DNA of 64,000 bases from Methanomassiliicoccaceae archaeon (GCA_963768775.1 CAVYIY010000005.1:79776-143775); one strand, 5' to 3'. Shown: positions 1-64,000, counted from the first letter of the stretch. The notes: a model not told the origin generated them from the letters alone. Program-made: numbers and translations.

Positions 1-368
1 TATCTGGCCGTGAGGTGATAGTCGGCATGGTGCGAGACGACTCCTTCGGCCCGGTGGTCACATTCGGTCTAGGCGGGATATTCGTTGAGGTGATGAAGGA
101 CGTCACCCAACGCATCGCCCCTCTCTCCGATGAGGACATCGACGACATGATACATTCGATCAAAGCATATCCGATATTGACGGGAGCGAGGGGGAAGCGT
201 CCGGCGGACATCGCGGCGCTTAAGGACGTCATCAATCGCCTGGCACAGATCGCCCAGGACTTCCCCGAGATATCGGAGCTGGAGATCAACCCGGTAATAG
301 TAATGGACGAAGGCCAGGGGGTCAACGCGGTCGACGCCCTGGTCACGATCAAAGGGGGTAACAAATGA
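1..368 (+). CDS. Acyl-CoA synthetase (ADP-forming) beta/ATP-grasp domain, C-terminal part (5' truncated by window)
   Basis: Motifs D..FGPVVTFGLGGIFVE..KD, YPIL.G.RG and ISELEINP typical of ACD ATP-grasp domains. Confidence 0.85.
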   Translation, partial: SGREVIVGMVRDDSFGPVVTFGLGGIFVEVMKDVTQRIAPLSDEDIDDMIHSIKAYPILTGARGKRPADIAALKDVINRLAQIAQDFPEISELEINPVIVMDEGQGVNAVDALVTIKGGNK

Positions 369-1360
369 AGAGTCTCTTCTTAGGCTCGGCAATGGAGAAA
401 TCGGGAAAGACGATGGTGGCGCTGGGGATGGCCTTGAACTACCCGGGCAAGGTCGGCTATTACAAGCCGTTCATGGGGAACCTGATGGCCTATCACGAGA
501 TGGTCGCCGACCAGGACGCGTATTTGCTGAAGGAGGCGCTTAAACTCAAGGATAGCGAGGAGGCGTTGGCCCCATTCACCTACAACATATTCGACCCGGT
601 GCCCATGAGCGCGATCGTCGCCGGGTATGAGAAGGTGAGGAACAGCTACGACATGATGCTGGTGGAAGGCACGCGGGACATCGTTGCCGGTTCATTGCAC
701 AAGGTCTCTGGCCTCAGGATTGCGGAGGCGATATCGGCTGACGTCGTCCTGGTGTCGACCGCCCAGCCTATCGCCCTGGACAAGATCGCCATGCTCAGGA
801 GATGGATGGAGAACTACAAGGTCAACTTCAGAGGGGTGATCCTCAACCGCAACGACAATCTGGAGATCGAAGCGCTGCTGGAAGGCAAGGGGATCAAGGT
901 CTTCGGCTCCATCCCAGAGATACCGGAACTAGGGCAATACAGCGTCAAGGAGGTAGCGATAGCACTCAACGCCGAGGTGATCTCGGAGGAGGGGATGGAG
1001 AACCGAGTGGAGGAGATCATGGTCGGAGCGATGTACGAGGAGGCGGCGATCAAGATCATGCGCCGGGTGGCCAGGAAGGCACTGATCACCGGCGGGGACC
1101 GGGCGGACCTGCAGCTGGCGGCGCTGACCACGGATACGTCGTGCCTCATCCTCACCGGGGGAATGTACCCTTCCAAGACGGTGATTGCCAAGGCATACGA
1201 GGTCAGGGTGCCGATCCTGGTGACGTCCCAGGATACCCTGGCGGCGGCGGAGATGATCGATCACCTGATTGCGCGAATTGATCCAGAGGATGGCATGAAG
1301 ATCGCCAAGGTCAAGCAGGCGGTCAAGGAGCACGTGGACCTGAAGGCGATCTGGGACTGA
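365..1360 (+). CDS. Phosphotransacetylase N-terminal-like protein (BioD-like P-loop + DRTGG domain)
   Basis: SGKT P-loop, VGYYKP, LVEG, ITGGDRAD and LILTGG motifs; ATGA overlap with upstream gene. Confidence 0.85.
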   Translation: MKSLFLGSAMEKSGKTMVALGMALNYPGKVGYYKPFMGNLMAYHEMVADQDAYLLKEALKLKDSEEALAPFTYNIFDPVPMSAIVAGYEKVRNSYDMMLVEGTRDIVAGSLHKVSGLRIAEAISADVVLVSTAQPIALDKIAMLRRWMENYKVNFRGVILNRNDNLEIEALLEGKGIKVFGSIPEIPELGQYSVKEVAIALNAEVISEEGMENRVEEIMVGAMYEEAAIKIMRRVARKALITGGDRADLQLAALTTDTSCLILTGGMYPSKTVIAKAYEVRVPILVTSQDTLAAAEMIDHLIARIDPEDGMKIAKVKQAVKEHVDLKAIWD

Positions 1361-1405
1361 TTGGGGATTATAGCGCGGTAACGAGCTTGGGGGAAGCTAG
1401 CTTGA

Positions 1406-3820
1406 TCAGGCCTGAAGCACCAGGTCGCTGCTCCCGTCCTCCCGCTCACTCACCGTGATGACGTTGGACATCAGGTCCTTGACGTCCTCGATGTGCGTTA
1501 TCAAGAAGATCTGCTTGAACTGCTTCGACAGCTGCTCGAAAGCGTTCATGATGCCGCGCTTCCTCACCTGATCCTGCGACCCGAATATCTCGTCCAGGAT
1601 GAGGAAGTTCACCGCGCTTCCTGCCTTATCCGCGATTACCCGGGAGATCGCCAGCCGCAGGCAAAGGTTGGCGAGGTCCGTTTCTCCACCGGAGAACCGG
1701 GACAGGGCGTGCTTCTCCCCCTTGTCGAAGATGAAGATGTCGTAATTGTCGTCCAGCATCATCCCCTGGTACTTGTTGTCGGTGAGCTCGGTGAAGAGTA
1801 GGGCGGAGACCTCGGAAAGCGTGGGCACCACCCGGGCCATGACGTTCTTGCGGAACTCCCTCATCGCGGAGCTGAGGACCTGCTGCTCCTCCAGGCGGCG
1901 CATCGCCTCCTCGGCGCTCTTCTCCTGCCGCTCGAGGTCCTCCAGCCTCTCCCTTCTTCCCTTGAGCCCGCTCGACCTCGAGGCGAGCTCGCTCTGCAGC
2001 TTCGCCGAACTCGCCATCATGCCATCTTTCTTGGACGAGAGTTCATCGAGTTTCTGCTGCGTCCGCTGCAGCGATCCTGGCTCGTATCCCAGGTCCTTCA
2101 GCTGCCTTGCCACCTCGGCCTGCCTCGCCTCGATGGCCTCGCCCTTCCGCACCGCCCGTCCCCTCTCCTCCTCAAGCTCCGGCAATCTGGCAAGTTGCGT
2201 CCTCAGCTCGTTGAAGCGGTCCACCTTGGGCCTGAGCCGCACCAAGCCGGCTCTCACCGACTCATAGCGCTTTTCGTCGAAGTCGACTGCACCGAGGGAG
2301 GAAAGGCTCGCTTCTGAGGCTTTGCATTCCTCGCGCAGGACCACCAATTGGCCCTGCAATCGTTCCAGCGCCTCCTCCACCTTCGCCGCCTCATTGCATT
2401 TCTTCAGCAGCTCCCTCTTCCTATTCTCCAGCGCTTCGAGGCGCTCGCCCAGCTGCTTTGCGCTCGCCACCTGCATCTCCATCTCCAGCCTGAGCCTCTC
2501 CCTTTCCGCCGAACGTTCCGATGACCCCTTCTCCAGCTTCTGCAGCAGGAAACCATGCTGGTCGCAGAGCTCGCGCTCGCACGTCGGGCATTTCGATTGG
2601 GGGCCGAGCCGCCCTATCTCCTGGCGCTTCTCGTCGGCCTTGGCCTGCTCCTCCTCCAGCCGCTTGATGTCCAGCTCCGCCGACCGAGCATACTGCCGCT
2701 TCTCCTCGCGTTCCTGCCGGACCATCTCCATGTTCGCTTCGACGCGCTCGAGCGATCCGCGGGCTCCGGCGCATTCATTGGCAGTCACTTTTTTCGTCGC
2801 CAGCTCCAGCTCGACGCCGGCGATCTTCTTCTTCGATGCTTCCAGGACGGATAATAGGGACTTGCGCTGCTCCGCCCGCTTCAGCAGCTGGTCAAGGGCG
2901 TCCTTCTCCTTCGTCAGCTCATCGTACTTGCTCGCTTCCGGACCCAGGATTGCTAGTTCGGGCTGCCTGGAGCGGAGCGAGGAGAGGGAAACGTCAATGC
3001 GGCCGATCGCCTCGTTGACGGCCTTGAGCTCCGCCTCGCAACGGACTGCTTGCGTTTGCAGGTCGCGATGCTTCTCGTCTTTCTTCGTCAAGCCGTCCCT
3101 CTCGGACCGGGCGAGAACGATCTGCCCGTTGATGCCGTCCAGCTGCGCCTGGAGGGCGTCCACCTCTTTGCCGAGGCCGAGAACCCCCTCTTCGATGAGG
3201 CCGATGCCCTGCCGCTCCTGGTCCCTGCGGCTAATCCCTTCCGGGGTCACCAGGTCCCTTTGCAGGACATCCAGTCCGGCTTTCGACAGGTTGAGGTCGC
3301 GGTCGATGGTGCTGACCACCTCGTCCAGGCGGTCCACGCCCAGCATGCGCAGGACCAGCTTCTTCCGCTCGGCCGGATTGAGTATGGAGAGCGCGTTCAG
3401 CTCCTTCTGCCTGGCGAATACCGAAATGAAGAATGCCTTGTAGTCCATGCCCAGCAGCTTCTCGATCGCCTGGGTGACGCCCTTCTCGCCGCTCGCCTTG
3501 AGCTGGCCGTTCACGGTCAGGGAGGCATCGACGGCGTTCGACCGGCCCCGCATCGCCCGGTAGAGCTTGTACTCGTCGCCGGCGATCTCGAATACCAGGT
3601 TGACGGCGGTGTCCTCGTTCGCGCCGGCCCCCGCGTTGCGGATGCTCTCCTTGTTGGTTCGCACGATCATCTTCTCGTTGCCGTAAAGGGCCCAGGCGAC
3701 GGCCTCCACCAGCGTGGACTTGCCCACGCCGTTCTGGCCTAGGATGCCGACGACACCGTCAGGGAACTCGATGGCCGAGGAGCGGAACTTGCGGTAGTTG
3801 CGCAGTTCCAGGTATCTCAA
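1406..3820 (-). CDS. rad50: DNA double-strand break repair ATPase Rad50
   Basis: Walker A GQNGVGKS, long coiled coils, CPTC zinc hook, FSGGE signature, LILDE Walker B; TTG start overlaps mre11 stop. Confidence 0.95.
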   Translation of the reverse strand: MRYLELRNYRKFRSSAIEFPDGVVGILGQNGVGKSTLVEAVAWALYGNEKMIVRTNKESIRNAGAGANEDTAVNLVFEIAGDEYKLYRAMRGRSNAVDASLTVNGQLKASGEKGVTQAIEKLLGMDYKAFFISVFARQKELNALSILNPAERKKLVLRMLGVDRLDEVVSTIDRDLNLSKAGLDVLQRDLVTPEGISRRDQERQGIGLIEEGVLGLGKEVDALQAQLDGINGQIVLARSERDGLTKKDEKHRDLQTQAVRCEAELKAVNEAIGRIDVSLSSLRSRQPELAILGPEASKYDELTKEKDALDQLLKRAEQRKSLLSVLEASKKKIAGVELELATKKVTANECAGARGSLERVEANMEMVRQEREEKRQYARSAELDIKRLEEEQAKADEKRQEIGRLGPQSKCPTCERELCDQHGFLLQKLEKGSSERSAERERLRLEMEMQVASAKQLGERLEALENRKRELLKKCNEAAKVEEALERLQGQLVVLREECKASEASLSSLGAVDFDEKRYESVRAGLVRLRPKVDRFNELRTQLARLPELEEERGRAVRKGEAIEARQAEVARQLKDLGYEPGSLQRTQQKLDELSSKKDGMMASSAKLQSELASRSSGLKGRRERLEDLERQEKSAEEAMRRLEEQQVLSSAMREFRKNVMARVVPTLSEVSALLFTELTDNKYQGMMLDDNYDIFIFDKGEKHALSRFSGGETDLANLCLRLAISRVIADKAGSAVNFLILDEIFGSQDQVRKRGIMNAFEQLSKQFKQIFLITHIEDVKDLMSNVITVSEREDGSSDLVLQA

Positions 3821-4932
3821 TCTGATTCTTCCGCCTCCTGCAGGTAGTGAAGTCCGCGCTCGCGGATTCTGTCCTTGTTCGTCCGCTCCACTGGATGAGA
3901 CTCGAGGAACGAGACCCATTCCTTCTCCAGCGAATCGATGCTAGCACCGGAGGATTGCACGGAGGCGTTCTCTGGCGTTAGGTCGAGCTTCGGCTCGAAG
4001 TGCAATGCCGACGAGGTGAGCGAGCGGAGCCAGTGGAAATCGATCGACTTGTAGAGGCTCGACGGGACGCACTTGATCTGCATGCGCACCAGCTTGCCTT
4101 CCAGGTCGAGGTTCTGCAGTCGGGAGGAGATCTCGGAGCGGAGGCCGACCGCGTCTAGGGTGCGCGCATCAATCGGCGGCAGGTCGATCATCGGGCGGGA
4201 ATGGAGCTCCTTGAATTCCCTCTTCTTCTTCGCCAGGTCGACGAGCACGAAGCCCTTGCTCTCCCCCGCCTCCGCGAAAGAGAGGCGCTCGCTCGATCCG
4301 GAATAATAGGCGTTCTTGGTGACGTCGCAGTAATTGTGATAATGGCCCAGGGCGAAGTAGTCGAGGTCAGTGCGGAGCATCGAGGACGGCACGATCGACT
4401 CGTTGAACTCGCCCATGCGGAACATCCTCAGGCTGGAGACGCCCGCGTGGAGCATCCCCAGATTGTACTTCTTCTTGGAAGGGGAGAACTTGGTCAGTTC
4501 CTTGATCATCGTCTCCGGTTCGCAATGGGGGAGCGCGTGGACCGTCGCCTCGCCGATGTCCAGCCGCTCGTACTCGCCCTGATAGATCGGATACACGTCC
4601 TTCAGGTGCTCGAAGAGCCTGAACACGCTGCCAGTCTCGCGCAATTTCGGGGTGGAATGGTTTCCGGCAATCAGAACGACCGGGATTCCCGCTTCGGAGA
4701 AGCGCAGCAGCTGCTCCAGTGCCAGCGAAAGAGCGCGGTTCGAAGGGCGGACAGAATCGAACAGGTCGCCGGTATGCAACACCAGGTCCGGCTTCGCCTT
4801 GAGCGCCAAGTCAACGAACTCCACGAACGCCCTATAGAAATCCATCTCGCGCAGGTTCAGTCCGCTCGCCTCGTCGACCTTGGAGAAGGCTGAGAAGCCC
4901 AGATGAGTGTCGGAGACGTGTATGATGCGCAT
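3817..4932 (-). CDS. mre11: Mre11 nuclease
   Basis: HVSDTHLG, HTGDLFD, AGNHS, ALGHYH, YSGS phosphoesterase motifs; adjacent to rad50. Confidence 0.95.
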   Translation of the reverse strand: MRIIHVSDTHLGFSAFSKVDEASGLNLREMDFYRAFVEFVDLALKAKPDLVLHTGDLFDSVRPSNRALSLALEQLLRFSEAGIPVVLIAGNHSTPKLRETGSVFRLFEHLKDVYPIYQGEYERLDIGEATVHALPHCEPETMIKELTKFSPSKKKYNLGMLHAGVSSLRMFRMGEFNESIVPSSMLRTDLDYFALGHYHNYCDVTKNAYYSGSSERLSFAEAGESKGFVLVDLAKKKREFKELHSRPMIDLPPIDARTLDAVGLRSEISSRLQNLDLEGKLVRMQIKCVPSSLYKSIDFHWLRSLTSSALHFEPKLDLTPENASVQSSGASIDSLEKEWVSFLESHPVERTNKDRIRERGLHYLQEAEESD

Positions 4933-5024
4933 GCTACGTTGGCCTCGCAAGCTAGCGTCCCCATGGAGCTAGAGCGTTAAAATCGCTTTGCCACGGTGGC
5001 TCGAAAGTGTCTCCCGATTCCGGT

Positions 5025-6588
5025 TCAAAAGAACTTCTTGTCGGTGCTGGCCTTCTTCAGCTTCGCGGCTTCCGCCTCGGCCGCCATCAGGTTCTGCGCT
5101 TCCACGTACTCTTCGAACAAATGGATCTTCGCCGGCACCGCGAACGGGGTGAATGGTGATGCGATCAAGGTCTCGCCCGGCATCAGCATCTGGATCTCGT
5201 TGTCGAGCATGGAGATGTCCTGCTTGGCGCTGTTGCGCAGGATGTCCCGGTCGCGCTTGTCCGCCAGCCCGAGGATGAAGAGGGTGTTGAACTGCGAGAG
5301 TATCTCCTCGTTGATCAGCTTCGGCTGCTGCGATATGGCACATAGGCCGACCTTGAACTTGCGCCCCTCTCTGGCTATCTGGGAGAAGATGGTGCCCTTT
5401 CGCCTGCGAGAGCACGCGCTGCGCCTCCTCCATGGCGATGAGCAGGGGCGGCATCTTGTCGAACTTCTCCTTGTCCGCGTAGAGCGACTTGTTCCTCTCG
5501 AATATCGCTCTCGTCAGTACCGTCGAAACGAGCAGCTCCTCGGCTTCGAACATGTTGCTGGTATCTATCAGCACCACCTTGCCGTTCTGCAGGCAGTTGA
5601 GGATGTTGGAGGTGATGCTGAACTTCTCGTCGGTGGTGATGAGCTCGAAGCGGAAGATGTTGTCCAGGCGCCGCTTGATGACGTTGATGGAGCCTTCATG
5701 GAATCTTCCTTGCAGGTCCTGGCTGATGGCCGAGACCTCCTTCTGGTTCAACTCGAGCAGCCAGCGGTTGCCGTACTTCCACTGGGCCGCCTGCAGGCAC
5801 TCGAGCTGAGGTTGGGTGAACTCGTAGAGGTTCGCGAGGTCGTCGATCTCGATCTCCATGGCGGAGATCCTGAGGCTGTTGTACGGGCCATCTAGCTTCC
5901 TTGACGAGAAGACCTCCAGACCATCCTTGAAGGCCACGTGCCTTAGCCCCTTCTTCCCCGCTTCGCCCCCGTCATAGTACTCGCCGTGCGGGTCGAAGAT
6001 GAGGAAGCCATACTGGCGCAGCTTCATGCACGACAGGGCGAGATTCTTCATCAGGTTGCTCTTCCCCATCCCGGTGGTGGCGAAGATGCCGATGTGGTAG
6101 GGCATGGCCCTGCCCGAGAAGCCCACCGGAAGATCGAGGACGCGATCGCCGGATCGCAGATGGCCGACCTCCACGTCCCCCAGGTACTGCTTCAGGAAAT
6201 CGTAATCCTCTGAGGATGTCCGCCGGACCCGGGAGAAATGGGTGGGGATGGACTTGGTCTTGTGGAAGACGTTATTCTCGATGTATCCTAGGGGCGTGCT
6301 CACCCCTACCTTGTATAGCCGGTCAAGCAGGTTATCGATGACCACCTTCTCCTGAGATGAGTCTTTATGAAGCATCAGCCCCGCTTCGCGCTCCATCCAA
6401 TCTGGAGCTTCCATGTCTGCGCCATGCTCGATGTCCATGGTGCGAACGAGGTACATGGTTTCCGAGGATTCGTCCTCCACCACCAGCATCTCCCCTACCT
6501 GGAGCTTCTCTGTGCCTGGGGTCCGAAACCTGATCTCCATTACCCGATTCCCGAAAACCCGCCCAATGTGGCCCTCTCCGTCGATCAC
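5025..6588 (-). CDS. herA: HerA helicase/ATPase (one apparent frameshift near 5397)
   Basis: N-terminal HAS-barrel-like region, HIGIFATTGMGKS, FDPHGEY, MEEAQR; IAREGRKF..ISQQP continues in another frame to stop at 5025. Confidence 0.9.
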
Positions 6589-6795
6589 TCGGTCCCCATC
6601 CTGCCTTATATGCCGTCCATCATCGGCTCGATGGTTATTAACGGTTCCCTGGGTGCTCCGAAAATGGGCGTCGGGCGTTTCCGCGCTTTCGAGAGGATTC
6701 ATCGGCAGGATGCGAAAGCCTTTTTCTCCTCCTATGTTCGTAATGGTGCGGTCACTTTCATCATGATTCGATAAGGTTGCTCAGGATGGTTAGCC

Positions 6796-7458
6796 ATGGC
6801 GGAAATTGAGAAGTTCAAATGCAAGCTGGTAACTTACGATGAGATTTCGAAATGGACGCTGGACGTGGCAAGGCAGATCCAGGACTGCCGCTGCACGCCG
6901 ACCGTCATAATCGGCCTGACGCGAGGCGGCTGGATACCGGCGCGGCTGCTATGCGACTACCTGCACGTGAAGAAACTATATGCTGTCAAGACCGAGCATT
7001 GGGGCATCACCGCCAATCAGAACGGGAAAGCGCTTCTCACCCAAGAGCTGAACGCGGACATCGCGAATGAGACGGTGTTGATCGTCGATGACATCACTGA
7101 TACTGGCGAGAGCCTCAAACTGGCGGTCGCCCACATCAAGGAGATGAAGCCCAAGGAGATTAAGACCACCACCTTATTGCATATCTCCCATTCGACCATC
7201 GAGCCGGACTTCTATTCCGTGAAGGTGCCGGAGAACGATTGGACCTGGTTCATTTTCCCCTGGAATCTGCATGAGGATCTGCGCACGCTGCTGCCGAAGA
7301 CCCTGTACGAGGGAAAGACCGAGCAGGAGATCCGGCAGGCGTTCAAGGAGCAATTCCAGATCGATGTCAGCGAGGAGCTGGTGCGCGGGACGCTAAAGTT
7401 CCTGGAGGCCGAGAATAAAGCGAAGCGCACCGGCCGCCTCTGGATGAAGACTGCATGA
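6796..7458 (+). CDS. Type I phosphoribosyltransferase (purine PRTase-like)
   Basis: IGLTRGGWIPA, PRPP loop VLIVDDITDTGES, WFIFPW. Confidence 0.9.
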   Translation: MAEIEKFKCKLVTYDEISKWTLDVARQIQDCRCTPTVIIGLTRGGWIPARLLCDYLHVKKLYAVKTEHWGITANQNGKALLTQELNADIANETVLIVDDITDTGESLKLAVAHIKEMKPKEIKTTTLLHISHSTIEPDFYSVKVPENDWTWFIFPWNLHEDLRTLLPKTLYEGKTEQEIRQAFKEQFQIDVSEELVRGTLKFLEAENKAKRTGRLWMKTA

Positions 7459-7511
7459 TCTGTTGCATCGCACCAGAATCTTAATAGACCGAGATTAGAA
7501 TCATTTAGTCG

Positions 7512-8069
7512 ATGCTTGAGAGACTGAAGAAGTGCCTGGAGGCCGCGCCGGTCGTGCGCATGAACGATTACGATTACTTCGTCAACCCGATAACTGATGG
7601 CGTACCGAGAATGGACCCGATGGTGCTCGCCGAGACACTCGACGCGATCAAGGAGGTGGGGGACTTCCATTGCGACCTGATCGTGGCGCCGGAGGCGATG
7701 GGAATCCCTCTGGCGGTCCCGCTCTCCCTGGAGCTGGGCATCCCTTATGCGGTGCTCCGGAAACGGCGCTACGGCCTGCCGGGGGAACTGGAGATAAAGC
7801 AATGGACCGGCTATGCGCAGAGGGAGATGTTCATCAACGACATCAAGCCGGGGGAGCGAGTGGTCCTGGTCGACGATGTCATGAGCACCGGCGGGACCAT
7901 CAAGGCCGTCGTCCGGGGGCTGCGGGAGATCGGCGCCGAGATAGTGGATGTCATCGTGGTGGTGGAGAAGGGCGATGAGAGAGAGAAGATCGAGAAGGAG
8001 CTCGGCATCGTGATCAAGACCTTGGTGAAGGTGAAGGTTAGGGACGGCAAGCTGGTCGTCCTCAGTTGA
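7512..8069 (+). CDS. hpt: Archaeal hypoxanthine/guanine (adenine-type) phosphoribosyltransferase
   Basis: YFVNPITDG.P, PEAMGIP, RKR.YGLPGE, VVLVDDVMSTGGT. Confidence 0.85.
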   Translation: MLERLKKCLEAAPVVRMNDYDYFVNPITDGVPRMDPMVLAETLDAIKEVGDFHCDLIVAPEAMGIPLAVPLSLELGIPYAVLRKRRYGLPGELEIKQWTGYAQREMFINDIKPGERVVLVDDVMSTGGTIKAVVRGLREIGAEIVDVIVVVEKGDEREKIEKELGIVIKTLVKVKVRDGKLVVLS

Positions 8070-8847
8070 CCAGTCTTCTCTTCATCAGGTAGATTGCCGC
8101 GTAGAAGCAGATGGCGGTGAGCACGATCAAGTAGATGCACCCCCAGAGGTCGGCATAGGAGTAAGTACCCAAGGAGAAGTCGCGCATCATCGTCGCCACG
8201 TGCGTCAGCGGGAACGCCAAGGCTACCTCCTGAACGGCGGTGGGAAGCACGGTCAGCGGGAAGAAGGTGCCGCTGAAAAGGAACATCGGCGTGATGAACA
8301 GGAAGAATGGATAATTGAAAGAGTCGATGTTCGGGACCAGCGCAGTGAAGATCATGGCCATGGCGGCGAAGGCCAATCCTGCAAGCAGCGCGACGAACGG
8401 GATGAGCAGCACGCCGGGCAGGGTGGCCAGTCCGAAGACGAGGATGACAACGGTTACGATGGTGCCGTTGATCACGCTCTTTGTCGCACCCCAGAGTATC
8501 TCCCCGGTGATCACCTCCTCCATGCTGATCGGCGTGGCGACGATGGCGTCGAACGTCTTCTGGTAATGCATGCGCACGAAGGAGCCGTAGGTGCATTCGA
8601 AGAACGCGCCGTACATGGCGGAGATGGCGATCAGCCCTGGTCCGAGGAACTGCGCGTAGCTGAATTTATTGTACGGCGCCGGCAAAGCGTTCACCAGCAT
8701 GCCGAACCCGAAGCCCATGGCCAGGAGGTAGAGGATGGGCTCGAGGAAGGGCGGCAGGAAGTTCGTTTTCCAGGTAAGGAAGAACACGTCCTTGTTGCGC
8801 GCCCATACTGTCATCGAGCGCCAAGAGATGTTCCGGATGATGCTCAT
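8062..8847 (-). CDS. ABC-2 type transporter permease (NodJ-like)
   Basis: Multiple TM segments; EPILYL.AMG.G.G, TPMFLFSGTFFP. Confidence 0.9.
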   Translation of the reverse strand: MSIIRNISWRSMTVWARNKDVFFLTWKTNFLPPFLEPILYLLAMGFGFGMLVNALPAPYNKFSYAQFLGPGLIAISAMYGAFFECTYGSFVRMHYQKTFDAIVATPISMEEVITGEILWGATKSVINGTIVTVVILVFGLATLPGVLLIPFVALLAGLAFAAMAMIFTALVPNIDSFNYPFFLFITPMFLFSGTFFPLTVLPTAVQEVALAFPLTHVATMMRDFSLGTYSYADLWGCIYLIVLTAICFYAAIYLMKRRLVN

Positions 8848-9755
8848 TCCTTCAGCCCTCTGCCGGTGAGCCGGAGGAAGACGTCCTCCAGGGTGGCATC
8901 GCGCGCGATGACGTTTGCGTTGGGCAGATCCTGGAGGAGCTTCTCCCTGACCGCTCGGCGGTCGTTGGTGTAGATGAAGATGCGATCGATGGTCTTTTCC
9001 ATGGTCCAGCCGTTGCGGCGCAAGATCTCTTCCGCGCCCTCCTCCGGGTTGACGACCTCCACCACCCCCCGCCCCACCTGGCCCTCGATGAGTTGCTGCG
9101 GCTCCCCCTCGACCAGTATCTTGCCTTTCTCCATGATGACCAATCGGTCGCAGAGCTGCTGCGCCTCGTCCATGTAATGGGTGGTGATGATGACGGTTAC
9201 GCCCTTCTTCTTCAGCTCTCTTATCTTGTCCCAGATCAAATGCCTGGCCTGCGGGTCGAGACCGGTGGTTGGTTCGTCGAGAATGAGGAGCTTCGGTTCG
9301 TTGATCAGCGCCCTGGCCATGATCAGGCGGCGCTTCATTCCCCCAGAGATCTTAGGGATGAGCACATCCGCTTTTTCCGTCAGTTGCATGAATTCCAGGA
9401 GCTCGCATGCCCTCTTCTCCGCCACGCTTCGCTCGATGCCGAAGTAGCGCGCGTGCACCACCAGGTTCCGGATTACGGTAAAATCCGGATCGAGATTGTC
9501 CTCCTGCGGCGCGACGCCCAGAACAGCCTTGATCCGCCGCTGGTCCTTGTTCACATCCATGTCGAGGACGCTCAATTTGCCCGATGTGACCGGAGAGACG
9601 CATTGGATCATGCGGATGGTGGTAGTCTTACCGGCACCATTCGGACCGAGGAAGCCGAAACACTCGCCTTCGTGGATGGCGAAGCTGATGCCGTCCACCG
9701 CGGTCAGGTCCTCGAATTTCTTGGTCAGCCCCTCGGCGACGATAACCTCTTTCAT
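8844..9755 (-). CDS. ABC transporter ATP-binding protein (NodI/DrrA-like)
   Basis: GPNGAGKTT, ISGGMKRR, LDEPTTGLDP, TTHYMDEA, LEDVFL.LTG. Confidence 0.95.
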   Translation of the reverse strand: MKEVIVAEGLTKKFEDLTAVDGISFAIHEGECFGFLGPNGAGKTTTIRMIQCVSPVTSGKLSVLDMDVNKDQRRIKAVLGVAPQEDNLDPDFTVIRNLVVHARYFGIERSVAEKRACELLEFMQLTEKADVLIPKISGGMKRRLIMARALINEPKLLILDEPTTGLDPQARHLIWDKIRELKKKGVTVIITTHYMDEAQQLCDRLVIMEKGKILVEGEPQQLIEGQVGRGVVEVVNPEEGAEEILRRNGWTMEKTIDRIFIYTNDRRAVREKLLQDLPNANVIARDATLEDVFLRLTGRGLKE

Positions 9756-9853
9756 TTGCCCCACGACATCGGAGCCACAGGCAATTAAAGGTGCTTGTTC
9801 CGAATGCTGAGAGTAGTGGCCTTGCTGATTTCGCCGCAGGCGGAAATGCGCCC

Positions 9854-11458
9854 ATGGACCCAGGGACGATGCTGGTCGTGCTCCTCTTCGCCGTGCTCGG
9901 CTCGCTACTGGGCATGGGCAGCGGCTTGGTCCCTGGCATGCACGTCAACACCCTGGCGCTGCTGCTCCTTGCTGCGAGCGCTCCGCTTCTGGGCGGAATC
10001 ATCTTCCTATGTTCGGGATTCGGCCTAGGGCCGGAGCTCGCCCCTTTGCTCCTTTCGGTCCTGATAATCGCCGCCACCGTGACGCACTCGTTCGTCGACT
10101 TCCTTCCATCCTTGTTCCTTGGGATTCCAGATGAAAGCAAGGTGCTCTCCGTGCTGCCGGCGCACCGCCTGCTCCTGGCTGGCCAGAGCGGAGCGGCATT
10201 GGCCTGCGCCGCCACCGGCAGCCTGATCGGGGCGATGGTGGCGCTGCTGCTCGCAGTCCCCCTGCAACTCTTTATGCTCTCCGCCTGGGGATGCGAATGG
10301 GCCATTGAGCTAGCGATCCCGTACTTCCTGCTCCTTGTCTCCGTCCTTCTCATCGCCTCCGAAGCTCGATCGAAGAAGGTCTGCACGGCCCTTGATTCAA
10401 GGCTCGGATCGATCGCGGAAGAGGGGACGATAATCACTGCCCTCCCTCTGCCGATCGACCGCTCACCCGGCCGGATCTCCGGACGCGTCGTCGGGCAATC
10501 GATGCGCGGTTTCCTGCTTAAGAACCAATTCGGGACGTGGAAGGTTCTTGGCATCTCTGCAAGGGCTGGGATGAACGTTATCGCAGAAGGTGTCTGGGCG
10601 GTGCGGAGGAGGCCGACCCTCACCCCTCTGTTCGCGCTCGCGCTCTTCCTTGCCTCCGGCTGGCTGGGCTTCCTGGCGATGAACGTGCAGCTGCCCCTCT
10701 CGGAAGTCTATCCAGGTATGCGGCAGAGCGTGCTCTTCCCATTGCTCACTGGGTTGTTCGGCTTCCCCTCGCTCCTGCTCTCCTTACGCTCGCGGCCGGT
10801 GCCGCAGCAGGAAGGGGGTGGGGAAGCGTCCGTCTCGTTCGGCGACGGACTGAAGGGCACCGCCGCCGGCTTCCTGGCAGGCTGGCTGCCCGGGATCTCC
10901 TCCACCACTGGGACGGTGATCGCCTCCCTGTTCTCCAGACGGGGCGATTCTGACCGGGAGGAGGGCGCCAAGCGCTTCATCGTTATGGTCTCGGCCGTCG
11001 GCACTTCCTCAGCGGTCTTCAGCTTGATCGCGCTGGCGACTCTGGCGAAGGGCCGGACCGGGGCGCTGCTGACGGTGATGCAGGTGCTGGGGCTGGAGGG
11101 CTTGGGTGCCGTCGCAGCGCCGCTCTCCGCCGATTTCCTGATGCTGCTGCTCGCCACCCTGATCGGCTCCGTCCTCGGCTACTTCGCCACGCTGCGGCTG
11201 GGCGCCCTCGTCGCCAGAAAGCTGGGCGGCGTTAACCTGCTGCCGCTGAATATCGTCGTTCTCGTCTTCATACTGACCCTGGTGGCGCTGTTCAACGGCC
11301 TCTCCGGGCTGATCCTTCTCGTCAGCGCCAGCGTTCTCGGTCTTCTCCCTCCGCTCCTGGGCATCGGCAGGGTGCACCTCACCGGCTCGATGCTGCTGCC
11401 GCTCATCCTCTTCTACTTCGGCTGGCGGGATCAGCTGCTGCTCGCGCTAGGCGGTTAG
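9854..11458 (+). CDS. Tripartite tricarboxylate transporter TctA-family permease (archaeal DUF112 type) with an internal soluble insertion
   Basis: GL.PG.HVN, THSF.DF.PS.FLG.PD, LPAHRLL, PLL.GLFG, GWLPG motifs; highly hydrophobic. Confidence 0.8.
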   Translation: MDPGTMLVVLLFAVLGSLLGMGSGLVPGMHVNTLALLLLAASAPLLGGIIFLCSGFGLGPELAPLLLSVLIIAATVTHSFVDFLPSLFLGIPDESKVLSVLPAHRLLLAGQSGAALACAATGSLIGAMVALLLAVPLQLFMLSAWGCEWAIELAIPYFLLLVSVLLIASEARSKKVCTALDSRLGSIAEEGTIITALPLPIDRSPGRISGRVVGQSMRGFLLKNQFGTWKVLGISARAGMNVIAEGVWAVRRRPTLTPLFALALFLASGWLGFLAMNVQLPLSEVYPGMRQSVLFPLLTGLFGFPSLLLSLRSRPVPQQEGGGEASVSFGDGLKGTAAGFLAGWLPGISSTTGTVIASLFSRRGDSDREEGAKRFIVMVSAVGTSSAVFSLIALATLAKGRTGALLTVMQVLGLEGLGAVAAPLSADFLMLLLATLIGSVLGYFATLRLGALVARKLGGVNLLPLNIVVLVFILTLVALFNGLSGLILLVSASVLGLLPPLLGIGRVHLTGSMLLPLILFYFGWRDQLLLALGG

Positions 11459-13623
11459 GCCACACGCTCGCTGAGCGCCTCGAAGCTCCAGCCGAAGGGG
11501 AGGAGCAGGTCGGCGGTGGCGCGGAACAGGATGTTGGCGTATTCGCCGGCGTCGTACCGCTCGCTGCCGTCGAGGAACGCCGCCACCTTGACCCGATTCC
11601 AGATGCTCTTGCTCTCGCCGTCGCAGACGACGTACTCCACCGGCCGACCCGGTGGAACGTCGAAGCCTTGCTCGCTCATCTGCTTCAGCGCCGCGTAGGA
11701 GTCGTTGAACTGGGTGTACTCCTCCAGCTCCTTCGACACTCTATGCCGCACGATCAGCTGCTGCAGCGGCGTCTTTCCGTTTCGCAGATCGTCTAGGTAG
11801 CGGTCGAGGACCCCGAGCGCCTCCGGGATGAGCGCCTTGAAGCTTTGGATATCGGAGGCGCGGCAGAATACCGCCAGCATGTCGTCCTGCAGTGACCGGG
11901 CGAGCGCGATGGTATCGCTCTTCCGCAGGAAGATGCCCCGCAGCTTCAGCTCCCCGCTCTCGAACAGGCCGTAGTAGCGGTTCAGCGCGCCGATGCCGGT
12001 GGCTATCGACGGTAGGAAGACGATCCATTTGTAGACGCCATCGAGGTGCAGCGGTATGCCCACCTCCCGCTCCACGTCCCGGCAGAACGCACCCACGTCC
12101 CCATCGCCTTCGAGCCAGAGCGAGTCGACGATGCCGTGCAGGATGCTGAACCCCCGCTCCTCGGCCATGCCGCTGGCGCGGAGCAGGATATCTCTTCCGT
12201 GAGCGTTGATCGCTTCGTGGCACTCGATCCGGCCGAAGCGGGCGTTGCGGTAGCCGGTGTACCCGAAGCAGGTGACCAGCAGCCACTTCAGCAGCTGGGC
12301 GCGCTGGTCGTATATCTCCTTGTTCGGCGCGTTCTCCTTGATCAGCCGCTTCAGCTCCAGCCGGCGCTTGATCACCGGCGCCAGCACCGTCGGCAAGAGC
12401 CCGACATGCTTCTCGCATGTCCAGTAGCCGATGCCTGGCACGACGCGCGAGGAGGCGGGGCAGCAGGAGCACATCAGCGTCTCCGGCGAGATGTTGTGCC
12501 GCACGATTATGCTCGGATAGAGCGAGGCGAAGTCGACCTCGGCGATGCGCTCGTGTATGCCCACCTTCGGCTCGTAGATGAAGCCGCCGCGGTCGGAGAG
12601 GAGCAGCGCCCCGGCGGTCTTGAAGCCCTCGGGTAGGTTCTTCTTCCACAGCACCAGGTGCCCGTCCCTCACCGCCTGGTTGATCTGCATGGCGCTGATG
12701 GCGCTCCCGGGCGACAGGCGGGCCAGGTCCTGCACGGGGATCAGGCTGAGGCGGGAGATGTCGATCAGTCCGTAGATGCCGCTCTTGGTGTACGTTATCG
12801 AGCCGTCCGTGTCCAAGTGGATCCGGCCGCGCAGCTTGTGCGCCGGCGGCTTGTACATGATGCGGCCGTAGGTGAAGAAGCTCTTCTCCTTGGCCTTGCG
12901 GAAGCCCGCCTCCCGGCCCAGGTCGAGCGCGATTCCGTGCCCCTCCGCCCTCTTGGTCAGGTACTCCATGTAGAACGCGTCGCCGCCCTCGGTGTAGATG
13001 ACGTCCGGGTCGCGATCACGAACGAGCGACTGCAGCTCCTCCAGGATGCTCTCCTCCGTTCCGTCGAGTAGCACGTCGTCGAACCGCACGCTTTCGATCA
13101 CATCGTCCGGCACCGGGATGCCCCGGGAGGCGCGTACGCTCACCTTCAGCTCGGCCTTCGTTAATTCCGGAACGGGGTAGATGATCCGGTCCTGGGAGTC
13201 GAGCATGCGGTACGTCGTCCCAACGTCCAGCAGGCCCATGGGGAAGATGTCGTGCTGCAGGAAGTAGCGCTGGTCGAGGCGCAAATCCACGTTATACAGC
13301 TTGTGCTCGCGGTAGCGGCCCCAGGCGTCCACCAGCCTGGCCGTCTGCCCCAGGGAGGCGTAGTCCCCCGGCGTAACGCGCAGGAACGGCATCGGCTCGG
13401 GGTGCATCAGGGTGCTGTGCATCTCGATGCCCGTATCTGGCTCGTCGATCATGCGCAGGTCGGCTGCGACCTTGCGCAGAGCCTCGTCCGAAGCGGAGCG
13501 GACGTAGAACGACGGCATGAAGTGCCGGTCCACCAGCCGCTCGATGCCGTGCTCGGTCTTGAGCCAGACGACCATGCAGTCGCGCTGCTGGTCCGGATAG
13601 CAGTCCAGTATCCAGCCCTTCAT
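11455..13623 (-). CDS. polB2: Family B DNA polymerase, PolB2 subfamily
   Basis: Motif A DFASLYPSII, motif B K..LV.CFGY, motif C altered to HGIVDS (vs YGDTDS); no clear proofreading motifs; preceded by arCOG07300-type gene. Confidence 0.9.
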   Translation of the reverse strand: MKGWILDCYPDQQRDCMVVWLKTEHGIERLVDRHFMPSFYVRSASDEALRKVAADLRMIDEPDTGIEMHSTLMHPEPMPFLRVTPGDYASLGQTARLVDAWGRYREHKLYNVDLRLDQRYFLQHDIFPMGLLDVGTTYRMLDSQDRIIYPVPELTKAELKVSVRASRGIPVPDDVIESVRFDDVLLDGTEESILEELQSLVRDRDPDVIYTEGGDAFYMEYLTKRAEGHGIALDLGREAGFRKAKEKSFFTYGRIMYKPPAHKLRGRIHLDTDGSITYTKSGIYGLIDISRLSLIPVQDLARLSPGSAISAMQINQAVRDGHLVLWKKNLPEGFKTAGALLLSDRGGFIYEPKVGIHERIAEVDFASLYPSIIVRHNISPETLMCSCCPASSRVVPGIGYWTCEKHVGLLPTVLAPVIKRRLELKRLIKENAPNKEIYDQRAQLLKWLLVTCFGYTGYRNARFGRIECHEAINAHGRDILLRASGMAEERGFSILHGIVDSLWLEGDGDVGAFCRDVEREVGIPLHLDGVYKWIVFLPSIATGIGALNRYYGLFESGELKLRGIFLRKSDTIALARSLQDDMLAVFCRASDIQSFKALIPEALGVLDRYLDDLRNGKTPLQQLIVRHRVSKELEEYTQFNDSYAALKQMSEQGFDVPPGRPVEYVVCDGESKSIWNRVKVAAFLDGSERYDAGEYANILFRATADLLLPFGWSFEALSERVA

Positions 13624-13862
13624 GTGCCGCCTTTCCTCAGCCGGAGCAGCTCCTTCTCCTGCTCCAGGAGGATGGAGAGTAGCGCCTCCTCCACCGGATC
13701 GGTGAACGTGGCATAGGTGGAGGCGGAGGCGTGCATCCGCGCCTTGTTGGTCATTTCGTCGAAGATTTCGCGGTCGTCCTTCGGCAACGCTTTCCGGTAG
13801 TCGCTCCAGCTCTGGATGATCGATTCCAGCGTCATGCGGTACGTCGGCACTGTCCTTCCCAT
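13620..13862 (-). CDS. PolB2-associated small protein (arCOG07300-type)
   Basis: MGRTVPTYR...W..YRKAL...DRE.FD....AR.HASA pattern; ATGA overlap with polB2. Confidence 0.85.
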   Translation of the reverse strand: MGRTVPTYRMTLESIIQSWSDYRKALPKDDREIFDEMTNKARMHASASTYATFTDPVEEALLSILLEQEKELLRLRKGGT

Positions 13863-13894
13863 TTTCAATCCCGCCTACCGTTCTGCTAAGAGGC

Positions 13895-13929
13895 TATAAA
13901 TGGCGGAGGAGGGGAGATGCCTGAAAGTG
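13895..13929 (-). promoter_or_regulatory. Promoter: CACTTTC motif + TTTATA box, copy 1 (arCOG07300-polB2)
   Basis: 29/35 nt identical to 18320-18354; TATA ~33 nt upstream of ATG 13862. Confidence 0.7.
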
Positions 13930-13937
13930 GTACCTCA

Positions 13938-14402
13938 CTAGGTGGGCTTCTGCGGGTTCTTCTCCAACTTGGATACGTCGAAGCCCTTGGCTTGTATGCG
14001 CTTGAGCAGCTCGCCGTACACAGCCTCATCCATCTGAGGCGTCCTTGAGAGTATCCAGAGATACTTGCGGGACTCGTCGCCCACCACGGCGTATTCGTAA
14101 TCTTTGCCAAGCTCAAGTATCCAGTAGTTGCCGGAAAAAGGCCAGAAGAATGTCACTTTGAGTTTCGCGTTCGTCGCGGTGTCGACCACCCGGGCCTTGC
14201 CTTTGGCCGTCTTTAATCTGCCGTTGAAGTCTCCTTCGTAGCCACTGTTCGATACTCTGACCTTTCCGTCCGGAAGCAGCGAGTAGTCTGCTGTTACGCC
14301 AACCAATCCTCTCTCGAACCTTTGCGGGAACTTCGCTATTTCAAACCAGGTCCCCATGTACCTTTTCACATCAACGTTCTCAACGGTCTTGAGCTCAGGC
14401 AT
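13938..14402 (-). CDS. Lipocalin (Blc-like) without signal peptide
   Basis: VD..RYMG.WFEIA, AKLKV.FFWPF.G.YW, YLWILSRTP. Confidence 0.9.
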   Translation of the reverse strand: MPELKTVENVDVKRYMGTWFEIAKFPQRFERGLVGVTADYSLLPDGKVRVSNSGYEGDFNGRLKTAKGKARVVDTATNAKLKVTFFWPFSGNYWILELGKDYEYAVVGDESRKYLWILSRTPQMDEAVYGELLKRIQAKGFDVSKLEKNPQKPT

Positions 14403-14452
14403 ATATTGTCCATTATTGCATCAATGGATTAATGTTGCTAGGAATGGGCAGG

Positions 14453-15388
14453 CTAGAGCTCTATGCCGTTGTGTTCGGCCATGATCAGGTAGAATGATGC
14501 CAGCCCACGCCACTTCCCCCATTTGGATGCGAGCGATCTCACCTGGCTGGCGGAAGTAGCCTTGCCGTCGAAGTAGAAGCGAGAAATGGTCCTCTTTATG
14601 CCCACGTCGTCCGCTGGAATCGCGTCGAACCTCCCCATACCTCGGATCATTACCAGTTCTGCGGTCCAGGGGCCAATGCCTCGAAGATTGGTCAATTCTT
14701 CGATTATATCCTCTGGACTTGAACGTCCTCGAAATGATTCCAAGTCGATCCTGCCCTCCACCACCGCCTTCGCCGAATCGCGAATGTACTCTGCCTTCCG
14801 AATACTAAGCCCCAGATTGCGCATTTCTTCGATCGTCGCCTTGCTTAAGGACGCGGGTTGCGGAAAGGCGTAGTAGATCGCATTATCGATCTTCACCCTC
14901 TCCCCGAATCTCTTTATCAGTCTGAGCTGCAGGACTCTAGCCACATCCAATGAGATCTGTTGTTCGATTATCGAATCGACCAGAGCTTCGAAAACGGTTT
15001 CGGTCCTTGGGCTCTTTAACCCCTTGAGCTTGAGTACCAATTGGGTGAGGACAGGATCATTTCTGGAGGCAATTCGATAGAAAGGCCTCAGGTCCAGCTG
15101 GAGGTTTAGTAGTGCGTTCACTTTGCTCTCAACCTGATCCTGATCATAGTCTGAAGTATGAACAAAATACGTTTGAACATCCAGCAGCGGCCTGTCTATA
15201 TTCCCTATCGAACGAATCCGGCACAAGAACGGCCCGGAATCGACCCTTAGCATCTGCCAGAACGTTCCATCGTTGAACGCGCGGAATTGTCTATCGCCAC
15301 CCGAAAAGATCTTCGCGCTCAGGTCAAAATCATATGGAGGGGTTGGCTCAAGAAGGATTGTCCGGCTTATGCTATTCATTCTCATCAT
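14453..15388 (-). CDS. alkA: DNA-3-methyladenine glycosylase II (AlkA, HhH-GPD family)
   Basis: FEALV.SII.QQIS, FP.P..L, LRGIGPWTAE helix-hairpin-helix, PADD. Confidence 0.85.
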   Translation of the reverse strand: MMRMNSISRTILLEPTPPYDFDLSAKIFSGGDRQFRAFNDGTFWQMLRVDSGPFLCRIRSIGNIDRPLLDVQTYFVHTSDYDQDQVESKVNALLNLQLDLRPFYRIASRNDPVLTQLVLKLKGLKSPRTETVFEALVDSIIEQQISLDVARVLQLRLIKRFGERVKIDNAIYYAFPQPASLSKATIEEMRNLGLSIRKAEYIRDSAKAVVEGRIDLESFRGRSSPEDIIEELTNLRGIGPWTAELVMIRGMGRFDAIPADDVGIKRTISRFYFDGKATSASQVRSLASKWGKWRGLASFYLIMAEHNGIEL

Positions 15389-15825
15389 TCTTTGTGAGTC
15401 CTTATTATCAGGACTGGGCAAGAAGCGAACCTGACGACCTTCTCTGCAACGCTCCCCATGAGGAGATGGGGCAGCCCTGTGTGTCCGAACGTTCCCATGA
15501 CGATCAGATCGTAGTCCCTGGATGCTTCGATGATCTCGTTGGCCGGAACACCCTGCCTGACCACTTTCGTGACTTCGATGTCCATCCCCTTGCCTTCCTG
15601 GTAGACTTGTTCGACAGCGGTGTTTGCTTCCTCCTCCAGATAGGAGATATTGTCCACCGCGGCCCTCCTGAAGCCTCTGTTGGCATAGAGGGAGCCGTCA
15701 TCCACTATGCTCATCGCAGTCACCTTAGCGCCCATGAGCTTGGCCAGTGCCAGTCCTTGAGCGGCCGCAACGTTCGCATTCTCGCTTCCATCGGTTGGGA
15801 TAAGAATCTTCTCGAACGGCTTCAT
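15385..15825 (-). CDS. Universal stress protein
   Basis: KILIPTDGS, G.PA.EI, DLIVMG..G.TG....MGSVAEKVVR...CPVL. Confidence 0.95.
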   Translation of the reverse strand: MKPFEKILIPTDGSENANVAAAQGLALAKLMGAKVTAMSIVDDGSLYANRGFRRAAVDNISYLEEEANTAVEQVYQEGKGMDIEVTKVVRQGVPANEIIEASRDYDLIVMGTFGHTGLPHLLMGSVAEKVVRFASCPVLIIRTHKE

Positions 15826-16058
15826 CGTGACGTACTATTTTCATTCGTGGATAATCCAGTTTTCGGTCGTCCCCAGAACTATGGAGAGTTCGAGAAGAAG
15901 GGGGGGGATGATAGAAATCGAGTATTATGATCTTCGCCAAATTGCAGCATGGCGGAAAAGATGTTCCTTCTCTCGCCCAACGATTAGAGCCCACTGATTC
16001 TTGAAGTATGTATACTGAAGTTATCGATCAGCCATTAACGCGGATGTTTCTAGATGCC

Positions 16059-17399
16059 TTAAATCGTCTTTCTTCTGTTCCGAATGGTCAGGAAAAAGAG
16101 CAATCCTGCGACCATTATTATGCCCACAACGATTGGCAGGGCCAAGAAGGAGATTTGATCATCTCCGCCAGCAGTATTATTGACTATTGCATACAGTTGA
16201 GAGACACTGCCGACTCGCAAAACGGCCACTTCTCCCCCTTTCAGCACACTAATAAATGTCGCAAAATCTCCGCCGATGTGTGCATTCGGCAATGTGACGT
16301 TCCAGATGAATTGCCCCTGCATATCCATACCGGATACTGTTATGCCATGGAGCACGATCAGAATTCCATCCGCCGACATGATTGGCAAGAATCCCAATGG
16401 GTCTGTTACATTGGTTATCCAAATCACCGTGCCATTTCCATCCAGGCATTGGATTTGATATCCTTCATGGGACGTAATGAATATTCTGCCCTCATTCGAA
16501 ACCACAGGCAAGGTCCATCCTCCAATAGAGGCATCGATCTTGTCCCAGGCCGTTGTTCCATTCACACCGATGCGGGCCAAGTAGTTGGAGGATACATACA
16601 GGAGCGAATTGCCGTCCAGTATGGAGACTATAGCAGCGCCTCCATTTGTGTGGTGCGATGAACTCCAGTTCCACAGAAGAACGCCTTCTGCTGATAGGCA
16701 GGTTACGCCATACTCCGTGGGAACGAATAGTGTATCATTGGTGGATACTGCGATCACTGACGTACCGCTCCCGTTTAGAGAAAAGAACCAGTCTAAGGAG
16801 CCAGTTGAGTTGACAACGAAGACCCCGATTTGCGTGGATTGCAGCGAGGAGAGACGCGGATCGGCTGTTGTGTTGTCCACCAATCCGCACACAGCGATTG
16901 ATCCACTACTAAGAGCAACCGGTGCACTTGTTGCCCGATTCAATCCGGTGAATCTCCATAGAACCCCCCCTCCGAGCCAATAGCATATAGACCTTGATCG
17001 CCGAAGATGTCGGTGCCGACCAATATCGTGCCATTTGGGAGAATCATCGGTGGTTGGCTGATTTGGGCATTTAGATACACGGTCCATCGCTGACTGCCGT
17101 CGCTTCGGAGACTTGAAACGTCACCGCCATCGCTAGCGATTACTAGCCCACCTCGCTCATCGGGAACAAATGGTGCCCCACAGAAGGGAGCATCTACTGT
17201 CCAGGCAATCTTTCCCTCGGTTATGTTAATGCTCGAATCGAACACGCCTCTGTTAGATGGGCCTCCTCTGAATTGCCCCCATTGTCCATTAATAGCTTCA
17301 GTTGCCTCGATGCTGAGAGGCTGTTGAGAGTAGAACGAGCATTATGATCGCTATCAACGACGCAGCAATCGGCGCAGGTCGGAGCAGGGCAATCTTCAC
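16059..17399 (-). pseudogene. PQQ-like beta-propeller surface protein with signal peptide and C-terminal TM anchor; two frameshifts (~17325 and a G7 tract at 16964-16970)
   Basis: Signal-like MKIALLRPAPIAASLIAIIML, then W.QFRGGP.NRG in a second frame, repeated G...W blade motifs across frames, C-terminal TM helix + RNRRK. Confidence 0.7.
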
Positions 17400-17522
17400 T
17401 GTTCGCTCCAAATCCCCCGCTCCTTCACGGCTCATTCCTCTCCCGCACCATTTGAATAGGATCTCATCCTTCGAATGTCATCTTCCCCGTCGATATTTAA
17501 TACCTGTTAGAACGCTCAAAGC

Positions 17523-18285
17523 TCATCTGACGGAAAACTCGTCCAGCGTTCTCTGGTAGTACGGCACCGGGTGGTACATCATGCTCCTGTCCTCGTTCAC
17601 CAGGCTGAGGCGCAGGGCGGCGCGGGAGGCGTTCTCGATGCGCAGCACCCGGTCCGCGGAGGAGTACATCAGGCTGCGCAGGCTCTTCTTGAACAGCAGC
17701 TTCGACAGCCCGAAGTTCGTGATCAGCGTGATCACGTCGTGCCGCTTGGTGACACCCTGGATGGCGGCGATGCAGCGCTGCATCAGCTGGAGCGACTCGG
17801 ACCAGCGCACGTCCTTGTCCTGGAACAGGTCGGGGAAGCAGGAGACGATGAGCATGCCCGCCCCGGTCCTCTCCAGCTCTGGCTCGAGCATCTCGTCGAT
17901 CAGGGTGACCATCTGGTAGGCGGTGAACGCCCGAGAGACGTTAATGCTCTCCAGCGCCTCCTGCGCGTTCACGCGCTGGCGCTTGCACAGCCCCGCCATG
18001 TGGTAAGGATTGATGGAGTTGCCCCCGTCCACCCACACCACCTCCCGTCCGTCGCCGACCACCTGGTTGATGCAGAGCAGGTGCACCATGTCGAACAGCA
18101 GGCGGTCGGAGCTGTCGATCAGCGTCACCTGCGAGGACGGGAATCCGCCGATGAAGGCGTCCAGCGCGGCGATGGAGGTGTCGACGCTCCGCGGCAGCGC
18201 CGGGCCGAGCGCCACGCTGCGTCTCGGCCGCGCTCATCTCGATGCTGGGTTCCTGCGGCAGGCCTGCTTCGGTGTAGTGGGTCAT
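17523..18285 (-). CDS. Inactivated RadA/RecA-fold protein of the PolB2 module (ORF from GTG 18215; likely start ATG 18285 is out of frame)
   Basis: T.I..LD..IGGF, WVDGGNS.NPY, SRAFTAYQ; no Walker A lysine. Confidence 0.8.
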
Positions 18286-18319
18286 CTCGACCTCCCCTAG
18301 CTCAGTTGGGGTTGCACGT

Positions 18320-18354
18320 TATAAATCGGTGCGGGGGGGAGATGCCCGAAAGTG
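18320..18354 (-). promoter_or_regulatory. Promoter: CACTTTC motif + TTTATA box, copy 2 (RadA-like gene)
   Basis: 29/35 nt identical to 13895-13929; TATA ~35 nt upstream of ATG 18285. Confidence 0.7.
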
Positions 18355-18381
18355 AGCTAGAAGCCGGAAACCAGCGCCCTC

Positions 18382-18420
18382 AAAAAAAGGATAACGCTGG
18401 CCCGAGGGGAGGGGGCCAGC
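18382..18420 (-). terminator. GC hairpin followed by T7 run downstream of the 18454-18726 gene
   Basis: GCTGGCCC/GGGCCAGC 8-bp stem, then TTTTTTT on the minus strand. Confidence 0.6.
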
Positions 18421-18453
18421 TCCTGGTAATGAGCGGGGAGGCCTACGGCGTCC

Positions 18454-18726
18454 CTACTCCTTTTTATCCGATCGGAAGCGCTTGCCGATGTTCTCCTGCG
18501 ATCTCCAGGCCTCGGTCTCTTCCTTCTGGGTGATCTTCCCTTTCATCGGAGGCATCACGATGTCGACCTCCTTCACCCTCGACCGGAACTGGTCTTCGGT
18601 TATCTTCATGTCGGGGTGGTGGGCCTCCTTATGCATCATCACATGCTTCGTGAGATCCTCTTCCCCGAAAGGCGTGGTCACGCTCCATCCGCATGTTGGG
18701 CAAGCGAATTGCAGTGCTTTTGCCAA
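18454..18726 (-). CDS. Small putative metal-binding protein (DUF1059-like)
   Basis: CPTCG...H...H....H pattern. Confidence 0.6.
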   Translation of the reverse strand: MAKALQFACPTCGWSVTTPFGEEDLTKHVMMHKEAHHPDMKITEDQFRSRVKEVDIVMPPMKGKITQKEETEAWRSQENIGKRFRSDKKE

Positions 18727-18815
18727 CGTATCACCAAGGATTTGTCGGACCTCTAATTATTTAACGATGACACGTCGGCCCGGCGGAAAAGCGGCAAAGG
18801 CTCGCTGAGGCGGCC

Positions 18816-19088
18816 TCAGCGTGGCGCGTAGCCAGTGTCGGTGACGGTGGCGGTGGGGTTGACGAAGTACACCGAGTAGTCGTGCTCGCCGGCGATCGCC
18901 TTGGCCTTGTCCTCGACCTCTATCCTGGTCGAGCCGATGGCGATGATCCTCTGGTCCATGACCGCGATCCATTCCCGAGGATGCTCATCGATCAGGTCGA
19001 TGTAGTTGTCCTTGAACCATTCGTCGTTCTTCACGTCCTCTTCGCTCTCGTATTCCTCTTCGTTGTCGAACAAGCCGCCCCGCTCCAT
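18816..19088 (-). CDS. DUF5678-like small protein
   Basis: N.EWF..NY..L..E.P.EWIAV....IIA.G pattern. Confidence 0.6.
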   Translation of the reverse strand: MERGGLFDNEEEYESEEDVKNDEWFKDNYIDLIDEHPREWIAVMDQRIIAIGSTRIEVEDKAKAIAGEHDYSVYFVNPTATVTDTGYAPR

Positions 19089-19135
19089 TTGCGGACGTGA
19101 TATTCCTACCGAGGGGGCATTAATCCTTTCCCTGC

Positions 19136-19435
19136 TCAGACGATGGGATTGCCGCAGAAGGGGCATATCGTCGCATCCACGGGTATGACCTTCCCGCATT
19201 TCTCGCACAGCACCTCGTACTCGTTGACGTGGGCGGGGAAGGTGTTGCCCTCGATGTCCGGGCTCATTACTATCTGGAATCCGAAGAAGGCTATCACGAT
19301 GCCGACGATCATCACTGCGTAGAGGAAAATGTAGCCCTCGATGCTGGACATGAAGTTGGCAGCCAGTCCGCTGATCGACGACAAGAAGAAGATCACTCCC
19401 AGCAGCAGGAGCAGATAACCGGCGGACTTCCTCAT
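19136..19435 (-). CDS. Two-TM membrane protein with C-terminal zinc ribbon
   Basis: Two hydrophobic helices, CEKCG-x9-CPFCG. Confidence 0.75.
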   Translation of the reverse strand: MRKSAGYLLLLLGVIFFLSSISGLAANFMSSIEGYIFLYAVMIVGIVIAFFGFQIVMSPDIEGNTFPAHVNEYEVLCEKCGKVIPVDATICPFCGNPIV

Positions 19436-19520
19436 CGCCCCCTCAACCAGATTTGCCTACTTCAAGGTTGTTTCCGATTGCGCAACCATTATTCTCATCC
19501 ATGCGGGTACGAGAAGGGAC

Positions 19521-20522
19521 ATGGGAGAACGGGAATCGCGCTTGAGGGCGGACGCGGTCGAATGGCTGCTGGAGGAGGACGATCCGACGGTGCGCTATCT
19601 CACATTGCGCTACCTCCTGAAAAGGGAAGAAGGGGAAGAAGAGGTGGAGGAGGCCAAGAGGGACATAATGCGGATCGGCCCGGTCCCTAAGATCCTTGCC
19701 AAGCAGTCCCCGGAAGGGCACGGGGGCAGGCCCGAGGACTTCTACATGCGCAGCAAGTACCGGGGGACGATATGGAACCTGATCGTGCTAGCGGAGCTGT
19801 ACGCCGATCCCCAGGATGCGCGGATAAGGCGCGCCTACGAGTTCGTTCTGAAGTGGAGCCAGAACCCGGCCAGCGGAGGATTCTCGACCCTGGGTAGCGC
19901 GGATAATGGCGCAAGGCCGGAAAGCGAGATCCCCTGCCTGACGTCCAACATGGCCTTCTGCCTGGTCAGGCTGGGCATGCTCGACGATGCCAGAGTGCAG
20001 AAGGTCCTGCAGTGGATCGCCCGCTACCAAAGGTTCGACCTCCAGCCCTTCGCATCAAAGGAATGGCCGTATCAATACGACCACTGCTGGCGCAAGCATA
20101 CCTGCCGCTCGTCGGTCGCCAAGGCATTGAAGGCGCTGGCCGAGGTGCCCGAGGGAAGGAGGACGGAGGAGATGCGGATGGCGATCGATAATGCCAGGGA
20201 GTTCTTTCTCGTCCAGGACATCTACAAGAAAGGTCCAGGTTCGAGAGCGATTGCCAGGCGGGAGTGGCTCGATCTCGGCTTCCCGCTGATGTGGAACACC
20301 GATCTGTTGGAACTGCTGAATCTGTTGCTGCGCACCGGGGGCGAGGATAGCCGGATGCGCGATGCGGAGAAGCTGGTGCTCTCCAAACGGAAGCGGAACG
20401 GCCGCTGGGTGCAGGAGAATCGCTATCATGGCCGTTACCTGGTGACGATCGAGAGCAACGGCGCCGAGAGCAAATGGGTCACGTTGAACGCGCTGAGGAT
20501 GTTGGATGCGCTATCCAAGTAA
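19521..20522 (+). CDS. Prenyltransferase/squalene-cyclase-like alpha/alpha-toroid protein
   Basis: WLLE...P.VRY, Q...GG repeats, FP..W..DLLE.L, SKWVTL.AL. Confidence 0.65.
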   Translation: MGERESRLRADAVEWLLEEDDPTVRYLTLRYLLKREEGEEEVEEAKRDIMRIGPVPKILAKQSPEGHGGRPEDFYMRSKYRGTIWNLIVLAELYADPQDARIRRAYEFVLKWSQNPASGGFSTLGSADNGARPESEIPCLTSNMAFCLVRLGMLDDARVQKVLQWIARYQRFDLQPFASKEWPYQYDHCWRKHTCRSSVAKALKALAEVPEGRRTEEMRMAIDNAREFFLVQDIYKKGPGSRAIARREWLDLGFPLMWNTDLLELLNLLLRTGGEDSRMRDAEKLVLSKRKRNGRWVQENRYHGRYLVTIESNGAESKWVTLNALRMLDALSK

Positions 20523-20588
20523 GGCGCTTCCGAGCCTCCGGAGACCCGGTCGGTGGAGGTAAATAGCAGAGCTGGTATTGCTCCTGGG

Positions 20589-21566
20589 ATGGCAGGGGAT
20601 GCGCCACTTATCCGTCTGAACAACGGGATCGAGATCACCGGCGAGACGAAGTGCTATTTCGACCCCCGGAAGATCAAGGCCGACGCCATCAACTGCATCT
20701 CCCATGCCCATTCGGACCACCTGCCCAGGAGCTTCGAGGTCAACAAGGCCATAGCTTCGCCGGTGACGCTGAGGTGCGCCTCGGAGCGGGTGAAGCGCAC
20801 CATCGAGCCGGACCAATCGGACCGGGTGGAGATGCACGACGCCGGGCATATCATCGGCTCGCAGATGTTCCTGCTCAAGGATTCCCAGAAGGTGCTGTAT
20901 ACCGGCGACCTCTGCCCCCAGGACAGGATGGGGATGCACGGTGCCAGACCGGTCAAGACCGACACGTTGCTCATCGAGGCGACCTATGGGCGGCCGAGGT
21001 ACGTCTTCCCCCACCGGGACAAGATCGCGGGCATCATGCGCGACTGGGTGGAGGACAACCTGGCGCAGGGGCATCCAGTGGCATTGATGACCTACGCTCT
21101 GGGAAAGTCGCAAGTGCTGGCAAGATACTTCAGCGACCTCGAGCCCTACCTTCACGGCTCGGTGTGGAGCACAACCAAGATCGTGGAGGAGTGCTGCGGC
21201 GACCCGTACAACTGCCGGCATTACGACCAGGAGAAGATGGAAGGCCCATTCCTCATGATCTGCCCGATGGATGGTCGCGCCTCGGATTTCCGTTCCTACT
21301 GGCACAAGCGCGGAATGCGCTTCGCCGTCGTCACTGGATGGGTGATGGACGGGTGGTGGAAGCGCTCTTACGGGGTCGATGAGGGCTTCCCGCTGTCAGA
21401 CCATGCCGACTTCCCCGAGCTGATCGAGTTCGTCCGCGGCTGCTCTCCCTCCCGCGTCTACACAACGCATGGATTCGCCGAGGAGCTGGCGGTCAGCATC
21501 CAGGACAAGCTGGGGATCGAGGCGATACCGCTCAAGAGGAAGCAACGCTCGTTGGCCGAGTTCTAA
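20589..21566 (+). CDS. MBL-fold beta-CASP-type nuclease
   Basis: SHAHSDH, AGHIIGS, YTGD, EATYG, LSDHADF, HG motifs. Confidence 0.85.
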   Translation: MAGDAPLIRLNNGIEITGETKCYFDPRKIKADAINCISHAHSDHLPRSFEVNKAIASPVTLRCASERVKRTIEPDQSDRVEMHDAGHIIGSQMFLLKDSQKVLYTGDLCPQDRMGMHGARPVKTDTLLIEATYGRPRYVFPHRDKIAGIMRDWVEDNLAQGHPVALMTYALGKSQVLARYFSDLEPYLHGSVWSTTKIVEECCGDPYNCRHYDQEKMEGPFLMICPMDGRASDFRSYWHKRGMRFAVVTGWVMDGWWKRSYGVDEGFPLSDHADFPELIEFVRGCSPSRVYTTHGFAEELAVSIQDKLGIEAIPLKRKQRSLAEF

Positions 21567-21595
21567 TGCGTTCGATATCAATGATAAGAGATTGA

Positions 21596-22582
21596 TCATT
21601 CAGCGTCGCTTGCTGGCCGTTTCTGGCTGGCGCCGGTCTCCCACATCTTCGGATAGGTCCCGGTCTCCATGAACACCCGGTCGGTGCGCGCCGCGATGCC
21701 CTCCCGCGCCCGCTTCATCTCATCGCCGCCCATTTGAGCGATGCCCAGGCCGACGCCCTCGCCCTTGGCGCTCATGAATGCTATGGTCTGCCCCTTCTGG
21801 ATCGACTCCTCGTGCTTGGAGATGCCCACCACCGCCAGATCGGCACCGTGGCATATGGCGTCGATGGCGCTGTCCTTCAACACGATCTTCGGCAGCGGCT
21901 CCAGGAGCATCTCGAAGGGCTTCACCATGCTCCTCAATGCCGTCTCGTCGCCTTCCTTCCAGTAGACGACCGCGTCCCTCAGGTCCTGCAGCGTGACCGA
22001 ATCGCGCTCCAGCATCGAGCCGGAGCGGGTGCGCCTCAGGTCCTCCATGTGCGCCCCGACGCCGAGCGCCTCGCCCACGTCGACGCACAATGTCCGAATG
22101 TAAGTCCCGGCGTCGCAATTGATGCGGAACAGCACGTCCCTTCCCACCAGCTCCAGGACCTTGATCGAGTGAACGTTGCGCACGCGCACCTGCCGCTTCA
22201 CCGCGGCCCGCACCGGCGGGACCTGATAGATGTCACCGAGGAACGTCGCCAGGACTCGGCGCACCGCCGCCTCGTCCTTGTCCCGGTGCAGGGTCATCAT
22301 GCAGACGTACTCCTTGTCGGAGCGGAGCACCAGGTCCGTCGCCTTGGTCGCCTTCCCCGTGGCGATGGGCAGCACCCCGCTCACCTTCGGGTCGAGCGTC
22401 CCCCCGTGACCGATCTTCTCCACCCCCAGGATGTCCCTCACCCACGCCGTCACCTGATGCGAGGTCGGGCCGATCGGCTTGTCGAGGTTGATCAGCCCGG
22501 CGGCGAGAAGCTCCTCCATGGATCGCTCTGAAGGCTTCTTGCCGTATCCCGTCTGCAGCGGGTCCCGGTCCTTGGTCCTCAT
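21596..22582 (-). CDS. cbf5: RNA-guided pseudouridine synthase Cbf5/TruB
   Basis: LDKP.GPTSHQV, GHGGTLDPKVSG, AGTYIR, C-terminal PUA domain. Confidence 0.97.
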   Translation of the reverse strand: MRTKDRDPLQTGYGKKPSERSMEELLAAGLINLDKPIGPTSHQVTAWVRDILGVEKIGHGGTLDPKVSGVLPIATGKATKATDLVLRSDKEYVCMMTLHRDKDEAAVRRVLATFLGDIYQVPPVRAAVKRQVRVRNVHSIKVLELVGRDVLFRINCDAGTYIRTLCVDVGEALGVGAHMEDLRRTRSGSMLERDSVTLQDLRDAVVYWKEGDETALRSMVKPFEMLLEPLPKIVLKDSAIDAICHGADLAVVGISKHEESIQKGQTIAFMSAKGEGVGLGIAQMGGDEMKRAREGIAARTDRVFMETGTYPKMWETGASQKRPASDAE

Positions 22583-23121
22583 GTGGGTCGTGGGAATCCC
22601 TCGAGCTTCTTGACGATGATCTCCACCACCTTCTCCGGCGGTACGTCGCTCGTATCTACGATCAAATCGTACACGCTCTTGTCGTTTATGTCGATGCCGT
22701 ACCATTGCGCATAGCGGACCGCTTCGCACCGCTCGCGTTCCAGCATCTCCGCCATCACCGCTTTGAGGTCCCCCTTCTCCCGCTCCAGTATCCTGGCCGC
22801 GCGGACCATGGGGTCGGCATCGAGATAGACCTTGAACGCCACCATGTCCTGCCGGGCGAGGTTGTGGCCGGCCAGGCGCCCCTCCAGCACGATGTCGCTG
22901 TCCGCCGCGGCCATGGTGACCATGGAATCATCGATCATGCGGTCGTACTTGGGGTCCTCTTCGGCGAGCTTCCCGAACTCCGTCAATGTCAGATTCAGCT
23001 TCGCCGCCATCTCGCGGAAGACGGTGCCAGAAATGACATACCGATAGCCTAGCCTCGCCGCCAATAGCTTGCACACCGTGGTCTTGCCGGACCCTGGGGG
23101 TCCAGAGATGGTGATCCTCAT
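22579..23121 (-). CDS. cmk: Cytidylate kinase
   Basis: ITISGPPGSGKTT, EGRLAG, YGID. Confidence 0.95.
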   Translation of the reverse strand: MRITISGPPGSGKTTVCKLLAARLGYRYVISGTVFREMAAKLNLTLTEFGKLAEEDPKYDRMIDDSMVTMAAADSDIVLEGRLAGHNLARQDMVAFKVYLDADPMVRAARILEREKGDLKAVMAEMLERERCEAVRYAQWYGIDINDKSVYDLIVDTSDVPPEKVVEIIVKKLEGFPRPT

Positions 23122-23800
23122 GGATTCCCTGCCGCGATCTCGTTAAGACGCTTTCTGAAGTCGTAGTAACGCAGCAGTCGCGACAGGATCTGGCTGAATG
23201 GAATGCTGATCAGGGAGTAGAGCAACACCCAGTTGGGGAAGGAGGTTCGAGGGCGTTGAGGTCGACGTTAAAGGACCAGGGCACGGCGACCAATGGCGAG
23301 GTGATCTGGAACATGAAGACCGCCACCCATGCGAAGATGGGCACTACGATCAACATCGTTACCGGCATCAGCTTCAGCTGCGAGCCGCTCATCTTCATGG
23401 ACTTCTCCATGATCTTCGGCTGCATTTCCATGAGCTTCTTCGTCTTGAAGGTGTTGTTCTCCAACCTCGCTTGGCGAAGCTCCTTGTTGAAGGCGCCCAC
23501 GATCTTCTGGCTCTCTGCCTGCTGCACGTAGTCGGTGAAGAAGTGGCGCACCACGACCGTGAGCCCGGTCATGAACATTCCGGCGAGGACGAGCGTCAAG
23601 GTCGGATAGTTGCCCCCGAAGCCGATGAGCGGCCCCAGTGCCATGCCCACGACGTTGCCCAATGCCTCTCGCAGCACCGGGTCGAACAGCACGAACACGG
23701 CCAGGATGAACATGAATATGGTGAAGAAGCGGGACATGCCTCCGGCCCCGCCGCCGAACATTCCTCCGGAACCCGTTCCGGTGCTAGGTTGCTCTGCCAT
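23118..23800 (-). CDS. DUF106/EMC3-TMCO1 family membrane insertase (frameshift ~23240)
   Basis: Position after secY; TM-coiled coil-TM layout; W..LY...SIP C-terminus in another frame. Confidence 0.85.
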
Positions 23801-23802
23801 GC

Positions 23803-25354
23803 TCACTCACCTCCGAAGAACTGCCTGAGCACAGGATGCATCTCCATCATCTGCTCTCGGCTGATCGCCTCGTAGAACTGGATCATGATGCCCACTGACA
23901 GCAGCACTCCGGTACCGGAGGCATTGCCCACCGTCCCGATAAGGTCTGCGCCCGCCGCAAGAGCACCTACGGTAGCTCCGGATATCACGGTGACGACAGG
24001 AATGTATCGTTCCAGCACCCGCTTGAGCACCCTCGGGTCCCGCCTGAAACCAGGTATCTGCAGCCCGCTGGACTCGATCTGCTTCGCGACCGCCTCCGGC
24101 CCCATGTTGGTGGTGGATATCCAGAACTTGGCGAAGAGGACCGAGCCTCCGATCATCACACCCAGGTACAGCAATACCCGAGCTATGAGCTGCAATTGGC
24201 CATGGCCATAGACCAGGGTGCTGTACCTATCCGGCGACAGCAATGGCAAGAGCCAATCACCCAGGCCTCGTGGCGTCGCCAGGTACCAGGCCAGACCGGC
24301 CGTCGGATAGGAACCGCTCGTGGCCGTATAGGTGCCTAGCCACCACTGTCCTCCGACGAGAGGCAGGCCTTTCAACGCCCCATTGGTATACAATAGCAGC
24401 GCGAACATGCTGACGTTAGCCAGCAATGCCGCCATCAGTATGACCGGGATGTTCGATGCGTAGATGAGCTTGATCGGATAGCGCCCTCTTGCCCCTCGAG
24501 CATCGCCGTGGGACAAAGGCAGCTCGATGCGGACGGATTCGACGTAGGCAACGAACATGAAGATGGCAATCGTGCCGATCAGCGCAATGACAGGATTGGG
24601 ATTTTGTAGCAGTATCTGCTCGTAGCCGCCCGTCGTCATGCCCGATGCGGACGTTTGGCTGATGATGTAGAGCGTCTTCGGTATCGTGCCTGCAGGCGGA
24701 TTGGTCAGGCTGACCGGGTTGGTCAGATCGCTAGGTTGCCAGTTGAGCGACCCAGTGAATATGGCTTGCGCTACGCCCGCCGCGATGAACAGCGAGATGC
24801 CGCTCCCGATCCCCCATTTGGACACTACCTCGTCCATCAGGAATACGATGTAGGACCCGATGAACAGCTGCAGGACGATTATGATTCGCGCCAGGTCTAG
24901 TCCCGACGTTGCCAACCAGTCCCGTGGATGGGACCAGGTAGCCGAACACCTGGGGCACCGCTTCCACCAGGATCATGACCAAGACGAGGAACTTCTGCGA
25001 GCTCTGATAGACCGCCTTGTCGTCCGAGTTGGAGAGATCGAGCTTGATGATCTTGGCGCCCACGAACAACTGCATGATGATGGACGCCGTGACTATCGGG
25101 CCGATGCCGAGGTGCATCAGCGAACCCTGAGCCCCGGCGAGAATGGCGCGATAGGAAGCGAAGATGTCTATGGTCCGGCTCTTGTCCAGGCCGTAGATGA
25201 AGACGTTTGTCATCACGAAGTAGAAGACCAGGATGACAATGACCCATAGCATTTTGGTGCGGAAGTGCACGTGCCCTTCCGGCTTGGAGACCGCCGGTAT
25301 CCTGTCCGTCAGCGGCTTAAGCCTGTAAAGCAGGCTCTTCTTCTCTTCAGCCAT
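23803..25354 (-). CDS. secY: Preprotein translocase SecY (frameshift ~24900)
   Basis: LGIGPIVTASII.QL, SKWGIGSGISLFI, YPIKL.YASNIP, IPGFRRD. Confidence 0.97.
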
Positions 25355-25371
25355 GGTCAATCACAAGGTCG

Positions 25372-25800
25372 TCACTGTGGCTGGACGATCGCTCCACCCG
25401 CTGCTTCGATCTTCTGCTTTGCAGTCTCCGATGTCTCAGACACAACGATCTCGAATTTCTGTTGTACCTTCCCGAAACCGAGCAGCTTGTCCACTCCCAT
25501 CTCAGTGAGATTGACTACCGTCTTGTCGCCCTTCTTCACGGCGAAACCGTCCTTCGTAAGCTTCTCAAGGATCTCTTGGATCTCGCCCACGTTTAGAGTT
25601 ATCTTGGCGGAGACCATTTCCTGAGGCCGCTTGAAACCATGCCGTCCGAAGTGATCGGGCATGTACTTCAGCATGTACATGACCTTGTGCTTGTGCAATC
25701 CGGCGTTTCCGTGTCCGCCACGGAGGCCGGCACCCCTGCCGTGCTTCTTGCCCCGGCCATGAGTGCGACTTCCCCTGAACTTCTTAGTCTTGCTTGGCAT
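25372..25800 (-). CDS. rpl15: Ribosomal protein uL15
   Basis: RGSRTHGRG, RGG.GNAG..KHK, KIEAAGG. Confidence 0.97.
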   Translation of the reverse strand: MPSKTKKFRGSRTHGRGKKHGRGAGLRGGHGNAGLHKHKVMYMLKYMPDHFGRHGFKRPQEMVSAKITLNVGEIQEILEKLTKDGFAVKKGDKTVVNLTEMGVDKLLGFGKVQQKFEIVVSETSETAKQKIEAAGGAIVQPQ

Positions 25801-25828
25801 GTCAGATTCCCCGAATGTAATATTGCTA

Positions 25829-26296
25829 TTATAACATTCTCTCAATGAGCTCGTTGATGGTCTTCCCTCGATATCCCAGCGCGCCGCCCACTTTGTACGA
25901 GCGTTTGTTGCCCTCGTACCCCTTCTTCGGGGGGCTGAGCCGGAACAGCGGCTTGACTCCGTCCAACGAGGCATAGGTGATATCGCCCTTCTTGATGGCC
26001 TTGGCGAGCGAGATGATCGAAGTATATTTCTTCGTTATCTCCTTGATCGCCGCGTCATCGATCGGCACGTCACCGACCATCCTGCCGCGGAACTTGATCA
26101 TCTTGGCCAGGACGGTCTCGTCCACCTCGCCCCAGGTGACGTAATCCTTCGTCTTGTGGAGCATGCCCTGAACGACATCGTTCTGGGGCAGAACCACGCA
26201 ATGGTTCGGGCGGGTCAGCTTCATCATCTTCATCGTGTCCTCGATGTCCTTGTTGACACCAGCGTGCCCGCGAACCCTTACAATTGCGTAAGCCAT
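25829..26296 (-). CDS. rpl30: Ribosomal protein uL30
   Basis: AIVRVRG, KDYVTWGE, FRL.PP.KG, GALGYRG. Confidence 0.95.
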   Translation of the reverse strand: MAYAIVRVRGHAGVNKDIEDTMKMMKLTRPNHCVVLPQNDVVQGMLHKTKDYVTWGEVDETVLAKMIKFRGRMVGDVPIDDAAIKEITKKYTSIISLAKAIKKGDITYASLDGVKPLFRLSPPKKGYEGNKRSYKVGGALGYRGKTINELIERML

Positions 26297-26300
26297 GTAA

Positions 26301-27005
26301 TCACTGCTCCTTCTGTGCGACCGGTTCCGCGGCCTTCGCCGGCTCAACGTTCGTCACGGCGACGTGGACGCTCACCGGCCCGGAAACGATCTTCAGGCGG
26401 TTCCTCTGGTCCTCGGTCACACGGATCTGAGCGGTCTTCTTCAGCGCCTCGAACGTGGCGATGGCATAGTTCACAGTGGTCTTGGTGTGTCCGTCCACAA
26501 ATCCCCAGGAGTCCTTCACTCCCGCTAGCTGCAGCAAGCTCTTCGCCACATCTCCAGTCGCCAGTCCGATGCCGCGCGGTGCTGGCTTCAGGTGGACCTC
26601 TACCGAGCCTGCCTTGCCCACGACCTCGAACGGCAGCGAATGGGGCGTGCCGCAACCGCACTCCCAGGACCCGCAGCCGCGCTTGATCTCGATGATGTTG
26701 AGCTTGGCGTTGTCGATCGCCTTCCTGATGGAGGGACCGACCTCCCTTCCCTTCGACATGCCGATGCCGACGAACCCATCGCCGTTGCCGACCGCGCAGG
26801 TGATGCGGAACCTTACCCTCCGCCCTGAGTCGGTCATCCTCTGCACGATGTTGACGTCGATGACCTCGTCCTTCAGGTCCGGCAGGAGGATGTCCACGAT
26901 CTCTGGCTCCCTTAGGGGCAGCTTGGTGGCCAGCGCCTGGCTCATCGTGGTGACCTCACCGTTGAGCACCATCTTGCCCAGCCTTGTCTTCGGAGTCCAA
27001 TCCAT
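26301..27005 (-). CDS. rps5: Ribosomal protein uS5
   Basis: [24 protein letters not shown]. Confidence 0.97.
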
Positions 27006-27006
27006 T

Positions 27007-27508
27007 TTAATCCGCCTCCATGCGGTTCTTGACCTCTTCGATCATCTTTTCCATCTCGGCCTTGATATGCTTGCCCTTCAAGCCGATCCTCGGAGGGCAG
27101 GATCTCCTCCCCATAGGGGATCTCGAGCCCTGCATCCAGCAGTCCCTTGAGTGTGGCAAAGCAAGCGGCGCCCTTCACCGGCTTCTGCAGCCCGATGTCC
27201 AGCACCGCCTCGTTCACGCCCTTCTTCGCCGCTCGCTTACCGGCCAGGTAGCCGGTCAGGTAGGCAGCGGGCAGGTTGCCGGTGGAGCCGACCCATCCCA
27301 TCTCCAATAGCTCCTTGGAGTGGGCGGTGGCGAGCACCCGGTCACCCTTCGCATCGTACTCGACGAACTGAACGCTCGTGTGTCGCAGCGTGTTCCTCAC
27401 CACCGCTCGAGGGACCCGGCCCCGGAGCAGGCGGGCGCGCTGCCGATAATCGGTCCTGCCTTCGCGCCTGCGGCGGAAGGGGACCTTGTAACGCGGTCCA
27501 TTGGCCAT
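27007..27508 (-). CDS. rpl18: Ribosomal protein uL18 (frameshift near C-terminus)
   Basis: [27 protein letters not shown]. Confidence 0.95.
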
Positions 27509-27963
27509 TACTTAACCTCCTTCAGAAGACCTCCCATCTGGAGGTGGGAGATGAGGTTCTTGCGGCTCTTGAACTGACCGCCCTTCGCCTTCATGTAGAA
27601 AGCGCGGTAGGTCTTGCGCGTGATCTTGTCCGAGTCCCGCAACTGCTTCAGCTCCGCCCTGATGGGGCGTATGGTCTGTATCCAATTCCTCTTCTTCGGC
27701 GTCCTGGCGCCGGAGGTACCCTTCCTGCTGCCCGGTCCGCGCTGTCTCCCCTTCGCCTTCTGGGCTAGCCTATAGCGGGTTCGGCCGCGGGAAATGCCCT
27801 GCTTGGGGAGAGCGCGTATGGTCCCGGACTCGATCGCGGTTCGGATGTCCGCGCGAGTGATGGCGTCTGCCACGTCCTCCTGCCGGTTCGGGTCGATCCA
27901 TACCCGGGTCTCACCGCACTTGAGGATGATGGCTGCCATTCGCTTTTGGTTCTTAAGGTCCAT
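27508..27963 (-). CDS. rpl19e: Ribosomal protein eL19
   Basis: L..QKR.AA, RVWIDP, G.GSRKG, KAKGG.F. Confidence 0.97.
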   Translation of the reverse strand: MDLKNQKRMAAIILKCGETRVWIDPNRQEDVADAITRADIRTAIESGTIRALPKQGISRGRTRYRLAQKAKGRQRGPGSRKGTSGARTPKKRNWIQTIRPIRAELKQLRDSDKITRKTYRAFYMKAKGGQFKSRKNLISHLQMGGLLKEVK

Positions 27964-27966
27964 TGC

Positions 27967-28746
27967 TTATCCCGTCCTGTTGAGTACTCTGATGCCCAAT
28001 TCATCGGCGCGCTTCTCGATGGCTAGTCGCTTTTTGAAGCCGACCGTGCCGCCGACCCTGGCCGCTTGGATTTTGGGGTTGATCTTCTCTAATTGTGCCG
28101 GGTTGTGCACCATGACCTCCTGGAATCCAGAGGGATGGTAGCCACGGACTTCCTTGGGGCTGCCGTAGCCGATGCTCACGATCGGGGGGCGGTAGCCGTA
28201 ATGCCGGCGCATCTTGGAGTGGATGCCCTTGGGCTTCCTCCAGACCTCGCCCAGCCGGGCGAAACGGAACCATTCCTGCCTCAGGAAGGCTGGCCGGCGG
28301 TCGTCGATGGCGGCGCGCTTCGCCAATAGGTCGATTGTCCTTGCGTCCAGCTCGGGCTTGATCTTGGTGACGTAGGCTCCCTCGGGGACCACCTCGGCTT
28401 CGGCCGGATACTCCACGATCTCGGTCGTGGCCTCCTCCGCCTTCTTCGCCTTGGGCAGCTTCTTCGCCTTCTTCTCCTCCACCGGGGCGGGGGCTTCCTC
28501 CACTATCTCCGTCTCTTCGGGCGACAGCGATTCCTGCAGAAGCTCGATCCAGTGCTCGGCGTGCTTCTCGCCGACGCCCTTGAGCTTCTTGCCGCCGATG
28601 ATATCCTTGAACTGCTCCTCGTCGGTGAGGGCGTCCAGCAGGTCCTCTGGGGTCTCGATGCCCATCTCCTTCAGGACCGCGCCGTACTCCTCCTTGTAGT
28701 AGGGGAGGTCGGCGATGGACTTGATTTCGTTCTTGGACTTGCTCAT
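27967..28746 (-). CDS. rpl32e: Ribosomal protein eL32 with long N-terminal HhH-like/acidic extension
   Basis: C-terminal P.F.RQ, WRKPKG..SKMR, HPSG..EV; N-terminal LKGVGEK. Confidence 0.93.
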
Positions 28747-29294
28747 GCCTTCACCTTCCTTGCCTTCTCGACTGATGTATATGCCGTCCTGGAAGACGCG
28801 CGGGTCGAAGTTCCTGATCTTGCAGGCGCGCTCGATGTTCGCCGCCGTCTGTCCGACCGCCTCGACATCGATGCCGTGCAGCACCACCTCGCTCCCTTGA
28901 CCGTGATCTTGGTCTCGCCGATGATGTTCGCGTGCCTCGGGCTCTTCTCGCCGAGGAAGTTCTCGATGATGAACTTGTCGCCCTTCACCGTGGCCTTCAT
29001 GGGGAAGTGGGAGTAGACGATCTTCATGTGGTACTCGAAACCGCCCGTCACTCCATCGATCATGTTCTGGATGTGCGAGGCGAACGTCCCGACCATCGCC
29101 TTCTCCTTCACCTTGGGGTACTCGCAGCTGACGGTCACATTGTCCTCGATCAGCCCGATCTTCACCTTGGGGTGGGAGAAGTCCCGGCTCAGCTGTCCGG
29201 CCTTGCCGGAGACAGTTACCTTGGACCCTTCTACCTTGACCTTGACGCCTTGGGGGATCTCCACCTTCTCCTCGATTGTACCAGTTAGTGTCAT
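28743..29294 (-). CDS. rpl6: Ribosomal protein uL6 (compensating frameshifts)
   Basis: [30 protein letters not shown] across frames. Confidence 0.93.
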
Positions 29295-29305
29295 GGCTAT
29301 CCACC

Positions 29306-29695
29306 TCAGTACACGTACGCCAGCAGCTTGCCGCCCACTCCCAGCTCCTTGGCCTTCATGTGGCTGACCACACCCGCGGTGGTCGTGAGGATCAGCACAC
29401 CGAAGTCCTGGGCTGGAAGGTAACGGGACTCCCACTTCTCCAGGTCGGTCTTCTGCACCGAGTAGCGGGGCTTGATGACGCCGCAGTTGTTTATCCTGCC
29501 TTCGAGCATCACCTTGAACACGCCGGCCTTTCCATCTTCTACGAACTCGAATTGGTCGATGTAACCAGATTCTTGCATGACCTTGAGCACGCGCCCGATG
29601 AGCTTGGACGAGGGCTTGATGGTGCACTCGTTCTTGCCAACATTGGCGGCGTTCTTGATCGTCGACATCGCATCGTTAAGGGGATCGTTTTGCAT
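29306..29695 (-). CDS. rps8: Ribosomal protein uS8
   Basis: [22 protein letters not shown]. Confidence 0.97.
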
Positions 29696-29705
29696 TTTTT
29701 CCACC

Positions 29706-29852
29706 TCACGAGTACTTCTTGAATCCTATCTGCGGGGCGATCTCACGGAAGCACTGGCGGCACAGATGCATGCCGTACCTCCTCACTATGCCTCTCTTCC
29801 TGCCGCAGCGGGTGCAGCCTATGGTCCTTCCGAACTGCTTCTTGGGCTTCAC
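29706..29852 (-). CDS. rps14: Ribosomal protein uS14
   Basis: CTRCG...[17 protein letters not shown]. Confidence 0.95.
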
Positions 29853-30363
29853 TCGACCACCTCTGCGTTGAACTTCTGCTTCATGAAAACAATCGCCTCC
29901 TGGCGGGTCATGCGGTGCTCTTTGGGCAACCGGCGCTTCATGACCCTGCGCTGCGTGACGCGGTATCCAGGTCTCTGGATGACCACGCTGACGTCCATTC
30001 CGAAGATGCCGATCTCCGGGTCGTACCTCATGCCCTCGAAATCGGTGTAGTCCGGCACACCGAAGGACAGGTTGCCCTCCCGGTCGAAGGAATAGGAAGC
30101 GATCCTGCGCTCCCTGGTCCCCAGCGCTCGGTTCAGGAACTTCTCGGCCTCGTCGCCCCTCAGGGTGACCTTGCACCCGATGGGCATGCCTTCCCTGACG
30201 CCCAGGTCTCGGTTGGTGACCTTGGCGGTGGTGATCTTCGGCTTCTGCTTGGTGACCATCTCCAGGACCTTCTGGGCCTTCACCAGTCGCTCGCCGGCCT
30301 CGCCGACGCCGATGTTGACGACGACCTTCTCGTACCTTGGCCTGCCTCATGATCGTCGCTCAT
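29849..30363 (-). CDS. rpl5: Ribosomal protein uL5 (frameshifted)
   Basis: [30 protein letters not shown]. Confidence 0.93.
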
Positions 30364-31072
30364 ATCGCGCTCGCCTCCGGCAGGTCTATCTCGGGCACCT
30401 TCGTGCCGACGACGAACACGTTGTTCTTCACCGTCGATCGTGCCGTCCTTGAACTTGACCAGGTTGGGGGACGTGAGTTCGGGTGACGATGTACTCCTCG
30501 ATGACCACGATCTCGCCGACGTGGGCACCGGCGATGACCAGCGCGATGTTGCCCTTGGACAGCTTGTAGATCTCCAGGATCTTCTGGCTCGGCAGCTCCA
30601 GCTTGAGCACGTCGCCGGTCTTATAGGCGTCCTTGGCCACCAGGAGGTTGCGTCCGTCGTGCAGGTTGAGCTGGGTCTTGCCGCCGGTGACGGTGGTCTT
30701 GCCTTCGATGCGGCACAGCTTCCAGGCCTGCTTGCCTTCCGGCACCTTGACCAGGCGCAACTTGCCGTTCCGGTCGAGCATCATGCGGTAGTGCTGTTCG
30801 ATCTTCGGGATGGACACCACGTCCATCAGCCCCACCGGGAACCGGAGGTCGGTGACGACCCGTCCGTCCACCAGCACCTGGCGATCTCCCAGGATGCGCT
30901 TGCACCTTCCTCGGCGGTGTCGCAAGGCCGAGCATGTCACGGAGCACGATCACCATGGGCATGCTCTCCTCGATCGCGTGGGGCCCGGGCGAGGGCTTGT
31001 GATCCAGACGTTGGTCTTGCGTGGTACTGGCCAGCTCCGCGGCGCCGTCAGTCTCTTCATGTCGTTGCTCAT
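30360..31072 (-). CDS. rps4e: Ribosomal protein eS4 (several frameshifts)
   Basis: KRL.AP.SW, PGPH, FPVGLMDV, QLNLHDGRN. Confidence 0.92.
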
Positions 31073-31446
31073 GAGGATACCTCCTTCTCTCTGGAGCTTC
31101 TCCTTCCTCCACGGGTCGTTGAGGTCCAGCTTGGTGATCATGACGTTGGACGCGTGGACCGAGCGGGCCTTCATGGTGCCGTCGGCCTTTGGCATGGTGA
31201 CGCCTTCGATGATGATCCGTCCGGTCTTGGTGTTGACTTCTGTGACCTTACCCTCCACGCCCCAGGATCCCTCGTCACCGCGCATGATCTTCACGGTGTC
31301 GCCCTTGACGACCCGAGCGAGCGCGAGTGCTGGTACTCCTTCATCAGCTCGTCGCTGAGGTGGGAGGACACGTCTTCCGCCTGCACGTGGGTCGGGGCGT
31401 TGTACAGGGCCTTCCTCTGCTTCCTTGCTTGCTTGCTCTTTTCCAT
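31069..31446 (-). CDS. rpl24: Ribosomal protein uL24 (frameshifted)
   Basis: SKQ.RKQRK..YNAP, KGDTVKIMRG, HASNVMITKL. Confidence 0.9.
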
Positions 31447-31455
31447 TCTCTCACC

Positions 31456-31859
31456 TCAGATGATCGTCGAGGCCGTGGCTGCGATGCGGGGCCACCTCTC
31501 GGCGGCCTCCCTGGCGACTGCTCCCTTTATGTCGCTGCCCTTGGTCTCTCCTTCCTCTGTGGTGATGACCGCGGCGTTGTCCTCGAACTGGACCATCGTC
31601 CCGTCAGCGCGCCGGAACGGGCGCCTCTGGCGGACGATGACGGCGTAGACGACCTGCCGCCTCATCTCCGGCGTTGCCCTTCTTGACCGACGCGACGACG
31701 ATGTCGCCGACGCCGGCGGACGGGTACGCCTTCGGACCACGCCGTGGTATCCCGGGACGGCGATGACCGCTGATGGTCTTAGCGCCGGTGTTGTCAATGA
31801 CATCGAGGATCGTGCCGGTGCATGACTCCTCTGGTCTGCTTGCCTGCTATTCCCTTCAT
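31456..31859 (-). CDS. rpl14: Ribosomal protein uL14 (frameshifted)
   Basis: DNTGAK, AVIVRQR...RR.DG....[18 protein letters not shown]. Confidence 0.92.
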
Positions 31860-31864
31860 GGCAT

Positions 31865-32196
31865 TCACCTCTTCTCGACGATGACGAACGATACCGTCTT
31901 GCTGAGCGGCCTGCACTCCGACGATCCGCACCTGGTCGCCTGGCTTGATGCCCAGGCAGGGCGGGTTGTGGACGGAGTAGTGGCTGGTCCTCTTCTCGTA
32001 TCTTTCGTACTTCTGGTCATACTTCAGGTAGTTGCTCTCGACCACGGCGGTACTTGTTCATCTTGACGGAGATGACGACCCCGTCGATGATCTGTCCCCT
32101 CACCGGCAGCTTCGCCGTGGAAGGGGCAGTGCTTGTCGTCGCAGGTGGTCTCGGGGCCTTAACATCAATGCCGATATCTTTGACCTCACCATTCAT
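31865..32196 (-). CDS. rps17: Ribosomal protein uS17 (frameshifted)
   Basis: [23 protein letters not shown]. Confidence 0.9.
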
Positions 32197-32206
32197 TAGA
32201 TTCACC

Positions 32207-32476
32207 TCATTTTCTTGATCCGATCTTCTGGTCGGTGCTGAATCTCTGATCCCAGAACTGTGATCTTTTCGCTCTCGTATGTGAACTGGAAACTGTTGCC
32301 TGTCTTGGGGACCATGACGTCCTTCCCGTCAGTGCTCGATGGTGAAGGTGTTCTTGCGTCTCGTCCACCACGATGCCGGCGATCTGCTTGTAGCCGGGGT
32401 GGCCCGACTCGACGACCTCAACCTCCAGACCAATGAATTCCAGTTTCATGAAATCCCTTTTCCTCATGCTCTTCAT
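32207..32476 (-). CDS. rnp1: RNase P protein Rpp29/Pop4 (frameshifted)
   Basis: EFIGL.VEV, G.VVDET, RPEDRI; conserved position. Confidence 0.85.
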   Translation of the reverse strand: MKSMRKRDFMKLEFIGLEVEVVESGHPGYKQIAGIVVDETQEHLHHRALTGRTSWSPRQATVSSSHTRAKRSQFWDQRFSTDQKIGSRK

Positions 32477-32775
32477 CTGACTTCGGTCTTGAAGCCCATC
32501 TCTTCCAGGGCCTTTCTGCACTTTCTTCTTGTGGTCTCCCTGGAGCTCGATCTTGCCGTCCTTGGCCGTGCCGCCGGCAGCGCACTTGTTCTTCAGCTTC
32601 TTGCGCCAGGTCGTCGATGTCGATGTCGTTGTCGTCGATAGCCCTCGACGACGGTGACGATCTTGCCGTAGCGCCGGCTGTCGGTGTATATCTTGACGGT
32701 CTGCTGTTCACGTGCGATCTCCTCGCACATGCACAGCTCTTTTGGCAGTCCACATACGGAGCAAATTTCAGCCAT
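32473..32775 (-). CDS. Translation initiation factor aIF1/SUI1 (frameshifted)
   Basis: [30 protein letters not shown]. Confidence 0.92.
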
Positions 32776-32974
32776 TACTTCTCTTCCTCCTTCTGGACGG
32801 TGAGTATCCTGGCGATGTTGGTCCTGATCGCCCGGATCCTGCCAGGGTTGGCGGGAGCACCGCCCATCGCTGCCGTGCCCCTCTCGTGCATGAGCTCGTC
32901 CTGGAGCTCGCGGAGCTTGTGCCGCGGTCGTTCCGGTTCATCGCCTTGATCTCCTTCACTCTGAGCAGCGCCAT
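32775..32974 (-). CDS. rpl29: Ribosomal protein uL29 (frameshifted)
   Basis: MA.LR..EI, GGAP.NPGRI..IR..IARILT. Confidence 0.88.
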
Positions 32975-33741
32975 TACCCTGACGCCTCCTTCTTCTCCTC
33001 GCCTTCGGTCCGCGCTCTGCTCCTGCAAGGCCTGGCGGCCTCTGCGGCCGCCTCTTCCTCGGAGCGCACCGCGACCGCGAGCGCGCTCTGCTCCTTCGGA
33101 GCGATCAGTGTCCGCCATCTCCGGCAATGCCTTCAGCGCCTCTTCCATGCTCAGGACGTCGATCTCGTCGGGCAGCGTGCGTCCGGGTCCATGATCTCCA
33201 CCTTGACGCCGATGACGCCGGGCTTGAGCTTGGCGACGGCGAATCCTTGGCTGATGAACTTCAGCTTCGGGCTCACCGCAGAACTTGATGTAGCCTTCCT
33301 TGAACTTCTCGGTGCGGTGCCTCTCTCCGGTCAGCTTGCCGGATGATGACGATGAGGCATCCCCTGGCGCCCGAGTCCATTATCCTGCGGACGGTGGAGT
33401 GACCGGCCCGTCTGAAGTGCCAGCCCCTCTCCAGCGCGAAGGCCAGCTTCTCGGCCATGATCTGCGCGTTGAGGTTGGGGTCGTCGACCTCCTGGACCTC
33501 GATCTGCGGGTTGTCGAACTTGAAATCGTCCTCGATGGCCTTGGTCAGCGTCTTGATGGCTGCGCCGCGGCGTCCGATTACGATTCCCGGCCTCTCGGTG
33601 ATCAGCGTCACCCTGGTGCCCATCGGGGTCCTCTGGACGTCGACGCCACCGAAGCCTGCCCGGTCGACGGTCTTCATCAGGTATTCCTTCAGCAGGATCC
33701 TGCGTGATGTTCTCCGCGACGAACTTCCTCTCGCTTGCCAT
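32974..33741 (-). CDS. rps3: Ribosomal protein uS3 with Ala/Glu-rich tail (frameshifted)
   Basis: RAGFGG, RPG.VIGRRG, LERGWHFRRAG. Confidence 0.93.
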
Positions 33742-34193
33742 TTACTCCATCTCCTCAAGGATGACTTCGATGTTCACGGTCTGTTGGTTCCACTGGGTGG
33801 CTCGACCGTAGGCCCGCGGCATCTGTCCCGGGATGGTCCGTCCCAGGTGGGTGGCGATGACCTTGAGCCTCATGTTCTCCGCGTCCAAGGCCCTTGTACT
33901 CGGCGTTGTGCTTGGCGCTCTCGATGGCCTCGATGAAGGCCTTGGCCGCCTTCTTGCGGGAATCGGCCGGGTCCTACGCCGGCCTTGTGCGCGACACCGG
34001 TGTTGTAGCGGCGGATCGGGACCGGCCTCTTCAGCTCGGCGACCTCCTCCAGCATCTTCAACGCGACGGCGACCTTCTTACCCCTGATCATCCGGCAGAT
34101 CTCACGGGAGAACTTCGGTGAGATGGGCATTCTCCTTCCCGATTGCTCGGGCGGTAGTGTCCGGGTCTGGTACTCTTGTGTGTATCCAGCCAT
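33742..34193 (-). CDS. rpl22: Ribosomal protein uL22 (frameshifted)
   Basis: ISPK.S.EI, VAH, GR.P, NA.YKGLD. Confidence 0.9.
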
Positions 34194-34202
34194 GTTCTCA
34201 CC

Positions 34203-34668
34203 TCACTTCAGCGGCAGGAACTTCGACGACCTGGTCGCACCGACACCTGGTCCAGAGTGCTTCACGATCTTGCGGGTCAAGGCGAACTCGCCCAGGAAGT
34301 GCCCGATCATCTCGGGCCTGATCTCGACTTCCTTGAACTCCTTTCCGTTGTGAATGGCCACCTTCTTTCCGACGAACTGCGGGAATGATGGGGATGTCCC
34401 TGCGGTGCGTCCGGACGACCTCTCCCTCGCTCGCCTTGATCTTCTCGAAGGCGGTCTTCTGCTCGTCGTTGAAGTCCCCGGACGAAGCTCCTCCTTATCC
34501 GGGAGGGCATTAGGTCGAGGACCTCATCGAACGGCATCTCCAGCAGCTCGCTCCATGGTAAAGCCGCGGTAGGTGAACTCCTTCTTCCGCTTGCGCCTGG
34601 AGCACTCCCTTCTTCTTCCTCTGCTTCCTTCTCGAGGACTTGGTACCTGTCATCTTTTCTTCAGCCAT
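34203..34668 (-). CDS. rps19: Ribosomal protein uS19 (frameshifted)
   Basis: EFTYRG, RTH.RD, MIGH.LGEF, GATRSS.F.PLK. Confidence 0.9.
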
Positions 34669-34673
34669 TCAGA

Positions 34674-35385
34674 TCACCTCTTCTCCTTTTTCTTCTTCTG
34701 GGGCGAGAGGCGTCCGACCTTCCTTCCTGGAGGTGCGTTCCTCGACACAGTGCTGGCTTACCGACATGCGGGTGACCGCCACCGCCGTGCGGGTGGTCGA
34801 CCGGGTTCATTGCGATACCCTTGACCTTGAAGTAAGCCTTGGACTTGCTGCGCCGGTAGGCGTGGAACTTGTTTCCGGCCTTGCGAACGGCTTCTCCTTT
34901 GCCCACCGCCAGCGACGATCCCGATGCGAGGCCCGGCAGCGCGGGTCAAAGCTGCTGAACGCTCCGGACGGCATCAACAGCGAGACCTTGTCGCCCTTGG
35001 TGACGACCGTTGCCGAGGTTCCGGCGGTCTTGATGTACTTGCCACCGTCTCCTGGCCGGCCTTCGACGTTGAAGACCAGCGTTCCTTCCGGGACGTTCGC
35101 GAGTGGCATGATGTTGCCGGAGACGATCTCCGGCGTTCCGTCCACGCATGACCTTCTGTGCCGACCATCATTCCCTCGGCGGCGATCATGATCGTCGATG
35201 TTGCCACCGAAGTCGACCTTTGCCACCGGGCCAGGTCTTGCCCGGTGCGTGAATGAGATCCACTACCTTGCCGACTTCTTGTCGCGCCACGGGATGCTTC
35301 ATGACGCCCAGGTGCCTGTGGCTCGGCGAGCGGTAGACTGATCCGCCCGTGGCCTCTCCTTTGCTGTCTTAGATTGTTTTCCCAT
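34674..35385 (-). CDS. rpl2: Ribosomal protein uL2 (frameshifted)
   Basis: [32 protein letters not shown]. Confidence 0.93.
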
Positions 35386-35396
35386 GATAACCCACC

Positions 35397-35682
35397 TCAG
35401 AACACTCCGATCCTCATTCCGATGTCCTCGGCCGAGTATCCCTCGGCCAGCTTGACGATGGCATGCTTACCATCCCGGGCGATCCGGGTCCAGACCTTCG
35501 AGACCTTGACATCGAAGCGCTCCTCGAAGGCCTTCTTGATCTCGCTCCTTGGTGGCGGCTCCTCAACACGATGAACTCCAGCTTGTTGCCGTCCTTGAAG
35601 TCCTGGGTCGGGGTGCCCGTCATGTGGTTCATCGTCTTTTCTGTGACGAACGGGTGCAACAGAATGTCCTCTCTTGGACCAT
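35397..35682 (-). CDS. rpl23: Ribosomal protein uL23 (frameshifted)
   Basis: HP.VTEK, NKLEF.V, AEDIG.RIGVF. Confidence 0.9.
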
Positions 35683-35684
35683 TC

Positions 35685-36469
35685 TCACCACTCTCCTACT
35701 TTCTTAAGGGCGGACTCGGAGAACACCGTCAGCCTGCCTGCGTCGCCGCCTGGGGCCAGTAGGCCCGGGTTCAGCTTCTCCGGCAGTTACGATCTCGACT
35801 CCGGCCAGGTTCTTGGCGCCGATGAACAGGGCCGCTTGCGGGTCCGACGACCACGATGAGTATGCCGCGAGGCGCCTTGAACCGCCTGCCTCTCATCTTG
35901 CCCTTTCCCGGCCTGACCTTCTTGCCTTCCTTGGCCCGGATGACATCTCCCTCGAGCCCCATGCTCCTGAGGGCCAGGAGCACCTCGGAGGTGGTGTTCA
36001 GCGTCTCGATGTCGTCCTCGACGACGACCGGCAGGGTGACGTTCTCGTCGAACTGGTGGCCGCGCTTCTTGACCTGTCCGCGTCGGCAGGTGCAGGCTAG
36101 GGCGGAGAGCCTAGCGAGGATCCTCTCCTTCCGGTTGCACTTCAGGGACCAGTCCTTCTCGGCCTTCGGCGGGAACGCCCGGCGGCCGCCGACGTTGTTG
36201 GGCGATTCGGCGGCCTTCGCTCCCTGTGTGAGCCTCTGGACCCGCGCGACTCCACGGCCCTTTCCCCAGGTGGAGACGGCAGTGCCTGATACCGGCGCCT
36301 CGGCGAGCCCGTAGGGCTGCCTCCTGTTCGCCTCCTCGGCGACGACTGCCTTCCTGATCACATCAGGGCGGTAGATGGTGTGGAACACGGTCGGCAGGTC
36401 CGCGGTCTTGACGACGTCGCCCTTGAGGGAATAAACGTTGACTTTATTCCGTTTCTTCTTGGCCATCAT
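35685..36469 (-). CDS. rpl4: Ribosomal protein uL4 (frameshifted)
   Basis: RPD.I.KAV, WG.GRG.AR, GGRRA.PPK, GKGKMRGRR, LAPG...GRL. Confidence 0.93.
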
Positions 36470-36471
36470 GT

Positions 36472-37481
36472 TTAGGCCCCCTGCTTGGATTCTAGTGATA
36501 CGTACACCATGTTCGGGCGCCTCCTTCAGGACGGTGCCAGCTCGTTCCTTACCGGGTCCCGCAGGCGGACCAGTCTCTTGGTCGGTCCCGGCACTGAGCC
36601 GTGGATCAGAACGTAGTGGTTGACGACCTGCCCGTAGTGCACGAACCCGCCCTTGGGGTTGATCTCTTCGCCCTTGGTGCCGATCTTGAGGACCCGCTTG
36701 TTGATCTCGGTCCTCTGGTGGTAGCCCATCTGACCGGCCTGCGGCACGGTCGGGCCGGACGTACCCGGGCCTCTTCGGCGCCAAGGGTACCGACCATGCG
36801 GCGGTGCTTGCTGTTCTTGTGGGACAGCAGCTTCATTCCCCAGCGCTTGATCGCTCCCTGGAATCCCTTCCCCTTGGTGATCGCGGCGACGTCGATCATC
36901 GTCGCCGTCCTTGGCGAAGTCGGTGACGGTGATGTCCTTGCCCAGGATGGACTTGGCATACTCCATCCTCTTGTCCATGGAGCCGCCGCCGATGCGGAGT
37001 TCCATGAGCTCGGGCTTCTTCTTCGGCACGCCCTTCACCAATTTCGGCTGGGTGTAGGCCAGAATGCGAATGTCCTCGATATCGATGTCCTTCAGCTTCT
37101 CCCAGGCCTTCTCTGCTTCCTCCTTCTTGGGGATGGGGAGCAGACGGGACAGGGTCTCATCGACGTTCGGGGCCCAGACCTCTCCGGCGGTTCTCAGGCC
37201 ATAGCGGGTGTTCTCGTAGATCCTGATCGCCGCCACCTTCATCGGTGGGACCTCAACAACCGTTACCGGGACTCTCAGTCTCCTGGCCGGCGGTGGTGCT
37301 TTGTCTAGCGGAAATCGACGATGAAGGCATGGGTCATTCCGGCCTTGTAACCGGCGAATCCCTGAACCTTAGGGCCTTCGCTGATCTCTGGCCAGGCATC
37401 CATCCTGGGCGTCTGTCGCTTCGCTCTCTTCCTTGGCGAATACGCTTTCGAACCTTGTCTTGGACGTCTTATGTTCGACAT
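36472..37481 (-). CDS. rpl3: Ribosomal protein uL3 (frameshifted)
   Basis: [43 protein letters not shown]. Confidence 0.95.
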
Positions 37482-37665
37482 GATTCCCCCTCTCAGCTCT
37501 ACGAGAGAGTACACTCTCTGTTGCTAACGCTCGATTCCGAAGAGTGTCTTTCGTGAACCTTCGACCGTGACACCGTTCTCGTGGTCCAGAATGGTTGGAC
37601 CACGGCAAAGGGATGCTGTCGCATTGCCCATGGGGTCTGGTCGAACGTCCTTAGCGCGTTGAGCG
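37482..37665 (-). promoter_or_regulatory. Long structured 5' leader of the rpl3 superoperon (TATA TTATATAG at 37692-37685)
   Basis: Several complementary stems including a perfect 9-bp hairpin at 37580-37604; no credible ORF. Confidence 0.55.
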
Positions 37666-37766
37666 AAGTGCGATACTGGTCTATCTATATAAGTCAATCG
37701 GTGACTACCAGTTGCGCCCGATGGATCATCTGGATATATCGTTTGGCAAGGAAAGGTGGATCAGCC

Positions 37767-38087
37767 TTAGAGTTTGCCTTCCTTGGCCTTCTTCTGGAGG
37801 CGCTTCGACCGCTCCTTCGATGTGAAGCCGGTCGCCTGCTCCAGGAACTTGTTCCATTGCTTGACCGTCTCCGTCTGCACCTCGATCGGAACGGTCTTAT
37901 CGGTCGTGTTCGAGATGTCCATGGCGGTCTTGCTCAGCACCTTAACCTCCACCCTGGTTATCGCACCGAAGGAGGAGACCAATTTGCCCCCCTCGTCCTT
38001 GGCGTTGCCGAAGACTGACGACATGATCTGCTTCAACTTGTCCCCTTCAATATTCGGATAATGCCCCTTTCTGATGTCGTACTCCAT
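37767..38087 (-). CDS. DUF5611-family protein
   Basis: Y.I.KG, N.FL..ATGF..KER.K pattern. Confidence 0.75.
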   Translation of the reverse strand: MEYDIRKGHYPNIEGDKLKQIMSSVFGNAKDEGGKLVSSFGAITRVEVKVLSKTAMDISNTTDKTVPIEVQTETVKQWNKFLEQATGFTSKERSKRLQKKAKEGKL

Positions 38088-38132
38088 CCGATCCCTTCCG
38101 ATGCAATCGAAATATGATACCTAGCTATAAAT

Positions 38133-39137
38133 TCAATCGAAGAGCAGCTCGTCCGCGAGATGGCGCTCGACATCGACCGAGGTGCGCATCAATCCCTGCA
38201 ACCTCAACTCGGTTTGCCAACGGTTGCGGCATTCGCAGTCCAGGTTCTCGAATTCCTTTGTGTCCTGGCTGAACGAGTGTCTTTTCACCGCGTCGATGAA
38301 GGAAGCATCGCACTTCTCGCAATTGTGCACGCCGCGCAAGCTCCCGGCTCCGCTGGGCGAGGAGAACACGCGCTTTTCCGTGAGCGTCTTGCCCGCCTTC
38401 AGCACCTCGACCAGCGAAAAGAGCCAAGGCGGCCGGTAGTCACCTCTGCGCCATAGCCTTTCCACCATCGTGTCCTTCTGCACGTTGATGGGATTGATGG
38501 AGATGCTTTCGGAATAGGGAGCAGCGAACTCGATGGAGGCGATGGTATCTTGCAGCGCCTGCTTCTCGGTCAAGAAGGGCGGCTTGAGCAGAAGATAGGT
38601 GCGAACCGGAATCCCCTTCTCATTCAACAGTGAGGCAGCTCTCTCATAGTCCTCGACCGAGAATCCCTTCTGCACACATCTGCGAAGGATCTCGTTATTG
38701 GCGCTCTCCAGTCCGAGAGCTACCTGCACTCGTTCTTTGGGTAATGTGATGAGCTCGTCGACCGTAACGAACTCAGGCCTCGATTCGAAAAGGATCCTTC
38801 TGGCCGAGGGGAAGGCATCCATGATCGCCGTCCGAGCTTCGAGCGGGATCTCGTTCTGATCGAGGAAGCTTCCTGAGGTGTAGATCTTTATGAACTTCTC
38901 GTCTTCATAGCGCTCGATCGCCACCTTCAACTGGGCAAGTATGTCCTGGAGGCCGATCGAGCTGTCGCTGGCGGAATTGTAGCCGCACATCAGGCAGCCT
39001 TTCCTCTTGGACCACCAGCAGCCCGAGGTTCGGAGGATGAGCACCATCGCTCTCACCCTCTCGCCCTCGAGGAGGTCTTCCTCCTTCCAGAGCGCCTCTG
39101 GCGTCTGAGTCCGGTCCTCTAACGAAGTCCTTCTCAT
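38133..39137 (-). CDS. Archaeosine biosynthesis radical SAM protein RaSEA (TIGR01210-type)
   Basis: LRT.GC.W....GC.MCGY, KI.TSGSFLD, ESRPE, YLLLKP.FL.E, YRPPWL.S, RG.HNC. Confidence 0.88.
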   Translation of the reverse strand: MRRTSLEDRTQTPEALWKEEDLLEGERVRAMVLILRTSGCWWSKRKGCLMCGYNSASDSSIGLQDILAQLKVAIERYEDEKFIKIYTSGSFLDQNEIPLEARTAIMDAFPSARRILFESRPEFVTVDELITLPKERVQVALGLESANNEILRRCVQKGFSVEDYERAASLLNEKGIPVRTYLLLKPPFLTEKQALQDTIASIEFAAPYSESISINPINVQKDTMVERLWRRGDYRPPWLFSLVEVLKAGKTLTEKRVFSSPSGAGSLRGVHNCEKCDASFIDAVKRHSFSQDTKEFENLDCECRNRWQTELRLQGLMRTSVDVERHLADELLFD

Positions 39138-39302
39138 CGACTATCCTCGATCTGCTGACTGAAGACCGAAGTCGTGGATATGCATAAACCTATTGGACTG
39201 CCCCAGCGGGTCAGGCAATCGAATTCTCAGACACCCAGGAGATTGGCAGAACCGAATCCTTTTTAACTGATTGGCGTCCTTGTTTGCGACGAGAGGTTTT
39301 TT

Positions 39303-40679
39303 ATGCCAAGGAGAATTGTTGTCATAGGTGCTGGTGCTGCCGGACTGACCGCCGCCTCCACCGCGAGAGAGAACAACCCAGAGGCAATAATCGATGTCTT
39401 CACCGAGGACGAGCATGTCGCCTATTCGCCTTGCGCCGTCATCTATGCCATCGAGGGCGTGATCAAGGAATTCGATTCGATAATAATGCACACGCCGGAG
39501 TTCTACAAGGAGAAGCGCAACATCTCGGTGCACACCAGGACCAGGGTCGCTGCTGTTGACATGGACAAGAAGACGGTGACGCAGGCCGACGGCACCGTCA
39601 TGCTCTATGATTCCCTGGTGCTCGCCGCCGGCGCAAGGATGTTCGTTCCTCCCATAGAAGGAGCGAAGCTCCCCGGCCTCTTCACCATCAAGACCGTGAG
39701 CGATGGAAAAGCTATCAAGGCCGCTCTCCAGACCACGGACTGTGTGGTGATCGCAGGGGCTGGCGTCATCGGACTGATGATGGCTGTCGCCGTCAGGAAC
39801 CTGGGGAAGAAGGTGACGGTCGTCGAGATGTATCCGAGCGTGATCCCGCGAATAATCGATGAGGATATGGCGGCGCTCGTGCAGAAGCATTGCGAGGGGC
39901 TGGGCATTCAGTTCGTCATGGGCACTCCGATCACAGCCGTCAAGGGAAATGCGAAGGTCGAGTCGGTAGTGGCTGGAGGGAAGGAGTATCCCTGTGGAAC
40001 GGTGATAATGGCGACCGGGGTGAGGGCCAATCTGGAGCTGCCGAACTCGATGGGATTGGAGGTCGGTCAGCTAGGCGCCGTCCGAGCCAGCACCACTCTG
40101 CAGCCGTATCGGAAAGGCCGTTTGGTGAGTGATGTCTACGTGGCCGGAGACATGATCATGTGCCAGAGTGCCGTGACCCCCGGCCCGACCATGAGCCAGC
40201 TCGGATCGACCGCGGTGAGGCAGGGTCGCGTGGCCGGCGTCAACGCCGCCGGCGGGTACGCGACATATCCAGCGGCGCTGTCGCCCTGGATCACCTATCT
40301 AGGCGAGATCCAGGCGGCCGGGACCGGCCTGTCGAAGGGACTGGCGGATTATTTCGGGTTGAGCACCGTGGAAGGCAAGGCCGTCGGGCTAACCCGAGCG
40401 CGATACTATCCCGGCGGCAAGAGCATCACTGCCAAGATCATCGCTGACAAGGAGACGCACCGGATCCTCGGGGCGCAGCTCGTCGGCGGAGAAGACGTCA
40501 CCGGGCGCATCAATTGGCTCACGGCATCGATCCTGAAGGGCGCGACGGTGGAGGATTTCGCCACCTCGTTCGAGAACGCTTACTGTCCCCCGACCTCCAT
40601 GGTGAAGGACGTCGTCAACCAGGCCGCGGAGACGCTGATGGAACAGCTCAAGGCCGCCTGCGCCAAGAGGATCAGCTAG
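39303..40679 (+). CDS. NADH oxidase/CoA-disulfide reductase family flavoprotein
   Basis: GAGAAG FAD site, YSPC redox Cys, GAGVIG NAD(P)H site, ATG.RAN, AGD, ILGAQ, AY.PP. Confidence 0.88.
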   Translation: MPRRIVVIGAGAAGLTAASTARENNPEAIIDVFTEDEHVAYSPCAVIYAIEGVIKEFDSIIMHTPEFYKEKRNISVHTRTRVAAVDMDKKTVTQADGTVMLYDSLVLAAGARMFVPPIEGAKLPGLFTIKTVSDGKAIKAALQTTDCVVIAGAGVIGLMMAVAVRNLGKKVTVVEMYPSVIPRIIDEDMAALVQKHCEGLGIQFVMGTPITAVKGNAKVESVVAGGKEYPCGTVIMATGVRANLELPNSMGLEVGQLGAVRASTTLQPYRKGRLVSDVYVAGDMIMCQSAVTPGPTMSQLGSTAVRQGRVAGVNAAGGYATYPAALSPWITYLGEIQAAGTGLSKGLADYFGLSTVEGKAVGLTRARYYPGGKSITAKIIADKETHRILGAQLVGGEDVTGRINWLTASILKGATVEDFATSFENAYCPPTSMVKDVVNQAAETLMEQLKAACAKRIS

Positions 40680-40715
40680 CGACGCTCGTTGCGCGTTGGA
40701 ACCGGGCTCAGCACC

Positions 40716-41603
40716 TCATTGGTCGTTGAGCATTCTCTTGACCTGCGCATACGTGAACACCGGCCCGTCGACGCAGACGTATACGCCGCCGATATTGCAC
40801 CTGCCGCACTTGCCGATGCCGCACTTCATCTTGTTCTCCAGCGTCGTATAGATCTGCTCGTCCTTCCAGCCTAGCTTCGCCAGGCTCCCGATGCAGGTCT
40901 TGATCATGATCGGAGGACCGCAGATGACAGCCAGCGCATTCTCCGGGTTGCATTTCAATGCCAGCACGGTCGTGGCCACGAATCCGGTGAATTTCCTGCA
41001 CGCGGGGTCGAATTTCGCCAGCTCCGGGTTCTTGTTGTCGAGCGGGAACCAGCCCGGCTCCTCGACATCGATGGTCCGCCTGACGTCGATCGCGCCCTCC
41101 TGCTCCAGCGCGTCGATCTCCGACTTGTACGAGAGGTCGCGCGAGCTGCGCGCGCCGTAGATCAGGTGCAGCTCGCCATAGTCCTTCTTGTTGTCCACGA
41201 TGTAGTTCATGACCGAGCGGACCGGAGCCATGCCGATGCCGCCAGCGATGAAGTAAATGTTCTTGCCCTTCCACTCCTCGACCGGGAAGCCGTTGCCGTA
41301 AGGCCCGCGGATGCCCAGTTCTTCGCCGACCTCGAGCTCGTGCAGCTTCTCCGTGACCCTGCCCGTGCGCACCACGCTGAACTCGATGTACCCCTTCGTT
41401 GGCGACTGCGATATCGCGAACATCGATTCGCCCTTGCCGAACACGGACACCATGCAGGTCTGCCCTGGCCGGTACTTCATCTGGAAGTTCTTGTCCTTGA
41501 AGGCGACCCGGAAGGTCTTCACCGCCCTCTCGCCGGTCGTCTCCTGCGTGATCTTGATTATCTCGGCGATTTGCGGAACGTAGTGGTTCTCGCAGCTCAT
41601 CAT
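40716..41603 (-). CDS. FAD/NAD(P)-binding subunit (FlxA/AsrB/sulfhydrogenase-gamma type)
   Basis: PGQ, IRGPYGNGF, AGGIG.AP, CGPP.M, MKCGIGKCGRC...VC.DGPVF [2Fe-2S] motif. Confidence 0.9.
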   Translation of the reverse strand: MMSCENHYVPQIAEIIKITQETTGERAVKTFRVAFKDKNFQMKYRPGQTCMVSVFGKGESMFAISQSPTKGYIEFSVVRTGRVTEKLHELEVGEELGIRGPYGNGFPVEEWKGKNIYFIAGGIGMAPVRSVMNYIVDNKKDYGELHLIYGARSSRDLSYKSEIDALEQEGAIDVRRTIDVEEPGWFPLDNKNPELAKFDPACRKFTGFVATTVLALKCNPENALAVICGPPIMIKTCIGSLAKLGWKDEQIYTTLENKMKCGIGKCGRCNIGGVYVCVDGPVFTYAQVKRMLNDQ

Positions 41604-42626
41604 TTCACCTCGCTGATCACCTTGGTGATGTCCAGGCCCGCGGGGCAGAGCGCTATGCACCTGCCGCAGCCGACGCACAGATAGCGGCCGGTGCTGTCCT
41701 TGGAATACTTGAACTTGTGGTAGTACCGGTTCCGCAGCTTCTGCGCCTTCCCGGTGCGCGGGTTGTGGCTCGAGGTGTGCATGGTGAAGTTCGCGAATTG
41801 GCAGGAGTCCCAGGTCCGCACCCGCTTGCTTCCCGGCTCGTCGTTTATGTCGAAGCAGTGGCATGTCGGGCAGTAGTAGGTGCAGGCGCCGCAGCTCAGG
41901 CACCTCTTCGCCACATCGTCCCAGTACTTGCTGTCGAATGACGAATCCAGCTTGGCGATGGACTCTGCCGGGATCTTCCTGGTGAACCCTTCCGCCGGAT
42001 TCGGCCTTCTTGATGATTTCGCCCTTCCTCTCCTCCTGCTTGGAGGATGGTTTCCCCAGGTGCCCTTTCAGGGTTTCGAGGATCTTGCTGCCCTTGTCGG
42101 TCATCCCTTCGGCATAGTAGGAGTCGCCCACGTCATACAACATCACGTCGCTGCCCTCCGTCGCCGCCGGGCTTCCGCCGGTCGACGGGCAGAAGCAGGT
42201 CTGGTCGGCGGGGCCGTCGCAGGCAATGGTGAAGATCGTGACCTTCTCGCGCCGCGCCTTGTAGTACGAGTCGATGAACTTGCCGCCGCAGAACACCCTA
42301 TCCAGGTGCGCGATGGCGATGGCGTCGCAAGGCCTCACACCGAAGATGACCTTCTCCCGGTCATCGGACTTCGCCGGAGTGACGGTGATCTTCCCGCCCT
42401 CCTTCTTGTAGGTCAGGAGGAGCTCCGTCTGCGGGAACAGTATGGCCTTGGGCGGTACGTCCGGCCTGCAGTCGAGTTTCGCGTCGGCGGCGGACGCGTC
42501 CTTCCCCAGCTCCCGGTATTCCACCAGGCCTCGCTTGTTCTTTACGGGGACGTAGACCACGCTGGCGCTGCGGAGCGCATTCAGCGCGTCCGCGATTCCT
42601 TCTTTCTTCAAGATGTATTTGCTCAT
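41600..42626 (-). CDS. 4Fe-4S dicluster subunit (FlxB/AsrA type; frameshift ~41990)
   Basis: PPK...FPQ.E, GVRPCD, CFC.S.G, CLSCGAC...CPTC.CF, R.WDSC, CVGCGRC...CP. Confidence 0.88.
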
Positions 42627-42642
42627 GCTTCCACCTCCCCGT

Positions 42643-44004
42643 TTACATTATGAACCCGTTTTCGTCTTCCATGTTGGACATGGCGATCAACGGCTTCTGG
42701 CATTCCTCGCTGGCAGCCTCGTACTTGAACAGCTTCTTGACGTCCTTCTCGAGCTTCGCGGTGAGCAGCCTGAGCGGAAGCCTCTGCGGGCACACGCGCT
42801 CGCACTCGCCGCAGTCGACGCACCTGCCAACAAGGTGCGGCAGGCGAGCAAGGTGGTAAACCAGATTCTCCGAGACGTTCACCGATCTCTCGGCCCATCT
42901 CGGCTTGTGAGCTTTCTCCTCGGCGGTAGTGTCCGGTTTTATCGCCACTTCCGTCGGATCGAGCAGGCACTCCTCGCAGTAGCACACCGGGCAGGAGCGC
43001 TTGCACGCGTGGCAGCGGATGCAGTCCGCGAGGATGTCCTCCCAGAGCGCCCATCGCTCCTCGGGCGTCATCTTCTCGATGGCCTCGATCTCGCTGTAGT
43101 CCTTCTCGTCCTCCGGGACTTTCTCCGACGCAAGCACGTCGTAGACCACAGGATTCCTCATGGCGCACTTCACGCATTTCTTGTAGAGGGCGCCTCCCGC
43201 GCGCTTGTCGGCGACCCCAGTGCACGGGACTCCGATGATGAAGATCTCCTTGCGCGACAGGATGTTCTCGTTCAGCAGCAATCGGAGAGCCTTCGAGTCG
43301 CAGCCCCTGACCACGATGCCGACGGGCTTGACGATCTTCTCCTTCCCGTCGCGCGTCTTGCCGCGTTGGCTCCGGATCTCCTGCGTCAGGTAGGTCACCA
43401 GGTTGTTCGCGCAGTTCTTGTTGAACGAGAGCTTATCGATGTCCTCCTCGGTCTCGGCGAAGAGCGGTGTGCCGTCTGCACTCCAGCCTATGACGCATTT
43501 CAGGCCTCTCTCTCGCAGCGCCTTCTTCGCTTCCTCTCGGATCTTCTCGTCGCTCAAGTTCTCCTCCTCCCTTTCCTGGCTCTCCGCCTTGAATTTCGTG
43601 TTCGGTCCCAACTTCCTGACCTTCTCGACGGTCGTCTTTACGACATCCGCGAACTTGCCGCCCTCGCTGGCCGACACCCAGCTCATCTGGAACCTGTCAG
43701 CCTCGATTCCCATGTAGTCGAGCATGCTCCTCAGGAGCTGGAGGTTGCGTCGGGTGTAGAGGTTGCCCTTGAGATAGTGGCAGTCACCCGGATGGCATCC
43801 CGACACCAGCACGCCGTCAGCGCCGTCCTTCAGCGCGCGGAGCACGATCATGGGCGATATCCTGCCGGAGCACATCACCCGGATTATCCTGATGTTCGGC
43901 GGGTACTGCAGGCGCGAGACGCCCGCGAGGTCGGCGCCGGCATAGGAGCACCAGTTGCACAGGAACGCAACGATCTTCGGCTCGAAGACCGGCTCAGCCT
44001 TCAC
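42643..44004 (-). CDS. MvhD fused to an FdhB/FrhB-like 4Fe-4S domain (FlxDC-like)
   Basis: FLCNWCSYAGADLAG, CSGR, GCHPGDCHY; then GCD, CIRCHAC...CPVCYC..C, RCVDCGECERVCP. Confidence 0.88.
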   Translation of the reverse strand: MKAEPVFEPKIVAFLCNWCSYAGADLAGVSRLQYPPNIRIIRVMCSGRISPMIVLRALKDGADGVLVSGCHPGDCHYLKGNLYTRRNLQLLRSMLDYMGIEADRFQMSWVSASEGGKFADVVKTTVEKVRKLGPNTKFKAESQEREEENLSDEKIREEAKKALRERGLKCVIGWSADGTPLFAETEEDIDKLSFNKNCANNLVTYLTQEIRSQRGKTRDGKEKIVKPVGIVVRGCDSKALRLLLNENILSRKEIFIIGVPCTGVADKRAGGALYKKCVKCAMRNPVVYDVLASEKVPEDEKDYSEIEAIEKMTPEERWALWEDILADCIRCHACKRSCPVCYCEECLLDPTEVAIKPDTTAEEKAHKPRWAERSVNVSENLVYHLARLPHLVGRCVDCGECERVCPQRLPLRLLTAKLEKDVKKLFKYEAASEECQKPLIAMSNMEDENGFIM

Positions 44005-44052
44005 ACCTGAGTCGCTTGCCCGCCTCTGTGCCCTCTGCTGCCTGGCTTCCGC

Positions 44053-47048
44053 TCATTCGTTCCCCTCCTCGCAGAACAGGGCGTCGATGACCTCGATGAT
44101 CTGCTCGTCCCGGAACCCTTTCTGCTGTATCGCACCAGACTTGCAGACCGCGTTGCATGTGCCGCAGCCCTTGCACAGCGCCTCGTTCACCTTCGCCTTG
44201 CCGTCGATCTTCTCGATGGCGCCGAACGGGCAGACCTGTATGCAAAGCTCGCAGCCGGTGCAGCGGTTCGCGTTCACGGTCGCGGTGATGCCCTCCGCCT
44301 CGATCTCGTTCTTTGAAAGTACCATGCAGGCTCGCGCGGCTGCGCCCAAAGCCTGCGATATGCTCTCGTCGATGAACCTCGGGCTGTGCGCCGTGCCGCA
44401 GAGGTAGACACCCTCGGTCGCGAAGTCGACTGGCCGCAACTTCATGTGCGCCTCGAGGAAGAATCCGTCCTTGCTCAGCGGCACCTTCAGCATCTTGGCC
44501 AGCTCCTCGTTCCCCTCGTTGGGCCTGATGCCGACGCTCAGCACGAGCAGGTCCGGCTTGATCAGCACGTCGTTCTTGAGCACCGTATCAAAGGAGGTCA
44601 CTTCCAGCTGACCGTTCTTGCTCTCGACGCGCGGCATGGTGCCCTCGGGGAATCTCAGGAAGTTGACGCCAAGGTCCCCCGCCTCCCGATACAGGTCCTC
44701 CCTGAACCCGTAGGTGCGGATGTCCTTGTGCAGGATGTAGACCTCGGTCGACGGACTGGCCTTCTTGATGTCGATGGCGTTCTTCACCGCATTGGAGCAG
44801 CATACCCTGCTGCAATAGGGCACCTCCTCGTTCCTCGAGCCGACGCACTGGATCATCACGACCTTCTTGGCCTTGAGCGTCTTTTCGTCCAGTTGCTGCT
44901 CCAGCTCGAGCTGGGTGACCACCCTCTTGTCCTGGCCATACAGGTACTCCTTTGGTTTGTACTCGTTGGCGCCAGTAGCTACGATGACGGTCCCGGCCTC
45001 GATCTCGCCGTCGGTCGTCTTGACCTTGAAATTGCCCACGAACCCGCCGACATCCAGGACATGGGTGTTGAGATGCACCGTGATGTTCTTGGCGTCCCTG
45101 ACCTTGCCGATGAGCTCGTTCATGAACTCCTTGGGCTTGCGGTCGCCCTCCTTGTGATGGAGCCTGGCCAGAGTGCCGCCGAGCAGCCCCTCCTTCTCGA
45201 TGATGTGGACCGAATAGCCTTGATTCGCGATATTGAGCGCAGCGGTCATCCCGGCCAGTCCTCCTCCCAATACCACGGCGGAGTGGATGACGGGAAGCTT
45301 CGACTTCTTCAATGGCTTCAGCATTCTCGCCTTGGCGACCGCCATGCGCACCAGGTCCTTGGACTTCTCCGTCGCCTTTGCCGGTTCATGCATATGGACC
45401 CACGAGCACTGGTCCCGGATGTTGGTCATCTCGAAGAGGTATGGGTTCAGCCCTGCGTCCATGCAGGTCTCCCGGAAGAGCGGTTCGTGCGTCCGCGGGC
45501 GAGCATGATGCGACGACCACGCGGTTCAGGTTATGCTCCTTGATCATCTCTTTCATCTTCTTCTGGGTGTCTTGGGAGCAGGTGAACATGTTCCTTCCCG
45601 CATAGACGACGCCGGGTAGGGTCTTGGCGTATTCCACCACCGCGGCCACGTCGACCACGCCGGCGATGTTGATGCCGCAGTGGCAGACGAACACGCCTAT
45701 CCTCGGCCGCTTGGCGAAGACGTCCATCTCCGGCGGGAACTCCCTGATGGTGACGAGCTTCCCCCTTTCGGAGGCTATGGTGGATGTCGCCAGCGCCGCT
45801 GCGCCGCTCGCCTGCGCCACCGAGTCCGGGATGTCCTTCGGGGCGGCGAAAGCGCCGCTGACGAATATTCCCGGCCTTGATGTGCTCAACGGCGAGTAGT
45901 ACATCGGTCTCACAGAATCCGTACTTGTTCAGCTTGAAGCCGAGCTTCTTGCTCAGCATCTCTCCGTCAGCGGCAGGCCTCATTCCAACTGAGAGCACCA
46001 CCAGATCGAACTCCTCGGTGTTGCTCTCATCGCCGACGCTGTACCTCAGGAACAGGTTCTTGGTCTCCGGGTCCTCCTCGACCGAGGCCACCCTGCTCCC
46101 GCGGTACATCTTCACTCCGTATTCCTTCTCCGCCCTCTCGCGGTAGTATTCGAACTCCTTGCCGACCGCTCTCACATCCATGAAGAAGATGGATGGCTTC
46201 AGCCCCGGCGTGTGCTCGCCGGCAATGATCGCTTCCTTGATGGCGTACATGCAGCAGACCGAGGAGCAGTAAGGATTGCCGACTTTCTCGTCCCTCGATC
46301 CGACGCATTGGATGAACGCGACCTTCTTGGGGATGTCGCCGTCGGACGGCCTCAAGACGGTGCCCATGTACGGACCGGTGGCGCTGAGCATCCTCTCGAA
46401 CTCGATGCTGGTGACCACGTTCTTGTACTCGCCGTAGCCGTATTCCTTCTTCAGCCTGGCATCGAATTCCTCGAAGCCCGGGCAGAGGATGATGGAACCG
46501 ACCGGGATCTCTAGGGTTTTATCGGAAAGCTCGTAATCGATGGCCTTGGCAATGCACGATAGCTGGCAGGCACCGCATCCAATGCATAAATCCGGATCAA
46601 TGCTGTAAACCAGCGGCACGGCCTGTGAGTACAGGACCGAGATGGCCTTTCTTCTCTTGAGCCCCTGGTTGTAATCATCCGCCGATTCGATCGGGCAGTT
46701 CTCGGCGCAGACGCCGCAGCCCGTGCAGATGTCGGCCTTGATCTTGGGAATCCTCTGGGCTATGGTGACCTTGAAATTACCTGGCTCTCCTTCCAGGTTG
46801 CTGATCTCCGCATTCGTGATCAGGTCGATGTTCTGGTTCCTCCCTGCCGCCACCAACTTCGGTGCCATGATGCACATCGAGCAGTCGTTCGTGGGGAAGG
46901 TCTTGTCCAGCTGGGCCATCGTGCCCCCGATGCTCGCCCTCTTCTCCACCAGGTAGACCTTGAAGCCCGAGTCGGCCAGGTCCAACGCGGTCTGGACGCC
47001 GGTGATACCTCCGCCGACCACCATGACAGAACCGACTTTCTCCGTCAT
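44053..47048 (-). CDS. hdrA: Large (~1000 aa) heterodisulfide reductase A-like flavoprotein, copy 2 (frameshifts ~45900 and ~45500)
   Basis: Two GGGxxG FAD sites, LDKTFPTNDCSMC, CSSVCC, CSRVCC, IGVFVCHCG, ferredoxin motifs, EAHMKLRPVD. Confidence 0.92.
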
Positions 47049-47821
47049 GTCAGCATGCCTCCTGCGGCGATCGCTCTGTACTTCGGAGTCATGCCCACGA
47101 TGGCGTCCATGGCGATCAGGTTCTTCGATCTGAGTACGACGATCTGCTCCAAGACCTCGTCCGCTGGGGTTTCCAACTCCTTGGCCATTTCCTTCACTGA
47201 GAGGGGCTTATCCTTGGTGAGCTGAAGGATGAAGTTCCTCTCGAACTCCTCCTTGAGAGCTATTTCAATGAGGGCATCCAGCTTCTTCGCGTCGATTAGC
47301 TTGTCATAGACATTTCCAGTTTGGAGGCTGATCTCCTTCCCGTTCAAAAGCCTCAGGCGGTACGCCTGGGCGGTCTCGATCGCCGCGTCGAGCCTCTTTC
47401 GAAGCTTCTCGTCCGTATTGATATTCAAAGGCCCGAGCTTCCTAATCCTCTCCACGAAATCGGTGACCAGGTCAGCGAACCTCCTTCCTTCGGAAGCGGA
47501 AACCCCGTAGAAATCGATCCTTTCGGGTTCGAGGCCAGCCATCTTCATCAAGCTCTTGGCCAGGGCAATCCTCTTCTCGGTGTAGTAATTGCCGGTGATG
47601 TAATGGCAATCGCCAATGTGACATCCCCCAATCAGCACGCCGTCCACCCCTGACTTGAACATCTCCAGCAACATATGCGGGGTGACCCTGGTGCTGCACA
47701 TTACCCTCAAGACCCTGATGTTGGTTGGATACTGGTACCTGCTGACCCCGGCCAGGTCGGCTCCGGCATAGGAGCACCAGTTGCAGAGGATGCCGACCAC
47801 CTTTGGCTCGAAGTCGGTCAT
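47045..47821 (-). CDS. mvhD: MvhD with ~120-aa C-terminal extension ending in a winged-helix-like domain
   Basis: CNWCSYAGADLAG, GCH.GDCHY, SASEG; C-terminal ILQL....PLSVKEMAKEL.....EV......L...NLI. Confidence 0.85.
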   Translation of the reverse strand: MTDFEPKVVGILCNWCSYAGADLAGVSRYQYPTNIRVLRVMCSTRVTPHMLLEMFKSGVDGVLIGGCHIGDCHYITGNYYTEKRIALAKSLMKMAGLEPERIDFYGVSASEGRRFADLVTDFVERIRKLGPLNINTDEKLRKRLDAAIETAQAYRLRLLNGKEISLQTGNVYDKLIDAKKLDALIEIALKEEFERNFILQLTKDKPLSVKEMAKELETPADEVLEQIVVLRSKNLIAMDAIVGMTPKYRAIAAGGMLT

Positions 47822-50800
47822 TCGCTCACCTCGTTGAGGATGGCCCTGGCCGCAGCAAGAAGCTGCTTGTCTGTGAAGTGCGTCGAGACTATCGCACCAG
47901 TGGGGCAGACGGCCCCGCAGCCTCCGCAACCCTTGCACATCAGCGGGTTCACCCTGGCTTTCGAGACTCCAGGGGAGATCTCTACCATACTGACCGCCTT
48001 GTAAGGGCAGACCCCTTCACAGGTGCCGCACGCCCTGCATTTCGTCTCATCGACCACAGGAACGAACGCAGTCCCGGTCAGCTCGTCCTTGGAAATAATG
48101 GTCATGGCCCTGGCGGCAGCGCCGGAGGCCTGGGCGATGGTCTCATCCATGAACTTCGGCCAATGTGCCAGACCTGCCAGGAATATACCATCGGTGGCGA
48201 AGTCCACCGGGCGAAGCTTCATATGCGCCTCGAGGAAGTAACCGTCCTTGCTCAGCGGCACCTTCAGGAACCTTGCCAATTCTTCATTGTCCTGGTTCGG
48301 GCGTATGCCTGTGCTCAGGACCACCAGGTCGGGCCTCAGCCTGATCGTATCGCCGAGGACGACGTCATCGACCAAGACAGAAAGGCCAGTGCCTTGCTTC
48401 TCGAGCTTCGGGTCCGCATTCTCATCGAAGCGGACGAACTTCACGCCCAGCTCTCCAGCGAGCTTGTAGTAATCCTCGCGGAAACCGTAGGTGCGGACGT
48501 CCTTGTGCAGGATGTAAACATCAGTGGACGGGGAGGTCTTCTTGATGTTGATGGCGTTCTTGACCGCCTCCGTGCAACAGACCCGACTGCAATACGGCGC
48601 TTCCTTGTTCCTTGAGCCAACACATTGGATCATGACCACGCTCTTCGCATGGACCGGTCCTTTGAGCAGCTTCTCTTCGAGCTCCCACTGCGTCACGACC
48701 TTCGGGTCCTGCCCGTATAGATACTCCTTGGGCTTGTACTGCTGACCGCCGACCGCAACCACTATCGCGCCGGCGTCGATCTCATCGCCCTTAGACGTCT
48801 TCACCTTGAATGCGCCGACGAACCCTCCCACATCCTTTACGGAAGTGTTCAGGTGCACCGTGATTTTGTCATTCTCGCGGATGCGGGAGACAAGGTCATT
48901 GAGGTACTGGGACGGCCTGACGCCGTCCTCCTCGTTCTGGATGTTTTTCATGTTGCCGCCCAGCTCACCCTCGCGCTCGATGATGTGCACTGGGAAGCCC
49001 TGCGCGGCGATATCCAACGCCACCGTCATGCCGGCCAGTCCGCCTCCGATGACCACGCTGGAATGCAAGACGGCCAGCTTGGACTTCTTGAGCGGCTCTA
49101 GCAGGCGGGACTTGGCGACGGCCATGCGCACCAGGTCCTTGGACTTCTCCGTCGCCCTCTCCGGCTCATGCATGTGTATCCACGAGCACTGGTCGCGGAT
49201 GTTCGCCATCTCGAACAGGTAGGGGTTGAGCCCAGCCTCCTCGATCGTGCTCTGGAAGAGCGGTTCGTGGGTGCGGGGCGTGCAAGAAGCGACGACCACA
49301 CGATTCAGCTTGAGCTCCTTGATCCGCTGCTTGATCTTCTCCTGGAAATCTGCAGAGCAGGTGTACTTGCCCTCTTCGGAATGAACAACGTTCGGAAGGG
49401 TCTTGGCGTATTCCACGACCTTCGGGACGTCGACCGTGCCGAGGATGTTGATGCCGCAATCGCATACGAACACTCCTATCCTCGGCTCCTGGCCCTCAAC
49501 CTGTATCTCAGGCACCTCGGCCTTCACATAGTGGACGCGGTTCTGGTACACCTGTCCCCCGGCCTTTGACGCCGCTCCGCTTGCCTCTGCCACTGACTGT
49601 GGGATATCCTTGGGGGCGCTGAAGGCACCGGTGACATAGATGCCGTCCCGGCTCGTCTCCAATGGCTTGAACACCGATGTCTCGGCGAAGCCATAGCTGT
49701 TCAGGTTGAAATCAAGCGCTTTGGATAGCTGGTGAGCACTGGCGGGTGGCTCGAACCCGACCGATAGAACCACCATGTCGAACTCCTCGGCGTTGCTCTC
49801 GGCACCGTTGCTGTAGCGGACTAGCAGGTTCTTGGTCTCCGGGTCCTCCTCGACCGAGGCCACCCTGGTTCCGCGGTGTATCTTGATACCGTATTCGTTC
49901 TCGGCGCGGGCGCGGTAGTCTTCGAACTCTTTGCCGAAGGCCCTCACGTCCATGAAGAACATGGTGGGCTTCAGGCCTGCGGTGTGTTCGCCGGCGATGA
50001 TGGCCTGTTTCAACCCATACATGCAGCAGACGGAGGAGCAGTAATTATTGCCGACCTTTTCGTCTCTAGATCCGACGCAGGAAAGGAACGCTACCTTGGC
50101 AGGGGTTCTCTGGTCCGAAGGCCGCACGACATGGCCCTGGTATGGGCCAGTGGCTGACAGCACCCTCTCGAATTCCAGCGAAGTCATTACGTTCTTGAAT
50201 TCGCCATGACCGTATTCCTTCTTGAGCTTCGCATCGAAGATCTCGTATCCCGGCGCGAGGACTATCGCACCGACATGGACCTTTTCGATGACCTCTTTCA
50301 TTTCAAAGTCGATTGCGTCAGCCGGACAAACCTTCTTGCAGTTGCCGCAGCGTCCTTTTGTCAAGAATAGGCACTTCTCCGCATCAATGGTATACTTCAT
50401 GGGGACCGCCTGGGCGTAAGGCACATAGATGGCTTTGCGTTGCACCATCCCCAAATCGAACTCGTTGACGGTCTTTGAAGGGCACTTCTCCGCGCACAGA
50501 CCACAGCCAACGCAACGGTCTTCACGCACGTATCGGGGATGCCGTTTTACCGACACCTCAAAGTCTGGGACCTTGCCTTCGACGCCGACGACCTCGGATA
50601 AGGTCATCATCGTGATCATCGGGTTCCTGGCCGCCTCCACCAGCTTCGGCGATAGAATGCACATGGAGCAGTCGTTCGTGGGGAACGTTTTATCCAGTTG
50701 GGCCATGACCCCACCGAGGCTTGGGCTCCTCTCGATGAGATAGACCTTGAACCCGGAATCTGCTAGATCCAACGCGGTCTGGACGCCGGAGATGCCCCCT

Positions 50801-50835
50801 CCGATTACCAACACTGAGCCAATCTTTCCCGTCAT
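47818..50835 (-). CDS. hdrA: Large (~1005 aa) heterodisulfide reductase A-like flavoprotein, copy 1 (intact)
   Basis: Same two-FAD-domain architecture: GGGISG, GGGLAG, CSSVCC, CSRVCC, four ferredoxin-type motifs. Confidence 0.95.
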   Translation of the reverse strand: MTGKIGSVLVIGGGISGVQTALDLADSGFKVYLIERSPSLGGVMAQLDKTFPTNDCSMCILSPKLVEAARNPMITMMTLSEVVGVEGKVPDFEVSVKRHPRYVREDRCVGCGLCAEKCPSKTVNEFDLGMVQRKAIYVPYAQAVPMKYTIDAEKCLFLTKGRCGNCKKVCPADAIDFEMKEVIEKVHVGAIVLAPGYEIFDAKLKKEYGHGEFKNVMTSLEFERVLSATGPYQGHVVRPSDQRTPAKVAFLSCVGSRDEKVGNNYCSSVCCMYGLKQAIIAGEHTAGLKPTMFFMDVRAFGKEFEDYRARAENEYGIKIHRGTRVASVEEDPETKNLLVRYSNGAESNAEEFDMVVLSVGFEPPASAHQLSKALDFNLNSYGFAETSVFKPLETSRDGIYVTGAFSAPKDIPQSVAEASGAASKAGGQVYQNRVHYVKAEVPEIQVEGQEPRIGVFVCDCGINILGTVDVPKVVEYAKTLPNVVHSEEGKYTCSADFQEKIKQRIKELKLNRVVVASCTPRTHEPLFQSTIEEAGLNPYLFEMANIRDQCSWIHMHEPERATEKSKDLVRMAVAKSRLLEPLKKSKLAVLHSSVVIGGGLAGMTVALDIAAQGFPVHIIEREGELGGNMKNIQNEEDGVRPSQYLNDLVSRIRENDKITVHLNTSVKDVGGFVGAFKVKTSKGDEIDAGAIVVAVGGQQYKPKEYLYGQDPKVVTQWELEEKLLKGPVHAKSVVMIQCVGSRNKEAPYCSRVCCTEAVKNAINIKKTSPSTDVYILHKDVRTYGFREDYYKLAGELGVKFVRFDENADPKLEKQGTGLSVLVDDVVLGDTIRLRPDLVVLSTGIRPNQDNEELARFLKVPLSKDGYFLEAHMKLRPVDFATDGIFLAGLAHWPKFMDETIAQASGAAARAMTIISKDELTGTAFVPVVDETKCRACGTCEGVCPYKAVSMVEISPGVSKARVNPLMCKGCGGCGAVCPTGAIVSTHFTDKQLLAAARAILNEVSE

Positions 50836-50836
50836 T

Positions 50837-51040
50837 TCAAGCACTTCCAGCTACCCATTGTAATAGGACTTGTTCCTTCTTTGCTGTAAAATGCGAGCCC
50901 TCGCGCTCTCTCATTGCCTCGCGGATCGAGGTAGTATCGACGGTCTGAGCGAGATCGATAGCCTGTTCCTTGAGGTCCGCAATCTGCGGCTCGCATCCTT
51001 CGCACCCTGCGAAGTTGATAACTGCTATCTTTGGCTTCAC
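50837..51040 (-). pseudogene. Truncated [NiFe]-hydrogenase small subunit (HydD/HoxY/MvhG-like) N-terminal remnant
   Basis: KPKIAV..FAGCEGC...I.DL proximal-cluster motif, then loss of similarity and stop after 67 aa. Confidence 0.7.
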
Positions 51041-51077
51041 GACGTAGCCCCTTGATGAACTCGTGAAATAGTTGACG

Positions 51078-51127
51078 ACTATAAAAATGCACTCAAAATC
51101 TGGGTATGATTGGACTCACCCAATCAT
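51078..51127 (-). promoter_or_regulatory. hdr-cluster promoter: TTTTTATA box plus upstream palindrome ATGATTGG-N6-CCAATCAT
   Basis: Perfect 8-bp inverted repeat at 51106-51127, ~20 nt upstream of the TATA-like box. Confidence 0.55.
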
Positions 51128-51511
51128 GTGCTGGACAAACAGTAAAGATTAGGGATTTAACACGCTAACAAGTGCAAGCTAAGACGTATGCACGATTATT
51201 CTCCGATTTTCCGCCGCATTTAAAGCAACTTCCTGCAAAGAGCTCTTCCTGCTAGGAAGTTGCGTCCCTCGGGGTACGAATCGCTAGTTGCTCTAACGCG
51301 GAAAATCATTTCGGAGAATGAACTGTTGGCCCTGGCCCCTATATCGAAATCATGGGAGCGTACGGAAGCTGCGAGACCTGGATGCAGCATGCGAAAGGGC
51401 ATTATCACAATATAGACATACGAGGCTTATTCTCGGGCGATTTCTTCAGGACATCGCGCTTCTCTTCTTCTTCGTCCAGATCATCCATGCCGTCTTGCAT
51501 GAGGATTCCCC

Positions 51512-52630
51512 CTATCTTTTGAGGGTTTCATTCTTGGACAAGACTTGGTCCGTATCCTTCTTTGTCATGCGGTAATATGGCTGAGGTGGAGAGGGTGAGA
51601 AGCAATCATCTTTGAACTCTGTAGCCATGATGTCGCGATCGAACAATGTTGAATTCACCGCCTTTCGCACGGAGTCCCTGAGCTTGTCGGGAGTGGAGGC
51701 TATCCTGGCATTGACCAACATCTCTACCTTGCCCTGCGCATACCTAGAGCCCCTCACACCATCGACGCTGACAGTCGATCCCACTAGACACATCTTGACG
51801 GCGTTGGTCTCGGAAATGATCATCACCTTGGTGTGGGCGACATCTGAAGCAGTGTAGTTGGAGGCGATTCGCTTTAGCAATTTCATGATTAAGTCATAGG
51901 TATCGATCTTCTTCTCCGCCAGGAATTCAATCTTGCCATTGTACCAGCCCAATTCTGCTTCGGCCTTGGCATAGATGTCATAGTTGATTTCCTTAGGCGC
52001 TCGGCTGCTGGTCTTCTTGGAATCAATGATGGAAAGTATCCTGTCAAACCCCACTTCGTTGAGCAACGAGTAGGGGATCACTTCTGCAGCGGGATTGATC
52101 TCTCCGATGGCCTTGGTAATTTCCTTGACCTCGGCGGCTTGTGTCAGGTCCACCTTTGAGAGCACAATATATTCCGCCTCTTCGATCTGATGATGCTTCA
52201 AGTAGCCGCGGAGCGAGTTCTGGGTGAGTCCTTCTGTTGCTACACTCGAGGCATCAAGGACGATGAGCAATGGTGCGACTGAAAAAGCCTCAGCATAGAT
52301 CACCTTCAAAGGCCCGATGACGGTTGCGAGGAGGTCGGTGCAGCTTCCCACTGGCTCAGCTATGACGATGTCAGGGTTGGACTTCTTTATCAGCCCCTCC
52401 GCATCGTTCACGAAATCGGGGAAGCGACAGCAGAAGCACCCACCCTGGACATCGCATGTGTCGATCTTCTGCTCGCATGAGTATCGGCTGTCGACCAGGT
52501 CCGTCCCTTGGTCGTTCATTATGATGCCGACCCTCTTTCCATCACCGATCAAGGACTTTGCCATCCTGGTGATTAAGGTCGTTTTTCCTGCCCCTAGGAA
52601 TCCACCGACTATCGCGATTCTTGTTCTCAT
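51512..52630 (-). CDS. CobW/COG0523-family G3E GTPase (putative metallochaperone)
   Basis: GGFLGAGKTT, GGCFCC, EPVGSC, SKVD, AEAELGW.N. Confidence 0.88.
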   Translation of the reverse strand: MRTRIAIVGGFLGAGKTTLITRMAKSLIGDGKRVGIIMNDQGTDLVDSRYSCEQKIDTCDVQGGCFCCRFPDFVNDAEGLIKKSNPDIVIAEPVGSCTDLLATVIGPLKVIYAEAFSVAPLLIVLDASSVATEGLTQNSLRGYLKHHQIEEAEYIVLSKVDLTQAAEVKEITKAIGEINPAAEVIPYSLLNEVGFDRILSIIDSKKTSSRAPKEINYDIYAKAEAELGWYNGKIEFLAEKKIDTYDLIMKLLKRIASNYTASDVAHTKVMIISETNAVKMCLVGSTVSVDGVRGSRYAQGKVEMLVNARIASTPDKLRDSVRKAVNSTLFDRDIMATEFKDDCFSPSPPQPYYRMTKKDTDQVLSKNETLKR

Positions 52631-52810
52631 GGGCCCATTCCAATCATCAAATTGAGTTCATGTATTAATATTGTATTTCATTATCAAATATTCTACTAAT
52701 TAACTTATGGCATTTGCTCATTTCGGAGGCTCGAGTTGACTCAATTATTTAATTTAATTATCAAATATTTATACTCGGACTTTGTGCATCCCCATGGCAA
52801 GCTTTAGGAC

Positions 52811-53617
52811 TTGCCGAGGGGCGAGAAATTGCCGACGCTCAAGCAGAATCTGATGGCCGAGTTCATCGGCTCATTGTTCTTGGTCGTGGTGGCCATCGGT
52901 TCCACCATACTGCCTATGACTTTGTCCGGTGTCACAATCGCACTGGTCGTGTTCATTAATGCGGTCGCAGTCGCCATGGTCCTTTTCGCTTTGATTGAGT
53001 CCCTCGGCTCCATTTCGGGTGCCCACTTCAACCCTGCGGTAACCCTTGCCCTGCTTTCCGCAAAGCAGATTTCGCCCAGGAAGGCTAGCTATTACATCAT
53101 GGCCCAGCTTGCTGGCGGTCTTGTCGGGTTGTTGGTCGTAGGATTTATGTTCTATGACTTCAACTCTGCAATCCTCACTGTTTCGGGCAATGCAAAGAAT
53201 TATGGCCAGGTATTTGCTGAGTTTATTGGAACCTTCATCCTAATTGGGGTCATCATCGGTTGCGTTAGAGGTGGTTCCAAGCACACCGGCCTTTCAGTGG
53301 CGTTCGTGGTCGGCGGAATGCTGATCACAACTGCTAGTACGATGTACGCCAACCCCATGATCTCCCTCACCCGTATTTTCACCTACGCAATCTGCGGCAT
53401 CGCCCCTGACTGGGCAACATTGTTCGTCATCGCTGAAATCGTAGGAGCCCTCGTCGCCGCTTACGTGTTCGGAATCATGTTCCCGACCAAACTCAGGGAG
53501 AAGTGCGACCCGTTCGAGTGCCCGCCTCAGAAACCGATCGCGATCGGAATGGACACTGGGCCGAAGATAGAGAAATGCGCCCCTTACGAATGCCCGAAGG
53601 ACATCAAGCAGCCATGA
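52811..53617 (+). CDS. MIP/aquaporin-family channel with Cys-repeat C-terminal tail (start uncertain)
   Basis: AEF.GS, SGAHFNPAVT, second loop YANP; tail EKCDPFECP...EKCAPYECP. Confidence 0.88.
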   Translation: MPRGEKLPTLKQNLMAEFIGSLFLVVVAIGSTILPMTLSGVTIALVVFINAVAVAMVLFALIESLGSISGAHFNPAVTLALLSAKQISPRKASYYIMAQLAGGLVGLLVVGFMFYDFNSAILTVSGNAKNYGQVFAEFIGTFILIGVIIGCVRGGSKHTGLSVAFVVGGMLITTASTMYANPMISLTRIFTYAICGIAPDWATLFVIAEIVGALVAAYVFGIMFPTKLREKCDPFECPPQKPIAIGMDTGPKIEKCAPYECPKDIKQP

Positions 53618-53745
53618 TAAGAAAGAGCCATCCGTCCAGTCCCGGGCTGCTATGATGAAGCGACGGTCAGGGGCGATCTAGTATGCCAGCAGCATCGAGC
53701 TAAGAAGCATATTAATAACTCGGCGGTCATGCTTCCTTGGTTCCC

Positions 53746-54786
53746 ATGGACATCGAGGCCCGCTACCAGCTGATCGCGCGCAACACCGAGGAGATCGTAA
53801 CTGGTGAAGAGCTGAAGCACCTCTTAGAGACAAAGGATGCTCCCCGCGCCTACGTCGGTTTCGAGCCCTCAGGCATGGTACATGCTGGCTGGATGATAGT
53901 TGCTAGCAAGATCAAGGACTTCGTCGAGGCAGGCTTCGATTTCACGATCTTCTTCGCCGATTGGCACGCCTACATCAACGACAAGCTGGGCGGCGACATC
54001 GAGCACATCAGGCTCTGCGCGCATTACATGAAGGACTGCTTCGAGGCGCTGGGCGTGCCCAGGGAGAAGGTCAAGTTCGAGTACGCCTCGACCATCATGG
54101 ACGATATCGATTATTGGGAGAAGGTCATCAGGATCGGGAAGGCCTCGAGCTTGTCCCGGGTGAAGAGGGCCATGACCATCATGGGAAGGACGGAGGACGA
54201 GGCCGAGGTGGACTCGTCGAAGATGCTCTACCCCCTGATGCAGGCGGCGGACATCTTCGCCATGGACCTGGACGTCGCCTACTCCGGATTGGACCAGAGG
54301 CGAGCGCATATGCTGGCCCGCGATGCCGCGGACAAGCTGGCGTGGAAGAAGCCGATGGCGGTGCACACACCCCTCCTCGCCGGACTGAAGGGAGGGAATC
54401 GCATGGACCCCGTGACTTCCAAGATGTCGAAGACCGACCCGGATTCCGGGATCCTGATCCACGACAGCCCGGAGGACATCAAGCGGAAGATCGGCAAGGC
54501 GTTCTGCCCGCCCGAGGTCGAAGGCAACCCGGTCTTGGACATGGCGCGATTGGTCCTGTTCCAACGGCAGAGCGAACTGGTGATCGACCGCCCCGAGAAG
54601 TTCGGGGGCCCCGTTCATTTCCATTCGTTCCAGGAGCTGCAGGATACCTACGCCGCGGGAAAGCTTCACCCCATGGACCTGAAGAACGGTGTCGCGGCCG
54701 GAATGGCGGACACACTGGCTCCGGTCAGGGAGTACTTCCAGCATCATCCCAAGAACTTGGAAGCCTTGCGCGCTTTGTTCAAGTGA
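53746..54786 (+). CDS. tyrS: Tyrosine--tRNA ligase (archaeal type)
   Basis: YVGFEPSG..H.G, ADWHA, YP.MQ.ADI, G.DQR..H, KMSK, LHPMDLK. Confidence 0.96.
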   Translation: MDIEARYQLIARNTEEIVTGEELKHLLETKDAPRAYVGFEPSGMVHAGWMIVASKIKDFVEAGFDFTIFFADWHAYINDKLGGDIEHIRLCAHYMKDCFEALGVPREKVKFEYASTIMDDIDYWEKVIRIGKASSLSRVKRAMTIMGRTEDEAEVDSSKMLYPLMQAADIFAMDLDVAYSGLDQRRAHMLARDAADKLAWKKPMAVHTPLLAGLKGGNRMDPVTSKMSKTDPDSGILIHDSPEDIKRKIGKAFCPPEVEGNPVLDMARLVLFQRQSELVIDRPEKFGGPVHFHSFQELQDTYAAGKLHPMDLKNGVAAGMADTLAPVREYFQHHPKNLEALRALFK

Positions 54787-54824
54787 GCTATCCCGGTGCA
54801 TGATCGGGTTCGGCTCGATCTTCT

Positions 54825-55787
54825 CTAAGGTCCTTCCTTTTCGGCCTGCTTTTGGGCGCGGAAGAAGTCAAGAGCGCGCGACATGCAGATGTTGAGCATC
54901 GCTTCCACGTCGCCGACGCCGACCAGGCCGGCCGCTCCGCCGTGCCCTCCGCCGTCGTTCGAGGTCTCCACGCCGATGTCCTCCAGCAGCTTGCCCAGGT
55001 GCAGTCCCATGCGCACGATGTCCGCCCGGGCGCGGGCGCTCACCCGGAACTGCTCGTCCCTCTGGCTGCCGACGAAGGCGACGTCCGCGCCCAGCCCGAG
55101 CATCGCCTTGCAGACCGAGCTCTCGAAGGCGCTGCCGTAGCTTATGACGATGAGGTGATCGCCGCAGCGCTCGAAGCGCAGCCGCTGGGCGCCCTTGAGC
55201 TGGGAGATCCTCTCCGAGAGGTCTTGCTCTACGTCGGTGAGGTCGAGGACCTCGTCGATCTCGATTCGTTCCTCGGCCATGATGTCCGCGAAGGCGCGCA
55301 GGAGCTCCGGCGTGGCGTACTTGAAATGGCCGCTGTCGGTCAGCATCCCCGCCAGAAGCGCCAAGCCGACCTGCCGGCCCCGCGGGATGCCCGCCTCCTT
55401 GAGCATGCGGTAGACGATCTCGGCGCAGGAGCGCTTGGTCTCGTCGCAGTAATAGGTATGGCCGCTCCAGCGGTCCGAGCGGGCATGATGGTCGATGACG
55501 ATGCAATCCTCGGGCACCTTCAGCGGACCCAATTGGTCCGGCGAGCTGGTGTCCAGGATGACGATGCGGTCGAACGCCTCCAGGTCCGCCCTCTCCGCCA
55601 CCACGAACTGCAGCTTCTCCGCGATCAGCTTGGAGATGCGGTCCATTCCTCCGGGGGTGACCACGGTCACGTCCGGGAAGGCGCTGAAGATGGCATAGGC
55701 GCAGCCCAGTGCGTCCGGGTCCGCGTTGCCGTGCATCAGGACGAGCTTCTTTCCCTTGGACAATTCAGAAGCGATGGAGCTGAGCAT
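54825..55787 (-). CDS. DHH-family phosphoesterase
   Basis: H.NADPD, LDT, IDHH, TDSG, GGGH..AAG. Confidence 0.9.
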   Translation of the reverse strand: MLSSIASELSKGKKLVLMHGNADPDALGCAYAIFSAFPDVTVVTPGGMDRISKLIAEKLQFVVAERADLEAFDRIVILDTSSPDQLGPLKVPEDCIVIDHHARSDRWSGHTYYCDETKRSCAEIVYRMLKEAGIPRGRQVGLALLAGMLTDSGHFKYATPELLRAFADIMAEERIEIDEVLDLTDVEQDLSERISQLKGAQRLRFERCGDHLIVISYGSAFESSVCKAMLGLGADVAFVGSQRDEQFRVSARARADIVRMGLHLGKLLEDIGVETSNDGGGHGGAAGLVGVGDVEAMLNICMSRALDFFRAQKQAEKEGP

Positions 55788-55871
55788 GCAATCAGCCTAA
55801 CAAAATGTCCGTATTTCCATCTTTCGAAGCTAGTGCGCTAGAATGATAGAATGAAGGATTGGCGAAAGGGT

Positions 55872-56244
55872 TTAGTTCTCTTTCTCTGAAGGCACCGCGC
55901 CAGCACCCAGGGCCTTGTTGAGCTGTTCCTGCATGGTCTGGTACTTCTCGCGCAGGATCTTCTCCTGTCGGTCGAGGGTCTTGACGCGGACCTCGGTGGT
56001 CTCCTTGTCGTCCTCGATCTCCTTGAGTAGGGCGCCCTTGTCCGAGGACCTTGATCATCAGCGAGCCGACGTTCTTGTAGACTGGTCCGTCCTCAGGGGA
56101 CTTCTTGAGCTCCTCGATGGTCATCTCCATCTCCTTGAGCTGCGATTCCATCCTGAACTTCTGGCTCAGCACGGCTGCAGCTGCTGCTGCAGCTGCTTGG
56201 AACTGGGCGATCTGGTTCTGGAGTTTGGGGCTGATATCATCCAT
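55872..56244 (-). CDS. pfdB: Prefoldin beta subunit (frameshifted)
   Basis: ISPKLQNQIAQFQ, CAG-rich Q tract, VYK.VG.LMI. Confidence 0.88.
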
Positions 56245-56245
56245 T

Positions 56246-56482
56246 TCACTCACCTACTGTTTTGCTCATCTCCTCCGCTATCTTGCATCCATCGGAGGTA
56301 GGAATTGAGCGCCGCCCTCAGGCGCCGACAGGTCGGTCGCCTCCAGCCGTCAGGACCATCTTGCACCCGTCCAGCTCGGCGTCGACCTTGGTGCGCGGTA
56401 TCTCCCTTCCCGCCTCGGGGGAGATGGCGCCAGTACACCGTGGCGGCATGGTCGCGCGGACCGTCAGGGTGGCCCGGAGCAT
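56246..56482 (-). CDS. pcc1: KEOPS subunit Pcc1 (frameshifted)
   Basis: LRAALNSYLRW motif; position between rpoP and pfdB. Confidence 0.85.
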
Positions 56483-56485
56483 CTC

Positions 56486-56637
56486 TCACCTGCCCTTTAT
56501 GACCTTCTTGACGTTCGGCCGCTCCTTGTAGAAGATCTTGGAGCCGCAGTTCTCGCACTGCATGCCCACCGCGTTGACGTTGGAGCGGATGGGCTTTTCG
56601 CAGCTCCCGCACTTATACGTCGTTGTTCTCCTCCACT
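56486..56637 (-). CDS. rpoP: RNA polymerase subunit P/Rpo12 (start obscured by indels)
   Basis: YKCGSC...C.NCGSKIFYK.RP...K. Confidence 0.9.
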
Positions 56638-56898
56638 GGTCTGGCCTCGGGCTCGCTCTTCCTTGGAGGTGATCTTCTTGGTCCTGGGGGTGTAGCAGGC
56701 GGCGGCGAACTTGGCGTCGCAGTGCCTGCACTCCCAGATGCCGGAGGCCTTCCGCTTGACGCTCATGTGGTGGCAGGTGGGGCACTCGAATTTCGACCTC
56801 TCGATCTTCTCGATGTCCCTCGTCAGCTTCCTGATGACGACACCGTATCTGGCTCCGAACCTTCCGGCGCTTCCGGCCTTCACTGTTCTCTTTGCCAT
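56635..56898 (-). CDS. rpl37ae: Ribosomal protein eL43 (L37ae)
   Basis: RT.K.GSAGRFG.RYG, CPTC, GIW.C..C...FA. Confidence 0.93.
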
Positions 56899-56903
56899 TG
56901 ATT

Positions 56904-57683
56904 TCACCCTATCAGTTTTCTCATCTCGTTGCCTAGTCTGCTGGGAGGTCTCGATCATCGTTCTTGACCTGATCCATGGTGAGCGCTCCGCGTGAGTCCC
57001 TTCTGCATGGCCCTCAGGTCACCGTTCTCGTCAGTGGTCACGGTCAGACGTAGCTGCTGCGACCTTTTCTTCGTCGAGAGTCGGGTCGACCAATATAGAG
57101 TTTTCTATCTGCACGGCGGTGAGCTGATCGGGCATGTGGTTGATCGGCATCGGGAAGTCCTCGCCCTTGCCGTTCTCCTTCGCCGGCACCATGGCGATCT
57201 TGAGCGCCGCGACCGCTCCCAGGGACGCCGCGTCGAACAGGTTGCCGTCGTAGTCCAGGACGTAGATGTCGATGAAGTTGATCCAGACCTCCTTGCCCGG
57301 CTCGATGCACAGCTTCTCCAGGTCGATCATCTGCGATCTCCCGGATGCCGCGGTCGACGACTCGGGCCAGCTCGATCGAGTTCTCGTCTGGCGGCCCGGA
57401 CTCGAAGGTCGGGGATGCCATCGGGATCAGCTCGGCGTTGGTGGAGAGCACGCCCTTGTTCGGGGTGTCCTCGAACGGCGTGCCGATGGCCATCTTGACT
57501 CCGACCAGCACGTCGGTGTTGCCCAGCTTGACCCGGGCGGAACCTTCGGCGGTCTCGATGAAGTTGGTCTCAATGGAGATCTGACGGAACTCGTCCCAGG
57601 CGCGTCCGTCGACGCGCTTGCCCTTCGGCAATGAGCTTGTGGATATGGTCCCTCTTGATCTCGGATACGATCGATCGTGCCAT
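56904..57683 (-). CDS. rrp42: Exosome subunit Rrp42 (frameshifted)
   Basis: [41 protein letters not shown]. Confidence 0.92.
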
Positions 57684-57685
57684 GT

Positions 57686-58464
57686 TCAGGCCTCCTGCCG
57701 TCTGCTCGCCGGCAGGCGCTTCCGCCTCATCGACCGCCTTCTCGATCGCGTACCGGCGGCGCCAAGGCGTCCTTCTGCAGCTCGTAGATCTTCTTGCAGG
57801 CGCCGACGCCCATCTCCAGGGCGCTGGTCGAACTCGGCCTCGGTCAGGTGGCCGTCCATCTGCAGCAGGATCACCTCTCCGGTGCGGGGGATCATGGCTA
57901 TCGGCAGGTCCGCCTGACCGAAGTTGTCCTCTTCCTTGTTCAGGTCCAGGACCACCTGATCGTTGACCTTTCCGACGGCGACCGCCGGGACCAGGTCCCT
58001 CATCGGTATGCCAGCGTCGGCCAGCGCCACCGAGGCGGCGGTCAGGCCGGCGCATCTGGTGCCGGCGTTCGCCTGCAGCACCTCGATGTAGACGTCGATG
58101 GAGGTGCGGGGATAGTTCTCGGTGAAGACCACGTACTCCAACGCCTCGGAGATGATCTTGGAGATCTCCACCGAGCGGCGGTCCGGTCCCGGCCTCTTGC
58201 GGTCGCTCGACCGAGAACGAGATCATGTTGTACTTGCACTGCACGATGGCCTTGGCCGGGTTCTGCATGTGCCGGGGGTGGCATTCCCTGCGGGCCGTAC
58301 ACCGCGGCCAGCACCTTGTTCTTCCCGATCTCCACGTATGCGGAGCCGTCGGCGCTCTTCAGCACGCCGGCCTCGATCTTTATGGGGCGGAGCTCGTCCA
58401 CCTTCCGCCCGTCTATTCTGATGCCGTTGTCGTCAATGAGTTTCATGTTGCTGTTTCCACCCAT
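57686..58464 (-). CDS. rrp41: Exosome subunit Rrp41 (frameshifted)
   Basis: R.DGR..DELRPI, ADGSAY, IEVLQA.AGTR, EEDN.G.AD.P, LLQMDG. Confidence 0.93.
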
Positions 58465-58476
58465 GTGATCACCCGA

Positions 58477-59187
58477 TCAGTTTGATGCCTCGCCTGGACC
58501 TTCTTGGTTACCGATTCCAGGTATTCCTTCACCTTCTCGGTCAAGCTGCGAGGTCTGCGCGTCCTCCTCGATCATCTTTATCGCCTGGATGGCGAACACC
58601 ATGTTCTCGATGTCGCCGTCCAGCCAGATCCTTCCGTTCTGCCCGATGAAGATGCGGCAGTTGGTGTAGGCTCTTGATCATCTGGATCATTGAACCGCCC
58701 TTGCCGATGACCCGTCGGCACCTTGCTGTAGGATATCTCCATGACCTGGCCGCCCTGACAGCTTGCGCAGCCCCTGCTCCTTCATGGTCACCTGCACCCG
58801 CTTGGTCTCGTCCACCATCAGCACCTTGGCCAGCAAGGTGTCGCCGACGTTCAGATACCTCGCCGTGTCCCCGAACTCCACTCTCCACGGGACCTCGTTC
58901 ACGTGCAGCGGCGCCGGGTAGGGGGAATTGATGTCGATGAGCCAGTTCGAAGGTCCGATGTCGACCACCTTGCCGATCACGGTGTCGCCCGGGGTGGGTA
59001 TGTACCGCCCGCCCAGAGGTATGACGTTCACGAAAGTTCGATTTGACGCTCTTGATGCCCAGTTGCGCGGCGTAGATCTTGCCGTCCTGCGACATAGGTG
59101 CCCGCCCCAGCCTTCAGCTTGCCGGCATCCAGCAGGTCACCGGGCAGGACGACCTCTCGGTCCCCCGCTCTCCATTTCATTTTCCAT
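58477..59187 (-). CDS. rrp4: Exosome RNA-binding subunit Rrp4 (frameshifted)
   Basis: VIPL.G.Y.P..GD.VIG, W..DI.SPY, RVIGK.GSMI, GQNGRIW. Confidence 0.9.
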
Positions 59188-59240
59188 GTAATCACTTCAC
59201 GAAATTGTATAGATCTTCTGCTCAGACCAGTTCATTCCGC

Positions 59241-59941
59241 TCAACTCTTGAGCTGCTTGGTCTCCACGTTGCCTTTCGTCTTTTCGTTGAGCTGGCGTAG
59301 AAGTCGTCCCTCATGCCCGCCGGGATCTCCACCACGCCGATCCAGCTCCCGTTCGGCTGCCACTCTTCCTTCTGGATCTTGCCGAAATGGACGATGTCCT
59401 CGTAGCAGCGGCCGTACTCCTCTCCGGTCAGCTTGACCGCGATGCGCATCTTGTCGAAGCGGATGGGGATGATCGGCCGCAGCTTGTCCAGGACGTCCTT
59501 GATCTGCACCTCGACCGACTTGAACGGGTCGATGTGCACCTTCGCCTCCTCCATCGCCATCTCGATCCGCTGGACCGGTGTGCGGCCCTCCGGTCTGGGG
59601 GTTGATGGCGTTGCGGGCGATCTCGGAGACGATGCGCGCTCCTCTTGCTCTCCAGCATCTCCTTGCGCTGCTGGGCGGTGAGCTGCACCTCGCCCTTGAG
59701 GATGATCGTCTTCGCGACCTCCATCGGGTCGATGGTGCCGAAGACCTCCTTCAGCTTCTCCTCCGGTGCGCGCGTTCCCTTGTGGGCGTTCTTGAAGATC
59801 TCGTCGATGACCATGTAGTCGATAGAGGTTGACCTCCTTGCCCTCCTTGAGGGATTTGACCACCTTCGGGTCTATCAGGATCTCGAAGGTCTCCCCATGG
59901 GATTCCAAGCGGGCCACTATCGCATCTTCGATGTCGACCAT
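59241..59941 (-). CDS. Ribosome maturation factor SBDS/Sdo1 (frameshifted)
   Basis: A.VARL...GE.FEILIDP, FGT.D, GEVQLT..QR, HIDPFK, EEW...GSW. Confidence 0.92.
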
Positions 59942-59955
59942 CGACGGACCCCGAC

Positions 59956-60680
59956 TCAGGCGGCGTTGACCTTTTCGATGTAGGTCTCCACCTCCGAGTC
60001 GTCCAAGCGACGGAAGTTCTCTCCGCGGCTGCACGATGCCGATCTCCACGGCCTTGGGGTTGAGCTTCTCCTCTTCGGTCGCCTTCTTCAGCGCCTTGAG
60101 GCCCAGGACGACGGCGTCCTCCATGGCCATGCCTTCTTGGTACTCTTCCTCGAAGACCTCCATGACCACGTTGCGGCCGGCTCCGATGCTGCCTGCCTTG
60201 TAGGATACGAGCGCGCCGCTCGGGTCGGTCTCGAACAGGTGCTCGCCGTGCTCGTCCACCCCGGCGACCAGGAGGGCGGTTCCGAACGGCCTCACTCCGC
60301 CGTACTGGGTGTAGTTCTGCTTGTAGTCGCAGATCTTCTTGACCAGTTCCTCGACCGCCCATGTTCTCGTCGTAGGTGATCTTGTTGATCTGGGCGATTA
60401 CTCTGGCCTGGTCCACCAGTATCCGGGCGTCGGCCACGAGCCCAGAGGTGGCACATCCGATGTGGTCGTCGATCTGGAATATCTTCTCGATGGACTTCGG
60501 CTCCATGAGCCTGCTGGCGATCCTCTTGTCAACTATGAGGACGACCCCGTCCTTGAACTTCAGGCCGACGGTGGTGGTACCACGCTTTACCGCCTCTCTT
60601 GCGTATTCCACCTGGAATAGGCTTCCATCAGGAGAGAACACGGTTATGGCCCTATCGTATGCCATCTGTCCTGGTTGCAT
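59956..60680 (-). CDS. psmA: Proteasome subunit alpha (frameshifts)
   Basis: [41 protein letters not shown]. Confidence 0.96.
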
Positions 60681-60823
60681 CTAATACACTCCTATCGCTA
60701 GCTCGACGAACTCACCTAAAGTTCTGCACCGATATATATTTGTTGGGGATGATGACCTCGAGCCAGAACGGTCATATGGCAGGGATGAAAAAACCTCCTA
60801 TTTCCTCGATGCTTTGCCTCGGC

Positions 60824-61153
60824 TCATCCTCGCGGCCTTTCGGGCTTCACCAGACCGATGCGCGAGCGCAGCGCCTTCAGCGTCCCGGAGGTGCAAAGGG
60901 TCCGGAAGCGGATCTCGCTCTCGCCTTGACCGATGGACTGGTTCAATGCTTCGATCACCGCTTCCGTCTCCGGCTCCAGGCAGCGCACGATGCCCAATCC
61001 GCCCTCCAGCTGGATCAGCTTCGGCATCCTCTGGCCCGATCGATGGAAGAGGCCCTGCAGCGCCGATGACAGCCGCTCGTAGGTCAACGAGCCGGCGCCG
61101 CTCGCCTCGAACGCTATGTACCTGCGCCTTCCCCGTTTTTCCTTGACCACCAT
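60824..61153 (-). CDS. rnp2: RNase P protein Pop5/Rpp14
   Basis: R.RYIAF, GIVRC, TSGTLK; position upstream of psmA. Confidence 0.85.
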   Translation of the reverse strand: MVVKEKRGRRRYIAFEASGAGSLTYERLSSALQGLFHRSGQRMPKLIQLEGGLGIVRCLEPETEAVIEALNQSIGQGESEIRFRTLCTSGTLKALRSRIGLVKPERPRG

Positions 61154-61160
61154 GGAGGCC

Positions 61161-62261
61161 TCAGCACTTGGGGGAGTAGCCGCTCATCAGGCTCGGGGAT
61201 TTCACTCCGGTGACGACGACCATTACCCGCATCTTCCCTTCCATGGTCGGATCGACCGCGCAACCCCAAATGATGCGCGCCTGCGGATTGATCCTCATGC
61301 CCACCAACTCCGCGACCTTCTCCGCCTCGGTGACCGTCATGTCCGGACCGCCTACGACCCGGATCAGCGCCCCGCGCGCGTCCGAGGTGTCGATATCTCC
61401 CAGCAGCGGAGAGCCCATGGCGCTGGCGACGGCCTTCTCCACCTTCTCGATCTTTCCGTCGTTGTCATCCGAGTCTCCGAGGCCGATCATGGCCACTCCG
61501 CCGTTCTTCATTATCGTCAGCAGGTCGTTGTAATCGACGTTCACTAGACCGGGAACGGTAATCGCCTCTGTGATCCCTTTGATGCTCTGCATCAGCACCT
61601 CGTCCGCGACCTTGAAGGCCGCTTCTAAGGGGAGCTTGGGGACGAGCTCGATCAGGCGGTCGTTTGCAATTACAATAGTGGTGTCACAGTGCTCCCGCAG
61701 GCGGTTCAGCCCACGAAGCGCGTTCTCGGTTCTGACCCGGCCCTCGGCCTTGAAGGGCATGGTGACCACGCCCATCACCAATGATCCGCCCATCTTGGCC
61801 ATTTCCGCAATGACCGGTGCCGACCCGGTGCCGGTGCCGCCACCCATGCCCGCGGTCACGAAAACGATGTGCCGGTTCTCAACATACTTCGCGAGTTCGG
61901 CGCGCGCCTCCTGAGCGGATTGCGCTCCGATCTCCGGTATCGCTCCGGCGCCCAATCCTCTCGTGGTCGACCTGCCGAGCAGGACCTTGTTCGGCGCTTG
62001 AATCGAGAGCAAGTGCCTTGCGTCGCTGTTCGCAGCTACCAGGGTGGTCCCGGCGATGCCGGACTGGGCAAGTCTCCTGATGGTGTTCGAGCCACCACCA
62101 CCGCATCCGATGATGCTGATGTTCACTCGCAGCTGCTCCACCAATTTCCTTAGCTCATCGTCGTCCGGGCTGATCGATGGCCCCATCTGGCTCCCGGTAG
62201 GAAGATAGCCATTGCTTGCGGCAGAGTCTTTAGCAATCTCGCTGTCATTAACTGATTTCAT
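61161..62261 (-). CDS. ftsZ: Cell division GTPase FtsZ
   Basis: GCGGGGSN, GMGGGTGTG, PF..EG, NVD.ND T7 loop, IIWG. Confidence 0.96.
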   Translation of the reverse strand: MKSVNDSEIAKDSAASNGYLPTGSQMGPSISPDDDELRKLVEQLRVNISIIGCGGGGSNTIRRLAQSGIAGTTLVAANSDARHLLSIQAPNKVLLGRSTTRGLGAGAIPEIGAQSAQEARAELAKYVENRHIVFVTAGMGGGTGTGSAPVIAEMAKMGGSLVMGVVTMPFKAEGRVRTENALRGLNRLREHCDTTIVIANDRLIELVPKLPLEAAFKVADEVLMQSIKGITEAITVPGLVNVDYNDLLTIMKNGGVAMIGLGDSDDNDGKIEKVEKAVASAMGSPLLGDIDTSDARGALIRVVGGPDMTVTEAEKVAELVGMRINPQARIIWGCAVDPTMEGKMRVMVVVTGVKSPSLMSGYSPKC

Positions 62262-62332
62262 AGTGCACCCATCCTTGCGGGTATATGTGGACATCGATAT
62301 ATAAATCCATTTTTTTCCAGGCTGTTGGATTC

Positions 62333-63106
62333 TTAAAGGAACTCGAATGCGGTACCGCAATTGCCGCAGCTCATTTCTGAGGGTTCAAGCCTTAAGCCGC
62401 ATTCGGGACAGATGTCACCCACCATTGCTCCGCAGGGACAAAGCTCCCCTTCCTTCATCGGTTTCCCGCAAAATGGGCACGGTTCTTCTTCCAGCACGCC
62501 AAATTGCTCCCGGCATTCCGGGCATTCCATGCTTCGTGGAGGCACCATGCAGCCGCAGGAGGGGCAGTCGAAGGTCTCATCGTCGCCTACGATTACGGTT
62601 CCGCATCGACATTCATTGCTGCCCTCGGGAAGGTCCAAGCCGCAGACGGGGCAGACGTGCAGCAGTTCTGACTGCCAGAGCATAGTGATCTCCGCTGCAG
62701 TTCTCTTCGGCTCGACCGAGGTTCTCAGCAACACCATGTTCTCTTGGGCGAGGGTTTCGATCGAGTAGCGCTTGCCGCAATAGGGGCAGAAGCCTGTGCG
62801 CGTGAGGCAAACCGGGTGGAAGACCTTGCCGCAGTCGCAGCGTGCATATTCTAATCCCTCTTTGACCCTGCCCAGGCATATCTGGCAAATGATCGGCTTT
62901 ATCTTCGGGCCAGAGACGATCACCCTCGGCCTCTCCTTCTTTCCCAGGGTCGACCTCCTGAGCACCTTTCGCAAGCGGTCGGTCGGCAGGTCGATTATCG
63001 CTCGGATATTATCGCCTGCATCCTCCGAGAGGTACTTCCGGACGTTCGTCGCTGTGATGACAACGAGCGCGCCGAGTGCAATAGCGATAAGGAGTTCCAT
63101 GAGCAC
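62333..63106 (-). CDS. Membrane-anchored RING-like and multi-zinc-ribbon protein
   Basis: N-terminal TM helix; C-x2-C-x12-C-x-C-x4-H-x2-C-x6-C-x2-C followed by eight CxxC/CxC knuckles. Confidence 0.75.
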   Translation of the reverse strand: MLMELLIAIALGALVVITATNVRKYLSEDAGDNIRAIIDLPTDRLRKVLRRSTLGKKERPRVIVSGPKIKPIICQICLGRVKEGLEYARCDCGKVFHPVCLTRTGFCPYCGKRYSIETLAQENMVLLRTSVEPKRTAAEITMLWQSELLHVCPVCGLDLPEGSNECRCGTVIVGDDETFDCPSCGCMVPPRSMECPECREQFGVLEEEPCPFCGKPMKEGELCPCGAMVGDICPECGLRLEPSEMSCGNCGTAFEFL

Positions 63107-63355
63107 CTCTTTCCATGATGCCTATCGATTTAAGGTCTTTGCCTGCTTGCTATTAACATTGATAGCAGAAGTCGGCAATGAAATCCAGAGATGACGGAAT
63201 CCATGTGGGTCGATTCTTCCTCCCTCTTGCCACGCAACCGTTGCGAGCAGGCATTCGATCAATGTTGCTCAGGGACGATCGGTCCTTTAACGGCATTTCC
63301 TACTCTGTGACAGCGTATTGCCAAATGATGGAGTATGGTCCAGTTTGACCGAACA

Positions 63356-64000
63356 TCATAGCCCAAGTCTGTTCGCAAGGTAGGTGATATAATCCTCCAT
63401 CGGGATGTCTAACTTCGACTTGTCCACATCCGTCTGCTTCGTTGCCGCGCAATCGAGGTGGATCCGGCATTTGGGGCACATGGTGAGAAGCCGGTCCGCT
63501 CCAGTCCCCTTTGCCTCGATGAGTCTTTCAATCTGCATCTGTTTCGCGGCGTTCCCGCAGGTGAGCCAGGCGCTGACGCCGCAGCAGGTGGACTTGTCCC
63601 GGTTGTTGGCCATCTCCTTGATCTCGACCCCGGTGAGCTTCAACAGGTCCCTCGGCTCCTCATAGACGCCGAGGTGCCTTCCAAGCCGACAGGGGTCCTG
63701 ATAGGTGATGGAATCTTTCTCTTTGACCTCGAGATTGATCTTTCCCTCTTTGGCCAACTCAGCCAGGTATTCCGTTACGTGCATCATCTCGTAGTCCAGA
63801 TCACCCGCCAGATCCTGATAATCCAATTTCCAGGTCCGATAGCATTCGGGGCAGGCGAAGACGATCCTCTTGGCGCCGGAATTCTTCACTGCTTCAAGGT
63901 TACGGTCCATGAGCTTCTCGAAGTTATCATTGTCCCCCGCCCAGTTGAGATCGTGGCCACAGCAGACCTCTTGGTTCGAAACTATTGGGACTACACCAGC
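63356..64000 (-). CDS. CCG-domain Fe-S oxidoreductase (HdrD/GlpC-like), C-terminal part; gene starts beyond the window
   Basis: EVCCG, CPEC, YQDPCRLGR, CCG, CPKC motifs. Confidence 0.85.
   Translation of the reverse strand, partial: AGVVPIVSNQEVCCGHDLNWAGDNDNFEKLMDRNLEAVKNSGAKRIVFACPECYRTWKLDYQDLAGDLDYEMMHVTEYLAELAKEGKINLEVKEKDSITYQDPCRLGRHLGVYEEPRDLLKLTGVEIKEMANNRDKSTCCGVSAWLTCGNAAKQMQIERLIEAKGTGADRLLTMCPKCRIHLDCAATKQTDVDKSKLDIPMEDYITYLANRLGL

Follow-up and report, generated by a model that had tools for sequence, protein, structure and literature searches.

How DNA-damage genes might be coordinated in archaea outside the Sulfolobales, and what would control such a regulon, is the question raised by two closely similar promoter stretches in the 64,000-nucleotide window analysed here (the whole stretch of archaeal DNA, positions counted from its first letter). 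The stretches precede the two halves of an interrupted polymerase module, and with a probability of roughly 70%, judged from sequence comparison, both are putative sites for one sequence-specific transcription regulator that governs a small recombination and damage-tolerance regulon. Such a shared control element points to an SOS-like network of repair genes not yet described in these methanogens.

Results

Two copies of a promoter box at a fixed distance from TATA

The 35-nt stretches at 13895-13929 and 18320-18354, 4.4 kb apart and both read on the minus strand, are identical at 29 of 35 positions without gaps, which reproduces the count given in the first-pass annotation; chance would supply such a pair about 0.006 times per 64-kb window (binomial, match probability 0.26). 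Searching the window with the 19-mer CACTTTCNGGCATCTCCCC at ≤3 mismatches returned 2 matches, against a mean of 0.16 in shuffled sequences, 1 of 100 of which reached 2. Across the 2.12-Mb assembly the 19-nt box occurs at 2 sites with ≤2 mismatches, 5 with ≤3 and 26 with ≤4, and at the first of these settings the window copies are the sole occurrences in the genome. Both copies consist of YANTTTC, a purine, five bases and a CYCYCC run, and lack dyad symmetry. The likeness is centred on this box; the 8 nt preceding TATA differ. TATA follows exactly 22 nt after the core, and the distance from core start to the first T of TTTATA is 29 nt in each copy, so the fixed spacing claimed earlier holds. 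The placement ahead of two start codons stands as far as the gaps are concerned, with 32 nt between the TATA hexamer and the ATG of PPB2 at 13862 and 34 nt to the ATG of the RadA-like gene at 18285, but the latter codon is not in the reading frame of the RadA-like body. The likeness of the core to published motifs was also borne out, ANTTTC being the Sulfolobus hexamer and CACTTTCA lying inside the Halobacterium motif.

A mutasome operon split by three unrelated genes

The two stretches are promoters of the translesion PolB2 mutasome in a Methanomassiliicoccaceae MAG, and the locus (Table 1) is an ancestral iRadA-PPB2-PolB2 operon split by three unrelated genes. PolB2, the small PPB2 protein and a RadA paralogue without an ATPase site are all co-oriented, their contiguity being interrupted by a 3.6-kb insertion; the interval of the three inserted genes holds no match to the position weight matrix (PWM) described below, and none of the three has a box. 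The box before both halves of the module was thus confirmed. PPB2 gave no Pfam match with a query that was one base off frame, and the translated iRadA shows no Walker A sequence. In the present assembly a single additional base near 18217, judged against three genomes of the same genus, separates the RadA-like body (17523-18215) from the frame of its ATG; same-genus orthologues have an open frame of 252-258 aa.

PPB2 lies directly 5' of polB2 in 29 of 30 loci (62-97% identity) and directly after iRadA in 16 of 29 relatives' loci. In 13 split-type loci, plus genome G001, PPB2 has its own boxed promoter at the same 22-nt spacing. This PPB2 copy persists in 14 genomes from several genera, in which PolB2 is just 55-70% identical, and the insertion flanked by both copies is common to the same-genus genomes.

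Table 1. Genes and promoter elements of the split mutasome locus (window coordinates).
Feature	Position	Strand	Evidence and remarks
PolB2, 722 aa, catalytic subunit of PolB2 mutasome	11455..13623	-	Pfam DNA_pol_B 5.6e-27, DNA_pol_B_exo1 7e-08; orthologues 53-94% identity in relatives
PPB2 / arCOG07300-like small protein, 80 aa	13620..13862	-	stop overlaps polB2 start
TATA box TTTATA, PPB2-polB2 promoter	13895..13900	-	32 nt before ATG; hexamer position same in 13 split-type relatives
Upstream box, copy 1	13909..13929	-	CACTTTC, A, five bases, C/T run; core start 29 nt before TATA; PWM 28.3 bits (box), 48.2 bits (full 35 nt)
Three inserted genes between operon halves	13938..17087	-	lipocalin-like 13938-14402, HhH-GPD glycosylase-like 14453-15421, PQQ beta-propeller 16059-17087; Pfam
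iRadA, inactivated RadA paralogue	17523..18285	-	Pfam Rad51 1.8e-05; start ATG 18285 behind GGAGG
TATA box TTTATA, iRadA promoter	18320..18325	-	34 nt before ATG
Upstream box, copy 2	18334..18354	-	CACTTTC, G, five bases, C run; 29-nt offset to TATA; PWM 28.7 bits (box), 49.3 bits (full)

Conservation and genome-wide specificity

Upstream of iRadA, 29 of the 31 genomes studied in the order conform to the strict pattern; genome G006 carries a one-base variant and one locus is truncated at a contig end. Among 76 loci on a named set of Thermoplasmata contigs, YANTTTC-R-N5-CYC preceded iRadA in 72, versus 0 of 76 on reversed sequence, and the box at iRadA/PolB2 is conserved orthologously although protein identity is only about 50%. 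The extended pattern of purine, five bases and CYCYCC run is kept across the class (the 72 of 76 iRadA loci) and part of the phylum, so that the description of the box as lineage-specific had to be given up; only the GGCAT letters are genus-level. Its reading as a conserved promoter element rather than a neutral duplication held up, including conservation upstream of PPB2-polB2 in relatives. Tandem cores occur in a few relatives only, the core being single in this genome.

A 35-nt PWM built from sites extracted from the collected loci was run over the whole genome and gave three sites at 49.3, 48.2 and 37.2 bits, followed by a next match of 14.7 bits, with a maximum of 9.5 bits for the reversed-PWM control; only positions 8-29 are free evidence in these scores, because the pattern that served for site collection predetermined positions 1-7 and the TATA. 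Sites in this genome beyond the top three are weaker, and box-only matches of about 22 bits arise also with the reversed PWM. The pattern YAYTTTCRNNNNNCNC-N8-13-TWTAWA had 97 matches in 41 genomes versus 2 for the backwards control, counts that overstate independence because the genomes are kin. In a crude set of 55 generic promoters from this genome, the BRE is A-rich at -7 to -4; box promoters retain chiefly the A at -5, and the rest of the stretch is C-rich. Conservation runs unbroken from the core via the C-run to the BRE-proximal CA at -6/-5.

Other genes preceded by the box

Among the genes that the first-pass annotation had named for a check of the box, radA and an RPA-like gene proved positive. 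Of 38 genomes examined in the order, 33-34 have it ahead of radA, 64-74 nt before the ATG; 33 of 38 radA promoters scored at least 12 bits, compared with 0 of 38 in the control, whereas outside the order only 11 of 54 did. An RPA-like OB-fold gene has a box in 4 relatives and a weak copy in this genome. A ~50-aa ORF with an acidic N-terminus and the features WEExYxLYG and PSxGE..PTP was preceded by the box in all 16 genomes in which it was detected (41 searched). The box also precedes a GyrI-like gene in this genome and in 3 genomes of a distant family, Hjc in 1 genome and a GNAT gene in 2. The boxed radA, small ORF and GyrI-like gene are unlinked and lie on other contigs. The same site before radA, the RPA-like, GyrI-like and GNAT genes and the ~50-aa ORF would define a small recombination and damage-tolerance regulon.

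Three further genes were rejected as members. At the XPD helicase gene (contig C8, 9862-11760) a box-like site scores 22 bits with no TATA at the right place, and the gene was not counted because the reversed-PWM control also reaches 22 bits. An AhpC-type gene has a box in one distant family and none in this genome; a zinc-phospholipase-C/P1-nuclease-like gene has one in one distant family and a 6-bit site in this genome.

Orc1/Cdc6 genes

Two Orc1/Cdc6 genes are present in the genome. The Orc1-1-like one (PDB match 2qby_A, 4e-90) adjoins ORB-like repeats, among which a 17.5-bit CTCTTTC-type match lies 259 nt upstream of the gene. The second, divergent Orc matches 1fnn best (3e-45) and the Aeropyrum Orc1-2 homologue 1w5s at 3e-20; by these PDB scores alone it is not placed with the latter. 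Neither gene has a box as a promoter element, the point on which the earlier suggested check came out negative: there is none within 300 nt upstream of the divergent gene, which abuts the preceding one, unlike the autoregulated Sulfolobus orc1-2. Genes of the orc1/cdc6 type are overrepresented around polB2 (PMC11791011). In 140 loci here, no orc1/cdc6 match lay in the 1.5-kb flanks of either iRadA or polB2. An RR.T helix and wing arginines have been given as the Orc1-2 signature (PMC12490963); in this genome it is uninformative, since the RRVT pattern sits in the initiator-like paralogue and is absent from the divergent one.

Discussion

The two promoters appear to carry candidate regulator sites just upstream of their BRE/TATA, each an asymmetric site of about 20 bp in which the YANTTTC core (CACTTTC in this genome) is followed by one purine, some five bases that vary and a CYCYCC run. 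The site lies 18-22 nt before TATA, which corresponds to approximately -45 to -60 relative to where transcription is expected to start. When the genes were inserted, the downstream half PPB2-polB2 may have kept or gained its own promoter copy, by which all three mutasome subunits would stay under one control. We infer that the regulon responds to damage through activation rather than repression, the most likely mechanism being that a post-damage activator bound to the box assists the loading of TBP/TFB at a promoter with a BRE that is canonical only in part. The leading candidates for this regulator would be Orc1/Cdc6 paralogues acting like Orc1-2 of the Sulfolobales, in which the winged helix would read ANTTTC and the AAA+ ISM the opposite-strand G-run; in an Orc1 initiator, a G-track is contacted by the ISM (PMC9738581).

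Because radA and RPA are also housekeeping genes, the regulon might track replication, the cell cycle or growth state instead of damage, with a regulator that coordinates recombination and fork proteins constitutively or periodically. The most universal target is indeed radA, the RPA-like gene is a target in the 4 relatives, and both are needed without exogenous damage. We nevertheless consider this unlikely. The other conserved targets serve damage tolerance (Hjc, GyrI-like and the PolB2 mutasome, which is damage-induced in Sulfolobus; PMC6061795, PMC11791011), the identical core marks UV-B-induced Halobacterium genes (PMC2556686) and NQO-induced Sulfolobus genes (PMC6061795), and the orc1/cdc6 promoters are without a box.

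An operator for a repressor of LexA-like logic, covering the core to the BRE and released after damage, strikes us as improbable. The unbroken conservation down to the CA at -6/-5 would suit a bound protein that occludes TFB, but conservation is highest 22-29 nt upstream of TATA. Archaeal activators usually bind upstream of TATA at this distance, and repressors usually overlap TATA/BRE or the start site. Orc1-2 represses some genes as well, yet mutating the core in Sulfolobus abolishes induction and causes no derepression (both PMC6061795). That a promoter fragment was merely copied when the genes were inserted, the likeness reflecting recent common descent, would agree with two same-strand copies so close together around an insertion that same-genus genomes have in common. 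This explanation has a negligible probability and is refuted by boxes conserved at split operons, radA and the small ORF, together with the 97 versus 2 matches genome-wide; the persistence of the PPB2 copy in several genera, the same box before unlinked genes on other contigs, and the divergence of the 8 nt before TATA count against it as well.

The preferred reading, a site for one regulator of recombination and damage tolerance, has its closest parallel in the DDRE of the Sulfolobales (5'-ANTTTC-3', bound by Orc1-2; PMC6061795, PMC9738581, PMC12490963). In S. islandicus, Orc1-2 footprints on ANTTTC and the induction of dpo2 (PolB2) depends on it (PMC6061795). The hexamer core is the same, with ACTTTC, ATTTTC and AGTTTC all occurring, and was found in both window copies, 72 of 76 iRadA loci and 34 of 38 radA promoters. 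Both elements are asymmetric, a lack of dyad symmetry that is stressed for the Orc1-2 site (PMC9738581), both lie in the promoter upstream of BRE/TATA, and both have PolB2 genes among their targets (dpo2 there; iRadA and PPB2-polB2 here). The published 20-bp Orc1-2 consensus AATAGTTTCRGWDTACTCWS (PMC6061795) and the TAGTTTC-type boxes of non-Methanomassiliicoccales Thermoplasmata have TAGTTTCR and ACTC at the same offset, with five differing bases between them, a comparison made without statistics. Unlike the DDRE, the box belongs to a methanogen of a different phylum (Thermoplasmatota), has a strong C-run after the core and a fixed 18-22 nt to TATA, and is absent from the orc genes; its regulon includes radA, RPA-like and GyrI-like genes and a new small ORF, not ups/ced/tfb3.

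A second parallel is the UV-B-induced radA1 of Halobacterium sp. NRC-1, with TTTCACTTTCA about 50 nt before the start codon (Boubriak et al. 2008, PMC2556686), where similar sequences are reported for radA promoters of other haloarchaea and Methanospirillum hungatei. This motif contains CACTTTCA letter for letter, and its distance compares with 64-74 nt for the YACTTTC-type box of radA here. It is, however, a tandem TTTCA repeat, which is absent in this genome; the available part of the paper describes no C-run, and the gene set differs (top6B, vng17, vng280). In the literature searched, no paper was found that treats the Halobacterium UV-B motif and ANTTTC together. The box thus links two separately published motifs (Halobacterium 2008, Sulfolobus 2017-18). 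Tentatively, and with somewhat less than even confidence, it could be the Thermoplasmatota form of an ancient pan-archaeal DNA-damage operator, represented by the Orc1-2 site in the Sulfolobales and by UV-induced radA in haloarchaea, and read by an Orc1/Cdc6 paralogue through its winged helix and ISM. If so, archaea would share an Orc-based SOS-like network with RadA and the PolB2 mutasome as ancestral core, and in this order the operator would also drive an undescribed ~50-aa protein, a possible checkpoint or polymerase-switch effector.

In the bacterial SOS system, one short operator, the LexA-bound SOS box, is common to the recombinase gene, the complex of an error-prone polymerase and a small protein with no assigned role; sbmC/gyrI of E. 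coli is among the genes that SOS induces. The box follows the same shared-operator logic, with a GyrI-like gene among its members; in contrast to the bacterial system there is no LexA, and the asymmetric site upstream of TATA is probably an activator site rather than a repressor operator. A testable operator is now available for an entire methanogen order that includes cultured members, as a sequence logo, a fixed TATA geometry and a regulon list (RadA, PolB2 mutasome, RPA-like, GyrI-like, Hjc, GNAT and the new small protein).

The operon iRadA-PPB2-PolB2 was reportedly described by Makarova in 2014, and the locus has the same three genes in the same order. A variant "rarely interspersed with other genes" is mentioned by Timinskas et al. 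2025 (PMC11791011); the available text of that paper has 0 occurrences of the word "promoter", and it describes neither the conserved box nor the second copy that interrupted operons carry. Selection would appear to keep the three mutasome subunits co-regulated after the operon break, which supports the view that they act as one complex.

The repeated element at the split mutasome operon

The window sequence confirmed both 35-nt stretches at exactly the positions that the first-pass annotation had assigned to them (see table), and on the minus strand each consists of the core CACTTTC, one purine, GGCATCTCCCC, a C-rich spacer, and TTTATA. Aligned without gaps, the two copies are identical at 29 of their 35 positions, a kind of pair expected about 0.006 times per 64-kb window under a simple binomial estimate, and the window contains two matches to a 19-nt pattern, where shuffled sequence averaged 0.16. 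Because this chance expectation is low and the whole assembly (2.12 Mb, 8 contigs) contains two sites of the 19-nt pattern at up to two mismatches, the repeat is real and does not belong to a dispersed repeat family. The genes that follow the copies encode the PolB2 "mutasome" subunits PolB2, PPB2 (arCOG07300), and iRadA, as described by Timinskas et al. 2025 (PMC11791011). Since no box precedes the HhH-GPD glycosylase-like gene, its place among these repair genes may be coincidental. In this assembly, the iRadA start codon (ATG 18285, after GGAGG) and the gene body lie in different frames owing to one extra base relative to three same-genus genomes. Apparent single-base frameshifts, with the frames open in relatives, affect three unrelated genes, namely iRadA, radA, and one orc1/cdc6; as the latter two are interrupted in the same assembly, we consider all three to be probable consensus errors rather than pseudogenes.

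Coordinates of the features discussed (window positions unless a contig of this assembly, C1, C5, or C8, is named)
Feature	Position	Strand	Remark
PolB2	11455-13623	minus	Pfam DNA_pol_B
PPB2 (arCOG07300)	13620-13862	minus	80-aa protein; overlaps PolB2 start
35-nt stretch (box and TATA), copy 1	13895-13929	minus	before PPB2-polB2
Lipocalin-like gene	13938-14402	minus	
HhH-GPD base-excision glycosylase-like gene	14453-15421	minus	among three genes inserted in the mutasome operon
PQQ beta-propeller gene	16059-17087	minus	
iRadA	17523-18285	minus	RadA paralogue; no visible Walker A
35-nt stretch (box and TATA), copy 2	18320-18354	minus	before iRadA
Frameshift, iRadA	near 18217		one extra base
Frameshifted radA	C1:25076-25678		
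Frameshifted orc1/cdc6	C8:191809-192904		
50-aa ORF	C5:53201-53350	plus	L088:1570-1719; no Pfam match
XPD/Rad3-type helicase gene	C8:9862-11760	minus	L109
ORB-like repeats	C8 ~192,950-193,250		L063

Conservation before iRadA and PPB2

iRadA was present in 31 of 41 genomes (this one and 40 others of the same order), and PPB2 followed the iRadA stop codon directly in 16 of 29 loci; the contiguous iRadA-PPB2-PolB2 arrangement is the ancestral operon. A separate intergenic region preceded PPB2 in 13 loci and in genome G001, and all of these regions carried YACTTTC exactly 22 nt ahead of a TATA-like hexamer. Some split-type loci contained no inserted gene at all (G005, with a gap of about 265 nt), and others had insertions of 1-4 kb. 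The strict box pattern was found before iRadA in 29 of the 31 genomes, the exceptions being a one-base core variant (G006) and a locus cut by a contig end (G031). In a named set drawn from the iRadA alignment (Methanomassiliicoccaceae and other Thermoplasmata MAGs; 76 of 80 loci with at least 100 nt upstream), YANTTTC-R-N5-CYC preceded iRadA at 72 of 76 loci, and 60 of 76 reached a matrix score of at least 12 bits, compared with 0 of 76 for reversed sequence or a reversed matrix. More distant Thermoplasmata had the core TAGTTTC and kept the C-run as well as its spacing to a TATA of the TTTAAC type. PolB2 itself is only 40-70% identical across these genomes, a divergence at which neutral intergenic DNA would be unalignable, and the box is therefore under selection. 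Both halves of the split operon retain a single promoter type, and the shared box would keep the split PolB2 mutasome co-regulated. The first-pass reading was largely right in proposing a promoter box that keeps the split module co-regulated, but its claim that the box is lineage-specific fails, given the retention before iRadA throughout the Thermoplasmata set and at radA beyond the order.

Our logo of 39 distinct sites upstream of iRadA and PPB2, in which positions 1-7 and the TATA are not independent evidence, having been fixed by the pattern used to collect the sites, revealed a purine, never C or T, at position 8 and an A at position 12 (0.79). Positions 14, 16, and 18 were C (0.91-0.96) with pyrimidines in between, followed by C at positions 19-21 and CA at positions 24-25. 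Ordinary promoters of this genome (a crude set, n = 55) showed an A-rich BRE at -7 to -4, of which the box promoters retained mainly the A at -5 within a C-rich context. This reduction suggests that the box promoters have a suboptimal BRE that would need help.

A proposed recombination and damage-tolerance regulon

In a whole-genome search with the 35-nt matrix, the three top sites were those of iRadA (49.3 bits), PPB2 (48.2 bits), and a third (37.2 bits) located on the same contig, 26 kb ahead of the window; the next match scored 14.7 bits, and the reversed-matrix control reached a maximum of 9.5 bits. The third site lies upstream of a 50-aa ORF with a good ribosome-binding site. A small ORF of this kind was detected in 16 of the 41 genomes, with the box 22 nt before TATA in all 16, and its product could act as a regulon effector. 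Its sequence comprises an acidic N-terminus, S/G-W-E-E/D-x-Y-x-L-Y-G, and then PSxGE..PTP, often with WF at the end. A box-only matrix search requiring a TATA-like hexamer 11-22 nt past the core added two sites, before a GyrI-like gene (spacer 19) and radA (spacer 18), with such a hexamer at 7 of 103 matches versus 2 of 107 in the control. Weaker copies preceded RPA-like, GNAT, and zinc-phospholipase-C/P1-nuclease-like genes. A possible further member is the XPD/Rad3-type helicase gene, which has a CAGTTTC-type box-like site 55 nt ahead of the ATG, with no TATA at the expected spacing after it.

Among relatives, the box before radA reached 12 bits or more in 33 of 38 genomes and was recognized by pattern in 34 of 38 (controls, 0 of 38); it always lay 64-74 nt before the ATG and was present also in families without the PolB2 operon. 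Across the 41 genomes, a stricter pattern (18-23 nt spacing) gave 97 matches versus 2 in the backwards control, and a looser one gave 89 versus 33. Additional genes preceded by the box encoded an RPA-like OB-fold protein (G008, G014, G015, G020), a GyrI-like protein (G029, G033, G037), Hjc resolvase (G027), and GNAT (G015), and one family had the box upstream of AhpC-type and nuclease/PLC-like proteins. Outside the order, within the same phylum, 11 of 54 radA promoters from several families scored at least 12 bits (control, 0 of 54), and the AT-rich families there had no box at radA. As an upstream promoter site, the box is both conserved and asymmetric, and its gene set defines a probable regulon for recombination and damage tolerance. 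One family of the order (G032, G028, G040, G036; loci L100, L135, L140, L141) has a RadA of 491-499 aa with an intein (Pfam Intein_splicing in L100).

Relation to known damage elements and a candidate regulator

The Orc1-2 protein of S. islandicus leaves a footprint on 5'-ANTTTC-3' within damage-induced promoters, and mutation of the hexamer abolished induction (Sun et al. 2018, PMC6061795). The same source reports that dpo2 (PolB2) induction depends on Orc1-2 and gives a 20-bp consensus around the ANTTTC core. In our comparison, TAGTTTCR and ACTC occupy matching offsets in that consensus and in the TAGTTTC-type Thermoplasmata boxes, although the five bases between them differ. The Orc1-2 site is asymmetric, and the ISM of an initiator Orc1 contacts a G-track, the contact of the Orc1-2 ISM being reported as unknown (Liu et al. 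2022, PMC9738581). The C-run that follows the core reads as a G-run on the complementary strand and would be an obvious candidate for this ISM contact. In Halobacterium, UV-B-induced radA1 and three further genes have TTTCACTTTCA about 50 nt upstream of their start codons, and related sequences stand before radA in other haloarchaea and in M. hungatei (Boubriak et al. 2008, PMC2556686). The tandem cores of some relatives (YACTTTC, two to sixteen bases, YACTTTC; radA promoters of L151 and L156, and locus L103) recall the tandem TTTCA of that motif. A literature search, with most subscription journals outside its scope, returned no paper containing both the Halobacterium motif and ANTTTC and none tying a damage-responsive element to Thermoplasmata. 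The box is best regarded as a putative Thermoplasmatota version of the archaeal damage element with the ANTTTC core.

Two Orc1/Cdc6 genes were found in this genome, which is 81% complete. One is divergent (best match 1fnn, 3e-45; 1w5s, 3e-20). No box was found upstream of it, and no orc gene lay beside the operon in 140 loci, so the Orc hypothesis is based on site likeness rather than on the proteins encoded here. The other is Orc1-1-like (2qby_A, 4e-90) and presumably encodes the initiator at oriC; two or more ORB-like repeats (TCCAYCGGAAATRAAGGGGT) lie upstream of it, in a region that is likely the replication origin.
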